From NCBI GenBank assembly GCA_038087875.1, contig CM075992.1:3350001-3414000 (forward strand): a DNA stretch of 64,000 nucleotides. Reading direction: 5' to 3'. The notes beneath the pieces were generated by a model. The model saw nothing but the letters and a program-made list of their open reading frames with translations, was not told the origin of the DNA and did no database searches. Source of the stretch: Malacoraja senta (Eukaryota). The position numbers and the translations under genes were made by a program. How positions within the stretch are numbered: the stretch's first letter is position 1; every line of letters starts with the position of its first letter. Shown here piece by piece: positions 1 to 64,000 of this stretch.

Positions 1-7
1 AGAAGAA

Positions 8-2125
8 TTGGCCTCCCTAATAAATCACTTGGTTTCCCATCAGCTGGAACAGCAGGAGATGGATGAGAATGCAAGAAAATATGAATTGAGTATGACTATG
101 AGAACTCAAGAATTGAAATTGCAGAGAATATTAAAGCTGCTGGGTTCTGCAATAACTGCTTTTGCCAGAATAGCGGATAAGAGCCAAGAGATGACGGAGT
201 TGCATCAGGAAGCACTGGGGTTGCTATGCAGCACCCACTTTGAGATCAATTGTCTGAGGAAAGGTGCTATACGGCCTACTATGAATCCGAAATTCGCAGC
301 ACTCTGCAAACCAAGTAATGTACAATTACCCAACTTACTCTTTGGAGAGGATCTCGGGAGACGTATTAAAGAGTTGGAAGATGAAGCGAAAACAGGATTG
401 ATGAAAACATCAATGGTTGTAAAGTCTGTAAAGAGGAAGTATCCTTTCAGACGTCATACAGATCCTGGACCAGGACCAAGTCGCTCATTAACGCAGGGAC
501 GTAGCTGGCAGCCTGCAGCGGGAGCAAGAACCAGTGGGGGTGCTTCCGGGAGAATCCAGGGATATCAGAGTACTCAAATGACTCAAGAGGTAGGTGGACC
601 TGGTTCTCATGGAAACATACTAACCGGATTAAGTCCAAAAATTGGAGGCAGATTACGTATCTTCTATAACAATTGGAAGAAGATTACGTCAGATGTGGTA
701 ATTCTGAATAGTATACATGGATTTCGAATCAAATTCAATCCAAATTATGATTTGCCTGTCCAGCATGTTCCTAGCAGAACTCTCCACTTTGCACAAAAAG
801 AAGTGATGGAGGTTCAAGCTGCGTTTCAAACCCTATATATAAAAGGCGTTATTGAAGAATCAGTCAACCAAATTCACCAATTTGTGTCAAATATATTCCC
901 TCGATCAAAAAAGGATGGAGGATGTAGGATTATTCTCGACTTGACAAGTCTGAATCCTTTTGTTTAATTTAAACATTTTAAAAGGGAGACATTTGTGACT
1001 GCCAAACAACTTATTTCAGAAGCATGTCATAAGGCAACTATAGATTTAAAAGATACATATTCAGTGTCTGTTTACTCGGAAGATAGGAAGTATCTTAAAT
1101 TTACATGGATGAACCAGTTATGGCAGTTCAAAGCTTTGCCTAATAGGTTAACGTCCGTTCCCAGAATATTCACAAAATTGTTAAAACCAATTCTGGGGTT
1201 GCTGAGAAGCCAGGGGCATGTACTAATGGCATACTTGGATGATGTCCTAATTATAGGAAGGACAAAACAGTCAACAGAAGCATCTGTTGCAGTTGTGAAA
1301 TCAACTTTTGAAAGTTTGGGGTTTCTAATTCATCCAAAGAAATCAAGGTTAACACCATGTACCTCGATTGATTATTTGGGGTTCACAATTGATTCAGTCC
1401 AAATGAAAATTACTTTGCCCAGTGAAAAAAGGGTGGAGTTGATTAAAGACTGCAGTAATCTGTTAAACGAGCAAAAACCCTCAATCAGACAGGTGGCTCG
1501 AGTACTGGGAAAATCAGTAGCAGCATTCCCAGCAGTCCAATACGGACCATTACATTATCAACAGCTGCAGAGAGTTAAAGAACAGGCACTGAGAATGCAT
1601 GCTGGTCATTTTGATAGAACCATGCAACTAACAACAAATGCTGTTTCTGATCTGCAGTGGTGGATTCTACATGTCTCAAGCAGTTCCAGCAAAGTGCTGA
1701 TTGAACAACCTTCCATGATAATACAAACTGATGCCAGTGCACTAGGATGGGGTGCAACTGACTTAGCATCTAGCTGTGGAGGCAGATGGAATCAGGAAGT
1801 CATATTGTTACCGCAGACATGGGGAGTTAACTATTTTGAGTTTTAGGATGTTTCTATGGACTCCAAGCTTATTCTAACACAACTAAAAGGCATGTTCAAG
1901 TTCAAATTGATAAACACAACAGCAGTGGCCTATATTAATGATATGGGTGGAATCAAGTTGGGGTCATGTGACAAAATGGCTAATCAACTTTGGTCTGGGT
2001 GTATTGAAAAGAACATTTGGATTTCAGCTATCTATCTACCAGGTAGAATGAACACGATAGCAGACACCAGGTCACGAAAGTTCCATGATAATAAGAATGG
2101 ATTTGAATCAAGAGGTATTCAATGA
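8..2125 (+). pseudogene. DIRS gag / RT / RNase H coding region (interrupted)
   Basis: ORFs 8-967 and 995-1846 are in the same frame, split by TAA at 965-967. Motifs FVSNIFPRSKKDGGCRIILDL, QFKALP, AYLDD, TDAS; a frameshift leads into 1856-2125 (NTTAVAYIN, HLPG-like YLPG). Confidence 0.85.
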
Positions 2126-2139
2126 TATAGTAATCAGAT

Positions 2140-2500
2140 GTGGAATGCCCGACATCGACTTGTTTGCATCTAGACTGAATCAGCTATCGAGATGTCTCAT
2201 GGGAATCAGATCCAGGAGCAGTGGCGATTGATGCTTTCTCGCTACATTGGGGTGGTATGTTTTCATATATATTTCCACTTTTCTGCCTTATAAGCCAATG
2301 TTTGCTTAAAATCAGGCAAGATGCTGCTTCAGGGGTATTGGTAGTACCAGATTGGCCTACACAGCCATGGTATCCGTTGATATTAGAATTAACAACACAA
2401 ATGTTGATGAAAGTCCCATAAAGGAGTAATTTATTGCTGCACCCTGTAACAGGGGAACAACCTCCATTATATGATCGTTTGGATTTGTTGATTTGCAGGT
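2140..2500 (+). pseudogene. DIRS DNA N6-adenine methyltransferase-like domain remnant
   Basis: Pieces read PDIDLFASRLN ... IDAFSLHW ... YIFPLF ... VVPDWPTQPWYP, typical of the DIRS1 MT domain downstream of RNase H. Confidence 0.7.
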
Positions 2501-3472
2501 TTTAAGAAGGCCTTTTCTGGGGCGAGGACTGTCTGAGCGTACTGTGGACATGCTTACGGCAGCCTGGAGGAAGAGCACTCAAAAACAGTACCTTTCTTAT
2601 ATTAAGAAATGGGAAGAGTTCTGTGTACAAAAGAATGTGCAATGTAGTATTGCAGATATTTCAAATGTTTAGAATTTCTGTCAAAACTTTATTATGATGA
2701 AGGTCTGAGTTGTAGTGCAATTAATTCAGCCTGAAGTGCATTGTCCTCGTATTTGGTTCTGGATTCAGAAAGAAACCCAATTGGGTCACACCTAATTGTT
2801 TCCAGACTAATGAAAGGAATCTTTAATTCCAAACCACCGAAACCTAGGTACATGACAATCTGGGATGTAAGTGTGGTACTGAAACTACTTTGTGAATGGT
2901 CACCAAGTGTGTCTTTACCTTTGGCCAAGCTCAGTATGAAAGTATTCATGCTTATGGCATGAGTGACAGCACAAGAAGTGCAAACACGTGGAAAATTACA
3001 AATAGACAGTATGGAAGTAACTGAAGACAAGGTTACATTCTATATCTATGACCTACTAAAGCAAATTAGGCCAGGTGTGACAGGATTTAAAATTATGCTA
3101 GCAGCATATCCAAATGATCCTTGTCTCTGTGTTAAGACATATTTGTTACAATACATTGAGGTCACAAAGAATTTGAGAAATACGGAAACTGGGTTGTTGA
3201 TCACACACAAGAAACCACACAAGAGAGTTTCAATACAGACTATTTCCAGATGGATAAAAGAAGTCTTAACAGCTGCTGGTATTAACACTTATGTTTTTAC
3301 GTCTCACTCGACTAGGGCAGCAGAAACGTCGGCGGCCAGGGCAAAAGACGTCCCCGTCGACCATATCCTCGCAGCCGCCGGGTGGTCCAATGAGTTGATG
3401 TTTCAACATTTTTACCATCGGCCTATTGTTAATGCGGGATTGTTTGCAGAAACTATTTTAAGTTCTGTGTAA
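2500..3472 (+). pseudogene. DIRS tyrosine recombinase (interrupted)
   Basis: ORFs 2741-2962 and 2963-3472; catalytic-region motifs TISRWIK, FTSHSTRAA, AAGWSN..FQHFY. Confidence 0.88.
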
Positions 3473-3674
3473 ATTCCTCTGGTTTAAAGGGGATCTGATT
3501 AATTTCATTATTGAAATGAATTACTGCATTTGTGGTACAAATGTTATTATGAATGCATGATTGATTATTCTCGTTCCGAGTCAATCAATGCAGTGAGAAG
3601 CCAGGATTGATCTACGGCATGAAATCACAAAGCTTTAAAATCTTCATGTAGTCACTCACGTGACTCCGAAGTAA

Positions 3675-3978
3675 AATAGTAAGATTAAACGAGAACTTAC
3701 CAGTTTGAAGTTTGATCTTTATTTTATGAGGAGTTACGTAGGTGATTACGTGCCCACCACGACTCTACCCTCTATCATAAAGGTCGGAAGTTCTTGTATT
3801 ACTCGTTTTATTATGAGACTATATTACTTCGGTTGTTGTTTTTTGTGATTTCACACCGCTGCTTTGAAGATTGACGCGCAGGCGCACTGGCGGGGTTCTT
3901 CACGTAATCACCTACGTAACTCCTCATAAAATAAAGATCAAACTTCAAACTGGTAAGTTCTCATTTAATCTTACTATT
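3675..3978. repeat. DIRS internal complementary region / terminal inverted repeat (78-bp arms 3675-3752 and 3901-3978)
   Basis: The two arms are reverse complements with one mismatch. Confidence 0.9.
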
Positions 3979-5471
3979 CTATCTGTGCTTCAGTGTGTGA
4001 CACATACCAGCTGGTTAATCTACAGTAGAAACAGTTGCAGATGGGGGCCTCTGTTGAATGTCTGGAAATACAATTTGCCAGAAGTCCCAGGTTGCTCCTA
4101 AGGAGTCACCTGATGTCTGATTTCCTTTCAGTGCGTTGCTATGCATTAGCCGGAACTGGACCATCTGGCCTTCTCTCTCACTGCTCGACTCTATCCTGAG
4201 CTGATGGCTTTACAGCAACATGCAAGGCAAATTAGGTCACCCACATGACTAAAATGTTGAGTGCAGATAAGTGATTTGGATTTTTTGTGTTCATTTTACT
4301 CAATCTGAATGTTTTAATTAATTTAATTAATTCTCCATTATGATTTTAAGTACATTTATTCTTCCAATTAAATAAATCCTGTTGAACTGTTTTAAAATGT
4401 CTCTGTTCATCTTAAGCATTTAAATAGATTTTAAAAGCCAGCTATGTCAGACCTACAAGAATCTATCCTTCAGAACACAGAACTCACTTCTATCTGGAGA
4501 TGTCGAGGTAAAAAGAATGGATCCATAATGTCGGAAATAAGCAAGTACAATTGCGAGAAAGGAATGTAGATCACAAAATGCTGGAGTAACTCAGCGGGAC
4601 AGGCAGCATCTCTGGAGAGAAGGAATGGGTGAATTTTCGGGTCAAGACCCTTCAGAATACAAGGTACTGATACAGATGAAACTGCGTTGGAGAAGGGTTC
4701 TGGAATAAAAAATCTGCCTTGATCACTTGTACTGCAAATTCTATTAAAAAAATTATAGCCAGTCAAGTTTGAAAGAATGATTGCAATAAACAGTCTGAAG
4801 AATGGTTCCATCACCTATTCATTTTCTCCAGAGATGCTGCCTGACCCGCTGATTTACTCCAACACTTTGTGTCTATCTTTGGTAGAAACCAGCATCTGCA
4901 GTTCCTTTCTGCACAATAAACTTGGGCTAGTTTCACACTTCCATATTCCAACCACCACTCCTATGTTAAAAGCATTGTTCAGCACAGCAGTCTGCTACAG
5001 ACATGTCAATTAATCCTCAAAGCTCCTGATGACTCGGTCAGGTTACGCAATAGGGAGCTTTATCCTTGAATGTTGGAAAGAATTATGATGCAGACTGTCT
5101 ACGAGTCATGTTTAAGGCCATGAGCCAGATTTTAACTTCAGGTGAGTCAAGGGTTATGAAGAGCATGTACGATTTGATGCACATTAGAAACAAGGTACAG
5201 CAGATGCTGGTTTACAAAGAACAAGATACTAAATGCTGAAGAAACTCAGTCGGTCAGGCAGCATCTCTGGAGAACATGGGCATGTGGTTTCAGGTCAGGA
5301 GTCCGAAGAAGGGACCCGACCCAAAACATCACCTTTCGATGTTCTTCAGAGATGCTGCCTGACCTGCTGAGTTACTCCAGCATTTTATGCCATTTTTAAA
5401 TAACACAGTAGGTTCTCAAGGCCATAAGATCACAGTTTGTCATTTATATAATAGTTTGGATTGGGTGTTAC

Positions 5472-5560
5472 CTGAAACAAGGCATTTTCTTTAAAAGGCT
5501 TCAGATTCTTTCCTCTCAAGTCAGTCACTACAAAGGGCAATGAGATCTTATCATCATATC
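5472..5560 (-). CDS. DCAF15: DCAF15 exon 8
   Basis: [29 protein letters not shown]; 89 nt. Confidence 0.94.
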
Positions 5561-8500
5561 CTGTGAGAAACAATAACTGTTTTAGTCTCCCACATACAAG
5601 GTACAGTTTTGTATAAGAGATGATGTTACTGAATCAGGAGGTCTGAAATAATGATTCCAAGATGCAGCCAGAGTTAAATTTGAAAGAAGGAATGCAATAA
5701 ACTTGGGCTTGTTTCACACTTCCATATTGCAAACAACGATCGTACCTCCCACGATGTTAAAAGCAGTGTTCAACACAGCACCTCAAGGCTCCTGGTGATA
5801 ACCAAGGCCCCCCCGCCAAGGCCTACAGGATACCAACCATTTCAATTCCCATTCCCGCACTGACCTTTCTGTCCTGGGCCTCCTCCTTTGCCAGAGTGAG
5901 ACCACACGCAAATTGGAGGAACAACACTTCATATTTTGGTGGGGTAGCTTACCACCTACTAGTATGAGCATTGAATTCTCTCACTTTAAGTAGCTTCTAC
6001 TTACGCTCCCTTTCTCTCTTGTCATTTTATCAGTTCCACAGTTCTCCACATTGTTCCCCTTTTGAGATCACACCGTCCCTTAACAGCAATGGGCCTACCA
6101 GGGCACCATCCTGCCTGAAGTCATTTGTGGCCAGCCTTGTTGGTCCTGTTCTTTTCTTGTCTGCAGCTCTGCAGTGAGGAACAGCACCGACTCCTCAAAT
6201 AAAGCAACTGAATCATCCTACCACAACTAGAGAGCAGTCCTGGTTTACTATCTACCTCATTGGAGACCCTCGAACTATCTATGATCGGACTTTACTGGCT
6301 TGCACTAAACATTATTCCCTTTATCATGTATCTGTACACCGTGAATGGCTCGATTGTAATCATGTGTTGTCTTTCTGCTGACTGGTTAGCACGCAACAAA
6401 AGCTTTTCACTGTACCTTGGTACACGTAAAACAATAAGCAAAACAAAGCCATAATGGATTTCACAAGATTACTTACCTTCATCATCTACCACCATGCCAG
6501 TGGGTTCCAAAACATAGTGCAGCTTTATGTAATTCACATAACCTGGGTCTGTCTGTGCAGTTTCCTGGTGCTGGGTGCTACAATCATCCGTTGTGCTCCA
6601 GTCATTCTGCACAAAACAACTTGTCCCTTCAATCCTTGCTTGAGCATCAGATGATGCACCATTGTCCAGGGTGGGCTTCCCATGGGTGGTACAAGTGCAC
6701 CCCAAAACAACTGAATGTGATTCCTTGGTACTTAAGGCATAACTACAAGTATCTGAAACACAACTAGAACACTGGATCGGTAATTTGGATTCACCGGAGG
6801 CGGAAGGAAGGGTTTCCGAAGTCTCGCTTCCTTGCGGATTAGGGATGTGGAGGCAGTCTCCCACAAGTTTCATTTGTAGGGCATCTTCCTTGCGCAGGTC
6901 TACGCTGCCCAACGGCTCCGGAGTACCGGTGGCAGCTCTCGCTCGTCTGAAGATGTCAGCTGCAAACTCCTTTGCTTTGTCCGCAGCAGACAGACGGTCG
7001 CAGTGGGCAGGGTTACACACTGCCAAAACGGCGTGCTTGCAGGCTTCATGTTCCCAGCTCAACGCTTCCTCCGAACAGTTTTCCGTGCGCGGGCAGTTGT
7101 CAGCATTGTCTTTGTGAGAGGCGGAGTCCAGGGTTCCTTGGCTGCATAAAGGGTGTTTTGTGCCTTCACAGTTATGAATAGACTTGGGACTGCACAATCC
7201 CGGTGAAATACAAGTCCTTGGATCCACCTCATGATCTCCTGGAGGCTCACCGTTTTCTCTGCTCTTGCCGTACAGAACTTGTTCATTTTTCCCTGTGAGT
7301 CACACAGAAAACAAAAGGTGTAAAATGGATCTGAATGGGAAGGAGTAGTTAAAGCAGTGCACATCTTCTCGATTAGTTTCAACACGTGAGCAAAATTTTA
7401 TGACCGGTTTGCTTTCTCTCCATCTTTCCTCTCTCACTAGGTTGCTTGCTGCAAGGAAATAGGCAAGGGCCTTCAGTCCTAACCTCAAATCTTTAGTTTC
7501 TCACCCATATCTCCTCATGCCACTGCAAGCTCAACTTGGTTTATACTCTCTAGAATTTAGGAGATTGAGAGGGGATCTTATAGAAACTTACAAAATTCTT
7601 AAGGGGTTGGACAGGCTAGATGCAGGAAGATTGCTCCCGATGTTGGGGAAGTCCAGGACAAGGGGTCACAGCTTAAGGATAAGGGGGAAATCCTTTAAAA
7701 CCGAGATGAGAAGAACTTTTTTCACACAGAGAGTGGTGAATCTCTGGAACTCTCTGCCACAGAGGGTAGTCGAGGCCAGTTCATTGGCTATATTTAAGAG
7801 GGAGTTAGATGTGGCTCTTGCGGCTAAAGGGATCAGAGGGTATGGAGAGAAGGCAGGTACGGGATACTGAGTTGGATGATCAGCCATGATCATATTGAAT
7901 GGCGGTGCAGGCTCGAAGGGCCGAATGGCCTACTCCTGCACCTAATTTCTATGTTTCTATGTTTATCCATGACAACAATGTTCTGTTTTTTCAACTTCAA
8001 TTCTCACTCATTCTTTCCACCTGACCTTCCTATTCGACCTATTCCTTGCCCTCATCTTCAAATATACTATCACCACACTCCCAAGAGTTAGTTTAGTTTA
8101 GAGATACAGAGTGGAAAGAGGCCCTTTGGCCCATTGCTTCCGCGCCGAGCAGAGATCACCCAGTACATTAGCACTATCCTACAAACTGGGAACAACTTAC
8201 AAAAGCCAATTAACCTACAAACCTGTACGTCTTTTCAGTGTGGGAGGAAACCGGAGCACCCGGGAGAAAACCCACTTGGTCACAGGGAGAACATACAAAC
8301 TTGGTGCAGACAGCACCCGTAGTCAGGATTGAACCCGGGTCTCTGGCACTATGAGGCAGCAACTCTACTGCTGTGCCACACTGCCTGAACAAAACAATGC
8401 CATAATTTTCCTGTAAAATTATCTTGCGCCTATTCCAGCCCCATACTATCTAGGTTCCCGTATGAACAATGACCATTTGGGCCATACCTGCTGTATTTAC

Positions 8501-11500
8501 AGATATTGCACATGCTACCAGAGAGTAGCTGGTGTTAAGTAACACTACTCCATCTTTCTTGAGCTGGAAAGCAGGCTGGAACGTGGGAAAGGGATACACC
8601 ACCTGGTACTTAGTGTGAAGCATGAAGCCGTGCTGCAGGCAATAGGCATTCTGCTCACCTGTAAAACATACAACATGCAAGTGAAATGCAATCATTTAAA
8701 CACTCAAAGACATATCTATAAATGCACACGCGCACGCACACACATACACACACAAAAAATGGTTTACATTCATACCTGTATTAAGCAAAGCCATATCTCT
8801 GCAGTCGGGACACAGCACAAATGGCGGTGTGGCAACAGTTGTGATATAAATATCTCTATCATTTTCATCACTCATAACCATATTTATCAGCAGATCATTT
8901 ACTGACCGAATGCTGTATTAAACAAAAAGATTGCATTTTAACTTTGTGGAGGGAAAGTAGATTTTAATTTTTTTTTTTAACACATCTCTCAAACACCCCC
9001 ACCCATCCCCCATAAATAACAGTCCCAATGATCAGAAGGGTGTCTCCCACATTTCTACCAGCCACAGGCATAAGGGAAATACAACACTATTACCTGGCTG
9101 CCTCCATTGGAAAGAACTAGATAGGGGAAATATTAAAAATAAACCCACCAGAAAAGCATGATGAAACTAAAAGTTAATGAATCATTCATCTCTTTTGGAT
9201 GGTTTCCATTCAGAAAGGGCACTGTGATAACTTCTTACTTAAAATGCAGTGACAGAGAAGTGAATAAACTGACTTAGTAATGGTTAGCAAATACACAAAT
9301 TTTGTGACAGGTTTTTACCTGAAGGATTTGAGCTCACACCCATCTCAATCAGAGTGAGAGATAGACTTACATTTTTATAGCAACTTTCAGGGCATCTCTA
9401 AGGACCTTACTGCCAACACGGTACTACAAATGTCACTGCTATAATGTAGGAAAAGTGACAGCATGTTTTTATTGACATTTCAGGCCAGGACCCTTCTTTC
9501 AATTGAGTCTATCCATTTTCTCCAGAAATGCTGCCTGACCCGCTGAGTTACTCCAGCATTTGGACTATCGTTGTATAAACCAGCATCTGCAGTCCCCTTT
9601 TATGACGTTATGATATGTATTTATTGTTGTATCTGTTATTATTGTGCATAGTGTGTAATCTGAGTTTCCTGAGAACGATTGATTTAATTGCACCCTGGTG
9701 TTTATGACAGTAAACTAATCTGAATCTGAATAACAATGTGGTTTGACTAAATCTGAAATAACAGAGCAGCCCACTCACTTCAAGAGTAATTAGGAATGAA
9801 CAATAAACGCCAACCTTGCCAGCAACATCCAAATCTTGTTCCAAGTTTACTCACTTGAATCCGAACACAATAAGCTTTGAGGGATCACTTGGCCATTCAC
9901 ACACAGTTAGATACAGGTCACTGTACACTTCCTGATCTTTGAAAAGAAGCACTTGCCTAACCTAAAATTCAATAAAGCAAAGAGAGTGAAATCAAACTTT
10001 AGTCGTCTTCTGCAGAGTAATTCAACTTGCACGTTTTTCTAAAAAAAACAACGAAAAAGTGAGTATATAATTAAGCACAGCCAATGTGTCCAAATGTGTG
10101 ACTGTGAGCAAATTGGAAATCACTCCCAGCCGGAGGATAACAAGTTTTTCCCTGCTTCCAGTATGGGATGTGTTAAACTGGTACTGTACAGGTAATCAAT
10201 GTGCCACAGCGAGTGACAGATGTACCACAATTGCATGCACGCAGGTATCTACACACACATTAACTCTATTACACTAATTTTACAATAGCAACAAAGCATG
10301 TTTTGCTGGGATGGATGGTGTCTGCTCTGGCTGGCACCAACCTCTATTGCTCCCAGTGCTGGTAAGTTGTGCAAACAGGCTAATGGCTGGCCTCCGCCAT
10401 TGCATATTGCACAGAGATTCACAGGCAGAATGTCACTTTGCTTTGCGACCTCAATCTCCGATACCCGTTACCTTCCAATTCTGACTTGTTGATCCCAAGT
10501 TTAGTCGCTCTATCATGTATATCTGATGTACAGAGGGATCTTGGGGTACAAGTCCATAACTCTGTGAAAGTGGCAATACAAGTGGATAGGTTGGTAAAAA
10601 AAGGTGTAGGGCATACCTGCCTTCATCGGTCATGGCATCAGAGTATAGAAGTGAGGAAATCATGTTGCAGCTTTATAAAACGTTGGTTAACCACATTCAG
10701 AGTATTTCAAGCAGTTTCACTTGCCACGTGGAAAGATGGAGGCTTTGGAGAGGGTGCAGATGAGGTTCATCGGAACGTTGCCTGAATTGCACCGCTACCT
10801 TTCCGTTCTTTCTTACATGACGTTGATAAAACCTGCCTATTTGATTATCTGTCCTCATGTCGTCTTATGTGACTTCCCAATATATTATATAAATCTGAGA
10901 GCTTTCTGTGTTAAAAAATAATAGACAAATGCAAGTCATTTCTAACCCAAAAAATTGACGGAATGGATCCCAACAGGAAGAGGAAAAAAAGTAAGATCCT
11001 TTCAGGGGTCACTGAGTTTGGTGTACTTTCTTCAAGAGTTACTCACCTTTTTCAACTTGTCATGGATGTTGAACTTCCACCAGTACAGGTAATACACATA
11101 GTAGGGTAATTCATCAAAGTCTTGCTCTGGCACATCTCTGGTGTAGGACAGTACATACCTACCACATTTTGTAAAACCAAGGAATATATGACTGTGGAAA
11201 CAGGAAAAAGAAATTCAAAAGAGACACATTTGTATTCCTCTTTGACTCTCATGTTGTACGAATGCTTGCTGACAGGAAATTTACTTACCCAGCTAGTAAA
11301 AAATCATCATCCACTATGTTTTTCAAGGGGACACAAAGAATGGGTGGCAAATTTTGAAACATTCGATGAGAAAACTGTCCAGTTATCTGTAATTAAAAAA
11401 TGAAACATGTAACATCCAACTGCAGCCATGCAAAATCAAAGCATGTGACAATGGGCATCTAATTATACAAATTTTAACTTCTGGTCTAATCATCTCCAGT

Positions 11501-13347
11501 CCAGGGCTCCTGTCAAACCACCAGAAATTGTTTCTTTCCATCTACCCAAAATGTTCACAGGCAAGAACCAAATTAAGTATGTAGGCAAGAACTGCAAATG
11601 CTGGTTTAAACTGAAGGTAGTCACAAAATGCTGGAGTAATTCAGCGAGACAGGCACAGATGTTTGACGAAGAGTTTGCCTAGTCTACACCAGGTTTCACT
11701 GATGCAGAGGAGGCCACATTGAGAGCACTAAATACAATGGAAGAGATTGGAGGTGCATGCAAATGGATTCTACATCAGCGAGACCAAGCGTAGACTAGGC
11801 AACAGCTTTACCAGACACTTGCGCTCTTTTATCAGATCTGGTTAATTCTAAATCAAATGGGACACATTGTTATCCGAAATTGATGACTTCAATGTTGAAA
11901 CACGGCATCACATGGGAGTGTTTCGGTTAAAAATGCTGGTGTAACTCAGCAGGTCAGGCAGCACCTTTAGAGAACATGAAGACGGGACGTTTCTGGTCGA
12001 CAACCCTCTATAAGTGCCTGTATTCTAATAAAAGGGAAGATATAAACAGACAGCTGTATGGAATGATATGGTGAAAGGAGAATGGTGTTGATAGGGAAAA
12101 ATAGATCAGCAACGATCCAATAGTAGAGCAGACTTGATGGCCGAATCCCATGTCTTATGAGAATTAAAAAACGAAAAGTTCTGGAGGAACTCAGCAAGTC
12201 AGGCAGCATCCCTGGAGAACTTGAATAAATGATGTTTTGGGTCGGGCCCTTCTGCAGACTAAGGTAGTAACAAGTGTTTAAGAAGGAACTGCAGATGCTG
12301 GAAAATCGAAGGTACACAAAAATGCTGGAGAAACTCAGCGGGTGCAGCAGCATCTATGGAGCGAAGGAAATAGGCAACGTTTCGGGCCGAAACCTCTGAA
12401 ACTCAGCTGCTGCACCCGCTGAGTTTCTCCAGCATTTTTGTGTACCTAAGGTAGTAACAAACCTGTTCATGTTAAGTCCTCAAGAACAAGGCCAGTCTAA
12501 CAATTCAGTGCTCTTGTGGGGAACACTAATTGGGGTATCAGTGTATGCAACTACCCGCAAGTTCACATTTCAGTCTCAATCATTAATATACACCACAAAT
12601 GTCAATATTCAGCCCTAAACTAATACCTGAAAAAATAAGCTGATTAATTTCACACTAGCAGAAAACTAAATGCTGCTTTCACATTGGCCAATCCTGATAA
12701 GACAGTCACCATTTTCAGAAGAGGTGTTGGCCCCTCTTTTAATTTCTAATATCCATGTTTGTTTTTGATTTTGGATCAGCCTCGTGACTTTTAAATGCAA
12801 GTGAATATTAGGGAACACTGTTAAGAGAGTGAGAACTTTCCATTTTCAAACTGACTGTTGCATCTCCCTACTACACAGGGCTGGTTGAAAGTAGTTCTTT
12901 GTCTGCATCTTGGGACAGCCTGGAGGAGAGGTGAACATTTCTACAGGAATGCAATCCAGTCTTTCTGAACAATTGAGTTAGGGCGATTTAAATTTAAAAA
13001 AAAATCACAATCCAATTTCGACCCAGAAACTCTAATTAGGAGGTGGGTGTATTTTTGAATATGAAGGGAGTGGTCTATTGGGAGTGTTTCATTATGATGC
13101 ACGTTATGATTATATTCTGTAGGTTACTTACTGTGGGACAAGGGTCAAGTTAAATCACACACACACACACAGCCTGACTTTCATCCCCCTTACGCTTTAT
13201 TTGGGAGGGGGCTTTCACGTTGCAAATGCAGCATTTAGTGTTACCAGCCCGGTCTGCCGCCGCTTCCAGTACCTTTAGCCGGTATAAGCTCCTCAGCACA
13301 TTGTTTTTCCTCCTCACAACCGGACCCTTACTCCGGCTCGGCGCCAT
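5472..13347 (-). CDS. DCAF15: DDB1- and CUL4-associated factor 15, exons 1-8 (3' exons outside the window)
   Basis: Eight GT-AG exons with consistent phases translate to recognisable DCAF15 segments ([55 protein letters not shown]). Confidence 0.96.
6477..7292 (-). CDS. DCAF15: DCAF15 exon 7 (large linker exon)
   Basis: 816-nt open exon containing [14 protein letters not shown] and [14 protein letters not shown]; cacag| ... |gtaagt. Confidence 0.9.
7531..7962 (+). mobile_element. CR1/HER1-like LINE 3' fragment
   Basis: [20 protein letters not shown]...[14 protein letters not shown] followed by a (TTTCTATG)n tail. Confidence 0.9.
8088..8385 (-). mobile_element. HE1-like tRNA-derived V-SINE
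   Basis: tRNA-like head, V-domain core (GGTTTCCTCCCACA), CR1-type tail ending in (CTAAA)n. Confidence 0.85.
8488..8658 (-). CDS. DCAF15: DCAF15 exon 6
   Basis: [53 protein letters not shown]; 171 nt. Confidence 0.96.
8776..8912 (-). CDS. DCAF15: DCAF15 exon 5
   Basis: [30 protein letters not shown]...; 137 nt; canonical splice sites. Confidence 0.94.
9855..9961 (-). CDS. DCAF15: DCAF15 exon 4
   Basis: [35 protein letters not shown]; 107 nt; canonical splice sites. Confidence 0.95.
11047..11191 (-). CDS. DCAF15: DCAF15 exon 3
   Basis: [19 protein letters not shown]...[16 protein letters not shown]; cacag| ... |gtgagt; 145 nt. Confidence 0.95.
11289..11386 (-). CDS. DCAF15: DCAF15 exon 2
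   Basis: [33 protein letters not shown]; tacag| ... |gtaagt; 98 nt. Confidence 0.93.
12274..12445. mobile_element. Penelope-derived fold-back mini-element with a 15-bp TSD
   Basis: Inverted arms of pseudo-LTR sequence; flanking direct repeat CTAAGGTAGTAACAA at 12259-12273 and 12446-12460. Confidence 0.8.
13273..13347 (-). CDS. DCAF15: DCAF15 coding exon 1
   Basis: [25 protein letters not shown]; 75 nt; donor AAG|gtactg. Confidence 0.9.
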
Positions 13348-13490
13348 TTTCTCCCTCAAACCGCCTCCTTCCGCGCAACCCAACTTGATGCGCCGGTCCC
13401 GCCCCCGGCACGCCGCTATTGGCTCCATCACGGCCCGCCCCCGCCTGCCATTGGACAGGCCGCGCGTCAATCACGGCGACAGCATGCCTT
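13340..13490 (-). promoter_or_regulatory. DCAF15 CpG-rich promoter with GC boxes, CCAAT boxes and a YY1-like site at the ATG
   Basis: CpG-dense stretch; CCCGCCCC at about 13399 and 13435; ATTGG (CCAAT on minus) at 13418 and 13450; CGCCATTTT at 13342-13350. Confidence 0.7.
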
Positions 13491-13539
13491 AACGGATTTT
13501 TGTTTTGTCCAAGGAGCCGCTGCAGCGCCCCCCTCCCCC

Positions 13540-14345
13540 GGAGGACCTGAGGATTGGAGGACCTGGAGGTGACTTGACAACTAGAGGGACTTGACAACTA
13601 GAGGGACTTGACCATCTTTGGACTTGACAACTAGAGGGACTTGACCATCTTTGGACTTGACAACTGGATGGACTGAGGTTTGGAGGGACTGGAGAACTGA
13701 GGTTTGGAGGACTGGAGAACTGCAGGAACTGAGGATTGGAGGGACTTGAGAACTAGAGGGACCTCCATGGAGGGACTGAGTCAAGTCAAGTCACATTTAT
13801 TTATATAGCACATTTAAAAAACAACTCTCGTTGGCCAAAGTGCATTACATTTGTTTTAAGAATAGTATAACAAACAAGCTACATACATATAGCCCTCGCT
13901 CAGAGGACGTCAAGAAAGGCTTGGGAGTACAGATGGGTTTTTAGTCTCGACTTAAAGGAGTCGATGGAGGGGGCAGTTCTGATGGGAAGAGGGATGCTGT
14001 TCCACAGTCTAGGAGCTGCAACCGCAAAGGCGCGGTCGCCCCTGAGCTTATGCCTAGACCGCGGGATATTCAGCAACCCCAAGTCGGCCGATCTGAGGGA
14101 CCTGGAGGTGGAGTGGTGGGTGAGCAGACTTTTAATGTAGGTGGGGGCAAGCCCATTGAGGGCTTTGTAGACATGAAGGAGGATCTTGAAATTTTACTGA
14201 GGTTTGGAGGGACTGGAGAACTGAGGACTGGATGAACTGCAGGAACTGAGCATTGGAGGACCTGAAGGGACTGAGGTTTGGAGGGACTGGAGAACTGATG
14301 ATTGGAGGACTGGATGAACTGCAGGAACTGAGGATTGGAGGGACC
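13540..14345. repeat. GGAGGGACTGGAGAACTGAGG-type minisatellite interrupted by an L2 fragment
   Basis: Degenerate tandem units on both sides of an L2 insertion. Confidence 0.7.
13781..14196 (-). mobile_element. L2-clade LINE 3' fragment
   Basis: RGDRAFAVAAPRLWNSIP...FKSRLKTHLYSQAF and a (GACTT)n tail. Confidence 0.85.
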
Positions 14346-14479
14346 TCTCTGCCAAGACTTGAGATGGGCCATTGATGACTAACAATGATCTACTCTACAT
14401 TTTCCTTGAACATAATTTCCTTTGTCCTGTTTACACACCTTACACTTCCTTATCTGTACACTGCCTTATCTATCTATGT

Positions 14480-14601
14480 TCAAGAAGGAACTGGAGATGC
14501 TGGAAAATCGAAGGTAGACAAAAATGCTGGAGAAACTCAGCGGGTGAGGCAGCATCTATGCTGCCTCACCCACTGAGTTTCTCCAGCATTTTTGTCTACC
14601 T
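14480..14601. mobile_element. Penelope-derived fold-back mini-element, 9-bp TSD TATCTATGT
   Basis: Near-perfect hairpin at about 14511-14601; TSD at 14471-14479 and 14602-14610. Confidence 0.75.
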
Positions 14602-14829
14602 TATCTATGTATGTACCTCTCACTCCCCTGACATCAGTCTTTAAGAAGGGTCTCGACATGGAACGTCACCCGTTCCTTCTCTCCAGAGATGCAGCCTGTC
14701 CATCTGAGTTACTCCAGCATTTTGTGTCTATCATCGATTTCAACCAGTATCTGCAGTTCTTTCCTACACATGGGTCAAGTCGACTTGGAGTCAAGAGTGT
14801 TTTATTGTCGTATGTCAAGTCAATTCAAG

Positions 14830-15245
14830 TCAAGAGAGTTTATTGTCATGTGTCCCAGATAGGACAATGACATTCTTGCTAGAGTATTGTAAGCATAAAT
14901 ACAGAACAGTTCAGTGTGTCTATATAGCATAGACCATATATATACACATAAATAAACAGATAAAGTGCAATAGGCTGTTATAGTTCAGAGTTTGTTTGAT
15001 GGCGAGTTTAATAGCTTGATGGCTGTGGGGAAAAAGCTATTCCTGAACCTGGATGTTGCAGATTTCAGGCTCCTGTACCTTCAACCTGATGGCAGCGGAG
15101 AGATAAGTGTGTGGCCAGGATGGTGTGGGTCCTTGATGATGTTGGCAGCCTTTTTGAGGCAGCGACTGCGATAGATCCCTTCGATGGTGGGGAGGTCAGA
15201 GCCGATGATGGACTGGGCAGAGGTCGCAACTTTCTGCATTCTTTC
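14830..15245 (-). mobile_element. Rex1/Babar-like LINE 3' fragment
   Basis: Same family as 35690-36335 (IIKDPHHPGH.L...P..RR). Confidence 0.75.
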
Positions 15246-15685
15246 TGCATTCATTCACAGATAGATCAATGAAATTCTCTGAAGTCCTATACACACAGGA
15301 CAATTTACAATGATACCAAGCCCATTAACCTACAAACCTCTTTGTTTTTGGAATGTGGGAGGAAACTTTACATGCCAGAGAACCCACAGATGGGTGTCAG
15401 GGGTTGTGGAGAGAAGGCAGGAGAATGGGGTTAGGAGGGAGAGATAGATCGGCCATGATTGAATGGTGGAGTCAATCTGATAGGCCGAATGGCCTAATTC
15501 TGCTCCTACCACTTATGACCTTATGAAAACCCAGGTGGTCACGGGGAGAACGTACAGACTCTGTACAGACAAGTACCCGTAGTCAGGATCAAACCCAAGT
15601 CTGGCGCTGTAAGGAAGCAACTCTACTGCTGCGCCACCGTGCTGTCCCTAAACAATAGACGAGACAAAAAAAGTTTTTAAAAAAT

Positions 15686-15950
15686 ACACACACACGCACA
15701 CATACATATACACACACACGCACACGCACACACACATATACACACACACACACATACGCACACACACACGCACACACACACGCACACATATACACACACA
15801 CACACACACACATATACACACGCACACATATACACACACACACATATACACACGCACACATACATATACGCACACACACACACACACATACACACATATA
15901 CACACGCACACATATACACACGCACACATATACACTCGCACACATACACA
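15686..15950. repeat. (CA/TA)n microsatellite
   Basis: Read directly from the sequence. Confidence 0.95.
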
Positions 15951-17717
15951 TAGAAAACAAACAAACAATAATGGTGCAAAAAGACAAAACCAATGCCCCG
16001 AAGGCTACATTTTTACCCAGTGAATACCTGTAACCCAGAAATAACTACCAGAAAGTGCTGTGGAAACATATTTCATGGGAGCTTCCGAAAAGATACAATC
16101 ATTAGTTCAAAAATAAAAAAAAGCAGAGCACAGTGAATACATCAATTGGAAAGGTTTGCAAAGAATTACTAGGTTAATTGAGGACTGTAAATTGTGTGTA
16201 GATGAGTGGTAGAGCACGAAGATATACAAGATAATTTGGAGAGAATAAAATGGGATTACCATAAAATTTGAGTAAATGGGTGCTTGAGGTTCAGCACACA
16301 CTTAATGGCCTCTTTCCATGCTGCATCTCTATGTTCTCTGTGTCTAATTATGTGTGGCTGTAACCCTCTTGTCACATGTGTTTTTGAATGGCATCATTAG
16401 GTATCATGGCTTGAAGCCCCAATACAAGTGATATTCAATGTATACGCAGAGTAAAACCTTGCAAAAACGACAACTGAACAAGTCCTGGGTTAAAAAAAAA
16501 ACAGAATTTATTTAGTTACAGTTACAATTTACTGATAATTCAGACAAAGATAGTTAATGCTACAAAGAATACCAAGGGCAGCAATCTAGTGCAGGAGGAC
16601 AGTGTATGAAAGCTGTCACCAGCTCCACAAGAAACAAAGAACTGCCGCGGTGGATAATTCAGCTGGGATCTATTGACCAACACAGAGCAAGGTGAGTAAT
16701 TGTTGTAAGGGATGAAGACAAGAGGGGCAATGCGGTCTGTGTTGGCCTGCTCCACATTTCTGTTGTTGGACAATACTGGCATTTTCTTGTTAAGTTCCTA
16801 CAATGGACATTTTGTTTCTCTCAGTCTGATGAAGGGTCTCCGGAGATGCTGCCTGACCCGCTGAGTTACTCCAGCTTTTTGTGTCTATCTTCGGTATGAA
16901 CCAGCAACTGCAGTTCATTCACACACATTTTGCTTTCTAATGCCTTTCCTGATGTAGGCAGCATATCAACCAAGTGAAACAAAAGAAGTTTCCATTGGTG
17001 TAACAAGTTTACCATTGGGAGAACGGCCCACGGCCCATCACAGAAATATGATGGAACAAAAAATGATACTTTACTGAGATCTTGGAACCGGCGATCAGAA
17101 GCATTGACAAATAAGTAATTCTAAGGAATCTTTTAAAAGGGGGGGGGGGGGGAGTTCAGGGTAGATAATTCTATTCCGAGACCTTGGCAACAGATGGTGG
17201 ATTGGATACATTTAGAGAAGGGAACGCGGGCAGAATAGAGGAACCTGGAAATTTCACGAGGTCTGTAGGGCCTCGAAAACTCAAGTAAAACTACAGAAAT
17301 AAAGGAAGTAATTTTAAAATTGGGGTGATTGAACTTTTTTTCGCCTTGTGAGGAATCACAGTGAGGAATGTGGAGGAGTCATTGTGGTGGGTGTTCATGT
17401 TAAAATGTATTTTGTGTGTTTTGTTGATGGTATGACTGTATGGTATGACTGTATGACAAATCAAATTCCTCATGTGTTTCTTATTTTCTTTTGGTGCTCT
17501 TGAAATTGAATTCTGTCCATGATTTGTGTATTGTGGTGTTTTTATATTTAATTTATTCCGATTATGTGTTTTGTATTTTTTTTTTTGTGATTCTATGCAT
17601 TGTAAGGTGTCCTTGGGTTTTAGAAAGGCGCCAGTAAATAAAATGATTATTATTATTATTATTATTATGTGTTGCAAACCATACTTGGCTAGTAAAGTAT
17701 GATGATGATGATTATGA

Positions 17718-18155
17718 TGGTAGACAAAAATGCTGGAGAAACTCAGCGGGTGAGGCAGCATCTATGGAGCGAAGGAAATAGGCAACGTTTCGGGTCGAGA
17801 CCCTTCTTCAGACTGATGTGAGGGTGGGGGGGGGGGCGGGAAGAAGAAAGGATGAGGCGGAGACAGTGGCCTGAGGGAGAGCTGAGAAGGGGAGGAGAAA
17901 GCAGGGACTACCTGAAATTAGAGAAGTCAATGTTCATACCGCTGGGGTGTAAACTGCCCAAGCGAAATATGAGGTGCTGCTCCTCCAATTTACGGTGGTC
18001 CTCACTCTGGCCATGGAGGAGGCCCAGGACAGAAAGGTCAGATTCGGAATGGGAGGGGGAGTTGAAGTGCTGAGCCACCGGGAGATCAGGTAGGTTAATG
18101 CGAACCGAGCGGAGGTGTTGGGCGAAGCGATCGCCAAGCCTACGCTTGGTCTCAG
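17718..18155 (-). mobile_element. Penelope-like element 3' fragment (GIY-YIG C-terminus plus pseudo-LTR)
   Basis: ETKRRLGDRFAQHLRSVR...VAQHFN...RKLEEQHLIFRLGSLHPSGMN, followed by the terminal repeat. Confidence 0.88.
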
Positions 18156-19051
18156 AGAGCCCGTGCAAGTAAATAGTATATGGGAGATTGATGAGTGGGA
18201 GATAGACACAAAAAGCTGGACTAACTCAGCGGGTCAGGCAGCATCTGTGGAGTAAAGGAATAGGTGAAGTTTTGACTCAGCGCTGGTTAGGATGTTGGCA
18301 CCAGCGGTTGGATGACCTCAAGTTTACAGGCAGTAGAATGAGGATAGGAGTGCAGGACTATGTTGGAATAGTCTGGTCTAGAGACAGCGTAAACAGTGAG
18401 GAGGGTGGAGCAAAGATGAGTTGAGGCAGGAGCACAGTGAGGAGATATTATGGACGTGAAATAGGAGATCTTAGATATAATGCAGATATTTGATCGGAAA
18501 CTGAAATCCAACTAAATTATGGCAGAGGTTGTAAATCTGAAGAAGGGTCCCAATCCAGAACGTCATCTATCCATGTTCTCCAGAGATGCTGTCCGACCTG
18601 TTGAGTTACTCCAGCCTTTTGTGTCAATCTTTGCCAGCATCTATAGTTATTTTTTATTACACTGTAAACAGTTTTGTTCAGCTTCAGATAGTTGCAGGGG
18701 TGAGGGGAGATCGGGGGTCTAGGACATGGACTGAGTTCGGCCCACCGAGTCCATGCCGACCAGCGGTCCCTGTACATTAGCACTAGTCCTACACACTAAG
18801 GACAATTTACAAATTAGCCAACAAACCTGTTCAAGAAGGAACTGCAGATGCTGGAAAATCGAAGGTAGACAAAAAGTGCTGGAGAACCCGCTGAGTTTCT
18901 CACAGGACAGGATACCAACATACCAGCAGCGTACACCAGTACCAACAGGGAATACCAAAACACCAACTCTGTGGGTGCTAAAGTCCCCCAAGGTTTCTTG
19001 CATAAGGACACCAAAGCAAAGATGGATGCATATTGCCCCAGGCACTGCCAT

Positions 19052-19413
19052 TCAGGCATTCCCACTGCAGGTGCACTTGCAGAGCTGACAGGACACAACC
19101 AGGTTGGAGAAGGCGTCCCAGACCGCTGGGTCATCGTTGCAGACGGTCCCACCGCCCCGCTCCTCCTGGGCCTGGTCTCGGTTGATGTCCCCGATGCAGG
19201 TCCAGCTGCTGCCTCCTCCGGGCCTCGTCACGCACCACTTTGAGTGGTCCACGTGAGTGGAGAAGGCAGCGCCCTTGGGTAACCGCATTCCCTCCACGTT
19301 GTACACCGCGTACTGCCCCGAGCAGTTGGAGGGGAGAGGGCGCCGACAGTTCAGCCACGACTGCACAAACAGGTCACTCTGGAAGACCCCTGCCACCCAG
19401 TCCTTGTACAGAT
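19052..19413 (-). CDS. DNASE2: DNase II last coding exon
   Basis: DLYKDWVA...LPSNCS...DHSKWCV...WTCIGDINR..Q..RGGGTVC...stop; 362 nt. Confidence 0.95.
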
Positions 19414-22400
19414 CTGAAGAACATCAGGAGTTAGAGTCAGTGAGTGATACAGTGTGGAAACAGGCCCAACTTGCCCACACCGGCCAACATGTCCCAGCTG
19501 CACTAGTCCCACCTGCCTGCGCTTGGTCCATATCCCTCCAAACCTGCCCTATCCATGTACCTGTCTAACTGTTTCTTAATTAGCTTACACGGTCCCTAGA
19601 GCCTGCTCTGCTAATCCATAACATAATGACTGAGGTGATCATTGCTCTCAGCTCCACTTTCCTGCATGACCCAACAACCCTTGATTCCCTTATTGTACAA
19701 AAAATCCATTAATCTCAGCCTTGAATATCCAAAGTATCCTTAGCATTCACGATCCCAAAGATGCGCGACCTTCTGAGAAATAAATTCCTCTTCAACTCCG
19801 TCACATCCCAAATGTGTGGGTTTGTAGGTTAATTGGTCTCTGTAAAATGTCCCTAATATGTGCAGGGAGTGGAGGAGAAAGTAAGATACTATGGAGCTGA
19901 AGGGGTGATCGATGGTCGGCATGGCCTTAGTGGGCCAAAGGGCCTCTTTCCATGCTGTTTCCATCCTAAACTAATCTGGAATGAGCAATCTTTTTTCCTG
20001 AGGTTCTTGCTCCTTGTTTCTTCATCTCCTGCCAGGAGAAATGTTCTCACAGCATCTATCTTGTCAACTCTTATCCACTTCATTAAGACACCCCCTCGTT
20101 CTCTGTACTGCTGGGAATACAAGGTCAAGCTGCTTTATTGTTCCTCATAGAAGGAAGTTGAGTTTAGTTTATTGTCACGTGTACCGAGGTACAGTGAAAT
20201 GTTTTTGTTCTGTGCTAACCAGTCAGCGGAAAGACAAAACATGATACGTGGGTGTCACAGAGGTAGAGCTACTGCCATCCAGCGCCAGAGACCCGGGTTC
20301 AATCCTGAGTGTGGGTGCTTGGCCGTACGGAGTTTGTACCTTCTCCCCGTGACCTGCAAAGGGGTTTTCTCCGGGATCTTCGGTTTCATCCCACACTCCA
20401 AAGACGTACAGGTTTGTATGTTAATTAGCTCGGTATAAATGTAAATTGTCCTTAGTGTGTGTAGGATAATGTTAATGTGCGGGGATCACTGGTCGGTGCG
20501 GACTGGGTGGGCCGAATGGCCAGCCTCCACACTGTATCTCTAAACTAAACTAAATTACAATCGTTGTGTAGGAAAGAACTGCAGATGCTGGTTTAAATCG
20601 AAGATAGACACAAAATGCTGCAGTAACTCAGCGGGACAGGCAGCATCTCTGGAGAGAAGGAATGGGTGACGTTTCTTCCGATGAAGGGTCTCGACCCAAA
20701 ACATCACCCATTCCTTCTCTCCAGAGATAGAAACATAGAAACATAGAAAATAGGTGCAGGAGTAGGCCATTCGGCCCTTCGAGCCTGCACCGCCATTCAA
20801 TATCATCCAACTCAGTATCCTGTACCTGCTTTCTCTCCATACCCCCTGATCCCTTTAGCCACAAGGGCCACATCTAACTCCCTCTTAAATATAGCCAGTG
20901 AACTGGCCTCAACTACCTTCTGTGGCAGAGAATTCCAAAGATTCACCACTCTCTGTGTGAAAAATGTTTTCCTCATCTCGGTCCTAAAAGATTTCCCCCT
21001 TATCCTTAAACTGTGACCCCCTTGTTCTGGACTTCCCCAACATCGGGAACAATCTTCCTGCATCTAGCCTGTCCAACCCCTTAAGAATTTTGTAAGTTTC
21101 TATAAGATCCCCCCTCAATCTTCTAAATTCTAGCGAGTACAAACCGAGTCTATCCAGTCTTTCTTCATATGAAAGTCCTGACATCCCAGGAATCAGTCTG
21201 GTGAACCTTCTCTGTACTCCCTCTATGGCAAGAATATCTTTCCTCAGATTAGGAGACCAAAACTGTACGCAATACTCCAGGTGTGGTCTCACCAAGACCC
21301 TGTACAACTGCAGTAGAACCTCCCTGCTCCTATACTCAAATCCTTTTGCTATGAATGCTAACATACCATTCGCCTTCTTCACTGCCTGCTGCACCTGCAT
21401 GCCTACTTTTAATGACTGGTGTACCATGACACCCAGGTCTCGTTACATCTCCCCTTTTCCTAATCGGCCACCATTCAGATAATAGTCTACTTTCCTGTTT
21501 TTGCCACCAAAGTGGATAACCTCACATTTATCCACATTATACTGCATCTGCCATGCATTTGCCCACTCACCCAGCCTATCCAAGTCACCTTGCAGCCTCC
21601 GAGCATCCTCCTCACAGCTAACACTGCCCCCCAGCTTCGTGTCATCCGCAAACTTGGAGATGTCGCATTCAATTCCCTCGTCCAAATCATTTATATATAT
21701 CGTAAATAGCTGGGGTCCCAGCACTGAGCCTTGCGGTACCCCACTAGTCACTGCCTGCCATTGTGAAAAGGACCCGTTTACTCCTACTCTTCGCTTCCTG
21801 TCTGCCAGCCAGTTCTCTATCCACATCAATACTGAACCCCCAATACCGTGTGCTACCGTGCTGCCTGTCCCGCTGAGTTACTCCAGTCTATCTTAAATTA
21901 CAATTGATCCATCCCCACAGACGAAGTGAGCCGCAAGTGGGGATTGAGAGAATACTCCACCTGCTCCAAATTTCTTGTGCTTTGCAAAGCTGGTGAATTG
22001 CTTCCCTGCTGCCGACGATAGGACCACCTTTCGGGCCCACGGAGGGGTTTTCTTGTGTTCACCGGCTGCTGCTCTCTGGAGATCCGGTAGATCCTTAGCA
22101 AAGGATGGAGGGATCGAATGGTCATACACGTGAGGGCTGTTGTATAATATCTGGGTGCCTGCAAGGGAACAATGTTTGGGGGGAATGTTAAGGAACTTGA
22201 CATCACCGGTTAGTCCTTCGATTAATTGAAAAAACGTTTTTCAGTTTGAGCGATACAGCGCGGAAACAGACCATTTAGGCGTACCGACAAGGATGCCTGC
22301 ACACTAACTCTATCCTGCACACACAAGGGACAATTTACAATTATACCAAGCCAATCAACCTGCAAACCCGTACGTCTTTGGCGTGTGGGAGGAAACCGAA

Positions 22401-25400
22401 GCTCCCGGAGAAAACCCACACAGGTCACGGGGAGAACGTAGAGACAGCACCCGTAGTCAGGAACGAACTTGGGTCTCTGGCGCTAAGGCCACTGCGCCAC
22501 CATGCCTACTAGTGCAAACATCCTCTCCATATCCACTCCATCCAGGTCTTTCACTATTCGGTAAGTTTCAATGAGGTACCCCACCCCACCCCCTCATCCT
22601 TTTAAACTCTAGTGAGTTCAGGCCCAGTGCCGTCAAAAGGCGGAGATTGGCAGATTCTTGATTAGTAAGGGTGTCAGGGGTTTTGGGGAGGAGGCAGGAG
22701 AATGGGTGCAGTACTGAGAGAGTGCCACACTGTCAGAGGGGCAGTACTGAGGGAGTGCCGCAGTTTTTTTTTAACCAAAAATAATTTATTCACCTATTTA
22801 CAATATGTAAATACTAAATTATTCAAAAACAAACACACCACCACAATACCAGCAAAACAAATATTCTCTAATTACTATTTCCCCACCTTATTTGCAAGCC
22901 AAGTCACTTTTATTTATATAGCACATTTACAAAACATCTCTCGTTGGCCAAAGTGCTTTACATTGGTGGAGGTACTAATGTTATACAACAGTGGTTCATA
23001 GATTAAATACAAACATCACTACATACATATAGCCCTCACTCAGAGGACGTCAAGAAAGGCTTGAGAGTAAAGATGAGTTTTTAGTCTTGACTTAAAGGAG
23101 TCGATGGAGGGGGCAGTTCTGATGGGAAGAGTGATGCTGTTCCACAGTCTAGGAGCTGCAACCGCAAAAGCGCGGTCGCCCCTGAGCTTATGCCTAGACC
23201 GTGGGATGTTCAGTAACCCCAAGTCGGCCAACCTGAGGGACCTGGAGGTGGTATGGTGGGGAAGCAGACTTTTGATGTAGGTGGGGGCAAGCGCGTCAAG
23301 GGCTTTGTAGACATAAAGGAGGATCTTGAAATTTATTCGGAACCGCACAGGGAGCCAGTGGAGAGAGGCCAGGATCGGGGTGATGTGGTCCCATTTTTCG
23401 GGTGCCCATCAGGAGTCTAGCTGCGGCGTTTTGGACCAGTTGCAGGCGAGACAGGGGAGATTGGCTGATGCCAGTGTAGAGGGAGTTGCAGTAATCTAGG
23501 CGGGAGGAGATAAATATTGAGGATACATTCCGCCCCCCGCGGTAATCACGGAAATCCCCCAGGGAGCCCGTGGACAGGGCGTAGTCCCTCTCTAACACCA
23601 CCCGGGCGCGGACGTAACCCCTGAAATGGGGCAGGCAGCCGGCTCGGGCAGAGCCCTCTTCCACCTGGCACTGTGGCTCACGGATGGCCAGCTTGGCCAG
23701 GCACAGGAGCAACCCAACCAGGACATCCTCGGCCCTGCCCTCTCCCCTATGCACAGGGTGTCCAAAGATGAGGGTGGTGGGTGTGAAGTGCAGCCAGAAG
23801 GCAAGGAGCAGCCCCCTTTAGATATTGGAACAGGGGCTGCAACCTCACACACTCCATGTACACGTGGAACACAGACTCTTCCAGCCCGCAAAAGTGGCAG
23901 GCGGCTGGTGAGTCTGTGAACCGCGAGAGAAATAGGTTGCAGGGGACCACCCCAGGTCACGGATGTAGAGGGGCAGTGTGTCACACTGTTAGTGTCAAGT
24001 GCTGAAGAAGTACCTTTTGAGAAAGCACCTTACCAATTTCCTTGAATTGAGAATACAGGTATGTTACACAGAGGAAGGACTGGCCATATGTCCTTCCACT
24101 GGATGGCCACTGATAACTTTCTTGAGTTGGCGGTGGAAAGTGCGGCGTACTGTGAACTAACCAGAAGCCTTGTGTCTGATCCAAAAGTACAACTCCTGGG
24201 TTTATGGGGGGAAAAAACAGACAATGATCAATAAAGAGTCACACTGAATTGTAGCAATTGTTTGCAGTGATGTAGCAGTTTTCATAACCTCGGTTGGATT
24301 CCAATTATGCCCTTTAGAACACCAGTGCAATATCCTATTTTATACAAGGCTGCTGGACTAACAAACTCTTTCTTGGAAGGGGACGCAAGTTTGGAACAAG
24401 AGAGGGTGTCTTTGTAGCTGCAGGGCGGCATGGTGGCGCAGCGGTAGAGTTACTGCCTTACAGCGCCAGAGACCTGGGTTCCATCCTGACTACGGCTGCT
24501 GTCTGTACAGAGTTTGTATGTTCTCCCCGTGACCTGTGTGGGTTTTCTCCGGGTGCTCCGGTTTCCTCCCACACTCCAAAGACATGCAGGTTTGTAGATT
24601 AAATGTTTAAGAAGGAACTGCAGATGCTGGAAAATCGAAGGTAGACAAAAATGCTGGAGAAACTCAGCGGGTGAGGCAGCATCTATGGAGCGAAGGAAAT
24701 AGGCAACGCTTTGGGTCGAAACCTTTCTTCGGACTTCTAAAGAAGGGTTTCGACCCAAAACGTTGCCTATTTCCTTCGCTCCATAGATGCTGCCTCACCC
24801 GCTGAGTTTCTCCAGCATTTTTGACTACCTCAGGTTTGTAGATTAATTGGCTTTGGTATAAATGTAAATTGTCCCTAGTGTGTGTAGGATAATGTTAGTG
24901 TGCGGGGATCGCTGGTCAGCGTGAACTCGACGGGCCGAAGGGCCTGTTTCCGCGCTGTATCTCTAAACTACACTAAACTCTATAGGACTTGGGTTAGGCC
25001 ACATTTAGAGTATTGCATGCAATTCTGGTCACCCCAATACTGGAAAGATGTGGGGGGGGGGGGGGGAGTTCGGAGAGGGTGCTGAGGAGATTTACCAAAA
25101 TGCTGCCTAGATTAGAGGGTTTCAGCTACAGGGAGAGGTTGGATAGACTTGGATTGTTTTCTCCGAAATATCCGGGGTTCAGGGGAGACTTGATTGAAGC
25201 ATATAAAAGTATGAGGGGCACAGATGCGGTAGACAGTCAGAACCTTTTTTTCCCCCAGGGTGGAAATGCCCAACACTAGAGGGCACAGCTGTATGGTGAG
25301 GGGGGGAAGGTTGAATGGAGATGTGTGGGGCAAGTTTTGTTTGGGGGGGGGTGCTGCTGAGGACAAAGGGGAACTAAATTGAACACTTTGTAACTTGCTC

Positions 25401-28400
25401 AACGTCCCTTATGTGGTGACTCTTTGCATACCTTGGGCAGGGTTAGGGTTAGGGTTATGGTTATGTCACCTGTGATAATAAAGTATCATCAATCAATTAA
25501 TTAATTACTTCATTCATTACTTAATTAAATAGTTCATTCATTCATTCATTCAGAGGTCGCGGTGGAGGCAGATACAATAGAGGTGTCTAAAAGGCCTTTA
25601 GATAAGCACATGGAAGTGCAGGGAATAGAGGGATACGGATCATGTACAGATAGAAGAGATCAGTTTAACTTGGCATTGCGTTCGGCACAGACGTTGTGGG
25701 CCGAAGGGCCTGAACCTGTGCTGAAATGTTCCATGTTTCCAATGATCCCAGGAATGAGTAGGTTAACCTATGATGAGCGTTTGTCGGCACTGGGCCTGCA
25801 CTCGCTGGAGTTTAGAAGAATGAGTGGGGACCTCATTGAAACAGAATAGTGAAAGGCTTGGATAGAATATTTCCACTAGTGGGAGAGTCTAGGACTAGAG
25901 GTCTTAACCTCGGAATTAAAGGACGTTCTTTTAGAAAGGAGATGATGAGAAATGTCTTTAGTCAGAAGATTCACAGAGGTGAATCTGTGGAATTATTTGA
26001 CGCAGAAGGCTGTGGAGGCCAAGTCAGTGGATATTTTTAAGGCAGAGATAGATTCTTGATTAGTACTGGTGTCAGGGGTTATGGGGAGAAGGCAGGAGAA
26101 TGGGGTTAGGAGGGAGAGATAGACCAGCTATGATTGAATGGTGGACTTGATAATAATGATAATAATGGCTTGTATTTACGGGTGCCTTATACAGAGGTCT
26201 CAAGGACACCTTACAGAGATTAACAAATAGGAAACATATAATCAGAATAAAATAAATTATAAAGACCAATACACAAATTAAGGACAGAATTCTTTCCAAA
26301 GACACAAAAAAGAAAATCAGAAACACAATTTGAGGCAAGATCAGCGGCAGCTAAACCACGCCAGCGTCCACTCTCCCCTCCGACCGCCATCTTGAACACA
26401 GACTAACATTGACACAACACACAAAAATCATCCCCCCACCTTCTGACTTATGTTTCACCTTTTGTGTGGCCACCGCCAGAGCTCGATCCGATCGGGCTCT
26501 GGTCATTGTAGAGCACAAACGCCACATTGTTACGCTGCAAAAGCAAGACAAAGGGTATCAGAATGGAAATGCCTCTTCCCGCAACTGCTTTTAATTCCAC
26601 TATTAGCTGCAGACATGGGGTGGGAGATTGCAACCTTCACGTGGTCCGCCCTGTTTCGACGAATGCAATCAACCTGGCGTGCACAATCAAATCAGATCAA
26701 ATAGAACAAGTTGTCCTACAACTTTAGGCTGTGCACGCCATACGCAAGAAGAAGAAGACGCTGCAGACATAAATAAAATCTGAATGTCGGAAGCACACAG
26801 CAGTTCAGGCAGCATCTGTAGAGAGTGAAACGCAGCTAGTTTTATACATGTGACTTTTCATCCATCTCAAAGATTGAGACAAAAAGCTGGAGTAACTCAG
26901 CGGGTCAGACAGCATCTCTGGAGAAAAGGAATCGGAAACCTGTACGTTCTCCCTGTGACCTGCGTGGGTTTTCTCCGAGATCTTTGGTTTCCTCCCTCAC
27001 TCCAAAGACGTAGGTTAATTGGCTTGGTGTATGTGTAAATTGTCCCTAGTGTAGGATAGTGTTAATGTGCGGGGATCGCTGGTCGGCGCGGACCCGGTGG
27101 GCCGAAGGGCCTCTTTCCGCGCTGTATCTCTAAACTAAACAAGAAACCAAACTCCATATGCAAAAAACAGCCACCACATGCCGACTGTTAAAAAAACTGA
27201 TCTATTCAGTTGGTAAACAAGGAACTGCAGATGTTGGAAAATCGGAGGTAGACAAAAATGCTGGAGAAACTCAGTGGGTGAGGCAGCATCTATGGAGCGA
27301 AGGAAATAGGCAACGTTTCGGGTCGATTTCCTTCGCTGAAGGGTTTCGGCCCGAAACGTTGCCTATTTCCTTCGCTCCATAGATGCTGCCTCACCCGCTT
27401 AGTTTCGCCAGCATTTTTGTTTTACCTTCTATTCAGTTGGTGTTTCGTTGAGTTAGGCCCACGACACCTCGGGAAGGCTCAACACTTGGTTCTGGGGTCC
27501 CAGAACGGTCCCCCTCAATACCTACTCTCACCACCTATGCTAACCAGTATCTACCCCATGAAGGAAGCTGCGGACAATTGATATGCAGACAGTATAGCCA
27601 TTGCAATCAAGAACAAGGTTTCCTTTACTTGTTCACAGGAGATGGTATCACAGGCATTTATTACACAGCCCTATTTAACCCTGTGCTGAATGGCAGGGTG
27701 GGCCTTTTCAGAGAGTGAACATGAGGATATGGAGTTACGTATAGAGCAGCTCAGGTAAGAACATTAATTTGTCCTTATAAGACTTTGGTAAATTGAATCT
27801 ACAATATCCTCTTAATATGTGTAGGAGGGAATTTTTTGCTCCATCCCAACTCTATATTTGCCTTTACTTAGATAGGTACGGACATAAAATAAAACAGCTC
27901 GTGGATCGGTGGTGAGTCTATCTAACAAGTTGGTTTATTAAAGGTCTCAACATTGCACACTGGGAAACACTCTGAGAGAACCCAAAGCGTTTAGAAGATA
28001 CAAAGTACCTACAGCATTTTACATTCTCATGACACAATGTTTAGTTTAATTGAGATACAGCACAAAAACAGGTCCTTCGGCCCACCGGGTCTGCGCCGAT
28101 CAGCGATCACTGCACATTAACACTATCCTACACCCACTAGAATTCTCCCAATTCTGCTAGCCCTTGCTGTCCCCTCCCCTTCATCAGCCCTCTGGTTGTC
28201 TCCTCCCCTCCCCCAGCCCTCGGGCTCCTCCTCCGCCTTTTTCCTTTTTTCCTTTCTTCTCCCCACCCCCTATCAGTCTGAAGAAGGGTTTCAGCCCGAA
28301 ACATTGCCTATTTCCTTCGCTCCATAGACGCTGCTGCACCCGCTGAGTTTCTCCAGCATTTTTGTGTACCTAGGGACAATTTTTACATTTACCAAGCCAA

Positions 28401-31400
28401 TTAACCTACAAACCGGTACGTCTTTGGAGTGTGGGAGGAAACAGAAGATCTCGGAGAAAACCCACGCAGGTCACGGGGAGAACGTACAAACTCCGTACAG
28501 AGGGCACCCATAGTCGGGATCGAACCCGGGTCTCCGGCGCTGCAAGCGCTGTAAGGCGGCAACTCTACCGCTGCGCCACCGTGCAAACCTTAGTTACTTG
28601 TGGATCTGAATTAAGTCATCATTAATCAATGTCTCTGCAACCTTTCATCTTTGTTTTTCCCAAGAGTTATCTTTAATCTTATGTTTCCTGTTATGTTCTC
28701 TCCCATATTTCATTTTAATAATAATATTTTTTTTTAATAAACTATATTTTGGACTCATAAATCATAAATTATATATATTAAAAAAAATAAAAAAACCCAC
28801 AATACATGAATTAAATTCCAGAATAGAATCCAGACTAAAAGAATGATCAATGTCCTACAACGAGACAATGATACCAGTGTCTCCACAACTGGGATTCGTA
28901 GCGTGTAGTGCATCTCCTCCAACCTCATCTATTGCATCCGCTGCTCTAGATGTCAGCTGATCTACATCGGTGAGACCAAGCGGAGGCTTGGCGATCGTTT
29001 CGCCGAACACCTCCGCTCGGTCCGCATTAACCAACCTGACCTCCCGGTGGCTCAGCACTTCAACTCCCCCTCCCATTCCGTATCCGACCTTTCTGTCCTG
29101 GGTCTCCTCCATGGCCAGAGCGAGCAACACCGGAAATTGGAGGAACAGCTCCTCATATTCCGCTTGTGGAGTCTGCATCCTGGGGGCATGAACATTGAAT
29201 TCTCCCAATTTTACTAGCCCTTGCTGTCTCCTCCCCTACATATCTCTCCCTCAGCCCTCGGGCTCCTCCTCCTCCTTTTTCCTTTCTTCTCCCCCCCCCC
29301 CCCACCCCTATCAGTCTGAAGATGGGTTTCGGCCCAAAACGTTGCCTATTTCCTTCGCTCCATAGATGCTGCTGCACCCGCTGAGTTTCTCCAGCATTTT
29401 TGTGTACCTTATGTTTGACCATCATGGACATCATCATTGACCTAATAAATGGACAAAAGACCCGGTTCCTGGATATTTTTATTACACCCAGCCTGGTTTA
29501 CAACCTCCAATGTTATTCTATCTAAGCTAGCTGTGCCAAGATCCAAACGTGAAGAGCCATGCACTTCATTTACCTGAGGTTGTCCATAGAGTTGCTGCAA
29601 TGTTGCTCCCACTGCTCCTTGAGTGTTGTTCACTGTGTATCTCCCAGTTTTCCAGCCAGACGCCCCATGGTCCATATACAGGTAGTTTATACCAGAGGTG
29701 TCAACATGCTTGGGCAACTTGTAAACTATGAACCTGAATGTAGAGAAGGGGTGGGAGGAATTAGCAGCAAAGGCAGTTAATGATGTATTCAAGAGAGATT
29801 CCATCAAATCTACTCTGCCATTCAATCATGGCCGATCTATCACACAACACATTATTTATGTATTCACGGGAGAGTTAGATATAGCTCTTAGGGCTAATGG
29901 AATCAAAGGATATGGGGAGAAGGCAGGAACAGGGTACTGATTCTGGATGATCAGCCATGATCATATTGAATGGCTCAAAGGGCAAAATGACCTACTCCTG
30001 CACCTATTTTCTATGTTTCTATGAGTAAAGTTCTCTTTTTTAAAAATATTTTTATTTATTAGAAGCAAATGTACAAGAGTAGAACAAACGGCATATCAAA
30101 TTATATAGTTATTGTACAGCCTCAATTTTAACTTTTTAGCTTTGAATTAGAGGAAAAGAAAAGAGAAAGAACAAGAAAGAGAAAAAGTGAGATGTGCAAA
30201 GATAGGACCCCTAGACTAGCAAAGTAGTGTGGCCGACTTGGGGTCCCGCAGTCTAGGCATAAGCTCAGGGGCGACCGCGCCTTTGCGGTTGCAGCCCCTA
30301 GACTGTGGAACAGCATCCCCCTTCCCATCAGAAGTGCCCCCTCCATCGACTCCTTTAAGTCAAGACTAAAAACTTATCTATACTCCCAAGCCTTTTCTTG
30401 ACGTCCTCTGAGCGAGGGCTATATGTATATATGTATGTAGCTTGTTTGTTTATACTATACTTATAACAAATGTAAAGCACTTTGGCCAACGAGAGTTGTT
30501 TTTTAAATGTGCTATATAAATAAATGTGACTTGACTTGACTGACTAGCCAAAGAGTGGGTAAAAGAAGGAAAGAAGAGAGGAAAAGAACAAAAAAGAACA
30601 AAAAGAAAAAGAGAGAGAAAAGTGATGATATACCTGCCTGAAAAGTTCTCTTTACAGTCTGTGTAAAAAAACATCCCCACACATCTCCATTAAACCTTAT
30701 AGCTAAACCCTCTGGTGTTGGATATTTCCATCCTGGGAAGCAGTTTGGATTATTCCCTTTGTGGCCATTCTCGTAAATAACCGTCTCTTGAATAATCTTG
30801 AATAATCATTCTCTTACATAATCTTGGCAGGTACTATCCACCTACATACATGGGGCTCCAATCTAATATTTCCCCTTTTCAGAGGGCATGGTAGCACACC
30901 GATTTAGCTTTGGGCTCCAAAATTGGACGGTTGATCCAGAGTTAAAAACAGAGATAAAATGCTGGAGACACGTAGCCCTGGTCTTGGGAAAGAGATTCAG
31001 TTAATGCTTCAGGTCCAGGACCACTCAAAATTACCAGGAAAGACAGAAAAAAGTCAGCTGAGGTCGCAGAAAAAGTAGTTGAGAGGGCTAGGGAACACCT
31101 CTGATAGGTTGAATCCTGTTGTTAAAATCAGATTAAACCTCAGAGTGATTGGCGAGACTGTGCAACAAACAAACGGTGCTAAATAATTTTAAAAAAGGAA
31201 CTATGACACAGCAGGTAGACTTGCTGTTTCACAGTTATAGTAACCCAGGTCCAATCTTGACCTCTGGTGCTGTTTGTGTGGAGTTTGCAAGTTCTCTCAT
31301 GTGCTGTGTGTGGGTGTCCTTTGGTTTCCTTCCACATCCCCAAAATGGCATCAAATTGCTGCTCCATCTCTGGAGTAAAAGGATGGGTGATGTTTCGGGT

Positions 31401-32218
31401 CGGGACCCTTCTTCAGTCTTCTGGTGAAAAAGGATGGGTGACGTTTCAGGTCGGGACCCTTCTTCAGATCTCCTGTGGATTATGGGTTGTGGTCATGGGG
31501 ACGTATGTAATGCAAGCAAGGTTCAATTAGGAAGCCGCCAAACTCCTCACAGATCACGAGTATCAGAGATCCAGTAGGGAAACAGGAAGAGAGGATTTAT
31601 CTCCTCCTTCCGCTATTAGACCACTTTCACTATGAGAGTTGAGGCACGAGGAAATGCAGATGCTAGAATCATGAGAAAAAACCCACAACATGCTGGAAGA
31701 ACTCAGCAGGTCAGGCAGTGTCTGTGGAGGGAATGGACAGACGATGATACTCAGACTGATGAACGGTCCCAACCAGAAATGTTGCCCACCCCATTTATTC
31801 CACAGCATTCCAAGGACCACCTCTCTTGCAAATACTCAAATCCTTCTGGGGCCCCCTGTAAACATGCACATCTTCTCAGAGATATACAGGGAATATCAGG
31901 ATTCCCGGAACCCCCTTACAAATACACAGCTTTTCAGGGACATAAGAATGGCATGTTGCATTGTTAGTAGAACAGCAGCCTCACATTCCACGGTTCTAGA
32001 TTCAATTGTGCCTTTGTGTAGATGACAAACAGAATCTGGGTGGACGTTGATGGGAATGTGGTGAGAATAAAGGAAGTTTGGGTAGGATTACTGTAAATGG
32101 GTGTTTGATGGTCAGAATTGACCATGGGCCCAAAGGCCTGTTTCCATGTTGCTTAGAGTTATGCGGTACTGAGCCAGGCCCTTCAGCCCAAATCATCCAT
32201 GCTGACCAGTCCTGAACG

Positions 32219-32249
<31 letters not shown>

Positions 32250-33139
32250 TATTTACTGGCGCCTTTCTAAAACCCAAGGACACCTTACAATGCATAGAAT
32301 CACAACAACAAAAATACAAAACACATAATCGAGTATTAGAAAGGCGCTATATAAATCCAATCCATTATTATTATTATTATAATCGGAATAAATTAAATAT
32401 AAAAACACCACAGTACACAAATCAAGGACAGAATTCAATTTCAAGAGCACCAAAAGAAAATAAGAAACACAATTTGACTATCTACCTCATTGATAACCCT
32501 CGGACTATCCTTGATCGGTCTTGCACAAAACGTTGTTTCCTTATCATGTATCTATCTATACACTGTAAATGGCACGATTGTAATCATGTATTGTCTTTCC
32601 GCTGACTGGATAGCACGCAGCAAAAGCTTTTCACTGTACCTCGGTACACGTGGCAATAAACTAAACTGAACTGAGGATGAGACTGAATTCTGTACTCAGT
32701 CCCTAGTGCAATCAAGGCACTTTGTAACTTCCACAACACTGTTGGATCACTCAAGTTTACGTCAGAAACAAGCCAGCAATGGCAGCACTGCTTACCCAGA
32801 AGGCCGTGCGCCGCAGAAAGTGCCCTGGACGCATCCAGACACCACTGAGCCAAAGGATACTCTCAGTGCTGGAGTAACTCAGCGGGTCAGGCAGCATCTC
32901 TGGAGAACATGGAGAGGTGACATTACGGGTCGAGACCCTTTCTGCAGACTCTGAGAACTGAACTCAACCCAACCCAGTGTTTAGTTGAACAGCTTCCAGG
33001 TTTGAAAGGCCAATGACCCAGCTTACCAATCAACGGGCTGCCCATTGTCATCCTGGCAGGAAAGGTCAGAGGTCACCCTTGACGCCAAACAGGCAACGAT
33101 CAGAGAAGGCAACCCGTACCAATGGTTAGAAATTGTCAT
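19052..33139 (-). CDS. DNASE2: Deoxyribonuclease II (acid DNase), complete 6-exon CDS, 1071 nt / 356 aa
   Basis: Signal peptide, SC.D..G.PVDWFIVYKLP, and the catalytic PLD-type motifs GHTKG and DHSKW; exon phases are consistent. Alpha rather than beta is inferred from linkage to DCAF15. Confidence 0.92.
20250..20555 (+). mobile_element. HE1-like V-SINE
   Basis: Head, V-core and (CTAAA)n tail. Confidence 0.8.
20728..21852 (-). mobile_element. CR1/HER1-like LINE, 5'-truncated (RT C-terminal half plus 3' UTR)
   Basis: GVPQGSVLGP...FADDTK, RPHLEYCVQFWSP; (TTTCTATG)n tail. Confidence 0.92.
21961..22158 (-). CDS. DNASE2: DNase II coding exon 5
   Basis: GTQILYNSPHVYDHSIPP...LSSAAGKQFTSFAK; 198 nt. 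Confidence 0.93.
22238..22505 (-). mobile_element. HE1-like V-SINE
   Basis: Same core and tail as the other copies. Confidence 0.8.
22764..23985 (-). mobile_element. Tx1-like LINE 3' fragment split by an L2 insertion (about 22896-23515)
   Basis: ACHFCGLEESVFHVYMECVRLQPLF matches the ORF2 C-terminus at 52.4-52.8 kb; poly(A) at 22764-22772. The L2 insert reads SSRLDYCNSL and RINFKILL. Confidence 0.82.
24034..24195 (-). CDS. DNASE2: DNase II coding exon 4
   Basis: GVVLLDQTQGFWLVHSTPHFPP...YGQSFLCVTY; 162 nt. Confidence 0.95.
24423..24980 (+). mobile_element. HE1-like V-SINE carrying a Penelope fold-back insert (24603-24830, 16-bp TSD)
   Basis: A box TGGCGCAGCGG and a B box-like GGTTCCATCC; TSD CAGGTTTGTAGATTAA at 24587-24602 and 24831-24846. 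Confidence 0.88.
26459..26534 (-). CDS. DNASE2: DNase II coding exon 3
   Basis: RNNVAFVLYNDQSPIGSSSGGGHTK; 76 nt. Confidence 0.94.
26617..26670 (+). ncRNA. Predicted HDV/CPEB3-like self-cleaving ribozyme
   Basis: P1 GGGGTGG/CCGCCCT, P2 GATTGCA/TGCAATC, P3 ACC/GGT, L3 TTCACGT, minimal P4 (TTCG loop), J4/2 CGAA. Confidence 0.85.
26617..26759 (+). mobile_element. ~140-bp SINE headed by an HDV-like ribozyme, (AGA)n tail, 11-bp TSD
   Basis: TSD GCTGCAGACAT at 26606-26616 and 26760-26770; homologous copies at 34273 and 41743. Confidence 0.9.
27215..27427. mobile_element. Penelope-derived fold-back mini-element, 14-bp TSD
   Basis: TSD TCTATTCAGTTGGT at 27201-27214 and 27428-27441; inverted arms. 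Confidence 0.8.
28040..28584 (-). mobile_element. HE1-like V-SINE with a Penelope terminal fragment inserted (about 28140-28370)
   Basis: SINE head at the 28584 end; the Penelope pseudo-LTR interrupts the tail region. Confidence 0.82.
28910..29410 (+). mobile_element. Penelope-like element 3' fragment (GIY-YIG plus pseudo-LTR)
   Basis: NLIYCIRCSRCQLIYIGETKRRLGDRFAEHLRSV, a GIY-YIG-type motif with CxxC. Confidence 0.9.
29574..29733 (-). CDS. DNASE2: DNase II coding exon 2
   Basis: FIVYKLPKHVDTSGINYLYMD...GAVGATLQQLYGQPQ; 160 nt. Confidence 0.94.
30230..30545 (+). mobile_element. L2 LINE 3' fragment
   Basis: Same family as 13781-14196; (GACTT)n tail. Confidence 0.82.
33027..33139 (-). CDS. 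DNASE2: DNase II first coding exon
   Basis: MTISNHWYGLPSLIVACLASRVTSDLSCQDDNGQPVDW; ttgcag|ATG ... |gtaagc; 113 nt. Confidence 0.88.
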
Positions 33140-33370
33140 CTGCAAGACAGTGAAAGCCGACTTGTTAAAACCATCCTCCTCCAGCAGTTGTACCCTCATC
33201 CTTGTTTTCAAACACAGTCACAGACACAGACACCCCCCCCCCCCCCCCCCCCCTTGTCTCAAGAGCCAAGACTGTTCAATTGTGATTATGCACCAACGAT
33301 TAAACAATGAAATTATTAGGTGGACACAAAATGCTGGAGTAACTCAGCGGGACAGGCGGCATGAAGAAGT

Positions 33371-33400
33371 CTGAAGAAGGGTTTCGGCCCGAAACGTTGC
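33371..33400 (+). ncRNA. Minimal hammerhead ribozyme motif of the Penelope pseudo-LTR (representative copy)
   Basis: CTGAAGA, stem II GGGT-TTCG-GCCC, then GAAACGTT. Further copies at 39444 (CTGATGA), 40128, and on the minus strand near 17785 and 51635. Confidence 0.65.
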
Positions 33401-33513
33401 CTATTTCCTTTGCTCCATAGATGCTGCTGCACCCGCTGAGTTTCTCCAGCACTTTTGTCTACCTGTCTGGATCATTAGATGTTACTCCCTCCCATTCATG
33501 CCCCCAGCACTTG

Positions 33514-33638
33514 TTTATTTATTTATCTATCTATTTATTTATTTATCTATTTATTTATCTATTTATTTATCTATCTATCTATCTATTTATTTATTTATTT
33601 ATCTATCTATCTATTTATTTATCTATTTATTTATCTGT

Positions 33639-33673
<35 letters not shown>

Positions 33674-33680
33674 TCTATTC
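33514..33680. repeat. (TTTA/TCTA)n microsatellite
   Basis: Read directly from the sequence. Confidence 0.95.
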
Positions 33681-34272
33681 TTCTTTATTTGGAACAGATT
33701 AAAAAAAAATAAAAAGCAAGTGTGAAACAGCATACAAAAAACAAAAACAAAAATATTTATAAAGTGTCATAAACGATATTTATCAATAAATGAATCGTAT
33801 GTATCCGAAACAGAGCAGGAAGAAGCCAAAGCTTATTAATTCCCACCCCTTATTCAACTGCTTATAATTATCTTATACACATGTAGCAGCTATAAACACC
33901 TATTTCCATACGTACACTAATCAAATATTTACAAAGCCATACCGAAAAAAAAAACCTCCTGTACTATACAGTATCTCGTAGTCATATATACAACCCTTCA
34001 CTTATCTCTTAAAAATAGCAGAGTCAGGGGATATGGGGAGAAGGCAGGAACGGGGTACTGATTGGGGATGATCAGCCATGATCACATTGAATGGCGGTGC
34101 TGGCTCGAAGGGCCGAATGGCCTATTCCTGCACCTATTGTCTATTGTCTATCATCCTATAATCACCCTTCCCAATACAATCAGTATAACAAATATCCCAC
34201 TCAAAATCACCTATCCTCATCCCAATATCCTTTAAAAAGAGTGTTTTTGTACATCTTTTTAAACTGAATTAT

Positions 34273-34408
34273 GGAGTGGAAGATAGCAACCTTCACGTGA
34301 TCCGCCCTGTTTCGACTAATGCAATTAACTCAACGCACAAACGGAAGATCAAATAGAACAAGTTGTCATACAACTTTAGGCTGTGCACCCCACTCGAAAG
34401 AAGAAGAG
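34273..34408 (+). mobile_element. HDV-ribozyme-headed SINE, diverged copy
   Basis: TSD AACTGAATTAT at 34262-34272 and 34409-34419; same head and (AGA)n tail. Confidence 0.85.
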
Positions 34409-35689
34409 AACTGAATTATGTTAAATTCCCATTTAAAGAAAATATAGCTGGTAGCACCACAAATGTTGCTGCGTACCACGGTGAACTTCAAGGAAGCACT
34501 GCAAACACTGGCAAGGTCTATTTAAAAAGACAAATAGAAACTGGGCCCCTGGTGTGCTGAAAGACAGTGTTGAAAATAGGGCCATGGTGTGTATAAAAAC
34601 AGTGCGGGAACAGGGCCCAGTAAGTTCTAACTGAGGTTTGGAAATGGGACCCTGTTGAAATTCACTGCCGAATTTCTTGCTGAGCAAGATGAAAACTGAA
34701 GCAACAACATTGAATACATTTTTGAACTTACTCACGTGCAGAAATATCAGACTTCCTGCTATTCCGCAACAAAATACAAACCGAAGATAGACGCAAAAAG
34801 CGGGAGTAACTCAGCGGCACAGGCAGCATCTCTGGGGAGAAGGAACGGGTGACATTTCGGGTTGAGTCTGAAGAAGGGTCTCAACCCGAAATGTCACCTA
34901 TTGCCAGCTCAATACCCTACTTAACTCTGCACCTTGGTGATTGCCAGTCACCCCCCCCCCCCCCTGGACACTCCTTCCCCCAGTGACTGATTTCCCCCCC
35001 CCCAAAATTTGCACTACTGCTACTGTATATACATATATACAAATTGTGTTTCTTATTTTCTTTTTGTGCTTTTGTAATTGAATTCTGTCCTTGATTTGTG
35101 TACTGTGGTGTTTTTATATTTAATTTATTCCGATTATGTGTTTTGTAGTTTTGTGATTCTATGCCTTGTAAGGTGTCCTTGGGTGTTAGAAAGGCGCCAG
35201 CAAATGAAATGAATTATTATTATTATATATATGTTACTGTTCCATTATTCTGTGTTCGCACTTCTGGGTGGGATGCTAACTGCATTTCGTTGTCTCTGTA
35301 CTTGTACTTGCACAATGACAATAAAGTTTGAATCTGAATCTGAATCTGAATCTACAGAGATGCTGCCTGTCCCGCTGAGTTACTCCGGCATTTTGTGCCT
35401 ATCTTCAGTTTAAACAAGCATCTACAGAACTTTCCTTCCAAAACAAAATCCAAACCATTGTTTGGCACGATCAGGTTTCCTTCCACCTTTCCATTTTACC
35501 ACAGTGACCGAACTTCAGTAGATTTCATTTGCTGTAAAGCGCTTTGGGAAGTCTGAAAATTTGCTATAGAAATGCAAGTCTTTTCACCATGCAAGTACCA
35601 CAACCTTATTATTGTGGTGTGTTACATCATGAGAATAATCCCCACCAATATTCAACTGGACACTAAAATGATAGGAGTGAGATCGATCG

Positions 35690-36335
35690 ATTTACCAAAT
35701 GGTGCCAGCACAATAACCTGGCTCTCAAAACCAGCAAAACCAAGGAACTGATTGTGGACTTTGGAAGGGGTAGGATGGGGACCCACAGTCCCGTTTATAT
35801 CAACGGATCAATGGTGGAAAGGGTCAAGAACTTCAAATTCCTGGGCGTGCATATTTCCCAAGATCTCTCCTGGTCCCAGAACACTGATGCAATTATAAAG
35901 AAAGCACATCAGCGCCTCTACTTCCTGAGAAGATTATGGAGAGTCGGTATGTCAAAGAGGACTCTCTCGAACTTCTACAGGTGCACAGTAGAGAGCCTGT
36001 CGTGGCCTGGTTCGGCAACTTGAGCGTCCAGGAGCGGAAAAGGCTGCAAAAAGTTGTGACCACTGCCCAGTCCATCATCGGCTCTGACCTCCCTACCATC
36101 GAGGGGATCTACCGCAGTCGCTGCCTCAAAAAGGCAGCCACCATCATCAAGGACCCACACCATCCTGGCCATGCACTCATCTCTCCGCTACCATCGGGTA
36201 GAAGGTACAGGAGCCTGAAATCTGCAACATCCAGGTTCAAGAACAGCTTCTTCCCCACAGCCATCGGACTATTAAACTCAACTTTAAACAAACTCTGAAC
36301 TATAACAGCCTATTGCACTTTATCTGTTTATTTAT
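35690..36335 (+). mobile_element. Rex1/Babar-like LINE 3' fragment
   Basis: KTKELIVDF...VERVKNFKFLGVHISQDLSWS..T.AIIKKAHQRLYFLRRL; RFKNSFFPTAI. Confidence 0.85.
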
Positions 36336-36894
36336 GTGTTCAATTCAATTCAAAGCACTTTATTCGTCCCCGAGGGCCAATTTAAAAGGGCGCATTACAG
36401 TAGCTTTTAAAAAAAAGGGACACAATCAACAAACATAAGCAGCACGCATACTGCACAATCAACCAACACACGCATTTCACAGACACACTGCATGCACAAT
36501 CACACAAGACACACAGCACATCAACATTCAACACAAAGTAATAGTTTTCAACACATAGTAATAGTTTTTAAAGTGCTTCCTTACTGCTTCAATTAAAAAG
36601 TGCATATAGAAGGTTATTTCATTTAGAAGGTTATTTCATTTCATATGTTCATGAGTCAGTGATCAGCATTAAGAAGCTGGACAGCCCTGGGGATAAAGGT
36701 TGCCTTCCTCCTCTGTGTCCGGCAACCCGGACAGCGAAGTCTGCGTCCTGAGGGGAGCCACTCAAACTCAGGAAACAGAATGTGTGTGTGTATATATATA
36801 TTCTATGGTATATGGACACACTGATCTGATCTGTATTTATGCCTACTATATTCTGTTGTGCTGCAGCAAGCAAGAATTTCATTGTCCTATGTGG

Positions 36895-37392
36895 GACATA
36901 GAAACATAGAAACATAGAAATTAGGTGCAGGAGTAGGCCATTCGGCCCTTCGAGCCTGCACCGCCATTCAATATGATCATGGCTGATCATCCAACTCAGT
37001 ATCCCGTACCTGCCTTCTCTCCATACCGTCTGATCCCTTTAGCCACAAGGGCCACATCTAACTCCCTCTTAAATATAGCCAATGAACTGGCCTCGACTCC
37101 CCTCTGTGGCAGAGAGTTCCAGAGATTCACCACTCTCTGTGTGAAAAAAGTTCTTCTCATCTCGGTTTTAAAGGATTTCCCCCTTATCCTTAAGCTGTGA
37201 CCCCTTGTCCTGGACTTCCCCAACATCGGGAGCAATCTTCCTGCTTCTAGCCTGTCCAACCCCTTAAGAATTTTGTAAGTTTCTATAAGATCCCCTCTCA
37301 ATCTCCTAAATTCTAGAGAGTATAAACCAAGTCTATCCAGTCTTTCTTCATAACATCCCAGGAATCTGGTGAACCTTCTCTGCACTCCCTCT
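36895..37392 (-). mobile_element. CR1/HER1-like LINE 3' fragment
   Basis: Nearly identical to 7531-7962. Confidence 0.9.
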
Positions 37393-38242
37393 GCACATGA
37401 CAATAAACTCTCTTGACTCTTGACTTGACTTGATAGGAAGCTGAAACACAGAAATAGCAACAGTAACTCAGCACCCAACTCTACCCCACTCTGAAGATAG
37501 AAGATGAACGTAACTCAGCGGGACAGGCATAGTCTCTGGAGAGAGGGAATGGGGAACGTTTCGGGAGTCAAGACCCTTGGTCACCCATTCCTTCTCTCCA
37601 GAGATGCTGCATGTCTCGCTGAGTTACTCCAGCACTTTGTGTCTATCTCTGGAGAAAATGCATTGGCGACGTTTCGGACCGACACCCTTCTTCATTCTCC
37701 CTGTATTATTGTTTACAAAGTTATGGTCAAACGTTGTGATTTAAATATGAAACGTACCTTTTTTTCCTGTCTGGTCCACTTATGTGTGGGTGCACACAGT
37801 CGCTCTTAGCGTGGCTGGATAAATAGAGTTTATATATATATATGTATGGAATATATATTTATAAACGGAGAACTGAAAGGCAAAGGCTTACTGGGTGAAT
37901 GCAAGAAGCCAGAGAGATACAAGGTTGTACTTCCTGTTTTTTTTACAACCACTGTCTGTGCATAACACGTGTGCCACATGCAGAGCTGGAGGGCTGGACT
38001 TGAGGCGAGTTAGTCAGCAACAAAGGTCTTTGGTCAGCAGACCGTGGACAAAACACACACGCACACACAGCAGTTAACAGCAAAGATCCTACAGCAAGCT
38101 ATAGCAAGCTTGGTTAACAGGCAGGCAGGGGTTGCAGACTGAAACACTCGGCGTGTCCGCTCATGTCCCTCAGATGAGAAACAGAACTCGGGTTTCAGGA
38201 AGAAGACCATTCGACAGAAATGGGAAGCAGACAAAAGCATCT

Positions 38243-38643
38243 GAGGGGGTGGGGGTGATGGAAGGGAAGGGGGGGGAGAGGGAAGGGGGGAGAGGGAAGA
38301 GGGGGGGGGAGGGAAGGAGAGGGGGGAGTGGTTGGGAGAGGGAAGAGGATGGGAAGGGGATAGGGTGAGAGAGGGAAGAGAAGGGAGTGGAGGGGGAAGA
38401 TGGGAAGGGGAGAGGGAAAGGGGATAGGGGGAGAGAGGGAAGAGAAGGGAGTGGAGAGGGAAGATGGGAAGAGGAGGGGAAGGGGATAGGGTGAGAGAGG
38501 GAAGAGAAGGGAGTGGAGAGGGAAGATGGGAAGGGGAGAGGGAAAGGGGATAGAGGGGAGAGAGAAGAGAAGGGAGAAAGGAAAGGAGAGGGAAGAGAAA
38601 GGACGAGGGTGGGGGGGAGAGGGAAGAGTGGGGGGAGGGGGAG
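38243..38643. repeat. Purine-rich (GA) low-complexity minisatellite
   Basis: Repeating GAGAGGGAAGAGAAGGGAGTGG-type units. Confidence 0.85.
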
Positions 38644-40208
38644 ACATCGCAGACTAAAGTCTGAAGAAGGGTCTCAACCCGGAACGTCACCCATCCCTTC
38701 TCTCCAGAGATGCTGCCTGAGTTACTCCAGCACTTTGTGCCTATCTCACAGGCTGTAAACCGAACGACCATGAGGCACTCTGTAGACAAGGTTATCCGAT
38801 CAGTGAGTGAATGGAAGCTGAATTAGGACAACAGAGACAAACACAAAAATGCTGGAGTAACTCAGCAGGGACAGGCAGCATCTCTGGAGAGAAGGAATGG
38901 GTGACGTATCGGGTCGAGACTCGTCACCAGACCTTTAGTGGGAACTGGGCAATTTTAGAGATTAAAACAAAATAGTTGCAGAGAAAGTGGGAAGAAGTGG
39001 AAAGAACAATGTTGGCGACAATCCAACTGTGCTGTAATTGTCACACAAAGTGCTGGAGTAACTCAGTGGGTCAGGCAGCATCTCTGGAGAACATGGGATA
39101 GTTGACGTTTCAGGTCGGGACCCTTCTTCAGACCAATAGCAAAGTTTGAATAAGGAGTAAGCCATTTAGAACGGAGACGAGGAAACACTTTTTCTCACAG
39201 AGAGTGGTGAGTCTGTGGAATTCTCTGCCTCAGAGGGCGGTGGAGGCAGGTTCTCCAGATGCTTTCAAGAGAGAGCTAGATAGGGCTCTTAAAAATAGCG
39301 CAGTCAGGGGATACGGGGAGAAGGCAGGAACGGGGTACTGATTGGGGATGATCAGCCATGATCACATTGAATGGCGGTGCTGGCTCGAAGGGCCGAATGG
39401 CCTACCCCTGCACCTATTGTCGATTGTCTCCTGCACCTATTGTCTGATGAAGGGTTTCGGCCCGAAACGTTGCCTATTTCCCTCGCTCCATAGATGCTGC
39501 TGCACCTGCTGAGTTTCTCCAGCATTTTTGTCTACCTTCGATTTTCCAGCATCTGCAGTTCCTTCTTAAACACCTATTGTCTATTGTCTGTTGTAATAGT
39601 GAGCACAGTGTATTGTGCCCCAGTATTTAATTGAAGAAAATTTCTGAAAATTTCTGTCTGTTTAATGTTATCTGTTGAGGTTGGAATTGGAGAAGCGCAT
39701 GGATCTCAGATGTCCATCGAACAGAGTGATGGGGAGAGTTTTCAAATATTTTCCCATGAAAGTATTTTGAAAAGTGTTTTGTCCTTTTACACATGAGTTA
39801 TGCTGTTTTCTTTCCTTCCATTTGCGATTTCTGGTTGTGACTCAGTTTGGACAGGAGAGTTTTGTGATTTATCTGTTTTTCAACAATGTAACATTACCTC
39901 AGACATCCTACATCATTCAGTTTGCAACAGTAGGTTAGAGACTCAACATTATATGGTGTTAACAGATGCTGTCCCATGAACATACATCTACCCATTTTGA
40001 AAACCTATGTAGAGTCTCAATGTATTCGTGAAGACATTAAAAAAAAACCAAAGACAAACATTTTTAAATTATTGCTTAGCCCCCAAAATTAATCAAAGTA
40101 AGAGGCTTACGTCTGAAGAGGCTCAGTCTGAAGAAGGGTCTCGACCCGAAACGTCACCCATTACTTCTCTTCATGCTGCTGTCCTGCTGAGTTACTCCAG
40201 CATTTTCA

Positions 40209-41332
40209 CAAATCACAATCACAATCACACAATCACACAATCACAATCACACAATCACACAATCACACAATCACACAATCACAATCACACAATCACACAA
40301 TCATCACACGATCACAATCACACAATCACACAATCATCACACGATCACAATCACACAATCACACAATCACAATCATCACACAATCACACAATCACACAAT
40401 CACAATCACACAATCACACAATCATCACACAATCACACAATCACAATCACACAATCACACAATCACACAATCATCACACAATCACACAATCACACAATCA
40501 CACAATCACACAATCACACAATCACAATCACACAATCACACAATCACACAATCACAATCACACAATCACAATCACATAATCACAATCACACAATCACACA
40601 ATCATCACACAATCACAATCACACAATCACAATCACACACAATCACACAATCACACAATCACACAATCACACAATCACACAATCACAATCACACAATCAC
40701 ACAATCACAATCACACAATCACACAATCACACAATCACACAATCACAATCACACAATCACACAATCACAATCACACAATCACAATCACATAATCACATAA
40801 ACACAATCATCACACAATCACACAATCACACAATCACACAATCACACAATCACAATCACACAATCACAATCACATAATCACATAAACACAATCATCACAC
40901 AATCACACAATCACACAATCACAATCACACAATCACAATCACACAATCACAATCACATAATCACAATCACATAATCACAATCACACAATCACAATCACAC
41001 AATCACACAATCACAATCACACGCAATCACACATTCACACAATCACACAATCACAATCACACAATCACAATCATCACACAATCACACAATCACAATCACA
41101 CAATCATCACACAATCACACAATCACAATCACACAATCACACAATCACAATCATACAATCACAATCACAAAATCATTACACAATCACACAATCATTACAC
41201 AATCACAATCACACAATCCCCAAATCACAATCACAATCACACAATCACAATAACACAATCACAATCACACAATCATCACACAATCACAATCGCACAATCA
41301 CACAATCCCAAAATCACAATCACAATCACAAT
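40209..41332. repeat. (CACAAT/CACACAAT)n array of about 1.1 kb
   Basis: Read directly from the sequence; abuts the tail of a LINE-like repeat. Confidence 0.95.
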
Positions 41333-41606
41333 AATACTTTATTAGCCAAGTTTGTTTTGCAACATATGAGGAATGTCATTTGCCAAGTCAGTCATACAAA
41401 TGTAAATGAACGGAACACACAAAATGCATTTGAACACAAACATCCACCACAGTGATGTTGTGTCTTTGGTATGTCACATGTACTGAGGTACAGTGAAATT
41501 CATTTTTGTGTACAGTTCAGCAGGTATCACTGTACATAAGCACTTTGAAACATATTAGATAAGCACATCAGATGCAGTACAAGTGTATACAGTAGCAGTA
41601 GTACAC

Positions 41607-41743
41607 TCTTCTTCTTTCGTGTGGCGTGCACAGCCTAAAGTTGTTGGACAACTTGTTCTATTTGATCTTCCGTTTGTGCACGTCGAGTTGATTGCATTAG
41701 TCGAAACAGGACGGACCACGTGAAGGTTGCAATCTTCCACCCC
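41607..41743 (-). mobile_element. HDV-ribozyme-headed SINE, 13-bp TSD
   Basis: TSD AGCAGTAGTACAC at 41594-41606 and 41744-41756; the ribozyme fold is intact on the minus strand at 41690-41743. Confidence 0.9.
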
Positions 41744-42846
41744 AGCAGTAGTACACAGACACAGTATGGAGAGTCGCCACTTTGGTGCCACTTTCAAGTC
41801 CCAGTTTATAAATGGAGAGTTGTTCCTGAAATCCAAGGAAGTTTGCAATATCCCTGACCAGTTGGCCAGAAATTGCAGAACTGAAACCAACTGAAGAAAT
41901 GCTGACATACATTTTTTCAATATTTTTCAGAGAAATTATGGAACAGGAAGCTGACAGATCATCAGATTATATCACTTGTGATCTAAAATTAAAACAGTAA
42001 TGGAAATAGCAAGGTTGTTCATCCCAACTTGAGCTTCAGGAGGTGGGATAACCCAGGATTATGAAAGTTGAGGCTTGGCGGCTGCTACTTGAAGGCAAAC
42101 TGTGAGGCAACTTGACCTTAGGTTAGAGTTTCTGAGGAACCACACTGTTTCCTCCTCCACATCTGGCAATCCCACTAAAACCCCTTCTCAGCAATCCCCG
42201 TCCTCTGTGGCAGCTCACAGAATGTTGGGAATAGGAGATGAAATGTCAGGTCCAAATGTTAGCAGAAGGCAATGCCATCGGATTCCTGCCTCTGGTCCTA
42301 GACTCTCCCACTGGTGGGAAATTGGAAGGGCCGGTTTCCGCGCTGTATCTTTAAAGTCTAAAGAGTCCGTGCTGTTCCCATCAAACCCATTCCACTGCTT
42401 ATCAGCTGTAATTTATTCTCTCTCCGAAACCCATTGTTAACTGCCTTCAGTGAACTGACCATGTACTTATACCGGGGAAATGTACACTTAAACTACACCA
42501 CCTGCAGTTTGGGGATATGGGAGGAAACTAGAACACCTAGAAGAGATTCACTGGATCACAGGGAGCAGGTCAGGATTGGGCCCACGTCTCGTCACTGCAC
42601 TGCCTGCTGCACTACTGTGCTGCAACTTGTGTTTCGTTTACATTTAGCCTGACTTCCCTGCTCTCCATTGCATGATTTGTCCAATAGGGGTAAGGATCTA
42701 AAACAAGAAGATGTTGGTCATTCCCTTATGTCTTTGAGTTTCAGTGCCTCCGTTTAGATTTCTTCTCGGCAAACACAGTTTTCTCAGCCTTACACAGTTC
42801 CAAAAGAAAGGCTAATTCACACACACAACACAACACTCACACACAC

Positions 42847-43145
42847 GGCACGGTGGCGCAGCGGTAGAGTTGCTGCCTCACAGCGCCAGAGACCCGGGTT
42901 CCATCCCGACTACGGGTGCTGTCTGTACGGAGTTTGTACCTTCTCCCCATGACCCGCGTGGGTTTTCTCCAAGATCTCCCGTTTCCTCCAACGCTCCTAA
43001 GACGTACAGGTTTGTAGGATAATTGGTATAAATGTAAATTGTACCTAGTGTGTGTAAGATAGTGTTAGTGTGCGGGGATCGCTGGTCAGCGCCGACTCGA
43101 TGGGCCGAAGGGCCTGTTTCCACACTATCTCCAAACTAAACTAAA
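42847..43145 (+). mobile_element. HE1-like V-SINE, full length
   Basis: GGCACGGTGGCGCAGCGGTAGAG head, V-core and (CTAAA)n tail. Confidence 0.9.
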
Positions 43146-43185
43146 ATAAACACACACCTCTCATAATCTGACTGATATAAAGATA

Positions 43186-44162
<977 letters not shown>

Positions 44163-44254
44163 ATAGAAACATACAAAAATAGGCGCAGGAGTAGACCATT
44201 CGGCCCTTCGAGCCAGTAACACCATTAAATATGATCATGGCTGATCATCTAAAC

Positions 44255-44955
44255 CAGGGGTGGGGAACCTTTCCATGTTGGAATGCCGCATTAAGTTAGC
44301 TATAATCTAATAAGGCCGCATCCAAGAAACTTCAATCAGATATACTTCAAAATGTACATTATTTTGTAAAAATCTAACTACTATCTACTAACTTCAAGAA
44401 AATGAAAAAAATTGTTAATTCTAAAGTTAATTAACCTTTTAATGACTTTGTTGTGACTGCTTTTTGTGGGAAAGCATTTGAATATTTGGTAGCAACATGG
44501 AGGTACGCAGTTTCAGCTGATCTTCTAGATGGGTATCCGTCATTTGTGACCTTAAGGGCGCCTTGATTTGGGTTAGGTAGGAGAATGTAGATACGCAGCA
44601 ATAAGTGGTTGAAAAGCAAGGAAGCGTTTTTCGTGCATGTCAAAGTTAAAGTACGTTCTAGAGTCGCATTCGAACTAAATCATGAGTGTAAAAGGTGTTA
44701 AAATAGCCCTCATGACTTACTAATGTTTTATTTGTGGCCGTCAGTTGGGGAGGATTATTTTGTTGAATCTTCTTTTACTCTTTGGTATTTTAAATCCGTT
44801 CATTTTAAGATTAAAATAAAAATAATAAGACAAACAAAAACATATTAATAAAAATAAAAGGACTTGTTCTACAAAATTTGGATTCATTCAAAAGGCCGCA
44901 CTTAATGGCCTAGAAGGCCGCATGTGGCCTTAAGGCTGCAGGTTCCCCATCCCTG
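44255..44955. mobile_element. Non-autonomous hAT (Charlie-like) DNA transposon inserted in a CR1 fragment
   Basis: TIRs CAGGGGTGGGGAACCT / AGGTTCCCCATCCCTG; 8-bp TSD ATCTAAAC/ACCTAAAC; CR1 sequence continues on both sides. Confidence 0.85.
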
Positions 44956-47027
44956 ACCTAAACTCAGTACCCCGTTCCTGCTTTCTCCCCATATCCCTTC
45001 ATTCCTTCAGCCCTAAGAGCTAAATTTAACTCTCTCTTGAAAACATCCAGTGAATTGGCCTCCACTGCCTTCTGTGGCAGAGAATTCCACAGATTCACAA
45101 CTCTCTGGGTGAAGTTTTCCTCGTCTCAGTTTTTCCTCATCTCAGTCCTAAATGGCCTACACTTTATTCTTAAACTGTGACCCCTGGTTCTGGACTCCCC
45201 CAACATCGGGAACATTTTTCCTGCATCTAGCCTGTCCAATCCGTTAAGAATTTTAAGTTTCAAAAAGATCCCCTCTCATTCCAGTGAATATGATCTGACA
45301 CACACACACATACATAGACAAACACAAATGCAAATGAACACCAAGTAGTTTTATTGTGATCTCTCACATTTATTGAATTGACAAAGTGATTGGAAAAGCA
45401 ACTGCTGGGGAGAGTTAAAAACATCAATCAATTTAAAGAACAGAGATTAAATACGTTAAAGCAGAAAGCAAAATGTTGACCATCTCTTGACAAAAATCCT
45501 TTGGATTTATGGTGTGTCTGTTTAAACTCTAATAATCTGGCAAAACCAAATGTCCAGCAAAACTGAGTGCGTGTAATATTAAACTGTTTTTAATGATATT
45601 ATTACAAAATGATATCACAATAAAATTAATATTGTTACTATTGATAGAAAATCTGCTCGTCCAGGTCCACCAAAGTCCCACGGGTTATAGCAGTTTTACA
45701 GAGAATGGCTTAGGGAGAGGGAAGTTGCATTTACATGGTGCCTATCAATCAATCATTGCATTTGTGATTGTAACGCAGGGAAAGTTGTGTGGATGTAGTT
45801 GCCTGGCCTTGTGTGTCGGACGGAACTGGTTCAAACCGAAGATACACCCAAAAGATGCTGGTTTAAACTGAAGATAGACCCAAAAAGCCGGAGTAACTCA
45901 GCGGGACAGGCAGCATCTCTGGAGAGAAGGAATGGGTGACGTTTCGGGTTGAGACAGAGAACCATAGAAAACAGGTGCAGGAGTAGACCATTCGGTCCTT
46001 CGAGCCATTCAATTTGATCATGGCTGATCATCCAAAATCAGTACCCCCGTTTCTGCTTTCTTCCCATACCCCTTGATTCCGTTAGCCCAAAGAGCTATAT
46101 CTAACTCGCTCTTGAAAACATCCAGTGAATTGGCCTCCACTGCCTTCTGTGGCAGAGAATTCCACAGATTCACAACTCTCTGGCTTCTTCAGAACCCGAA
46201 AACTGGCAAATCATCAGATTGTATGACTTGTGATCCTCAGTAAAATTAAAACAGTAATGGAAATAGCAAGGCTGTTCCTCCCAACTTGAACTTCAGGAGG
46301 TGGGATAACCCAGGATTATGAAAGTTGAGGCTTGGCCGCTGCTACTTGAAGGCAAACTGTGAGGCAACTTGACCTTCGGTTAGAGTTTCTGAGGAACCAC
46401 ACTGTTTCCTCCTCCAGATCTGGCAATCCCATTAAAACCCCTTCTCAGCAATCCCCATCCTCTGTGGCAGCTCACAGTATCGATGGAAGAATGTTGGGAA
46501 TAGGAGATGAAATGTCAGGTCCAAATGTTAGCAGAAGGCAATGGAAATGCAGACAATGCCATCGGATTCCTGCCCCTGGTCCTAGACTCTCCCACTGGTG
46601 GGAAATTGGAAGGGCCTGTTTCCGCGGGAAACAGGCCCTTCAAACTCTCTCTTGAATACATAAATAATGTGATGTGTGATAGATCGGCCATGATTGAATG
46701 GCAGAGTAGACTTGATGGAATCTCTCTTGAAAACATCCAGTGAATTGGCCTCCACTGCCTTCTGTGGCAGAGAATTCCACGGATTCTCAACTCTCTGGCT
46801 TCTTCAGAACCCAAAAACGTCACCTATTCCTTTTCTCCAGCTATGCTGCCTGAACGGCTGAATCGCTCCAGCTTTTTGTGTCTATCTTTAGTTGCCTGGC
46901 CAGGCCTGGGAATGGTTGTGTGGAGTTGAATGCAATGCCTCTTGAGTGGGCACGATTGTTCTTTGCTCAGGACCCAGCGGAGTGATCTGATCGGCCGGGC
47001 TGGTCCAGGTTGGAGGCCGGAGGATGT

Positions 47028-47160
47028 TCATACCAGGTTTCTCTTTTGCTCACAAACCCAGCGACGCTTCTGGTCACAGTTGGCGTCATTCCATTTTCCA
47101 TGAATTTGAGCGCAATCTTCCTCACCCCCGGCATTGTTGGGTTCACCTGCATTCCAGTCC
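47028..47160 (-). CDS. C-type lectin last exon
   Basis: [47 protein letters not shown]; EPN and WND motifs. Confidence 0.93.
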
Positions 47161-50100
47161 CTTAGACCAGGAGAGCCCCAGAGTGGAAAATGAGCACAAA
47201 GTTAGTCAAAAGTCACACAGCACAGGAAAACAGACCCCTTTGCCCAAACTCATTCATGCCGAGCAAAATTGATTATATAATGGGGTGGCGTGGCGGTAGA
47301 GTCACTGCCTTACAGCTACCTCACAGTGCCAGAGACCCAGGTTCGATCCTGGCTACGGGTGCTGTCTGTTTGGAGATTGTATGTTCTCCCCATGTTCTGC
47401 GTGGGTTTTCTCCGGGTGCTCCGGTTTCCTCCCACACTCCAAAGACGTGCAGGTTTGTCGGTTAACTGGCTTGGTAAAATTTGTACATTGTCCCCAGTGT
47501 GTGTAGGTAAGTGTTGGTGTCGGGGAGATCGCTGCGCCACTGCGCCACGCTTTCCTCACCCCGTACAGGGTGGGGGGGGGGGGGTGAGTTGATGGGGCGA
47601 TCGGTATGATCCTGGGCCTGGCCTAGGTGACCAGGCGGCAGGCAGTCGAGAGTTCTTCCGGAATCGACTGCCTGCCCCTCTTCTGGGGTTCTGCCCATGC
47701 CCACGTGTCCCTGGAGAGGGAGGCACGCAGTGTTTATGGGGAGATTGGAAGCCTTGAATGGTGGGCACTGCGGAGGCTCAAGTGTGCCCTGGATACAGCT
47801 GGCACTGTTAAAATTTGATGGTTGATGTTCACAAATTGCACAAACAGCAGTTTTGATCAATTGGACATCGCCTGTGGAACTTGTGCACGACAATGCTGAG
47901 AACTATATTCTGCACTCTGTATCTTCCTTGTTTAGCTTAGTGTAGAGGTACATCAAGGAAACGTGCCCTTAGTGTAGAGGTACATCAAGGAAAAGTCCAC
48001 ACCGACCACCAATCACCCCCGTCACACTAATTCTATGCTGTACCACTGTCTCATCCACTCTTCACAAAGGCCAATTAACCTACAAACCCTGCCTGTCTTT
48101 GGGATGTGGGAGGAAACCCATGCGAGACCTGGAGACCTACGGGCGCTCCAAGCCGTGGGAGTCTGCCGGACTTTAACATCGCGGAGCTTGCGATCCCTTC
48201 GCCGGGGGATCGTAGCTCCAACTGCGGTGCCTGTAGACTTTAACATTGCGAAGTCCGCGGTCTCTGGTAAGAAGAGGCTGACTCGGGAGCTCCAACCGCC
48301 CCGACGCGGGAGTTTCGATCACCCCGACAGGGGGCTGCGATCGTCGGCTGCGGGGGCTTTGATGGCCCCGACTGCAGATGGTTTGACTGCCCCGACCGAG
48401 GGAGGACAAAGAGGAAGAAGATTGAACTTTATTGTCTTCCATCACAGTGAGGAATGTTGAATTTTCTGTGGTGGATGTTTATGTTAACTTTTATGTGGTT
48501 GTGTGTCTTGTTGCTTTTCACTTAGTATGGCTGTACGGAACCTTAACTGGTACATGTGACAATAAACTAACCTTGAAACCTTGACCTTGAAACTTTGAAC
48601 ATGCAAACTCCACACAGACAGCACCCGAGTATTGAAACCGAGTGTCTGGCACACAGGGAGGTGGAGGGTCTACCAGCTGCGCTACTATGCTGCCCAATTG
48701 AATGTATAGATGCACAGTATGATGTGATCTTATTGTTTAGTTTAGTTTAGAGATAGTGTGTGGAAAGAGGCCCTTCGCCCCTCCGAGTCCGTGCCCACCA
48801 CCAATCCCCACACACTAAAGGGCCTGTCCAATGTAACGATTTTTTCGGCGACTGTCGGCATCATTGACTGACGTATCAGGTCACCGAAAAAATCACGGCC
48901 TGACGCGGCGTGATGACGTATTGACGCACGGTGTTTCCTCAAGTTTTGCAACATTTTTTTTGTCCCTGCTGGATTTTGAAATGTTCAAAATCTTTTGGTG
49001 ACCCTGATATGACGCCGGCAGTCGCCGAAAAAAATCGGCAAATGGGACCGGCCCTTAACACTGTTCTACACACACGAGGGACAATTTATAACTATATCAA
49101 GTCAATTAACCTACAAACCTGTACGCCTTTGGAGTGTGGAAGGAAACTGGAAGCCCTGTAGAAAAACCCACGCACGTCACGGGGAGTACGTACAAATTCA
49201 TACAGGCAGCACCCGTAGTCAGGATCGAAGTCGTGTCCCTGGCGCTGTATAGGTCTCTGGCGCTGTATATATATATTTTTTAAAGCCCCTGTCCCACTTA
49301 GGAAACCTGAACGGAAACCTCTGGAGACTTTGCGCCCCACCCAAGGTTTCTGTGCGGTTCCCGGAGGTTGCAGGTGGTTGCCGGAGGTTGCAGGTAGTGG
49401 AAGCAAGTAGGGAGACTGACAAAAACCTCCGGGAACCTCCGGGAATCGCACGGAAACCTTGGGTGGGGCCCAAAGTCTCCAGAGGTTTCTGTTCAGGTTT
49501 CCTAAGTGGGACAGGGGCATAAATAAGGCAGCAACTCTACCGCTGCACCACTGTGCCGCCCATGATTGGATAGCATGCAAAGCAGAGCTGTTGACTGTAC
49601 CTCGGTACACGTGACAATAATATACCTAAGCCTGACCCCTGAACCTCTCAACAAACATTGACTCGTTCCACTGTGGCATCAGCAAAGTGCTCTGTAGTAG
49701 AGTGCAAACTTGGAAAGCTAAAAGGGACTTACGCCGCTGATGTGTTGAAGGCTGTGCCATCGACCCACTCCCAATTCCCAGTCCCATTCACAATGAGACC
49801 AAACCAAAAAACTTTAAATTTAGTACTCATGGTGATAAACGTCTGTAAAAGAATTGAAGAAAGCATCATCAGCATTAAAGTGCACACACTCACACTTACC
49901 TAAACATAATAATAATAATAATAATATCTTTTATTGTCCTTGCACATATGTGCAACGAGATTTGGTATGCAGCTTCCATCCGATGTCATAACTTAAACTA
50001 ATAACATTTAGATTTAGGTACCCCGAGAAACATGATTTATAAAAAGAACAGTAAAACAGTCAAAACAGTCTAAAGTGCAAATGTGTCTGTGCCGGGTCGA

Positions 50101-53100
50101 TGTGCGACGTGACCATCCGAGGGAGACACTTCATGGGGCGGGGGTCACTCAGCAGGGCCGGTTCAGAGCAGTGATAGCTCTGGGGATGAAGCTGTTCCTG
50201 AGTCTGGAGGTGCGGGCGTAGAAGGCCTTGTAACGTCTGCCGGAAGGTAGGAGTTCGAACAGTCCATTACAAGGGTGTGAGGAGTTACAAACTGCCTTGA
50301 TTGCACTTGGGACTGAGTACAGAATTCAGTCTCAGCTTCAGTTCAGTTCAGTTTAGTTTATTGCCACGTGCATCGAGGTACAGTGAAAACAACTCACAAA
50401 CAACTTTGCTCCCATCTGGCAAAAGACCTGAACTACTATCTACTTCTTTGGTGACCCTAGACCTATCTTCGATCGGACTTCACTGGCATTACCTTGCACT
50501 AAACGTTATTCCCTTACCATGCATCTGTACACTGTGGACGGCTCGATTGTAATCATGTATTGTCTTTCCGCGGACTGGTTAGCAAAAGCTTTTCACTGTA
50601 CCTCGATACACGTGGCAATAAACTAAACTGAACTGAAGCTGAGACTGAATTCTGTACTCAGTCCCAAGTGCAATCAAGGCAGTTTGTAACTTCCACAAAC
50701 AAGCGGAAACAAGCCGGCAATGGCAGCACTGCTTACCCAGAAGGCCGTGCGCCGCAGAAAGTGCCCTGGACGCATCCAGACACCACTGAGCCAATGAAAC
50801 GAATACAATGTTACTCAGCGGATCAGGCAGCATCTCTGGAGAACATGGAGAGGTGACGTTACGGGTCGAGAGCCTTCTGCAGACTCTGAGTCATTTCGGG
50901 CAGGGGGTGGGGATCAACGACCCTATAGCGAGCAAGATAGATCACTCGACGAAAAAGACGTAGTACGGTCATGGGCAGATTCATGGGGTAATTTTCGGCC
51001 CCATTTCCGTAACCGGCTTCCGTCTCCGCACCAAAGATCCCACAGCGGAGCAAAGATAACTAGTGCGGAGACGGAAGCCGGTTACGGAAACATCCTCGTA
51101 AAAATAAAAGTTCAAAATCTTCTCCTCATTTTCAGAATTATAATTTATTAACACAAACTGTTCCCCCGCAACGTTGATTACACTGCGGGTCGGGTCGGGT
51201 CGGGTCACTGAAATGGATGAAAAAAAGGCCCACTTTCCGCTCCGTTGCGTACTACACGTCAGCCCATTGCATTTAGCAGGAGTGGTCTATCTTGCTCCAC
51301 TATAGGATCTTTGGTGGGGATGGTGATTCTGACATGCGTAAAATCTGACTTACGTAAAGGTTCACGGAAGGTAAAGGTAGGGGAAGCAAGAACCAGAGGA
51401 TAAAGGTTTAAGGTGAGAGGGGAAAGATTTATTAGAAATCGGAGGGGCAATATTTTCACAGATAGAATATGCTGCCAGTGGAGGTAGTTGAGGCAGGAAC
51501 TATAACAACATTGAAAAGACATTTGGACAACTATATGTTTAAGAAGGAACTGCAGATGCTGGAAAATTGAAGGTAGACGAAATGCTGGAGAAACTCAGCG
51601 GGTGAGGCAGCATCCATGGAGCGAATGAAATAGGCAACGTTTCGGGTCGAGACCCTTCTTCAGACAAATACATGGGTAGGAAGGGTTTAGAGAGATACAC
51701 ACGATAGACACAAAATGCTGGAGTAACTCAGCGGGAGAGGCAGCATCTCTGGAGAGAAGGAATGGGTGACGTTTCGGGTCGAGACCCTTCTTCCGACCAG
51801 ACACGTCACCCATTCCTTCTCTCCAGAGATGCTGCCTGGCCCGCTTATTTACTCCAGTTTTTTTGTCTTTATCTTCGGTTTAAACCAGCATCTGCAGTTC
51901 CTTCCTGTGCAAATCTGGTGTATCCTTGGAGAGTTTCACAACACACATGCTGAAAGCTTCCACTTACCTGCTCATTCGCGCTATTAATGACAAAGAGATT
52001 GCCCCCATGGAGGGAGCAGTACTGCTGGCTATTGTGCCACGTGGCTTCCGCGATTGAGAAGAAGTAGCAGCTCTCATCAAAGGCGATCCAGTTACTGGGG
52101 CATTGAAGGTTCCGACACTCTGAAAAACATTCAGTTCAGTCTAGTTCAGGGGTTCCCAACCTTTTTCGTCCCGTTTACCCCTGGCAACTTTAATCTTTTG
52201 TGTCTATCTTGAATTTTCTTGACCCCGCTCTTTTTTTTTTTTTTTTTTTTTCTTTCCGTAAATGTTTTTTTTATTAGATTTTTAAACAAATGTACAATTT
52301 ACAAGGAAGGGTAGAAAGCTCACACAATTTAAAAAACACTTTCACAAAATTATCAAATTAAAATATTAACATTTTTATCTATAATATATTCAACCTCCTG
52401 CGGTGACCAGCGTTCACAGAAGGCCTCCACAGTCCCCGTGGACACCGCGTGTTCCCTCTCTAGGGACACGCGGGCACGGACGTAACCCCGGAAAAGGGGC
52501 AGGCAGCCAACCGCTGTGCGGCCATCGACCGCCCGCTGCCTGGACCCGCGAATGGCCATCTTGGCCAGGCCCAGGAGCAGTCCGACAGGGAGACCCCCTC
52601 CTCCCTCCCGACCCTCCCCCCTCTTTACCGGGTGCCCATAAATTAATAGCGTTGGACTAAAATGTAACCAAAACTTGAGGAGCAGCCCCTTCAAATACTC
52701 GAACAGGGGCTGCAACCTCTCGCACTCTATATACACGTGGAACACGGTCTCTTCCTCACCGCAGAAATGACACGCAGGGGAAGAGTCCGTGAACCGGCTC
52801 AAGTACCTATTACAGGCCACGGCTTTGTGCAAAACTCTCCACCCCAGGTCCCCGATGTAAAGGGGGAGGACTCCCTTGTAGAGATACCTCCACTGGGGAC
52901 CGCTCCCCTCGTCAGGTGGTAACACGTACCGCCAGGGTGTGTCTGGACGGAAGACGAGGGCGAGGAAGTGGAGAGTGTGCAAGAGCAGCCTGTACAGTAC
53001 TCGCCTCTCCGCGCCACGGAATGGCACACTGGGCATCTCAGAAAGGCGGCTCATGTTGCATGGGGCCGGCTCTCGGGGAGGGTCCCGGGCCATGGGCCCT

Positions 53101-56100
53101 ATGAACAATTCCGACTGAGCGGGGGTAAGCTCGTCCGGAATCGCTCCATGCACACGCCTCTCCTCGATACCCACCGTCACAGCCACGACACCCCCCTCCC
53201 CCTGAGGAGCAGGGCCCTGGCTGAAGGTGACCAAATTCCTGGCCTTCAGGACTTCACGGTAAAAGCCAGGCAACTCCCGCCTAGCGCGTCGACTCATGCC
53301 CGCTACCGGGAGCCGGGAGCCCTCCTGAAGGCACCGCCCCTGACGGAAAAAGTACGTCGCCAGCACGTGCCATTTAGGAGGGTAGTCCGAGTAGACGTAC
53401 CTCCGCAGGGTCCTGAGTCGGAGAGCCGCCACCTGGGTACGAATACAGACCAGCGCCTGACCACCCTCCTCCAACGGGAGACTCAGAACCCCAGCAGAGA
53501 CCCAGTGGTTCCTCTCCCCCCAGAAGAAGTTGACCAATCTCCTCTGTAACATGGTTATAAAATAAGAGGATGGGACCATAGTGGCCATCCGGTACCACAG
53601 TAGAGAGGCCACCAGCTGGTTTATAACTATAGCCCTGCCCCGGTAAGAGAGCACACCAAGTAGGCCTGACCAACGTCCCAGCCGGGCGACCACTTTCGCC
53701 TCCAGCTCCTGCCAGTTCGCCGGCCACCCCTCCTCAGCGGGACTCAGGTAGACCCCCAGATAAAGGAGGTGCGTGGTACTCCACGCAAAACCTGCCATCT
53801 CCTCCGGCAGGGAGTCCACCTGCCACCCACCCATCAAGAGACCAGAACACTTCCCCCAGTTGATCCTGGCGGAGGATGCAGCCGAGAAAACCTGCTGGCA
53901 CTCACGCATCCTCCGCAGGTCAACAGGGTCGGTGAACATCAGAAGGACATCATCGGCGTAGGCCGAGAGAACCACCTCCATCCCCGGCCCCGGTAAAGCC
54001 AGGCCTGTCAACCGCCTCCGGAGAAGGCACAGGAAAGGCTCGACACAGATGGAATACAGCTGGCCGGACATGGGACATCCCTGACGAACCCCCCTCCCAA
54101 AGGGAATGGGGGCCAACAAAGAGCCGTTGACCTTAACAAGGCATTCTGCAGCAGTATATAACAGTCGGACCCAGGCCACAAAATGCGGTCCAAATCCGAA
54201 CGCCTGCAGAGTCCCAAGAAGGTAGTCGTGCTCCACCCTGTCAAACGCCTTCTCCTGGTCGAGGGAGAGAAAGGCGACCGACTGACCAGCCCCCTGGGAC
54301 AGATGGATCAGGTCCCGGAGCAGATGGATATTGTCCTGGATGGACCGGCCCGGGACTGTGTACGACTGGTCAGGGTGGATCACCTGGGACAGCACGGGAC
54401 CCAGGCGATTCGCCAATGCCCTTGCAAAGACTTTATAGTCCGTGCTGAGGAGAGAGACCGGGCGCCAGTTCTTCAAAAGGCGAAGATCGCCCTTCTTGGG
54501 CAGCAGGACAACAACTGCCCTGCGCCAAGAGAAAGGCATCTCCCCGGTCGCCAGGCTCTCCCCCAGGACCTTCATATAGTCGCCCCCCAGGACATCCCAG
54601 AAGGCTCTAAGGTACTCCACAGTCAGCCCATCCAGCCCTGGAGACTTGCCCCTCCTAAGCTGGTGCAGGGCACCAGTCAACTCCTCCAGAGTTAGGGGAT
54701 CATCCAGGTGTTCAGCCACATCATTGCACACTACGGGTAAGCCCTCCCACAGGACTTCTTGCGCCTCCCCACTCGATGTGCCAGCTGAGAACAGAGTCCT
54801 GTAGAAAGACCGAACCGAGGCACCAATGCTCTCTGGATCTGTGACAGAGGAGCCATCATCCGCAAGCAACTCTACAAGCTGCCTGCGGGCTCCTCGCCCC
54901 TTCTCCAGAGAAAAGAAAAAGGGGGAGGCGCGGTCCAGGTCGTGCAACATCTGGACCCGCGACCTCACATACGCACCCCGGGACCTCCTAAGCTGCAAGT
55001 CCCTCAGTGCTCCCTTCTTCTCCTGGTATTCCTCCCACTCACACGAAGCCCCACCAGTCTGATCCAGATGAGCCTCCGAGTCGAGCAACTCTCTCTCAAG
55101 CCGTCCGATCTCGGATTCCCGCCCCTTGGTCGACCCCCTCGCATAGTCCTGGCAAAACTGACGGACGTAGACTTTCCCCACGTCCCACCACTGCCTTAGG
55201 GAAAGGAAACGCCCCTGCCTCTCTCTCCACCTCACCCAGAACTGCCTGAATGAATCCCGGAATCGGCAATCCTCCAACAGCTGGCTATTTAAATGCCAGT
55301 ACGCGGACCCTGCCCGTGTGCGCGCTGGGATAAAGTCCACTCGCACCAGGCAATGGTCCGAGCATGGCGCCGGCTGCATGGAGGCTGCCGAAACACAAGA
55401 GACATAGGCCTTGGACACGTATAAATGATCAATACGGGACCCACCACCCTCAAACCTGTACGAGAAGGCGTTAGAGTCAGGATGGAAATTCCGCCAAGCA
55501 TCTACCAGCTCAAAAGAGTCCACCATCTCCCTCAAAGTCTTCACTGCTCCCGGGTCACGCTGAACGCCAGAGCGATCTCTTGTCTCAAGGGCACAATTAA
55601 AATCTCCCCCAAGGAAAACACACTCCCCACGGTCGATAGTATTCAACAACGTGGTCACTTCCCCTGTTAAGCGCGTCTGCATTGCGCCGATCTTGGGGGC
55701 GTACACATTAACGAAGTGTAATGGCACACCATCCAAGCGCACGGCCAGATACAGCAAACGGCCTGGTACAACCTCCTGCACTTTGAGGATCTCCGGCTGG
55801 AAAGACGGGGCCAACAGGAAGGCTACTCCACTCGATTTGGAGCTGAGATGACTCATATAGACCCCCCCCTCCCACTCCAGGAGCCATGTGGGTTCATCAC
55901 TAGCCACAGTGTGTGTTTCCTGCAGGAAGCTCACCGCATATCTCCCGTCTCTGAGCACTGAGAGATGGTGAAACCTACGGAGAGACCCCCTGCCCCCATT
56001 GATATTAAGGCTGGCTATAGTGAGCTTCATTTTGAAAGTACACTTGATCTTTTACCCGTCCCCGGTGATGGATTGGAGCCGCCCCTACCCTTCTTCCCTC

Positions 56101-59100
56101 TCTTTAGGGCCTTAAAAAGCTCTTGGAACTGGCGCCTCTCATTTCTTACTAGCCCCGCCTCATTCCCCTTCTTCTGAAGGATGGCATGAATGGACTGCAT
56201 GGGCGCCATCAGGTCCGACCAGCGGTCGACAGCCAACTCCACCTTGTTCCTACTCCCTCTAGTGTCCTTTAAGAACTTCCGAAGTTCCCAGACTTCGACA
56301 AGTTGAGACACGGGGCCGCGGGTGGAGCAGTCCGTCAACTCATTGTCGATGGACTCCGGGTACCCCTCCTCCTCACACTCAATGTCCGAGCCCGAGTCCA
56401 GATGGTTACTACTCTCAGCCGCCTCGCTCACCCCTCCCTGTGAGGTGGGCATTCCAGCCACATCACACAGTCCCTCCTCTGTCACCATCCCACCCCCAGG
56501 ATCAGTGACAGGGGCAGGTACCGGTGCCTCTGACCGCGGCAAGCTTTCTGACAGTTGGCCAGTCTCCTGCACGCTCCCATCGCCCTCTGTAACCAGATTG
56601 GGAACAGTGAACTCAGAGCAAGTCTCCGGGCCTTGCTGTAAGCGAGTCTGTCTGGAGTCCGACCTAAGGACACGATCCAAAACGATCTTGCCCTCCTCCG
56701 CACCCAGGGTATCCGCCCCTGCACCGTCACCCAGAGAGTCCCCGTCCCCCACCACCAGGTGAATCACCCCACTGTGTCCCTCAGGGGCCGATGTTACTGG
56801 AGTCTCCCCTGCTCCCTCAACCAGTGGGGCATTACACCCCTCAACTGGGCTTGTAGCCTCAACGGGGAGCTCATGTTGGGGACCCACCCCCTCACCCAAT
56901 TCCCCCCTTCAGGCTGCCCCTGGTCATCCACTAAGCTAGCAGACATGTTTTCTGGGGGAACAGCCCCCAAGAGCAATATATCGCCACTCTCAGGTGGCCC
57001 CAGACCTACAGAGGCATCCTCCCCCTCAGAGGAAACTTGCCCTGGGTACCCCACCTCAACAGGAGGGGAAGGCTCCCCTTCAGGTTGCCCCTGAACTTCA
57101 GGGCCCTTCTCTGTATCGGACGACCCATGCCTCCTCCTCTTCGAACCACTGGCGTACGGTGGTACGGTGAGCTCCATTGCAGAAGCCTCTACCTCCACAT
57201 TACCTTCTATCTCAGAGGCGAGCATGAAATTATCTGCTTCCTGGGGTCCCGCTTGGAGGTGATCATCTTCTAGGGGATCAGCCTGGAGATGTTTCTTCTT
57301 TTTATTGACTTTCCTCCCCTGCTGATGCTCCCAAACCTTCCCATCCACCCTACGCACTTCTCCGGCATCCACCGCCACAGGTACGGGACATGGGGGTGGT
57401 GGGGGGATAGGGGTTGGGGGTAGGGGAGTAAAGCCTTCACGGGCCACCGTGGTAAAACCAGCAGCCCCAGATGGGCCAGTAGTGCTTTCCCGTGCCATCG
57501 TGGTGGAACTGGCAGCCCGGGTCCTGGGACAATTCTTGCGAAAATGCCCCACCTGTTTGCAACCGTGACAACGCACTTGGCCCGCATTCCAGAACACGCG
57601 ATAGGAGAAATCATCCACCTCCACCTCAAAACTCCCCTCCGTGTCCATCCCCTTTGCCAACTGTATATACACGCGACGCTTGAACGTATATACATGCTGC
57701 ATCTCAGGATCGTCAAACCTGTACAACAGTTTGGTGAGCCCTGACCGCACCTCCCCCAGCTTCCTTACATGTGGGAGCAGGAGCGCATCCGGAACAAAAG
57801 TGGGAACATTGGACAGAATGACCGGCAAAACGGGACCCCCCCATGGGTCCACCGCCGCGAAAATCCCCCCTGCTGTTACCCCCCTTTCCAGAGCCAGAGC
57901 CACCGCCTGTTCAGTCTTTAGTATAACCACAACCTTCCCACTGACCACCGCGCCCGAGACTATGGCTTTCTTGCCAACAGTCTCACCCAACGCATCTAGA
58001 AAGGCCTTTAAGGGCAGGTTGCTCTTCATGTACATTTTTACACCATATGTGCGCCCCATCAACTCATGGCCCTCAGTCTCTGAGACTGCCGACCGCGCGA
58101 CAGCTGCATAACTCTGAGGGGCCGCCATCTTTAGGGCGTGGCACAACACACAAAGTATCAGTAGTTTATATCCAAAGCAGTCTTTCTGCTGTTGCTGCAC
58201 CTCCACTCTTTTGCAGCAGTTAAATAGTCCTGTGAAGGCTTTCTTGGCAAGCAACAGAAGCAGTCTCCTCCTGATAAGATAGGAAATGTCCGTGCCAATC
58301 CTCCCCGTCGTAAAAAAATGGAGCTTCCTTATGCTTCTTCCTCAGGCCTCCGACTCCTCCCCGGCTTCAACGAAATCCAAGGCACTGTTGCCGTTCTTAC
58401 CCAGCCCACCTGGACCGGGCAAGTCGGTGTAGGAGGGAGCTTTCCGATGTTACTGACCACAAACACCACTCTAGACTCAGCTCCCACTCGTTCAAGTGTA
58501 ACTTGGCCTTCCGCCAGCCACTGCCGCTCCTACGACTTTACAGATACACGGACAAATCCTCCCTAATTAGAGGAATCCTTGAACAAAGAAAGTCTCTGCA
58601 GATCGACAAAGCTCTGAACTGCAAAGTCTGACTGCTTTTGTTTCTCCCCGCCAAACAAAACCTTCTGAAAAGTTCATCAAATCCTCCCCGCCAGCAGAAC
58701 AGCTCCTCACCTGGCCCCGCTCTGGGAGTAGAAGTGGGGGCGGATCCGGACCGCAACGGCCGTGAGCCCCAGGCCGAGTTCGGCGATCGTTTGCCTGCTC
58801 CTGCTGCTGTTGGAGGTGAGACGTTGCGTCGCGCCAGGGTCTTGGGCCTGTCCCACTTTGGCCGTCAGTTACGCGACAGGCTGTGGGCGCGCGAAGATTT
58901 CGTTCACTACAAAAATTTCGGAGCCCCGCGCGATGTCGCGCACAACTACACACCCCTCCGCGTTTCTCAGTGGGACCGGCCCCGCGCGGCCACACGATGC
59001 CCGTGCGCCTCAACGCGACGGCGAGGTCGCGTAATTTGCGTGCCAAGGACACGTAAGTGGGACAGGGCCCTTAAGTCCTTTGCTTCTCTAGGGAGCAGAG

Positions 59101-62100
59101 GCCATTGACTTGGTTGTTGGCAGTCCTTTCGAGATCTCCCCAGTTGAGCCCACTCTCAGACATTTCTATCTGGACACTTTAATAGCACATAACAATGTTA
59201 TTTCACTTATTTATGAACAACTAATGATGAACAGTTACCGGTATACCAGAACCAAACACAGTCAGTCAATGAGAAAAAAATATGTACAAATCCAGAATCA
59301 ACAAATTTACCCCTAGGGGTAAATTTAACCCCAGGTTGGGAACCCTTGGTCTAGTTAATTGTGATGTGTACCGAGGTCAATGGATGTTTTTGGGTTGTCA
59401 AGGGTTATGGGGAGAAGGCAGGCGAATGGGATTAGGAGGTAGAGATCAGCCATGAATTCTTTGCCACAGACGGCTGTGGAGGCCAAGTCAATGGATATTT
59501 TTAAGGCAGAGATAGATAGATTCTTGATGAGCACGGGTGTCAGGGGTTATGGTGAGAAGGCAGGAGAATGGGTTAGGAGGGAGAGATAGATCAGCCACGA
59601 TTGAATGGCGGAGTAGGCTTGATGGGCCGAATGGCCTCATTCTACTCCTATTCCTTTTGACCTTATGAGACAGCAAACATTTAGCACAGAGATGGCTAGT
59701 CGACAGTTCATGGCCAGAGTGGCAGATGCAATAGTATTGTTGGACAGGGAGTCTGGATATATATCTGAAAGAAGGGCAGGAGAGTGGAATCATCTGGATC
59801 AGTCTTATAGTGTGTAGGGACCAGCAGGTTTAAATGCGCCGAATGTCTGGCTCTGTGCTGTGACCATTTGATGATGTAACTGAATGGGCACGACTGATGA
59901 TGACCATCCTCTAGTGTACCGTGGACAGCGAAAAATTGTAAAATGGGGCATGTTGAGAACTATCTGGAGGTCACTACATTTATATTGACCATAGAAACAT
60001 AGAAACATAGAAAATAGGTGCAGGAGGAGGCCATTCGGCCCTTCGAGCCTGCACCGCCATTCATTATGATCATGGCTGATCGTCCCCAATCAATAACCCG
60101 TGCCTGCCTTCTCCCCATATCCCTTGACTCCACTAGCCCCTAGAGCTCTATCTAACTCTCTCTTAAATCCATCCAGTGACTTGGCCTCCACTGCCCCCTG
60201 TGGCAGGGATATTCCACAAATTCACAACTCTGGGTGAAAACGTTTTTTACTCACCTCAGTCTTAAATGGCCTCCCCTTTATTCGAAGACCATATTTGGAT
60301 AACTTACCGATTTCCGCCAGTTCTCTCATTTTGATCATAATCTGGTGCATTATGTCGTCGAGCTTCCTTGACATGTCCGCCAACACTACGCACCACAAGG
60401 CAAAGAGATGAGGAATAAATTGTTATCCCAGAGAGACACCCTTATATTACTATGCTTCTAATTATTCTAATTACACTAACAGTTAACAAAATAAAATCTG
60501 GAAAGCATGAGAGGAATGGATGGATGGATGGATGGATGGATGGATGGATGGATGGATGGATGGATGGATGGACGGACGGACGGATGGACGGACGGACGGA
60601 CGGACGGGTGGGTGGGTGGATGGATGGATGGATGGATGGATGGATGGATGGATGGATGGATGGAAGGAACCATGTGACCATTTAACCGAGACACGAGAAG
60701 TTCTCTAATGTTTAAGCGATATGCTGGAGTTTGACGAAGATTAAAGTGTATGAGTCGGAGTATAAGGGTTGGATGAACCTTATTGTTTTTCTTCAACAAT
60801 AAAGAAACTATTAGTCAAAGGACTGCGTTATGAAGATTTATCTGTGAAGAAGCCACAAGAGTCTCACAGAGAGCTCACATGCGTATTATGACATTCTCCT
60901 TAAACATGTAGTTCAACTTAGTGGCTAGAGGGAATAATCTCTTGAACGATATAAAAATCTGCCGCTACAAGGGATGATTCGCTAGAATTTGGAAGATTGA
61001 GGGGGGATCTTATAGAAACTTACAAAGTTCTTAAGGGGTTGGACAGGATAGATGCAGGAAGATTGTTCCCGATGTTGGGGAAGTCCAGAACAAGGGGTCA
61101 CAGTTTAAGGATAAAGGGGAAATCTTTTAGGACCGAGATGAGATTTTTCACACAGAGAGTGGTGAATCTCTGGAACTCTCTGCCACAGAAGGTAGTTGAG
61201 GCCAGTTCATTTGCTATATTTAAGAGGGAGTTAGATGTGGCCCTTGTGGCTAAAGGGATCAGGGGGTATGGAGAGAAGGCAGGTACAGGATACTGAGTTG
61301 GATGATCAGCCATGATCATATTGAATGGCGGTGCAGGCTCGAAGGGCCAAATGGCCTACTCCTGCACCTATTTTCTATGTTTCTAATGTTGAGGCTCTAT
61401 AAGGCGCTGGTCAGGCCGAGGGGAGGCAGGAGGGAAGAGGGACACTAAGACCGGTAGAAATGGTTTTGAACCAGAATTGGGCACAGGAAAGAGGGGGGGG
61501 GGGGGAGGGGAAAATAACAATCTGGTCTGCAGTAGGGTGTCGGTAACATTGAGTCAGGGCATTTCTAACAGAATTGGATATTGCAAAGCAAAATAATTTC
61601 AAAGTCTGTGGGGTAAAATGGAGGGATGGAACAGATAGGATAGGTTCTCACAGGAGTTAGCATGGTCACAATGGGCTGAACAGCCACCTTGTGTGTAGGA
61701 ATAATTCTACAAATCCACGCTGCTGCTATTGACTTAAGTGCGTGGCACGGTGGCGCAGCGGTAGAGTTGCTGCTTTACATCGACAGAGACCCGGGTTCGA
61801 TCCCAATGTGCTGTCTGTACGGAGTTTGCACGTTCTCCCCGTGACCTGCGTGGGTTTTCTCAGAGATCTTCGGTTTCCTCCCACACTCCAAAGACATGCA
61901 GGTTTGTAGGTTAATTGGCTTTGGTATAAGTGTAAAATTGTCCCTAGTGTGTGTAGGATAGTGTTAGTGTGCGGGGATCACTGGTCGGCACGGACCAGGT
62001 GGGCCGAAGGGCCTGTTTCGGTGCTGTATCTCTAAACGAAACAACAAATAATTTGACTCATCAAAGAAAGCCATTCACCTCTGGCGCTCAGGCTCGTCAT

Positions 62101-63752
62101 CTCGTCCTCAATATTCTGCTTTAACACCATCATCTCCGACTTGTGGGAAACTGAAAGAGGAGAAATAAAAACAAGCACAAGGTTAGAATTGGGAAAGTAG
62201 ACTGAGGCTGGTGGCAGTGTGAGATACAGGGTTGGAAAAGGGAACTCCTTGCCTTAGTGACCCTGCCGATGGCAATGGAATGATCGGACTTTACTGGCCC
62301 TATGTTGCACTGTACGTTTTTCACATTATACCCTTTATCATGTATCTGTACACTGTGGATGGCTCGATTGTAATCATGTGTTGTCTTTCCGCCGACTGGT
62401 TAGCACGCAGCAAAAGCTTTTCACTGTACCTCGGTTTTTGTGACAATAAACTAAACTGAACTAAACTAGAGTGGAACCAAATCGCACCAAGTACCACATT
62501 TACGAAAGTTTATAGTACATGGGAGCAAATTCAGGTAAACCACCTCCACTTCGCGTCGTGGAGTCATACAGCCACCCAACTTTTTTAGTGATACAGTTTA
62601 GAGATACAGCGCGGAAACAGGCCCTTCGGCCCATCAGGTCCGCACTGACCAGCGGTCCCCGTGTGTGTAGGACGCTATCATGATATATGTATTTTTACTT
62701 CTATTTATTTTTTACTGCACACACTGAAATGGACACTGGTTGAGGAACGTTTTTTTGTTTCCTCTGGGTATGCGAATACTCAGGAAATGACAATAAAGAT
62801 ATACAATACAATACAATACAAAACAATTGACACTTATATTGCCAGGACCTGAGGGACTGAGCTATTGGGAGAGGTTGAGAGGGCCTTGGAGCACAGGATG
62901 ATGATGGAAGATAATGCAAACAAAATGTCTTGCAGAGCCAGCAAGGATTACTTGAAGTTAGAGAAATTAATATTCATATCTCTGGGTTGACTATTGTTTT
63001 TATACTTTCGGAGCCATTTATGTTTAGGCTAGCTTCTGTTTTTTTTTGTTTGTTTTTTTCAATTCAATTTATTTGTCTTTTGGACAAATTTGTCATTTGG
63101 ACCCCTTGAGGTCCAAACGAAATGTCGTTTCTGCAGCCATACAATACAAAACGAAAAAGACCCGAGACACAACACAATTTACACATACATCCATCACAAC
63201 GCTGTGATGGAAGGCCAAAAAAAACGTATCTCTCCACTGTTGGCACATTATATTATTTTGTCTGGATATGTCTTACAGTATTATTTTGGACACTTGGGGA
63301 TGGTCATTAGTTGCACAGAGTGGCGTATATATATATGGGCATAGTGGACAGGGAATGACAGACCAGGCACAGGGGTGGAAGGTATACAGTTCTCACCAGA
63401 TCGGGAGAACAGCCAGCTACAGCTTGTATGCAGAATAAGGAAAACCTGGTGCGTTAATCTCTTTGTTTGTACAACTACTTCAATACACAACCAATTAAAC
63501 TGGAAATAACGACTGGAAAATCTGGTCTATTAGGTCTGCGTAAGATCACTCCGACTCACCTGTGTAGTCATGGCAATGGAAAAGAGGAGACTGGAAAAGT
63601 CAGAAATTTGCCATTACATACACTTTGGGACTGAGTTTATGTTCTTCTATTGATGTAGTCGGTGATAGTCCACTCACCATTAGTCATGGCCTGTGAGATC
63701 TCCTCCTTGACCTGTGATGGAAATTCCTTCACACTCCTGTTCATTTGTGAAT
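47028..63752 (-). CDS. Type II C-type lectin receptor (CD209/CLEC4/CLEC17A-like), neck and CRD exons; 5' end outside the window
   Basis: CRD spread over three exons (CPSNW..F..SCYFFS, W.GL...W.WVDG, EPNN...EDCA..WND..C..WVCE) preceded by phase-1 helical neck exons. Confidence 0.9.
47560..47820 (+). mobile_element. Old Tx1-like ORF2 3' remnant
   Basis: RRQAVE....CLPLF.G...A.VSLERE matches the ORF2 C-terminus of the full-length element. Confidence 0.7.
48819..49055. mobile_element. PIF/Harbinger-like MITE (TAA TSD) inside an HE1-like SINE
   Basis: TIRs AGGGCCTGTCC / GGACCGGCCCT, palindromic body, TAA on both flanks. Confidence 0.75.
49284..49519. mobile_element. PIF/Harbinger-like palindromic MITE (TAA TSD)
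   Basis: Long TIRs GCCCCTGTCCCACTTAGGAAACCTGAAC...; TAA flanks. Confidence 0.82.
49733..49842 (-). CDS. C-type lectin CRD exon 2
   Basis: [36 protein letters not shown]; 110 nt; canonical splice sites. Confidence 0.92.
50920..51316. mobile_element. Unclassified inverted-repeat (MITE-like) element
   Basis: Terminal arms CCTATAG.GAGCAAGATAGA.CACTC in inverted orientation; internal perfect ~28-bp inverted repeat at 51004-51031 / 51063-51090. Confidence 0.6.
51968..52119 (-). CDS. C-type lectin CRD exon 1
   Basis: [50 protein letters not shown]; 152 nt. Confidence 0.94.
52353..56030 (-). CDS. Tx1 ORF2: APE endonuclease, reverse transcriptase, C-terminal zinc finger; 1225 aa, uninterrupted
   Basis: SLNING, LQETH, GGDFN, SDH (APE); [18 protein letters not shown] (RT); CHFC....HVYIEC. 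Confidence 0.95.
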   Translation of the reverse strand: MKLTIASLNINGGRGSLRRFHHLSVLRDGRYAVSFLQETHTVASDEPTWLLEWEGGVYMSHLSSKSSGVAFLLAPSFQPEILKVQEVVPGRLLYLAVRLDGVPLHFVNVYAPKIGAMQTRLTGEVTTLLNTIDRGECVFLGGDFNCALETRDRSGVQRDPGAVKTLREMVDSFELVDAWRNFHPDSNAFSYRFEGGGSRIDHLYVSKAYVSCVSAASMQPAPCSDHCLVRVDFIPARTRAGSAYWHLNSQLLEDCRFRDSFRQFWVRWRERQGRFLSLRQWWDVGKVYVRQFCQDYARGSTKGRESEIGRLERELLDSEAHLDQTGGASCEWEEYQEKKGALRDLQLRRSRGAYVRSRVQMLHDLDRASPFFFSLEKGRGARRQLVELLADDGSSVTDPESIGASVRSFYRTLFSAGTSSGEAQEVLWEGLPVVCNDVAEHLDDPLTLEELTGALHQLRRGKSPGLDGLTVEYLRAFWDVLGGDYMKVLGESLATGEMPFSWRRAVVVLLPKKGDLRLLKNWRPVSLLSTDYKVFARALANRLGPVLSQVIHPDQSYTVPGRSIQDNIHLLRDLIHLSQGAGQSVAFLSLDQEKAFDRVEHDYLLGTLQAFGFGPHFVAWVRLLYTAAECLVKVNGSLLAPIPFGRGVRQGCPMSGQLYSICVEPFLCLLRRRLTGLALPGPGMEVVLSAYADDVLLMFTDPVDLRRMRECQQVFSAASSARINWGKCSGLLMGGWQVDSLPEEMAGFAWSTTHLLYLGVYLSPAEEGWPANWQELEAKVVARLGRWSGLLGVLSYRGRAIVINQLVASLLWYRMATMVPSSYFITMLQRRLVNFFWGERNHWVSAGVLSLPLEEGGQALVCIRTQVAALRLRTLRRYVYSDYPPKWHVLATYFFRQGRCLQEGSRLPVAGMSRRARRELPGFYREVLKARNLVTFSQGPAPQGEGGVVAVTVGIEERRVHGAIPDELTPAQSELFIGPMARDPPREPAPCNMSRLSEMPSVPFRGAERRVLYRLLLHTLHFLALVFRPDTPWRYVLPPDEGSGPQWRYLYKGVLPLYIGDLGWRVLHKAVACNRYLSRFTDSSPACHFCGEEETVFHVYIECERLQPLFEYLKGLLLKFWLHFSPTLLIYGHPVKRGEGREGGGGLPVGLLLGLAKMAIRGSRQRAVDGRTAVGCLPLFRGYVRARVSLEREHAVSTGTVEAFCERWSPQEVEYIIDKNVNILI
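56027..58128 (-). CDS. Tx1 ORF1 (zinc-knuckle nucleic-acid-binding protein) with one frameshift near 56905
   Basis: [11 protein letters not shown] start, [22 protein letters not shown]; continues in ORF 56027-56899 after a G-run. Confidence 0.85.
58844..59071. mobile_element. Harbinger-like MITE
   Basis: TIRs GGGCCTGTCCCACTT / AAGTGGGACAGGGCCC. Confidence 0.7.
60308..60385 (-). CDS. C-type lectin neck exon
   Basis: [25 protein letters not shown]; 78 nt, phase 1-1, cgtag| ... |gtaagt. Confidence 0.82.
60516..60663. repeat. (GGAT)n microsatellite
   Basis: Read directly from the sequence. Confidence 0.95.
60982..61385 (+). mobile_element. CR1/HER1-like LINE 3' fragment
   Basis: [16 protein letters not shown]...LWNSLP. 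Confidence 0.88.
61744..62040 (+). mobile_element. HE1-like V-SINE, full length
   Basis: A box TGGCGCAGCGG, B box GGTTCGATCCC, V-core and CR1-type tail. Confidence 0.9.
62079..62150 (-). CDS. C-type lectin neck exon
   Basis: [23 protein letters not shown]; 72 nt, phase 1-1. Confidence 0.8.
63678..63752 (-). CDS. C-type lectin neck exon
   Basis: [24 protein letters not shown]; 75 nt, phase 1-1, |gtgagt. Confidence 0.8.
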
Positions 63753-64000
63753 CTTAAAAGGCAGCCAGAAATAGGTGCTGTTAGTTCCGGATGTCAAGAA
63801 GATTCCCGGCAAATTCTCCAAGCATAGTCTTTCCGCTGACTGCTTAGCACGCGACAAATGCTTTTCACTGTACCTCGGTGTACAAGACAATGCTTTTCAC
63901 TGTACCTCGGTGTACAAGACAATAAACATCTTTCAGCCCACTGGAAGAGTGGGCTGAAAGATGGCAGATGGAGTTTAATGCTGATAAGTGTGAGGTGCTA

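What the first reader, a model, noticed from the sequence alone, without database searches (positions are those of the whole stretch)
26606..26770. SINE that begins with a complete HDV/CPEB3-like self-cleaving ribozyme
Seen: a 143-bp element between 11-bp TSDs. Its first 54 nt give the full nested double pseudoknot: P1 GGGGUGG/CCGCCCU with a G1-U wobble, P2 GAUUGCA/UGCAAUC, P3 ACC/GGU, L3 UUCACGU, a minimal UUCG P4, and J4/2 CGAA with the candidate catalytic C at 26660. The 3' half has an 11-bp stem (TGGCGTGCACA/TGTGCACGCCA) and an (AGA)n tail, with no tRNA A/B boxes. All three copies in the window start exactly at G1, the predicted cleavage site. Established: HDV-like ribozymes process the 5' ends of R2, RTE and L1Tc retroelements; from recall, L3 matches the mammalian CPEB3 ribozyme. 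Inference: a promoter-less SINE that cuts itself out of host transcripts and is copied by a LINE partner (an RTE-like one is suggested by the tail). I cannot confirm whether it has been described.
Basis: partly seen in the sequence, partly recalled or inferred. Interest (0 to 1): 0.92.

Follow-up and report, generated by a model that had tools for sequence, protein, structure and literature searches.

The report
Ribozyme-headed mini-LINE in a skate genome
A 143-base mobile element, present in thousands of copies in a skate-like fish genome, is a cut-down copy of a LINE retrotransposon that starts with a probable self-cutting RNA closely related to the ribozyme so far known only from the mammalian CPEB3 gene.

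Summary
Window 26617-26759 is a 143-bp retroposon between 11-bp target-site duplications. Its first 54 nt fit the HDV-like double pseudoknot, which no shuffle of the window reproduced (0 of 100).

The family is large. Its ribozyme core occurs 7,533 times in the 1.94-Gb genome, and 27 of 33 tail-selected copies start within 3 nt of G1.

The partner LINE was found. It is RTE-like in architecture. One near-full-length copy begins with the same ribozyme plus 27 shared bases, and three 3' ends share the element's last ~44 bases. The "SINE" is therefore a short internally deleted LINE, like the R2 SIDEs and NARTc, which makes it a known kind.

A second LINE family in this genome carries 5' ribozymes that pass Rfam's cut-off for the mammalian CPEB3 ribozyme (up to 64 bits; cut-off 35). 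Between the two families, 8 of 17 helix pairs changed on both sides and none broke, while L3 and J4/2 stayed identical.

The element itself scores only 11-14 bits in Rfam, because it lacks P4.

Self-cleavage, lack of a promoter and expression were not tested. Only assembled contigs were on hand.

The finding offers a testable origin for the CPEB3 ribozyme, a family reported as unknown outside mammals.

The parts
26606..26616 (+). left target-site duplication, gctgcagacat
   Evidence: identical 11-mer at 26760-26770
26617..26670 (+). P4-minimal CPEB3/HDV-like ribozyme. P1 26617-23 / 26646-52; J1/2 26624-25; P2 26626-32 / 26664-70; P3 26633-35 / 26643-45; L3 26636-42; G plus P4 remnant 26653-59; J4/2 CGAA 26660-63 with the candidate catalytic C at 26660. 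The predicted cut lies 5' of G26617.
26671..26697 (+). segment derived from the LINE 5' UTR just downstream of the ribozyme (element nt 55-81)
   Evidence: element nt 2-81 match L097 517-595 at 90%; 44 genomic junctions between this segment and LINE-specific sequence
26698..26715 (+). middle segment (element nt 82-99) matching neither LINE end; holds the 5' arm of the inner hairpin (26708-14)
26716..26759 (+). LINE 3' end: last codons of the LINE ORF, its stop codon TAG (26725-27), an ~18-nt 3' UTR and the (AAG)4 tail (26746-57)
   Evidence: L076, L081 and L096 share element nt 100-134/142; the LINE ORF ends ...DLQL* in CAACTTTAG
26675..26685 (+). 5' arm (TGGCGTGCACA) of the 11-bp stem, from the LINE 5' UTR part
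26730..26740 (+). 3' arm (TGTGCACGCCA) of the 11-bp stem, from the LINE 3' UTR part
   Evidence: 3' domain -23.9 kcal/mol, z -3.64
26760..26770 (+). right target-site duplication
41607..41743 (-). second copy, older CTAA subfamily, 90% identical, 12-bp duplication tgtactactgct
34273..34407 (+). third copy, 84% identical, 11-bp duplication aactgaattat; its helices have decayed

Best explanation
The element is a non-autonomous, internally deleted derivative of an RTE-like LINE family of this skate-like genome. It keeps two parts of the LINE. The first is the LINE's opening 81 nt: a 54-nt CPEB3-type HDV-like ribozyme without P4, plus 27 nt of 5' UTR. The second is the LINE's last ~44 nt: the end of the ORF, its stop codon, a short 3' UTR and an (AAG)n tail.

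Inferred mechanism: a copy is transcribed as part of a longer host or read-through transcript. The ribozyme folds and cuts just 5' of G1, so the RNA template begins exactly at G1. The LINE's reverse transcriptase, supplied in trans, recognises the shared 3' end and copies the RNA by target-primed reverse transcription. This produces full-length inserts that abut 7-13-bp target-site duplications.

Shown here: the anatomy, the copy numbers, the uniform 5' ends, the shared LINE ends, and covariation of the fold across LINE families. Inferred: cleavage itself, the source of transcription, and use of the LINE enzyme.
For: Fold. All three helices, G1-U, L3 and the J4/2 C are present. My descriptor hit 1 site in the window and 0 in 100 shuffles. 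When only 26612-26678 was scanned, the only 2 of 4227 Rfam families at E<=10 were both HDV-like, RF02682 and RF00622.

Family size. The 27-mer ribozyme core at <=2 mismatches has 7,533 places (control 0), and 30 of 30 sampled places are this element. The 3' 22-mer has 10,476 places.

5' ends. In one search, 38 of 40 matches start at query nt 1. Of 33 consecutive tail-selected copies, 21 start at nt 1, 5 at nt 2 and 1 at nt 3, and a target-site duplication was detected at 18 of these 27.

Partner. The LINE C-terminal peptide has >=1,655 candidate places. The near-full-length LINE copy L097 begins with the same ribozyme. The ribozyme-to-LINE junction 49-mer has 44 places, control 0. The LINE 3' ends share element nt 100-143.

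Covariation. A second LINE family (L099, L100) has GGGGAUC/GAUCCCU, GGUAGAA/UUCUACC and GCG/CGC in place of this element's helices. Eight of 17 pairs changed on both sides and 0 broke, while L3 and CGAA are identical. Random partners kept all pairs in 47 of 200,000 trials. That family passes Rfam's CPEB3 cut-off at 52.6 and 40.7 bits against 35. Genome-wide, 39 of 59 scored candidates pass, up to 64.2 bits.

Subfamilies. The two subfamily consensuses differ at 2 sites in nt 1-54, both unpaired and one of them the grouping site, against 11 sites in nt 55-143.

Core deletion. Copies lacking the ribozyme core are rare: 32 places against 7,533.
Against: No cleavage assay and no RNA 5'-end data exist.

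The element itself is far below Rfam's cut-offs: 11 bits against 35, and 14.4 against 44. It was not reported at all in scans of the whole window or of 261 nt around it.

P4 is missing, so activity rests on analogy with minimal HDV-like ribozymes.

Uniform 5' ends would also follow from a fixed transcription start.

Copies with the 16-nt core deletion still start at G1 and have their own target-site duplications (L032, L035, and 1097492+ with a 9-nt deletion). Either a dead ribozyme does not stop insertion, or these deletions arose during reverse transcription.

Within the family, the common helix variants G26648A and C26647T keep pairing but are also CpG decay.

The covariation rests on two lineages plus the Rfam consensus. 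For family 2 I took the P1 5' strand from the first of several repeat units.

The LINE 5' end was read in one copy only (L097), which has T or nothing in place of G1. The family-1 LINE copies seen are all broken.
Confidence: 0.8

Rival explanations
1. The head is mainly an internal promoter, or another cis element such as a reverse-transcriptase or translation signal. The uniform 5' end would then be a transcription start, and the HDV-like fold would be inactive or secondary, as with Pr77 of L1Tc, which is both promoter and ribozyme.
For: Uniform 5' ends alone do not separate a start site from a cut. Core-deleted copies still begin at G1. The head has no P4 and scores low in Rfam. PMC3383444 (abstract seen in the listing) describes a dual promoter/ribozyme head.
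Against: No tRNA, 7SL, 5S or snRNA likeness was found, and the A/B-box matches are at chance level. Helix-specific compensatory changes across LINE families, with an invariant catalytic core, are what an RNA fold predicts and not what a DNA promoter predicts. The sister family is a full Rfam CPEB3-ribozyme match. A dual role is not excluded.
Confidence: 0.13
2. The double pseudoknot is a chance resemblance in an ordinary repeat.
For: Rfam found nothing at its gathering thresholds in the window.
Against: The descriptor hit 0 of 100 shuffles. The fold begins at the element's first base. L3 matches the CPEB3 consensus at 7 of 7 positions. The same fold heads the LINE and a second LINE family, where 8 pairs changed on both sides and stayed paired.
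Confidence: 0.02
3. The copies are genomic deletion products or segmental duplicates of LINE copies, not a family that retrotransposes on its own.
For: Two pairs of loci are duplicates with identical flanks: L007 with L008, and L011 with L013.
Against: There are thousands of copies with the same internal junction and different flanks and duplications. Some copies are 5'-truncated yet carry their own duplications, which is typical of target-primed reverse transcription (L036).
Confidence: 0.02

Closest known systems
R2 SIDEs, the Short Internally Deleted Elements of Drosophila (Eickbush & Eickbush 2012, PMC3414825; abstract read)
   Same: They are a LINE's 5' HDV-like ribozyme joined to its 3' end, have no ORF, and are copied by the parent's enzyme. 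The ribozyme sets the exact 5' end.
   Different: SIDEs are rare and insert site-specifically into rDNA. This element is dispersed, has about 10^4 copies, lives in a vertebrate, derives from an RTE-like LINE, and has a P4-less CPEB3-type core.
NARTc / L1Tc and the Pr77 hallmark of trypanosomatids (PMC3185411, PMC3383444, PMC4035085; abstracts seen in the listing)
   Same: A non-autonomous truncated partner shares the LINE's 5' HDV-like ribozyme.
   Different: The LINE clade differs (L1Tc/ingi). That head is 77 nt and doubles as a promoter, and there is no sequence likeness to CPEB3.
HDV-like ribozymes of RTE and baggins LINEs (Ruminski et al. 2011, known here only through the review PMC6765202; passages read)
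   Same: A 5' HDV-like ribozyme on promoter-less RTE-type LINEs frees the element from co-transcripts. The review also says that some non-autonomous SINEs use HDV-like ribozymes.
   Different: From recall, those examples are from insects and other invertebrates. I could not read the primary paper, so I cannot say whether vertebrate RTEs or CPEB3-type cores are covered there.
Mammalian CPEB3 ribozyme, Rfam RF00622
   Same: L3 UUCACGU...CCCUGU and CGAAU are identical, and the helix plan is the same. The sister LINE family shares a 17-nt run, AGAAGCGUUCACGUCGC, with the consensus and passes the family's cut-off.
   Different: CPEB3 is a single-copy intronic element conserved in mammals, reported as 'not found outside of mammals' (PMC8233481; passage read). 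The elements here are multi-copy, sit at LINE and mini-LINE 5' ends, and are in a skate-like fish. The window's copy lacks P4 and scores 11 bits.
Minimal HDV-like and theta ribozymes (PMC10879173; abstract start seen in the listing)
   Same: A very small HDV-like core.
   Different: Those are bacterial or phage elements next to tRNAs. That they lack P4 is my recollection and was not checked here.
Schistosome SINE-like elements with hammerhead ribozymes (PMC6765202; passage read)
   Same: A SINE-like retroposon that carries a self-cleaving ribozyme.
   Different: The ribozyme class is hammerhead, transcription is by Pol III, the copies are tandem, and the cleavage resolves multimers.

Membership tests
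HDV-like ribozyme (structural class) | Nested double pseudoknot: P1 (7 bp), P2, P3 (3 bp) with L3, in the order P1-P2-P3-L3-P3'-P1'-(P4)-J4/2-P2' | tested here: met
   1 site in the window, 0 in 100 shuffles; 17 of 17 pairs form in both LINE families
HDV-like ribozyme (structural class) | G at +1 closing P1 as a G-U wobble, and a C in J4/2 placed as the catalytic C | tested here: met
   G26617 with U26652, and C26660 in CGAA. The same letters stand in family 2 and in the Rfam CPEB3 consensus. This is sequence only; that these residues are the defining ones is established knowledge, recalled.
HDV-like ribozyme (structural class) | Compensatory changes that keep the helices | tested here: met
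   between family 1 and family 2, 8 of 17 pairs changed on both sides and 0 broke. Within the SINE family only CpG-type single changes were seen.
HDV-like ribozyme (structural class) | Self-cleavage 5' of G1, dependent on divalent metal | not testable with these tools
   No assay was possible. The sequencing runs were contigs only.
Rfam RF00622 CPEB3 ribozyme / RF02682 HDV-F-prausnitzii | Bit score at or above the curated gathering score | tested here: not met
   The window element scores 11 bits (cut-off 35) and 14.4 bits (cut-off 44), with no hit at gathering. The sister LINE family does meet it: 52.6 and 40.7 bits, and 39 of 59 scored candidates genome-wide.
Rfam RF00622 CPEB3 ribozyme | Location in an intron of CPEB3, conserved in mammals | tested here: not met
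   The host is skate-like: a DNase II exon is 90% identical to Amblyraja radiata. The elements sit at LINE or mini-LINE 5' ends.
SIDE-type non-autonomous LINE derivative | 5' end identical to the parent LINE's 5' end, ribozyme included | tested here: met
   nt 2-81 at 90% to L097; 44 junctions to LINE-specific sequence
SIDE-type non-autonomous LINE derivative | 3' end identical to the parent LINE's 3' end, no ORF, dispersed copies with target-site duplications | tested here: met
Classical SINE (Pol III head from tRNA, 7SL or 5S) | Head related to a Pol III gene, with A and B boxes | tested here: not met
RTE clade of LINEs (the partner) | A single ~1000-aa ORF with an N-terminal APE endonuclease and RT, an element of about 3.2 kb, and a very short 3' UTR ending in short tandem repeats | tested here: met
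   The homologue P0001 is 1019 aa, with APE at 56-234 and RT at 516-757, on a 3344-nt contig. The LINE's stop codon is followed by 18 nt and then (AAG)n. That these features define RTE is recalled.
RTE clade of LINEs (the partner) | Placement inside the RTE clade in an RT phylogeny with reference elements | not tested
   No reference RTE, Rex3 or other clade sequences were on hand.

The most novel reading that the evidence does not exclude
The mammalian CPEB3 ribozyme is a domesticated 5' end of an RTE-type LINE or of one of its mini-LINE derivatives. This skate-like genome still carries active-looking relatives. One LINE family has 5' ribozymes that pass the Rfam CPEB3 model at up to 64 bits, and a second has shed P4 and spawned a ~10^4-copy mini-LINE. 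These would be the first members of the CPEB3 ribozyme family outside mammals. They would supply the missing outgroup and a concrete retrotransposon origin for it, and by extension for the HDV-type core.
Probability: 0.4. Interest if true: 0.8.

Novelty: new member of a known kind. Interest (0 to 1): 0.62.

Why it matters
Ribozyme-headed LINEs and their deleted derivatives are known, so the mechanism is not new. Three things are worth noting.

First, a derivative of this kind has reached about 10^4 dispersed copies in a vertebrate genome. The "ribozyme plus 3' end" design can therefore work as a successful SINE strategy without a Pol III head.

Second, the core is CPEB3-type. A sister LINE family in the same genome is a full Rfam match to the "mammalian" CPEB3 ribozyme, a family that a 2021 study states has not been found outside mammals (PMC8233481). 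This makes the origin of that ribozyme directly testable, by surveying LINE 5' ends across vertebrates and by looking for LINE remnants around the CPEB3 ribozyme.

Third, the natural P4-less variant and the tandemly repeated half-ribozymes offer ready material for structure-function work.

Tried and rejected
RNA evidence. No RNA holder was listed. The four runs laid were Logan contigs, which cannot show RNA ends. Their cover stops at the repeat's borders, as expected for any repeat.

Rfam. At gathering thresholds it found nothing in the window or in 102,963 bases of other loci. At E<=10 over 261 nt it gave only two unrelated weak hits.

Genome searches that failed. A 64-nt DNA query of the ribozyme returned no candidates at all. 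I read this as the tool skipping very common words, and the pattern search then showed 7,533 places. A negated pattern meant to find the ribozyme followed by non-SINE sequence found one truncated copy. It missed the LINE because the LINE shares the next 27 nt with the element.

Metagenome scan. The scan for LINE relatives gave only one 3' fragment, L103, with no 5' end.

Other LINE 5' regions. L101, a third LINE family, shows a degenerate CPEB3-like arrangement that I could not parse with confidence. L102 shows nothing.

Earlier notes. The scan's earlier notes held nothing on this genome or sequence. One unrelated negative note from another genome did not bear on this case.

Papers. Ruminski 2011, Webb 2009 and Webb & Luptak 2011 are not held. 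Whether they already describe vertebrate RTE or CPEB3-type LINE ribozymes is therefore open. Searches for 'CPEB3-like' plus ribozyme, HDV-like plus shark and ribozyme plus chondrichthyan terms found no such report.

Limits met. For that reason the tail-selected sample is 33 copies rather than 60, and the best-scoring CPEB3-type copies and the 61-65-nt size class were not read.
Full report
**The observation**

One search shows the 11-mer gctgcagacat at 26606-26616 and again at 26760-26770, around a 143-bp element (26617-26759).
- P1 GGGGTGG / CCGCCCT, with G1-U
- P2 GATTGCA / TGCAATC
- P3 ACC / GGT
- L3 TTCACGT
- CGAA, with its C at 26660

P4 is at most one U-A pair around UUCG, so it is effectively missing.

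The 3' half (26671-26759) folds with the stated 11-bp stem (26675-85 / 26730-40) and an inner 7-bp hairpin. Its energy is -23.9 kcal/mol, with z = -3.64, and 1 of 200 shuffles folded as well.

Two further copies lie in the window: 41743-41607 (-) at 90% identity and 34273-34407 (+) at 84%. Both start at the same G and have their own duplications.

I wrote a generic HDV-like descriptor with these requirements: P1 of 7 bp, J1/2 of at most 5 nt, P2 of 6-7 bp, P3 of 3 bp, any 7-nt L3, a G after P1', and C-N-A-A directly before P2'. It hit only this site in the 64-kb window on both strands, and hit nothing in 100 dinucleotide-preserving shuffles.

**Rfam**

At gathering thresholds nothing was found in the window. 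An E<=10 scan of 261 nt gave only two unrelated weak hits. When only 26612-26678 was scanned, the only two of 4227 families at E<=10 were both HDV-like:
- RF02682: 14.4 bits, E 0.57, the whole model aligned on 26617-26670
- RF00622 (CPEB3): 11 bits, E 1

Both are far below their cut-offs of 44 and 35.

**Family size and 5' ends**

The window lies in a 1.94-Gb assembly. A 27-mer of the ribozyme core, at up to 2 mismatches, occurs 7,533 times, against 0 for the reversed control. All 30 sampled places are this same short element. A 22-mer of the 3' body occurs 10,476 times, control 0.

In one search, 38 of 40 scored matches start at query nt 1 and 2 start at nt 3.

For a sample not chosen by the ribozyme, I took the first 33 listed places of the 3' 22-mer. 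All are perfect matches on the first 7.2 Mb of contig C1, so they are young copies. Their starts were:

| Start (element nt) | Copies |
|---|---|
| 1 | 21 |
| 2 | 5 |
| 3 | 1 |
| 6 | 1 |
| 20 | 1 |
| 89 | 1 |
| 98 | 1 |
| about 100, with LINE-type sequence upstream | 2 |

The script detected a target-site duplication at 18 of the 27 copies that start within nt 1-3, next to the first G or within a base or two of it. So 5' ends are uniform.

No tRNA was found. The best matches to A and B boxes are at chance level; the consensus was recalled from memory.

**The partner LINE**

One tail-selected copy, L076, continues upstream into an open frame ending ...HIVNDCPLRNFPGGIKAIHPVIDAVLAWMSTLDLQL*. Its stop codon is the TAG inside the element's CAACTTTAGG.

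That 44-aa peptide has at least 1,655 candidate places in the genome. The 150 scored are 84-100% identical, with open frames of 44-254 aa.

A 254-aa piece (L096) finds 33 longer proteins. The best, P0001, is 60% identical and 1019 aa long, on a 3344-nt contig. It has an APE endonuclease at residues 56-234 and RT at 516-757. Most of the other hits are about 1000 aa on contigs of 3.1-3.7 kb.

The LINE's stop codon is followed by about 18 nt and then (AAG)n. This is the RTE architecture as I recall it. Rex3, an RTE-like fish LINE, likewise has its stop codon 3 nt before short repeats (PMC6274825; passage read). No phylogeny was made.

Searching the genome with P0001 located a near-full-length family-1 copy on C8. 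Its 5' region, L097, reads flank, then the same ribozyme plus 27 further shared bases (element nt 2-81, 90% identity over 80 nt), then LINE-specific sequence with an ATG.

A 49-mer spanning P2' into LINE-specific sequence occurs 44 times at up to 3 mismatches, control 0.

The element is therefore the LINE's first 81 nt joined to its last ~44 nt, with 18 nt between them that match neither end. It is a short internally deleted element.

Some 5' junctions lie only about 130 nt from C-terminal matches, so other deletion derivatives exist.

**A second LINE family and covariation**

I read the regions upstream of the ORF starts of other RTE-like families found.

L099 and L100 belong to a family whose ORFs are open over 1014 and 1008 aa. 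Their heads read GGGGATC AA GGTAGAA GCG TTCACGT CGC ... GATCCCT GTC, then a 7-bp P4, then G CGAA TTCTACC.

Rfam scores them as the mammalian CPEB3 ribozyme above its cut-off of 35: 52.6 bits (E 1e-12) and 40.7 bits (E 8e-9), with the full model aligned.

Genome-wide, 59 candidates were scored. Of these, 51 match at E<=0.001 and 39 pass the cut-off, up to 64.2 bits. None of 14 control genomes gave a hit. Four of these hits lie 29-59 nt upstream of LINE ORF matches, by comparison of coordinates.

Between family 1 (this element) and family 2, 8 of 17 helix pairs differ on both sides and still pair, 9 are unchanged and none is broken. L3 and CGAA are identical. With random 3' partners, all pairs held in 47 of 200,000 trials.

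Three caveats apply. Only two lineages were compared. The family-2 P2/P3/L3 letters are a majority consensus over 10 repeat units. Its P1 5' strand comes from the first unit.

**Within the family**

The two subfamily consensuses (55 and 20 of 85 distinct copies) differ at 2 sites in nt 1-54. Both are unpaired, and one of them was the grouping site. They differ at 11 sites in nt 55-143.

The commonest helix variants in four runs' contigs, G26648A and C26647T, keep pairing (U-G to U-A, and G-C to G-U). They are also CpG transitions.

**Evidence against, and gaps**

- No cleavage or RNA-end data exist. No RNA holder was listed and only contigs could be laid.
- The element fails Rfam's cut-offs and lacks P4.
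- Copies with a 16-nt deletion of P3-L3-P1' still begin at G1 and have their own duplications. There are 32 such places, on three subfamily backgrounds. This pattern suggests recurrent skipping by the reverse transcriptase rather than a thriving ribozyme-less lineage, but it does not prove that.
- The family-1 LINE 5' end was read in one copy only.
- All family-1 LINE copies seen are broken.

**Host**

A DNase II exon at 23984-24238 (-) is 90% identical to the protein of the thorny skate and 72-78% identical to those of the other sharks and rays listed. The host is therefore a skate-like elasmobranch, not a mammal.

**Comparison with what is known**

HDV-like ribozymes at the 5' ends of R2, L1Tc, baggins and RTE LINEs are established, as is their use by non-autonomous partners. 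The sources I saw are:
- the review PMC6765202 (passages read)
- R2 SIDEs, PMC3414825 (abstract read)
- NARTc (abstracts seen in the listing)

The mechanism is therefore of a known kind, and this is a new member. It differs from the known cases in being dispersed, high in copy number, in a vertebrate, P4-less and CPEB3-type.

Bendixsen et al. [quoted passage not shown] My searches found no report of CPEB3-type ribozymes in fish LINEs. The key primary papers could not be read.

**Verdict**

I put the confidence that the head self-cleaves in the source copies at about 0.8.

The broader lead deserves follow-up: CPEB3-type ribozymes are LINE 5' ends in this genome, and the mammalian ribozyme may descend from such an element.

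Noticed in passing
L099 (reverse strand) 246-455; L100 (reverse strand) 323-482: The family-2 LINE heads hold 6 and 4 tandem copies of a 26-nt unit, which is the 5' half of the CPEB3-type ribozyme. Only the first unit has the full P1 strand, and only the last is followed by P1', P4, J4/2 and P2'. The intervening units would form a long J1/2 insert, or offer alternative folds.
   Followed up: partly
own genome, one search list (for example C13:8596080-8596144, C2:95332788-95332852): The RF00622 matches fall into several size classes between 61 and 89 nt. The 61-65-nt class (35-44 bits) may head other LINE or SINE families.
   Followed up: no
L032 6940-7069, L035 6940-7069; 32 places: The same 16-nt deletion, removing P3, L3 and P1', recurs on three subfamily backgrounds. 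It lies between CC microhomologies. The copies still start at G1 and have their own duplications.
   Followed up: partly
window 26675-26685 / 26730-26740; L097 571-581: The LINE's 5' UTR segment just after the ribozyme is complementary to its 3' UTR around a GTGCAC palindrome. The younger mini-LINE subfamily has changed CGAC to TGGC, which extends the stem to 11 bp. This may be a 5'-3' pairing or a recognition hairpin.
   Followed up: partly
window 52356-56051 (-): An open 1232-aa LINE ORF with APE endonuclease, RT and zf-RVT domains. It is a different LINE, and overlapping ORFs lie upstream (56030-58341).
   Followed up: partly
window 23984-24238 (-): A DNase II exon, 90% identical to the Amblyraja radiata deoxyribonuclease-2-alpha-like protein.
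   Followed up: yes
window 51872-52135 (-): An 88-aa ORF that looks like a C-type lectin domain exon (CPSNW...WHNSQQYC). This is by eye only.
   Followed up: no
window 43144-44244 and 40013-41452: A microsatellite of about 1.1 kb, (CA)n / (TG)n, and a ~1.4-kb low-complexity tandem array whose ORF translations repeat HNHTITQS-like motifs.
   Followed up: no
C1:362366220-362366531 (-), C1:280427739-280428178, C2:89908520-89908844: LINE 5' junction matches lie within 130-300 nt of LINE C-terminal matches, some head-to-head. These are further short deletion derivatives or rearranged copies.
   Followed up: no
L101 (reverse strand) 350-480: A third RTE-like LINE family has a degenerate CPEB3-like arrangement: GGGG, then a ~45-nt insert, GGATCA, GCG TTCTCGT, CCCCCCGTCAG, a 6-bp P4, and TGATCC. 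Rfam gave no hit for it at E<=1.
   Followed up: partly
L103 1200-1398: A metagenome relative of the LINE protein (78% to P0006 over residues 578-1000) ends with a short 3' UTR and an (AAAT)n tail. This is the same RTE-like plan with a different repeat.
   Followed up: no
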